A DNA stretch of 2,895 nucleotides, taken from a virus (lineage: Duplodnaviria > Heunggongvirae > Uroviricota > Caudoviricetes). The stretch's first letter is position 1. The number at the start of each line of letters is the position of its first letter. The DNA is taken from IMG/VR virus record IMGVR_UViG_648276660_000017. The stretch is one strand, 5' to 3'. Shown in pieces: positions 1 to 2,895 of the stretch. A model generated the notes under the pieces. That model searched no databases and was not told where the DNA came from. It saw only the letters and a list, made by a program, of their open reading frames with translations. A program made the position numbers and the translations under genes.

Positions 1-135
1 ATCGCCGCAGCCAATCCGGCTACTGTGCTGGCACTACTGGATGAAAACGAAAGACTGTGTCGCGAGCTGATAGCTCGTAATGGTGAGATTGAAGGGCTTC
101 GGAAGTGGGCAGAAGAACGGGAGATGCAACCATGA
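1..135 (+). CDS. 3' end of an upstream gene (5'-truncated by the window edge); Ead/Ea22-like segment
   Basis: Frame +1 is open from base 1 to TGA 133-135. Translation: IAAANPATVLALLDENERLCRELIARNGEIEGLRKWAEEREMQP. The motif IAA-x-NP-x2-V-x2-LLDE-x-ER recurs in the next gene (aa 67-84, nt ~330-383) and matches my recollection of the Ead/Ea22 phage family. The stop overlaps the next start codon (ATGA, 132-135), as expected for a translationally coupled operon. Confidence 0.6.
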   Translation: MAAANPATVLALLDENERLCRELIARNGEIEGLRKWAEEREMQP

Positions 136-1061
136 TGACTTTTACCAGCGAACAATTAGCTACCTTACGTAAGATAGCGCAACAGGCAACACAGGGCGAA
201 TGGCGTGCATTCATCTCGCCGGACACTGGTACATATGCGGTGCATACGCCGGGGGATGAACGTTGCGGAGACATTATCAAATGGCCTGGCTTTGACGACC
301 AGAAAAATGCAGAGAACAACGCAGAATTTATCGCAGCTTTCAACCCTAAATTAGTGCAGACACTGCTGGATGAACGGGAAAGAAACCAGCAATACATCAA
401 ATCACGCGACCAGGAGAACGAGGATATTGCGCTAACGGTAGGGAAGCTGCGCGTTGAGCTTGAGGAGGTGAGAGCAAAACTCAATGAACAACGCGAGTAT
501 TACGAGGGAGTAATCGCGGATGGAAGTAAGCACATAGCAGAACTGGAAAAACAATGCGCCGAATGGGAGCGAAAAGCATTAAGCAACTTTGAAGAGTGTG
601 CTGCGATGGCTGAACGTATCGAAGAGATGCAGACAAAATCTGCACCAGATTCGTTTGGCATCATCGGTGAAAATATTCGAACACAGGATAATCGAATAAC
701 GTCAGATCCTATGTTTTGTGTGTATCAAAAGCGCGAAATCGTTGTTGATGCTGATTATGACTATGACCGGATTGTCTGGGTTGATGAAGATGGCAATGAA
801 GCCAATAAACTCCAAAGTCGTCGTCTCGAACTACTTCATGAAAACTTTCGGGAGCCACCAGAAAAATGGCGGCGCGTTGCTGTGAAAGATATTGATGAAT
901 TCGTTACCTGCTGTTTCACCGAACAGGGTTGTAAAGACTACCTGGCAGCCAATGGTCACAATCTTCGCTTGCCATTTATATATGTAAAAAGCGGTTTCAG
1001 GAACGCTGAATATATCGGCATAAGAAACTGGCTTGCTGGTATTCGCATCAAAGGAGACTGA
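132..1061 (+). CDS. Ead/Ea22-like family protein, 309 aa: N-terminal Ead/Ea22-like domain, central coiled-coil, C-terminal ~145-aa domain of unknown function
   Basis: Long ORF in frame +3, stop TGA 1059-1061. Preferred start is ATG 132 (second in-frame ATG at 135), with GGGAG at 118-122 as Shine-Dalgarno about 9 nt upstream; the ORF-track start at 105 is a GTG with no better RBS. N-terminus (EQLATLRKIAQQATQGEW ... NAEFIAAFNPKLVQTLLDERER) fits the Ead/Ea22-like pattern as I recall it. Residues ~85-165 are rich in E/K/R/Q/L, consistent with a coiled coil. The C-terminal part (DSFGIIGENIR ... FIYVKSGFRNAEYIGIRNWLAGIRIKGD) is not recognisable to me. Confidence 0.8.
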   Translation: MMTFTSEQLATLRKIAQQATQGEWRAFISPDTGTYAVHTPGDERCGDIIKWPGFDDQKNAENNAEFIAAFNPKLVQTLLDERERNQQYIKSRDQENEDIALTVGKLRVELEEVRAKLNEQREYYEGVIADGSKHIAELEKQCAEWERKALSNFEECAAMAERIEEMQTKSAPDSFGIIGENIRTQDNRITSDPMFCVYQKREIVVDADYDYDRIVWVDEDGNEANKLQSRRLELLHENFREPPEKWRRVAVKDIDEFVTCCFTEQGCKDYLAANGHNLRLPFIYVKSGFRNAEYIGIRNWLAGIRIKGD

Positions 1062-1062
1062 T

Positions 1063-1272
1063 ATGGCTATTGCCGCAAGTTACACCATGCATCTCTATTG
1101 TGATTGTCGCCAGTGTACGGAAGGTGTATATCCAGTGCCAGACTTCGGTGAGTATATCGGTACGTCATGGTCTGGTTGTGCAAAAGAGGCCCGTAAAGAC
1201 GGGTGGCGAATAAGCAAAGACAAAACACGTACTTTTGCGCCCGGGCATAAAGTTTTGAGGATTAACACATGA
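1063..1272 (+). CDS. Hypothetical 69-aa mini-protein with a Cys cluster (C13-x-C15-x2-C18 ... C39), possible zinc-binding
   Basis: ATG 1063 is preceded by a near-consensus Shine-Dalgarno AAGGAG (1052-1057) and lies 1 nt after the stop of the preceding gene. Its stop TGA 1270-1272 overlaps the next start ATG 1269-1271 (ATGA). Translation: MAIAASYTMHLYCDCRQCTEGVYPVPDFGEYIGTSWSGCAKEARKDGWRISKDKTRTFAPGHKVLRINT. The ORF-track start at 1033 is a TTG lying inside the upstream gene and is less likely. Confidence 0.6.
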   Translation: MAIAASYTMHLYCDCRQCTEGVYPVPDFGEYIGTSWSGCAKEARKDGWRISKDKTRTFAPGHKVLRINT

Positions 1273-2042
1273 CCACTATTACCAAAGAACGTATTGAATT
1301 GTTCATTAAAAATCCGCTTGAAAACGGGCTTACTCGTGGCGAACAAATGGAACTGGCACGAATTGCACTGGCATCACTGGAACGCGAACTGATTCGCCAC
1401 GAGCATGCCAAATGGTCTGACTCCACATTTGGCTGCGTTGGCCCCATTGGTCCACTGAAACACCTCTCAAAAGAGGCTCTGGAAGCCGCAGCCGAACCAG
1501 ACGATCTCAGCGAGTGGGCTGATATGCATTTCCTGTTGTGGGATGCACAGCGCCGTGCTGGCATCAGCGATGCTGAAATTACCGCTGCTATGGAAGATAA
1601 ATTGAAGATCAACATGGAGCGCCAGTGGCCTGAACCAAAAGATGGTGAGCCTCGCTTGCACATTAAAGAACCCGGCAACTCTCCGGTAATTCCGGATGGT
1701 TTATCCACGGTATGCGCTGAGGCTTATCAGGTTGTAGGAGTTATGGCAGATGCGCTTGGTGTATTCGGTGATGCAGCAGTACAGAAAGTTCTGGATAACC
1801 TGTCACAGCAAAAACTTGTTCACAGAGATGTGCTGCCGTTCTCGCTTCCGGTAACTCCGGATGGTTGGATAAGCTGTAGTGATCGAATGCCGAACGACGC
1901 GCAGTGGTGCGTAGTGAACACAGAATACGGGTATTACGTGCAATGCTGGTCTGAAGGTCAAGGGTGGCTTGGTGATGATATCAGCATCCCTAAATGCGAT
2001 GTAATCAATTGGATGCCTCTACCAGAACCGCCGCAGGGGTGA
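1269..2042 (+). CDS. Two-domain phage protein, 257 aa: N-terminal MazG-like NTP pyrophosphohydrolase (DUF550 / dATP-dGTP diphosphohydrolase N-terminal type) fused to C-terminal DUF551
   Basis: ORF in frame +3, ATG 1269, with GAGG at 1256-1259 about 9 nt upstream; stop TGA 2040-2042. The N-terminal region carries an acidic E-x2-E ... E-x2-D arrangement (KEALEAAAEPDDLSEWADM, aa 68-86), typical of all-alpha MazG/HisE-type NTP pyrophosphatases. The C-terminus (DGWISCSDRMPNDAQWCVVNTEYGYYVQCWSEGQGWLGDDISIPKCDVINWMPLPEPPQG, aa 198-257) matches the DUF551 signature as I recall it (WIS..DR.P ... W.....WMPLPEPP). DUF550 and DUF551 are commonly fused in prophages of Enterobacteriaceae. Confidence 0.85.
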   Translation: MTTITKERIELFIKNPLENGLTRGEQMELARIALASLERELIRHEHAKWSDSTFGCVGPIGPLKHLSKEALEAAAEPDDLSEWADMHFLLWDAQRRAGISDAEITAAMEDKLKINMERQWPEPKDGEPRLHIKEPGNSPVIPDGLSTVCAEAYQVVGVMADALGVFGDAAVQKVLDNLSQQKLVHRDVLPFSLPVTPDGWISCSDRMPNDAQWCVVNTEYGYYVQCWSEGQGWLGDDISIPKCDVINWMPLPEPPQG

Positions 2043-2108
2043 AATGATGCTTGGCCTGAAGTATTTTATGTAATTGGTATTGCTATATTTTTATCTGGGG
2101 ATAAACGA

Positions 2109-2351
2109 ATGTTCTCTCTGATTCAACGTGGTCAGATATACACCGATAGCGCTGGCTATCCAGTAAAAATCATTCGTAGTACTGATCACTCAGTATTCTT
2201 CAAGAGGATGGATGGCTATCCTGGAAGAGTGTGCATCAGAAAATTCAATAATTTATTCGAACACATTGATCACAGAGAATATCACCAGATCCTGGCTGAA
2301 ACAGAACAGGAGAACCATCTGAAAAAATTACGTGCTATGCAAAGGAGATAA
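2109..2351 (+). CDS. Hypothetical 80-aa protein (possibly DUF4222-like) in an AT-rich moron-like pocket
   Basis: ORF in frame +3, ATG 2109, with GGGGA at 2096-2100 about 8 nt upstream; stop TAA 2349-2351. Translation: MFSLIQRGQIYTDSAGYPVKIIRSTDHSVFFKRMDGYPGRVCIRKFNNLFEHIDHREYHQILAETEQENHLKKLRAMQRR. The pattern G-x2-Y-x-D-x2-G ... V-x-F-x-R-x2-GY ... C ... F resembles small DUF4222-type phage proteins found near integrases, but this is recalled and unverified. GC is lower than in the upstream genes (about 37% in a 60-nt hand-counted sample, against about 53% in a sample of the DUF550/551 gene). Confidence 0.65.
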   Translation: MFSLIQRGQIYTDSAGYPVKIIRSTDHSVFFKRMDGYPGRVCIRKFNNLFEHIDHREYHQILAETEQENHLKKLRAMQRR

Positions 2352-2400
2352 ACCGGTAAAGGTGTTCGCGATAAAGGTGAATATCGGCAATGAATAACAA

Positions 2401-2430
2401 TCCTCGCACTCGCGGGGATTTCTTTTATCT
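2401..2430 (+). terminator. Hairpin plus U-tract (terminator- or attenuator-like), first of a tandem pair
   Basis: Inverted repeat tcctcgc (2401-2407) / gcgggga (2412-2418) with 4-nt loop actc: 7 bp including one G-U wobble at 2404/2415. Followed by tttcttttatct (2419-2430). Confidence 0.35.
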
Positions 2431-2458
2431 GAACTCGCTACGGCGAGTTTTGTTTTAT
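2431..2458 (+). terminator. Hairpin plus U-tract (terminator- or attenuator-like), second of a tandem pair, immediately upstream of the 55-aa gene RBS
   Basis: Perfect inverted repeat aactcgc (2432-2438) / gcgagtt (2443-2449) with 4-nt loop tacg, extendable by a G-U pair at 2431/2450. Followed by ttgttttat (2450-2458), which runs into the GGAG at 2459-2462. Confidence 0.4.
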
Positions 2459-2469
2459 GGAGATGATAA

Positions 2470-2637
2470 ATGCACTTCCGAGTCACAGGTGAATGGAATG
2501 GAGAACCATTCAACAGAGTTATCGAAGCAGAGGACATCAACGACTGCTATAACCACTGGATGATATGGGCGCAGATAGCGCATGCAGACGTAACCAATAT
2601 TCGAATTGAAGAACTGAAAGAACACCAAACCGCCTGA
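2470..2637 (+). CDS. Hypothetical 55-aa mini-protein (absent from the supplied ORF track, probably below its length cutoff)
   Basis: ATG 2470 in frame +1 with GGAG at 2459-2462 (7-nt spacer); stop TGA 2635-2637 sits in the loop of a strong intrinsic terminator hairpin. My translation: MHFRVTGEWNGEPFNRVIEAEDINDCYNHWMIWAQIAHADVTNIRIEELKEHQTA. Composition is balanced and protein-like. I believe I have seen near-identical hypothetical proteins next to xis/int in enterobacterial prophages, but cannot name a family. Confidence 0.6.
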   Translation: MHFRVTGEWNGEPFNRVIEAEDINDCYNHWMIWAQIAHADVTNIRIEELKEHQTA

Positions 2638-2650
2638 TGGCGGTTTTTTA
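2627..2650 (+). terminator. Rho-independent terminator downstream of the 55-aa gene and upstream of xis
   Basis: Perfect 8-bp stem aaaccgcc (2627-2634) / ggcggttt (2639-2646) with 4-nt loop tgat and a GC-rich core (ccgcc/ggcgg), followed by a run of six T (2644-2649). The hairpin followed by a T-run is oriented for + strand transcription. Confidence 0.7.
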
Positions 2651-2694
2651 TTGCCTGATTTGCAGGTTCGATTCCCTATTCGGAGATAGCACTC

Positions 2695-2895
2695 ATGCAA
2701 CACGAACTACAACCTGATTCACTGGTTGATTTGAAATTCATCATGGCCGATACTGGCTTCGGTAAGACCTTCATCTATGACCGGATTAAGTCCGGCGACC
2801 TGCCTAAAGCCAAAGTTATCCACGGGCGAGCAAGATGGTTATATCGTGATCATTGTGAATTCAAAAATAAGCTCTTAAGCCGCGCCAATGGGTAA
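2695..2895 (+). CDS. xis: Excisionase / AlpA-family helix-turn-helix DNA-binding protein, 66 aa
   Basis: ATG 2695 with GGAG at 2682-2685 (9-nt spacer); stop TAA 2893-2895 is the last triplet of the window. Translation: MQHELQPDSLVDLKFIMADTGFGKTFIYDRIKSGDLPKAKVIHGRARWLYRDHCEFKNKLLSRANG. The segment IMADTGFGKTFIYDRIKSG followed by a basic wing (GRARWLYRDHCEFKNK) has the layout of AlpA/Xis-type small winged-helix proteins. Position at the distal end of an early-left-type operon is where lambdoid phages place xis, just before int. Confidence 0.7.
   Translation: MQHELQPDSLVDLKFIMADTGFGKTFIYDRIKSGDLPKAKVIHGRARWLYRDHCEFKNKLLSRANG

Follow-up and report, generated by a model that had tools for sequence, protein, structure and literature searches.

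Between an Ea22-like gene and a DUF550/DUF551 gene of a lambdoid prophage lies an open reading frame (ORF) of only 69 codons, coupled tightly to both. The question it raises is whether so small an ORF is a working gene, and whether its product serves the flanking proteins or acts on its own.

The locus and its gene family

The window, by which we mean the whole stretch of 2,895 nucleotides that was analysed, is the exo-xis (early-left, pL-transcribed) accessory region of a lambdoid prophage. Its genes follow one another on the plus strand: the end of an Ead/Ea22-like gene; a gene for a 309-residue Ea22-like protein (PF13935); the 69-codon ORF; a DUF550+DUF551 fusion, the DUF550 part of which is a dATP/dGTP pyrophosphohydrolase (PF04447); a DUF4222 gene; a 55-codon homologue of lambda orf55; and an excisionase-like gene. 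In Escherichia coli CFT073 the corresponding prophage is found at icd and the region is flanked by exo/bet/gam and xis/int; in the Stx2 phage VT2-Sakai the gene is orf7, and there too it lies between exo/bet/gam and xis/int. No sigma-70 promoter-like site was found on either strand of the window (1–2895), where 4.6 ± 1.9 were expected from shuffles, and this fits one long early transcript; terminator-like hairpins number 10 against 2.2 expected, and the two observations together are consistent with an antiterminated pL read-through transcript.

Two of the surrounding genes deserve a remark of their own. The 309-residue Ea22-like protein (132–1061) is a mosaic, residues 11–139 matching the Ead/Ea22 domain and residues 156–308 matching another PHROG, phrog_3205, with several cysteines (…FVTCCFTEQGCKDY…). 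The 55-codon ORF (2470–2637), bracketed by terminator-like hairpins at 2399–2420, 2431–2450 and 2627–2646, is identical to lambda orf55 (lambdap35; phrog_676) at 52 of 55 residues; a T7 Gp2-like RNA-polymerase-binding fold has been proposed for lambda orf55 by modelling (PMC8614690).

The 69-codon ORF occupies positions 1063–1272 of the plus strand, from the ATG at 1063–1065 to the TGA at 1270–1272, and encodes MAIAASYTMHLYCDCRQCTEGVYPVPDFGEYIGTSWSGCAKEARKDGWRISKDKTRTFAPGHKVLRINT, which is identical to WP_000951713.1 of E. coli CFT073, annotated “hypothetical protein.” A Shine-Dalgarno sequence, AAGGAG (1051–1056, plus strand), stands 6 nt before the start codon, where the Ea22-like gene upstream still encodes its last residues (K-G-D); the junction itself reads TGA-t-ATG (1059–1065, plus strand), the Ea22-like stop codon at 1059–1061 being separated from the start by the single nucleotide T1062. 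At the downstream junction (1257–1272, plus strand) GAGGA at 1257–1261 serves as the Shine-Dalgarno sequence of the DUF550/DUF551 gene, whose ATG (1269–1271) overlaps the stop codon of the 69-codon gene in the string ATGA (1269–1272). An earlier note, made from the sequence of the window, had described this geometry, and direct reading agrees with it in the start, the stop, the AAGGAG, the 1-nt gap and the ATGA overlap; the residues it named (C13, C15, C18, C39, H10 and H62) and its basic stretch KEARKDGWRISKDKTRTF (residues 41–58) are likewise where it placed them. The ORF listing also offers a TTG start at 1033, giving 79 residues; because a Met aligned to residue 2 opens 103 of the 137 homologues in our alignment, we take the ATG at 1063, with its Shine-Dalgarno sequence, as the real start.

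The protein belongs to phrog_926: residues 1–68 match profile positions 1–68 of 69 (E = 3.6e-36), and all of the 120 diverse homologues tested match the same profile. The earlier note had not recognised a family; one is thus catalogued, its PHROG annotation being “unknown function.” Scans of the ORF against Pfam, NCBIfam and PADLOC gave no match (Pfam and PADLOC at E ≤ 0.1), a Pfam scan of the 120 homologues gave scattered sub-threshold matches only, and we could not identify any homologue of named or tested function, every database name being “hypothetical protein.” In the literature searched, on the exo-xis region, its zinc proteins and phrog_926, we found no treatment of the 69-residue gene. 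Most experiments on the exo-xis region have been done with phage Phi24B; by annotation, its int-to-N region contains no gene of matching size (about 210 nt).

The distribution of the family is wide. Megablast found the gene in 666 of 5,426 complete E. coli genomes (12%, about one in eight), and tblastn found it in 433 phage and 253 plasmid records. These include, at 32–54% identity, the virulent Ackermannviridae (Kuttervirus, Taipeivirus, Limestonevirus; 38–46% identity), Rogunavirus (32%) and Vibrio megaplasmids (45–54%); lambdoid and Stx prophages, temperate Klebsiella phages and E. coli phage-plasmids are also among the carriers. When 1.84 billion representative proteins were searched exhaustively with the family profile, 328 clusters (at 50% identity) came back at E ≤ 1e-3, nearly all of them stand-alone proteins of 60–90 residues, and a strict-pattern scan of genome contigs found the gene in five species-level genomes. 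Pairwise dN/dS, calculated for 33 distinct close alleles (490 pairs), has a median of 0.048, and the ORF is, judged by its conservation, a genuine gene under strong purifying selection.

Some database entries stand apart. An 88-residue chimera (P0036/P0039/P0041; loci L099 and L100, 3501–3767) is common in E. coli prophages, occurring in 176 blocks of the collection, and has replication gene P on one side and the gene for the small terminase on the other; its first 33 residues, with C13, C15 and C18, are those of phrog_926, and the frame then continues into a Cys-rich C-terminus of unrelated sequence (…CCGKCGERVPVNSCPCNGDSQC…). P0046 (134 residues) is a tandem duplication of the mini-gene read as one protein, in which the first copy, lacking its last ~10 residues including H62, is followed by a complete second copy. 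We found no informative domain fusion in the longer homologues P0086, P0114, P0066, P0166, P0157, P0052, P0036, P0184 and P0059; the impression of a Lar-like C-terminus in P0086 was not confirmed by Pfam, and the match to P0101, a metalloproteinase that carries fibronectin-II repeats, is spurious. An 87%-identical copy on a 427-bp contig of Xanthomonas pisi DSM 18956 (L104) is probably enterobacterial or phage contamination, not a true Xanthomonas gene.

We compared the surroundings of the gene in lambdoid phages, Ackermannviridae, Klebsiella phages, Rogunavirus, three Vibrio plasmids and metagenomic phages. In every lineage examined it sits within an array of small, early accessory genes, and an all-against-all comparison of the flanking ORFs across these distant contexts revealed no family common to the lineages. 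In Ackermannviridae the gene comes after one for a membrane PH-domain protein and closes an operon in which dCMP deaminase is also encoded. In one Vibrio megaplasmid (L007, homologue at 3998–4213) its neighbours are a UmuD/UmuC-like pair and an orphan N6 DNA methylase, and in another (L009, homologue at 3998–4201) only 15 nt separate it from a preceding Phd/RelE toxin-antitoxin pair; both surroundings resemble accessory or anti-defence islands.

Predicted fold and proposed role

AlphaFold2 was run twice, with 13 and with 101 aligned sequences and with no metals in the models, and returned the same secondary structure each time (pLDDT 82.4 and 84.0; pTM 0.63 and 0.67): a strand at residues 7–12, a short helix at 16–19, a strand at 28–33, a helix at 36–45, and short strands at 48–49 and 56–57. 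The protein is thus confidently predicted to form a single domain of about 60 residues with β-β-α-β-β topology, and the BFVD model of a homologue from Klebsiella phage KpS110 superposes on ours with a TM-score of 0.72. Residues 19–27 (1117–1143, plus strand) form a loop that varies in length and sequence among the aligned homologues, whereas the helix at 36–45 runs into the near-invariant motif A43-R44-x-x-G47-W48 (1168–1206, plus strand), in which A43 is kept in 134, G47 in 136 and W48 in 136 of 137 homologues. Solved structures include no significant match to the predicted ββαββ domain, and a PDB sequence search with the single protein returned nothing meaningful.

Basic residues are conserved at positions 41, 44, 45, 49, 52 and 54 and the tails are rich in Lys and Arg. 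The median pI of the family is 8.6; 74% of its members carry a net positive charge and 25% are neutral or acidic, and for the core alone the median is +1. The earlier note had seen in the basic C-terminal half a layout suited to nucleic-acid binding; the conserved basic positions and the predominance of positive members speak for this, and the near-neutral core tempers it, so that the suggestion is weakly supported.

From the distribution and the predicted structure we propose, as a reading that we consider somewhat probable, that the gene is a self-contained phage accessory gene whose product is a zinc-clamped binder of a host or universal target, acting alone early in infection. On this reading the gene moves as a cassette of its own, with a short conserved junction at either end. 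That the mini-protein acts alone and early would follow from the places where the cassette occurs: temperate phages, virulent phages, phage-plasmids and megaplasmids that are unrelated to one another, invariably inside an array of small early genes, and beside neighbours that change from case to case. Because the cassette works in such different genomes, the protein would be a small binding module for a host-encoded or universal target, not for a phage-specific operator or partner. Such a target could be nucleic acid or the acidic surface of another protein, and contact would be made through the face formed by R/K41, R44, K45, R49, K52 and K54 together with the basic tail. We put forward the host-encoded or universal nature of the target tentatively; metal identity, ligand geometry, expression timing and the kind of target are all inferred.

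Two specific versions of this proposal are live. In the first, the protein would be a counter-defence or host-takeover inhibitor that binds one specific protein of the host, for instance a factor of immunity or of the stress response, and blocks it. This mode of action is shared by many small proteins made early by phages, and the setting among small early accessory genes that recurs in each lineage, the movement of a single-gene cassette between unrelated phages and plasmids, and the neighbours on the Vibrio megaplasmids (the methylase and UmuDC-like pair in one case, the Phd/RelE module in another) would all suit such a function. However, the protein matches no PADLOC model (0 families at E ≤ 0.1) and has no named relative, and it is basic, whereas DNA-mimic anti-restriction proteins are acidic; in this specific form the explanation is unlikely. 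The second version, to which we give slightly less credence still, is a zinc finger that binds DNA or RNA and thereby controls the expression of genes of the phage or the host. The basic residues conserved on the helix and on the hairpin after it, the Lys/Arg-rich tails and the mostly positive net charge point in this direction, as does a marginal profile match between the helix-GW segment and helix 1 of plant ZF-HD homeodomains (E = 0.011). That match, however, extends over only ~40 residues and leaves out the recognition helix, no helix-turn-helix or known DNA-binding Pfam domain was found, and the charge signal is modest in pI, in the core and in the neutral or acidic quarter of the family. 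A sequence-specific regulator would moreover be expected to stay with its operators, whereas the cassette is found in unrelated genomes with no shared neighbours.

For the broader proposal of an autonomous early binder, a single-gene cassette under strong selection in such different genomes probably has a target common to the hosts. It is a further and doubtful step to see in phrog_926 a new zinc-binding fold, a β-β-α-β-β domain whose metal ligands can migrate between the N-terminal and C-terminal knuckles, a broad early effector against one conserved host target, or both. The users of such an effector may be phages and plasmids of Gammaproteobacteria and of the hosts of the metagenomic members, and its target may be, for example, a component of immunity or nucleic-acid processing. 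The gene is present in Stx2 phages such as VT2-Sakai and in virulent phages of the therapeutic type (Kuttervirus, Taipeivirus, Limestonevirus).

A predicted zinc site with exchangeable ligands

The ligands were analysed in alignments of 137, and then of 207, distinct homologues. Strand β1 (residues 7–12) leads into an N-terminal knuckle, Y12-C13-D14-C15-x2-C18 (together 1081–1116, plus strand), as seen in the AlphaFold2 models and in the conservation; the cysteine codons lie at 1099–1101 (C13), 1105–1107 (C15) and 1114–1116 (C18). C13 is kept in 136 of 137 homologues. A C-terminal knuckle, A59-P60-G61-H62 (1237–1248, plus strand), would supply the fourth ligand through H62 (codon 1246–1248), since position 62 is His in 87 and Cys in 48 homologues, that is, one or the other in 135 of 137 (~98%), and P60 is present in 129. 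Besides P60, the near-invariant positions of the 137 homologues include G47, W48, A43, Y7 and Y12.

The larger alignment divides into two types. C15 is present without C59 in 96 homologues and C59 without C15 in 101, nine have both and one has neither; one of the two positions is thus Cys in 206 of 207 and exactly one in 197. The protein encoded in the window, with Ala at position 59, is of the C15 type, and C18 is present in all 96 of these; the sister subtype, with Cys at position 59 (YCD...CPxC or CPxH), has a loop Cys or His after C13 in 101 of 101. This near mutual exclusion, for which the Fisher test ignores the kinship of the sequences, looks like a swap of ligands at the sequence level. 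Since at least 21 switches between the C15 and C59 types are needed on a neighbour-joining tree calculated with the ligand columns left out (~60 columns, and noisy), the split does not go back to a single ancient event.

C18 or a loop Cys/His is found in all of the homologues, and every member tested therefore has four Cys/His positions available. Such behaviour would be expected of a structural zinc site that ties together the loop which follows strand 1 and the turn which follows strand 4. Most likely a single metal ion, Zn(II), is held by C13, C15, C18 and H62, the N-terminal and C-terminal knuckles clamping the fold through it; both the ligand geometry and the identity of the metal are read from conservation. 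The small metal-binding module that the earlier note had suspected is in this way supported in its CxCxxC part (C13, C15, C18). Its wider Cys/His set fares differently: the position of H10 is mostly Asp among the homologues, and C39 (1177–1179), which the note had listed beside the cluster, lies on the helix at 36–45 and is Cys in only 82 of 137, being otherwise Thr, Ala, Val or Ile. Because this is the pattern of a buried helix position, C39 is, on the alignment, a buried helix residue and not a ligand, and H62 would take the place that the note had given it.

The same residues might instead bind iron, as in rubredoxin, or form redox-active disulfides, and the all-Cys set of the sister subtype and the CxxC-like spacing of C15-x2-C18 could be read in this way. 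However, His swaps freely for Cys at position 62 and in the loop, the ligands migrate as is typical of structural zinc, and no rubredoxin or thioredoxin family was matched, which makes iron or disulfides very unlikely. With a defined ligand set, C39 as a built-in negative control and a natural swap of C15 and C59, the protein lends itself readily to structural studies and pull-downs.

Junctions, neighbours and known systems

The close contexts were studied in 75 related viral loci (94–100% identity), where the upstream string AAAGGAGAnTGAtATG (1047–1065 of the window) is kept behind differing upstream genes, and the downstream string ATGACCACTAT (1266–1285; MTTIT...) is kept in front of many different downstream proteins. 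The upstream neighbours in these close relatives comprise more than eight unrelated proteins, and the downstream neighbours range from 46 to 538 residues with different bodies, several of them without DUF551. The two strings look like the boundaries of recombination modules that carry the Shine-Dalgarno, stop and start signals, the linker in effect including the last three codons of the upstream gene and the first five codons of the downstream gene. The previous junction in the window, at 132–135, is likewise ATGA; since this is so, and since the same junction strings occur in 75 loci with differing flanks, the 1-nt gap and ATGA geometry is not peculiar to the 69-codon gene. With variable neighbours, conserved junctions and a second ATGA in the window, we take the coupling as the building style of the region and not as a sign of partnership.

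The CFT073 locus (L001, 5012–9332) offers an observation on the state of the neighbours. There an Ea22-like gene is split by ISEc10, of the IS21 family, a frameshift has left the gene directly before the mini-gene incomplete, and the gene downstream is annotated as incomplete; the 69-codon gene is intact and identical to that of the window.

The earlier note had read the coupling as a hint of matched stoichiometry with the Ea22-like and MazG/DUF551 neighbours, in which case the protein would be a stoichiometric subunit or chaperone of one or both. The tight coupling on both sides agrees with that idea, and in the majority of close relatives, as in two Klebsiella elements (46% identity), the gene after the cassette does end in DUF551. 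Against it stand the more than eight upstream types, the downstream genes that lack DUF551, the broken or incomplete neighbours beside an intact mini-gene in CFT073 and the generic nature of the coupling. Nor is adjacency maintained across lineages: in Ackermannviridae, Rogunavirus, the Vibrio plasmids and the metagenomic phages neither an Ea22 nor a DUF550/DUF551 gene adjoins the mini-gene, and no neighbour family is shared. The expectation of matched stoichiometry is therefore unsupported and a subunit role hardly credible; a loose functional link to DUF551 may exist, given how often such a gene follows, but in our view the frequent follower does not amount to a partnership.

The chance that the ORF is spurious or decaying, a by-product of the junction sequences, is negligible: its small size and the existence of truncated or chimeric database entries (P0014, P0023, P0036) are outweighed by the low dN/dS, the confidently predicted fold and full-length homologues at 30–46% identity with in-frame loop indels in unrelated phage families, and C13, C15 and C18 are conserved where the earlier note would have taken unconserved cysteines as the mark of a spurious ORF. 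That the gene is real, its zinc structural and the gene autonomous is, as a joint claim, very probable in our judgement.

How does this protein compare with systems already described? The SWIM zinc finger (CxCxnCxH) shares the CxC, but the C-terminal knuckle of the present family is [A/C]-P-x-[H/C] and not CxH, and there is no Pfam match. The marginal resemblance to the plant ZF-HD homeodomain (PDB 1WH7 and 1WH5) is a family-profile match over residues ~26–66 that includes the “A..GWRI” helix end. By topology, domains of the protein G B1 / protein L type, likewise β-β-α-β-β, belong among the closest known systems.

Within the same phage region, the closest analogue by position is Ea8.5 of lambda, a hybrid homeodomain/zinc-finger protein (PDB 2M7A; PMC8614690), which is likewise a small zinc-binding protein encoded between ea22 and xis. 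The order in lambda is ea22 - ea8.5 - orf55 - xis, and in the window Ea22-like - ORF - DUF550/DUF551 - DUF4222 - orf55 - xis. Homology between the two was rejected (hhalign probability 1.1%), the family profile did not match the Ea8.5 homologues in the PDB, and the secondary structure predicted for the 69-residue protein is unlike that of Ea8.5. Lambda Orf73, of the TraR/DksA group, is another small zinc-binding protein of the exo-xis operon, and a TraR/DksA gene lies upstream of the mini-gene in the CFT073 copy; with its C4 zinc finger, Orf73/TraR-DksA shows how a small protein made early by a phage can work directly on a host machine, here RNA polymerase (PMC8614690; PMC9239242). A TraR/DksA finger was rejected for the protein studied here (no Pfam zf-dskA_traR match at E ≤ 0.1, and none among the top families of the 120 homologues), which differs in its ligand layout and fold and in lacking the N-terminal acidic DxxDxA helix.

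A small Cys-rich phage protein is by itself no surprise for specialists. The phrog_926 entry and the small zinc-binding proteins of the same phage region, Ea8.5 and Orf73/TraR, were already known; the description of phrog_926, the unannotated family to which the ORF belongs, holds neither a zinc site nor a ligand swap nor a fold. What is new is the lack of a solved relative for the fold, the ligand assignment, the ligand swap and the breadth of the distribution.

Follow-up and report, generated by a model that had tools for sequence, protein, structure and literature searches.

The best described relatives of the element analyzed here are annotated or predicted terminators from the early-left operons of lambdoid phages. 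In the GenBank record of phage HK022 (X51962), a misc_feature at 2417..2445, comprising 29 nt (aatcctcgcattcgcggggatttctttta), carries the label 'tL4 terminator'. For phage lambda, an ARNold analysis of the exo–xis region by Bloch et al. (2014; PMC4195576, Table 4) yielded, among others, the predicted terminators t3 (−11.4 kcal/mol), t4 (−9.2 kcal/mol), and t5 (−11.2 kcal/mol), the last of which is the hairpin after orf55; each of the three was detected by both Erpin and RNAmotif. The HK022 'tL4' label is an annotation, and the lambda t3 and t4 entries are predictions. Lambda tL3, which is located just downstream of exo, is a working terminator used in CRIM cloning vectors. Judging from the same position just downstream of exo, the sequence listed as t1 by Bloch and co-workers is probably tL3.

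We analyzed a 2,895-nt stretch of viral DNA (the window), the right part of which is 100% identical to the E. coli MS 198-1 chromosome (locus L002). In MS 198-1, a LexA-family repressor gene is followed by N, ral, cIII, kil, recombination genes, ea22-like genes, a dATP/dGTP pyrophosphohydrolase gene, a DUF4222 gene, a 55-aa gene, and torI/xis, all on one strand; Pfam and PHROGs scans agreed with the annotated gene identities. A lambda-type nutL (boxA CGCTCTTA, boxB GCCCTGAAGAAGGGC; L002 1383-1412) lies just upstream of N (L002 1523-1849), which indicates that the operon is of the N-antiterminated kind. The two hairpins described below (L002 8360-8411) are on the same strand as nutL and N and downstream of both, within the early-left unit, i.e., in the location typical of the tL series. 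No integrase gene follows torI/xis in the annotated neighborhood of the MS 198-1 prophage, and 3′ of the window (L002 8656-9400) the csc sucrose genes come after a short fragment of DUF4942, indicative of a truncated prophage remnant. The window is the tail of an N-antiterminated early-left (pL) operon of this lambdoid prophage remnant. Its relevant features are as follows.

2109-2351, plus strand: DUF4222 gene, stop codon at 2349-2351.
2352-2397, plus strand: 3′ remnant of an ASCH-domain gene, non-coding, TAA stop at 2395-2397; first 46 nt of the spacer.
2399-2420, plus strand: hairpin 1 (H1), AAUCCUCGC-ACUC-GCGGGGAUU; 9-bp stem including one G.U pair, loop ACUC.
2421-2430, plus strand: U-rich tract of H1, UCUUUUAUCU.
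2431-2450, plus strand: hairpin 2 (H2), GAACUCGC-UACG-GCGAGUUU; 8-bp stem with a terminal G.U pair, loop UACG.
2451-2458, plus strand: U-rich tract of H2, UGUUUUAU, directly abutting the Shine-Dalgarno sequence.
2459-2462, plus strand: Shine-Dalgarno sequence GGAG, 7 nt 5′ of the ATG at 2470.
2470-2637, plus strand: 55-aa gene, equivalent of lambda orf55 (lambdap35); phrog_676, function not assigned.
2627-2652, plus strand: third hairpin (2627-2646) with its U tract, equivalent of lambda t5.
2695-2895, plus strand: torI/xis.

The spacer between the open reading frame ending at 2351 and the ATG at 2470 extends over 2352-2469 and has the length of 118 nt given in the preliminary description of this DNA. 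Its first 46 nt align with the 3′ end of the ASCH-domain gene in HK022 and Min27, and ORF04 of Min27 ends at the TAA equivalent to window 2395-2397. The joint of this remnant with the DUF4222 gene falls exactly at the DUF4222 stop codon (GATAAACCGG; window 2347-2398). The spacer owes its length to this remnant, and the 118-nt gap is fully explained by the gene remnant, two terminators, and a ribosome-binding site. A complete ASCH-domain gene is found in HK022, in Min27, and in many prophages of E. coli.

Two consecutive 7-bp stem-loops, each with a U-rich tract, of which the second was said to run into the ribosome-binding site of the 55-aa gene, had been noticed previously in this spacer. Both are present, and their cores even extend: from 7 bp at 2401-2418 to 9 bp in the case of H1, and from 7 bp at 2432-2449 to 8 bp in the case of H2. 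The adjacency of the second U tract to the GGAG was likewise borne out. GGAG is unpaired in the dominant (centroid) fold and is common to several unrelated downstream genes. Folding of each hairpin, which had been recommended as a check for weak stability, yielded −12.6 kcal/mol (z = −5.1) for H1 and −11.5 kcal/mol (z = −4.7) for H2, while a 66-nt region with both hairpins reached −25.0 kcal/mol (z = −5.9); in all three cases 0 of the 200 shuffles were as stable.

Both hairpins have the build of intrinsic terminators. Their stems and loops fall within the range expected for such elements (G+C-rich stems of ~5–14 bp, loops of 3–8 nt), their tails, counted from the last stem U residues, are U-rich (UUUCUUUUAU for H1 and UUUUGUUUUAU for H2), and they are positioned on the transcribed strand of a 118-nt intergenic gap in an operon whose genes are all on the plus strand. 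A consensus terminator scan called H1 and H2, both on the plus strand, and reported 10 terminator-like sites in the window vs. 2.2 ± 1.5 in shuffled sequences. As the stems are short, with only 5–6 G-C-rich pairs, each hairpin alone may terminate only partially. We also observed that the two terminator units share CUCGC (2403-2407 and 2434-2438), GCG(A/G)G, and the tail TTT(C/G)TTTTAT (2419-2428 and 2449-2458) at a spacing of 30–32 nt, a hint at an old tandem duplication. Such an origin of the two hairpins was not retained: Tandem Repeats Finder detected none, and only the U tracts repeat, at 30-nt spacing.

The comparison with lambda and HK022 identifies the element. The hairpins in these two phages are 97–98% identical to the window copies, and the near-identity begins ~8 nt 5′ of H1, spans H1, H2, orf55, and the third hairpin, and stops a few bases past the U tract of the latter. 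The feature labeled tL4 in HK022 is H1 with its U tract, so that homology to a named member of the tL series was found. The two copies have the sequence AATCCTCGCA(T/C)TCGCGGGGATTTCTTTTA in common, and the HK022 hairpin, too, comes 1 nt behind the ASCH-domain stop codon and ahead of H2 and orf55. They differ by one loop substitution (C2409T) and in the preceding gene, which in the window is cut to the 46-nt remnant behind the DUF4222 gene; furthermore, the HK022 record annotates the first hairpin only. In lambda both sequence and order match, with t3 (H1; 29356-29335, complement), t4 (H2; 29324-29305, complement), orf55 (29118-29285, complement), and t5 following one another. The differences here are the upstream gene, which is ea8.5 with its stop codon 17 nt before H1, and two substitutions, namely C2422A in the U tract of H1 and A2446G in H2, where a U-A pair becomes U-G. 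H1-H2 is one more copy of a known element, for which an annotation (HK022) and predictions (lambda) were already on record. With lambda tL3 it shares no sequence homology, and tL3 is a single hairpin just downstream of exo. Yet, tL3 too is a strand-specific terminator composed of a hairpin and a U tract inside the same N-antiterminated operon; in the t1 sequence, the probable tL3, the hairpin is comparable, and the tail UUUCUGUUAU is of similar composition and no more U-rich than the tails in the window.

Taken together, it is highly probable that H1 and H2 are tandem rho-independent terminators in the distal part of the N-antiterminated early-left (pL) operon and represent the same element as HK022 tL4 and lambda t3/t4. 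Of the three roles offered, with no preference, for the hairpins in the preliminary description, namely tandem intrinsic terminators within an antitermination-dependent early operon, an attenuator or riboregulator of the downstream mini-gene, and the 3′ end of a small RNA, it is the first that is upheld, by nutL and N upstream, the HK022 tL4 label, and the ARNold predictions for lambda; the other two are not supported (see below). Beyond the observed hairpin anatomy, homology, and operon context, the established behavior of lambda tL/tR terminators suggests how the element would work. RNA polymerase not modified by N at nutL would release its transcript in the U tract of H1, at ~2421-2428. Any polymerase escaping there would face H2 30 nt further on and, past orf55, the third terminator. 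In this way, neither unmodified nor stray transcription would reach orf55 or the excisionase gene, an insulating role by analogy. N-modified polymerase, on the other hand, would be expected to read through all three terminators, and expression of orf55 and xis would hence be N-dependent.

Two successive hairpins whose arms are in part interchangeable also precede genes controlled by attenuators of the trp/leu leader-peptide or riboswitch type, where they have a different role. Accordingly, H1-H2 could be an attenuator or riboregulator of the 55-aa gene that switches between mutually exclusive folds, each arm of H1 pairing crosswise with the opposite arm of H2 (left with right and right with left). 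Complementarities of 5 bp indeed exist, as had been pointed out earlier for CUCGC (2403-2407) and GCGAG (2443-2447), close relatives are compatible with them, and the second U tract adjoins the ribosome-binding site. The cross-hairpin complementarity follows from the core CUCGC...GCG(A/G)G common to both hairpins. The claim that it would allow mutually exclusive folds did not hold. When the left H1 arm was forced onto the right H2 arm, so that the two remaining arms nested with each other, the energy of this alternative was −19.7 kcal/mol vs. −26.3 kcal/mol for the two-hairpin fold, i.e., 6.6 kcal/mol weaker. In the ensemble, the pair probability of the alternative was ~1e-5, while the inner-stem pairs of H1 and H2 were at ~1.0. 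Moreover, H1 is complete before H2 is transcribed, and the Shine-Dalgarno sequence stays unpaired in the dominant fold. Unlike known attenuators, the spacer contains neither an aptamer family recognized by Rfam nor a leader ORF that has its own ribosome-binding site; its only ATG (2390) has no Shine-Dalgarno sequence, and the frame runs into orf55. Neither comparably stable exclusive folds, nor a sensing element, nor a consistent association with one gene was found.

The comparative data point in the same direction. For these we gathered loci via Orf55 and via the H1 pattern and added several annotated phage records, and the sampling is biased accordingly. The set contained 216 instances of a ~70-nt block with the hairpins, 148 of them unique. 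In phages of E. coli and Salmonella the block is followed by at least ten unrelated genes. After it comes orf55 in lambda, HK022, and the window, ORF03 in Min27, gp34 in Salmonella phage Oslo, ORF27 in Salmonella phage 146851_sal4, an antirepressor gene in VT2phi_272, where H2 is without a U tract, and another gene in Stx2_EH1965, which has H1 only. A block preceding at least ten unrelated genes is not a regulator specific to orf55. The genes upstream vary as well (ea8.5, ASCH-domain gene, EaA, DUF4222); where the upstream gene is EaA or that for the ASCH domain, its TAA stop is located 1 nt 5′ of H1.

Among the sampled H1 copies with enough flank to be classified (n = 116), ~103 were accompanied by H2 and ~13 stood alone. 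At orf55 loci H2 is nearly constant, and the H1 slot is at times filled by other sequence. In one of them (L024) the slot holds a different hairpin, AACCCGC-cgagu-GCGGGUU, before the same U tract. The replacements rejoin at or within ATTTCTTTTATCTG in the U tract of H1 (2421-2430), which was the commonest recombination joint among the mosaic variants. These variants, whether with H1 only, a different H1, or H2 without a U tract, can discriminate between the folds, since all of them abolish the alternative pairing and keep terminator-like hairpins. Given the negligible alternative fold, the unrelated downstream genes, and the phages with one hairpin, we regard an attenuator or riboregulator of the mini-gene as very improbable.

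Results of the covariation analysis, which had been proposed for homologous loci, gave no such discrimination. In an alignment of 52 distinct copies 98.3% of the cells were paired, and one double-sided change only was found, at pair 2435:2446 with the states U-A, U-G, and C-G. Covariation was not significant, with 273 of the 500 shuffles doing as well for these 52 copies; the copies are too similar for it to discriminate between the folds. The alternative pairing was equally compatible with the close relatives, as the arms share the core CUCGC/GCG(A/G)G. Variation among homologous copies resides mostly in the loops, the U tracts, and the outermost pair. All variants present in at least four loci are structure-neutral and leave the inner stems paired; the recurrent types are loop changes, U-A to U-G at 2435:2446, C-G to U-G at 2436:2445, and changes of the outermost A-U pair. 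Rare single-copy variants break inner pairs. Nucleotide diversity was 0.005 in the inner stem of H1 and 0.089 in its loop, compared with 0.062 at third codon positions of orf55; the stem-vs.-loop contrast is in the expected direction, but the sites are too few for significance.

Searches revealed the block in 2456 of the 5426 complete E. coli genomes (~45%), in up to six copies per genome, and in 316 phage records, including 55 of Salmonella phages. In those E. coli genomes no annotation specific to the hairpins was found, the match being either unannotated or overlapped only by the end of the upstream ASCH-domain gene. This distribution also bears on the reading of the hairpins as chance inverted repeats without function. 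It could draw on the statistically uninformative covariation; with a fold z of about −5 and 0 of the 200 shuffles as stable, two adjacent canonical terminators on the sense strand of an intergenic gap, and a block conserved across mosaic contexts and in 45% of complete E. coli genomes, its probability is practically negligible.

The mosaic contexts show a further property of the element. The ~70-nt block, at 95–100% identity, is joined to ~28 classes of upstream and ~15 classes of downstream sequence in E. coli and Salmonella phages, and it is a conserved intergenic junction where phage gene modules are exchanged. It could then have been kept mainly as a homology patch for lambdoid module swapping, with terminator activity being secondary, an explanation compatible with termination. 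The high identity amid so many flanking classes, joints located at the block edges or inside the first U tract, and the inheritance of either hairpin alone are consistent with this. Homology patches, however, need no hairpins with U tracts, and the occupation of the H1 slot in L024 by another hairpin of terminator type suggests that structure, and not sequence identity, is under selection; in addition, the sampling was biased, as the loci were picked through orf55 or H1. We therefore find a predominant role as a homology patch rather unlikely. The use of the block as an exchange junction is the probable explanation for the adjacency of two terminators, which may simply result from joining of modules that carried one terminator each. 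A broader proposal, to which we give somewhat more weight though it is tentative, combines both functions: the two terminators with GGAG might constitute a portable, selectively maintained lambdoid linker that provides insulation and, at the same time, a near-identical homology patch for shuffling accessory genes upstream of xis/int (orf55, ea, ASCH-domain, DUF4222, antirepressors) between E. coli and Salmonella phages, its tandem form being derived from two one-terminator modules.

Hairpins with U tails are also typical of the 3′ ends of small RNAs, and pathogenic E. coli carry numerous prophage-encoded sRNAs that are bound by Hfq. H1 or H2 could in principle be the Hfq-binding terminator of such an sRNA or of a regulatory fragment derived from a 3′ UTR. 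The idea of a small-RNA 3′ end, raised in the preliminary description, found little to lean on: a simple consensus scan revealed no sigma-70-like promoter anywhere in the window (processing-derived sRNAs need none), the best Rfam matches in the spacer reached only 20–21 bits vs. gathering thresholds of 47–56, no prophage sRNA has been described at this site, and the sequence 5′ of H1 differs between phages, so that there is no conserved seed. On these grounds we consider the sRNA explanation improbable, although a fragment derived from a 3′ UTR is conceivable. At permissive Rfam thresholds, Leu_leader, rimP, and rsmX (in the spacer) as well as STnc130 and STnc420 (around the third hairpin) came up and were rejected as sub-threshold matches driven by terminator shape. 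Similarly, the known prophage sRNAs HnrS/EcOnc10-12, AgvB, AsxR, and StxS were discarded as candidates; they belong to the late region near PR′.

H1-H2 thus does not constitute a new riboregulator; the E. coli prophage remnant carries another, ordinary copy of a known element. That the lambda-like exo–xis region ends with a cluster of three predicted intrinsic terminators around orf55 is confirmed, which adds little new. About 45% of complete E. coli genomes contain this cluster without its being annotated, a finding useful for annotation, and the cluster bears on why orf55 and xis should need N antitermination. A mildly interesting point is the recurrence of the block as a junction between swapped gene modules.

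The third terminator of this cluster has features of its own. The stop codon of orf55 lies within the loop of the third hairpin, and a terminator is predicted here on both strands. In P22, the homologous hairpin carries an annotation as terminator of aI, an antisense RNA (L233 6399-6419). Rfam STnc130 was matched weakly, but at full length, by 2745-2618 on the minus strand of the window (31 bits; gathering score, 55), so that an antisense RNA covering the beginning of xis is conceivable. We also noted that orf55 together with its own terminator (window 2463-2652) looks like an inserted cassette with the edges TTTTATGGAG and TTTTATTGGAG. The gene located 3′ of the orf55 terminator in HK022 (L001 ~480-560) directly follows H2 in other phages (class D8), and in P22 (L233 6380-6470) only about the last 45 nt of orf55 and the terminator are kept.

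Scanning of genome contigs for Orf55 returned, in non-enteric assemblies, almost only lambda-identical contigs and brought no gain in diversity. Orf55 at lambda-level identity was present in assemblies of Shewanella, Chromatium, Pseudomonas, Oceanobacillus, Kitasatospora, Bradyrhizobium, and others (loci L086-L106). Several of these contigs are ~48.4–48.5 kb long, the same as the lambda genome, and the lambda-identical Orf55 in non-enteric assemblies looks like contamination with lambda DNA.

Follow-up and report, generated by a model that had tools for sequence, protein, structure and literature searches.

The 168-bp reading frame at positions 2470-2637 of a 2,895-nucleotide stretch of viral DNA (IMGVR_UViG_648276660_000017, hereafter the window) is very probably a functional protein-coding gene, the orthologue of orf55 of bacteriophage lambda (lambdap35, PHROG 676), carried in a cassette bounded by terminators. 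The gene is already known, annotated and modelled, and no new gene is added here. An earlier reading, made from the sequence alone, had proposed a genuine protein-coding gene that had been overlooked. The first half of this proposal is supported by frame-specific purifying selection, a kept spacing of the ribosome-binding site (RBS) and a confident predicted fold, whereas the second half fails, given that the same gene, lambda's orf55/lambdap35, is annotated in RefSeq lambda, HK022, HK140, HF4s and E. coli (by PGAP). The features concerned are the following, with coordinates in the window.

2397-2653, plus strand: mosaic cassette of 257 bp, comprising two hairpins, the RBS, orf55 and a terminator, delimited by alignment with lambda, HK022 and HF4s.
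2399-2430, plus strand: hairpin 1 with its U-rich tail (stem 2399-2407/2412-2420; terminator scan; -13.1 kcal/mol, z -5.0).
2431-2456, plus strand: hairpin 2 with its U-rich tail (stem GAACTCGC at 2431-2438 and GCGAGTTT at 2443-2450; terminator scan; -11.9 kcal/mol, z -4.4).
2459-2462, plus strand: Shine-Dalgarno motif GGAG, 7 nt 5' of ATG 2470, read from the sequence.
2470-2637, plus strand: orf55-family gene of 168 bp, from ATG 2470 to TGA 2635-2637, encoding an acidic protein of 55 aa.
2627-2649, both strands: 3' bidirectional terminator-like hairpin (stem AAACCGCC at 2627-2634 and GGCGGTTT at 2639-2646; the scan matches on both strands).
2695-2895, plus strand: excisionase gene (TorI / HK620-KplE1-type Xis; PHROG 66, 'excisionase and transcriptional regulator'; weak HTH_17 match).

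In comparison with lambdap35 (NP_597778.1), the ORF product presents 95% identity (94.5%) over 55 of 55 residues, the three differences being D22N, N28D and T54A. The lambda gene, which is also 168 bp long, lies between ea8.5 and xis (NC_001416, nt 29118-29285). PHROG 676, labelled 'unknown function', is matched end to end (profile positions 1-55 of 55, E = 4.7e-39), and scans of the 55-aa protein against Pfam, NCBIfam and PADLOC matched no family. The homologue is annotated as a CDS in HF4s, in HK022 (with the note 'undocumented homolog present in lambda') and in HK140 (with the note 'similar to lambdap35'), and PGAP names it 'hypothetical protein' at every sampled full-length match in complete E. 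coli RefSeq genomes. Its name in lambda is orf55, the last ORF of the exo-xis region (PMC3824215; also PMC8614690 and PMC9239242), and it has been discussed in print since 2002. A fragment comprising orf73, ea22, ea8.5 and orf55 was linked to inhibition of host replication initiation in work that PMC9239242 cites. Besides protein length and identity, the window and lambda share the RBS, the two upstream hairpins, the stop codon within the terminator loop and the place directly 5' of the excisionase gene. They differ in their flanks, which in lambda are ea8.5 and the lambda Xis with its pI promoter, and in the window are a DUF4222 gene and an ASCH-gene remnant upstream and a TorI/HK620-type Xis downstream.

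The signals that the sequence-only reading had attributed to this frame are all present: ATG 2470 is preceded by GGAG at a distance of 7 nt, the TGA lies in the loop of an 8-bp hairpin followed by six T (2627-2649), and a U-tract hairpin stands just 5' of the RBS (2431-2450, with a T-rich tail to 2456). A further hairpin with a T tract, at 2399-2420, had not been listed. Given that 51 ORFs of at least 20 aa exist in the window, several of them with 50-150 aa on non-coding frames, a 55-codon ORF is ordinary in length. ORF length is thus uninformative by itself, and it is conservation that sets this frame above chance. The omission of the frame from the ORF track is likely, and most simply, explained by a length threshold, the default cut-off of the ORF tool being 60 aa.

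Since the E. coli-type copies are 93-100% identical at the amino acid level, i.e., too alike to inform, selection was assessed against three Klebsiella-type homologues with 73-75% amino acid identity. In this comparison, frame 0 presents a dN of 0.18-0.20, a dS of at least 2.6 or saturated, and a dN/dS of at most 0.08, while frames +1 and +2 present dN/dS values of 1.4-3.0. The codon-aware check proposed by the earlier reading thus comes out in favor of a protein. The variable sites at codon positions 1, 2 and 3 number 25, 10 and 47, respectively, with differences clustering at third positions and the frame kept. AGGAG or GGAGG is retained at a similar spacing in the diverged Klebsiella-type loci, despite the differing sequence that surrounds it, and the upstream hairpins are not conserved there. 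All 56 of the 56 distinct nucleotide alleles are intact, in a set of loci picked by protein similarity and hence biased towards intact copies, and in each of the 87 phage records matched by tblastn the alignment covers 80% of the protein or more. Frameshifts or stops in homologous loci had been named as what would speak for an RNA element; the frame is intact in every full-length copy examined. In both HK022 records (L001 and L108), a 1-nt deletion in orf55 codon 2, equivalent to window position 2474, is compensated by an upstream ATG (equivalent to window position 2457) that restores the frame, and the annotated product is a 59-aa protein beginning MEMINAFRVTG... The HK022 gene is therefore a natural frame-restoring variant. 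Judged by these sequence comparisons, the 55-codon frame is a real gene maintained by selection as a protein.

On the minus strand, an antisense ORF of 82 aa (2455-2703) was considered and rejected, with a pN/pS of 1.0-1.3, stops in one homologue and a start outside the conserved cassette. The 55-aa peptide is absent from the small-gene Ribo-seq supplementary tables of O157:H7 Sakai.

The same data bear on the proposal that the region is a non-coding RNA or a cis-regulatory element in which the ORF is fortuitous. Such a proposal could appeal to the 95-100% nucleotide conservation among E. coli phages, to three stable hairpins, and to weak Rfam matches on both strands (STnc130 with 31 bits and STnc420 with 21 bits). 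However, a comparison of E. coli-type with Klebsiella-type copies shows a conserved protein despite saturation at synonymous sites, the upstream hairpins are not conserved, no full-length copy examined has lost the frame, and all Rfam matches lie far below their gathering scores (55 and 70) and mostly reflect the terminator hairpin. The non-coding reading is already contradicted here, and we give it next to no credence. In Rfam 15, no match reaches the gathering score; the best is STnc130 on the minus strand, with 31.1 bits versus 55, and the others have at most 27 bits. This sub-threshold match to STnc130, an Enterobacteria sRNA, covers 2618-2745 (minus strand) over the full model length in an alignment that is mostly terminator-driven. 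The corresponding RNA would extend from within the 5' region of xis/torI to the bidirectional terminator, which recalls the P22 aI antisense RNA.

The three hairpins of the cassette are predicted to be intrinsic-terminator-like, as each has a G+C-rich stem directly followed by a U tract. None of 200 shuffles folds as well as any of the three, and the terminator scan of the window yielded 10 sites versus 2.2 +/- 1.5 in shuffles, with four of the 10 belonging to the cassette hairpins. The loop of the 3' hairpin, TGAT, holds the orf55 stop codon, its T run occupies 2644-2649 (six T), and its fold has -13.0 kcal/mol on the plus strand (z -4.05) and -14.5 kcal/mol on the minus strand. The tail of hairpin 2 ends at 2456, 2 nt from GGAG and 13 nt from the ATG. 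Variation in hairpin 1 (82 loci) is limited to the loop and the closing pair. In hairpin 2, the frequent changes A2446G and C2436T both preserve pairing as a G-U wobble, and rarer single-locus variants at 2437 and 2444 break a pair. An extension of hairpin 2 that would sequester the Shine-Dalgarno sequence appears in the minimum free energy fold of 2390-2475, has an ensemble frequency of 0.065, and is absent from the centroid.

Both ends of the cassette have been labelled as terminators in other phages on the basis of the same sequences. The HK022 record X51962 gives the name 'tL4 terminator' to the bases homologous to hairpin 1, and the HK140 and phage L records mark the hairpin at 2627-2646 as a rho-independent terminator. 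The P22 annotation puts this 3' hairpin on the opposite strand and makes it the end of the 485-nt aI RNA, the product of a C1-activated promoter. Unlike the window, P22 and L keep only the last ~45 nt of orf55. A search for 'tL4' in the collection of papers covered found no relevant one, and a search for P22 aI RNA/PaI yielded a single paper, on the phage L genome, in which the aI RNA is not taken up.

In lambda (L003; alignment A1, columns 311-330), the motif TTGCGTGTAATTGC (TTGC-N6-TTGC) starts 2 nt after the terminator T tract; we take it to be the cII-binding -35 region of the cII-activated pI promoter. At the same place (2651-2663) the window has TTGCCTGATTTGC, with a 5-nt spacer. A search of the window for cII/C1 sites (TTGC-N6-TTGC) returned no exact match, and the one-mismatch count was at chance level. 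A P22-like antisense promoter is therefore not supported here, and no promoter comparable to the C1-activated one of P22 was found in the window.

Alignment with lambda, HK022 and HF4s is near-identical from ~2397 to ~2653 and unrelated on both flanks; on the right, immediately past the T tract, at least four distinct flanking sequences are found. Of 5,426 complete E. coli genomes, 2,658 carry the cassette, which occupies 4,048 places in all. Its parts are unevenly distributed among phages: the hairpin segment (2397-2469) is found in 260 phage records, the 3' end of the ORF with the terminator (2540-2653) in 167, and the whole ORF (tblastn) in 87. More records thus carry the hairpins than the ORF. 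About 85 phage records keep the terminator and have lost most of the ORF; P22 (L114, NC_002371.2, 2001-2064), L, 933W, Sf101 and HK633, for instance, have only the last 45-65 nt of the ORF and an intact terminator. Given that many phages have the hairpins without most of the ORF, the protein is dispensable, and the RNA-level elements may be the more strongly selected part of the cassette.

The borders also show signs of repeated exchange. In some IMG/VR prophages (L027, 1600-2447; L028, 2094-2500), hairpin 1 alone or hairpins 1 and 2 sit 400-850 bp upstream of orf55, with other genes in between, and in L028 an inserted 103-aa gene reuses the ATGGAGATGAT start region. Since genes are inserted after the hairpins in some loci, the hairpins behave as recurrent recombination junctions. 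Just upstream of the cassette, at 2332-2397 (plus strand), the window has a 21-codon ORF, MLCKGDKPVKVFAIKVNIGNE, the leftover 3' end of an ASCH-domain gene. HF4s, L028 and Stx phages have this gene in full, with the same ending; in the window a DUF4222 gene (2109-2351) replaces the rest of it, which places a mosaic recombination junction near 2340-2350.

Further upstream, the window holds accessory genes of the Ead/Ea22-like and dATP/dGTP pyrophosphohydrolase types, in addition to DUF4222. The cassette stands at the distal end of a prophage early-left (pL-type) operon, directly upstream of the excisionase gene, an arrangement that matches lambda, HK022 and HF4s. In a prophage of E. coli MS 198-1, which carries a cassette with a 100% match to the window, the next gene is named 'response regulator inhibitor TorI' by PGAP.

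An exhaustive search of 1.84 billion representative proteins added only a handful of further clusters, with 40-55% identity; hence, the family is narrow. These remote homologues keep W9, N10, F14, E19, E21 and D25. Family members always lie in early operons, either after N or cI, in the nin region, or before xis/int: the homologue comes directly after N in L117, after cI/N-like genes in L111 and L121, after replication genes in L119, and before xis/int in L105, L107, L109 and L118. Given these varied positions, the role of the protein is not tied to excision. The terminator with the stop codon in its loop also occurs in L105, L106, L111 and L117, and is absent from L107, L109 and L118-L121. 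In L111 and L117 it stands at the position where lambda has tL1.

The earlier reading had also described the gene as an insulated single-gene unit within the operon. Terminator-like hairpins do stand on both sides of it, as that description requires, but the window offers no promoter-like site from which such a unit could be expressed: a sigma-70 consensus scan, the sole basis for the absence of a promoter, returned 0 sites versus 4.6 +/- 1.9 in shuffles. The gene therefore presumably relies on read-through from upstream and is not autonomous. In the lambda paradigm, transcription of this region is carried out by antiterminated polymerase from pL. By analogy, orf55 would have no promoter of its own and would be transcribed only by read-through from the early-left promoter, by a polymerase that the phage antiterminator has rendered resistant to terminators. 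The main task of the three terminators would be to stop unmodified polymerase from reaching xis/int, and the 3' terminator would also stop antisense transcripts, as the P22 annotation has it. Taken together, we consider this account of read-through, guarding of xis/int and antisense termination likely to be correct.

How much of the function resides in the protein is a separate matter. The terminators might be the selected elements, with orf55 as an optional cargo that persists by linkage and contributes little. The cassette would then serve as an insulator before xis/int, blocking leftward transcription that is not antiterminated and ending antisense RNAs such as P22 aI. This overlaps with the explanation preferred here and differs from it in which part carries the function. 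It agrees with the drop from 260 to 167 to 87 records, with the phages that retain the end of the ORF and the terminator alone, with the P22 annotation that makes the 3' terminator the end of the C1-activated aI RNA, with the position of the lambda motif 2 nt after the T tract, and with the insertion of other genes after hairpin 1 or 2 in some loci. Yet the protein is under strong purifying selection between lineages that are saturated at synonymous sites, and remote homologues are kept within operons without flanking hairpins (L109, L118-L121), which indicates the protein is maintained for its own sake. We therefore regard the cargo explanation as possible but doubtful.

Another option is that the cassette works as an autonomous moron, one of the promoter-gene-terminator units that lambdoid phages carry as insertions between their conserved genes, and that the repressed prophage expresses it to the benefit of the lysogen; we hold this to be quite improbable. 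The likeness to phage morons is in being a small accessory gene with sharp mosaic borders, in its presence/absence polymorphism among related phages, and in the terminator directly after the gene; the upstream terminators would moreover isolate it from the operon. Morons, however, have a promoter before the gene, whereas orf55 lies here in an early-left operon, is preceded by terminators and has no detected promoter, with 0 sigma-70-like sites in the window where 4.6 are expected. The end of the hairpin-2 U tract is only 13 nt from the ATG, and the gene of remote relatives is embedded in early operons, where it overlaps the adjacent genes. Transcription by read-through of an antiterminated polymerase remains the preferred account.

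The location of the stop codon suggests an additional role for the 3' hairpin. Its 5' stem arm does double duty, as it also encodes the last residues of the protein, 54-55, which are disordered and variable. In reporters, an intrinsic terminator located on or beside a stop codon was largely repressed by the translating ribosome, and almost completely so at a few bases from the stop (PMC4824070), a result that also weakens the description of the gene as an insulated unit. By analogy, the 3' hairpin may end plus-strand transcripts only when orf55 is untranslated, and may act unhindered on the minus strand. It could then operate as a translation-gated valve: a ribosome close behind the polymerase would cover the 5' arm and transcription would run on into xis/int, while untranslated or uncoupled transcripts would terminate, so that expression of the excision genes would depend both on antitermination and on ongoing translation of the early-left message. 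We consider such a valve unlikely. The recurrence of the arrangement in L105, L106, L111 and L117 could mean that gene and terminator function and move as one regulatory unit.

The Orf55 protein has 6.6 kDa, a pI of 4.9 and a net charge of -6. Its structure was among the checks proposed earlier, and the AlphaFold2 model, obtained from a 16-sequence alignment, presents a pLDDT of 92.5 and a pTM of 0.72, with a compact beta-beta-alpha-beta fold composed of strands 2-9, 12-19 and 41-49, helix 23-36 and a disordered tail at 53-55. This agrees with a 2021 modelling paper, in which an Orf55 model of pLDDT 93 has three strands and one helix (PMC8614690).

As to function, Orf55 would be a small acidic modulator or inhibitor that binds a host protein early after infection or induction. 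It would count among the accessory functions of the exo-xis region, which are dispensable and adjust host physiology as well as the balance of lysis and lysogeny. For this joint reading we see about as much reason to accept it as to doubt it. The inhibition of a host or defence protein, to which the earlier reading had pointed, would suit a small protein with a net charge of -6, but PADLOC gave no hit and none of the structural matches is significant. As a second, independent reading, Orf55 may be a new inhibitor of a host nucleic-acid enzyme.

A more specific proposal was put forward in PMC8614690, whose authors speculate that Orf55 interacts with RNA polymerase in the manner of T7 Gp2. Orf55 would then inhibit or modulate the enzyme from within the downstream DNA channel, through contacts with the beta' jaw and with sigma70 region 1.1. 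In agreement with it, the best Foldseek match in the PDB is Gp2 in the E. coli holoenzyme (4lk0_M, E = 0.096, probability 0.97, TM 0.58/0.61, 23% identity), followed by RNAP epsilon/YkzG and p56. The BFVD matches are weak and mostly uncharacterised small phage proteins, yet a few are annotated as Gp2-like, one of them at 31% identity, and the acidity of Orf55 recalls the negative strip of Gp2. However, no Foldseek match in the PDB or BFVD reaches E <= 0.001, a search of PDB sequences with the family profile did not retrieve Gp2 even at E <= 10, and a single-sequence search of PDB sequences returned nothing meaningful. Two Gp2 arginines are needed for binding, and their Orf55 equivalents are N43 and R45 (PMC8614690). 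Of these, R45 is not conserved: the remote homologues have V, E, N, H or D in its place. Lambdoid phages, moreover, need the host RNA polymerase from the start of their cycle to its end, while T7 supplies an enzyme of its own. The modelled Gp2-like role thus seems improbable to us. T7 Gp2, the Gram-positive RNAP epsilon (YkzG) and phi29 p56 resemble Orf55 in size, acidity and origin in an early phage gene, and appear to resemble it in beta-beta-alpha-beta topology, but there is no detectable sequence relationship and the structural scores are below significance.

In the best-studied phage, orf55 is one of the few genes still uncharacterised; about half of all complete E. coli genomes carry it, and strong purifying selection acts on it. 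Its role is a modest, well-posed question rather than a surprise. The terminator-bounded cassette stands before the excision genes of many pathogenic (Stx) and commensal prophages, and the stability and induction of prophages would be better understood if the target of Orf55 were known, as well as whether transcription of xis/int is gated by the terminators.

A contig scan of assembled genomes gave no useful diversity, its yield being mostly lambda contamination in unrelated taxa. Loci with an orf55 identical to that of lambda (L004-L020) occur in assemblies labelled Shewanella, Pseudomonas, Chromatium, Bacillus-group, Kitasatospora, Bradyrhizobium and others, often on contigs of ~48.4-48.5 kb with low coverage, and are almost certainly lambda DNA contamination of those assemblies. 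The record of 'Campylobacter phage CJLB-4' (48,361 bp) looks similar: its orf55 lies at 29041-29205, as compared with 29121-29285 in lambda, and its product is 94.5% identical to that of the window, as is the lambda protein.
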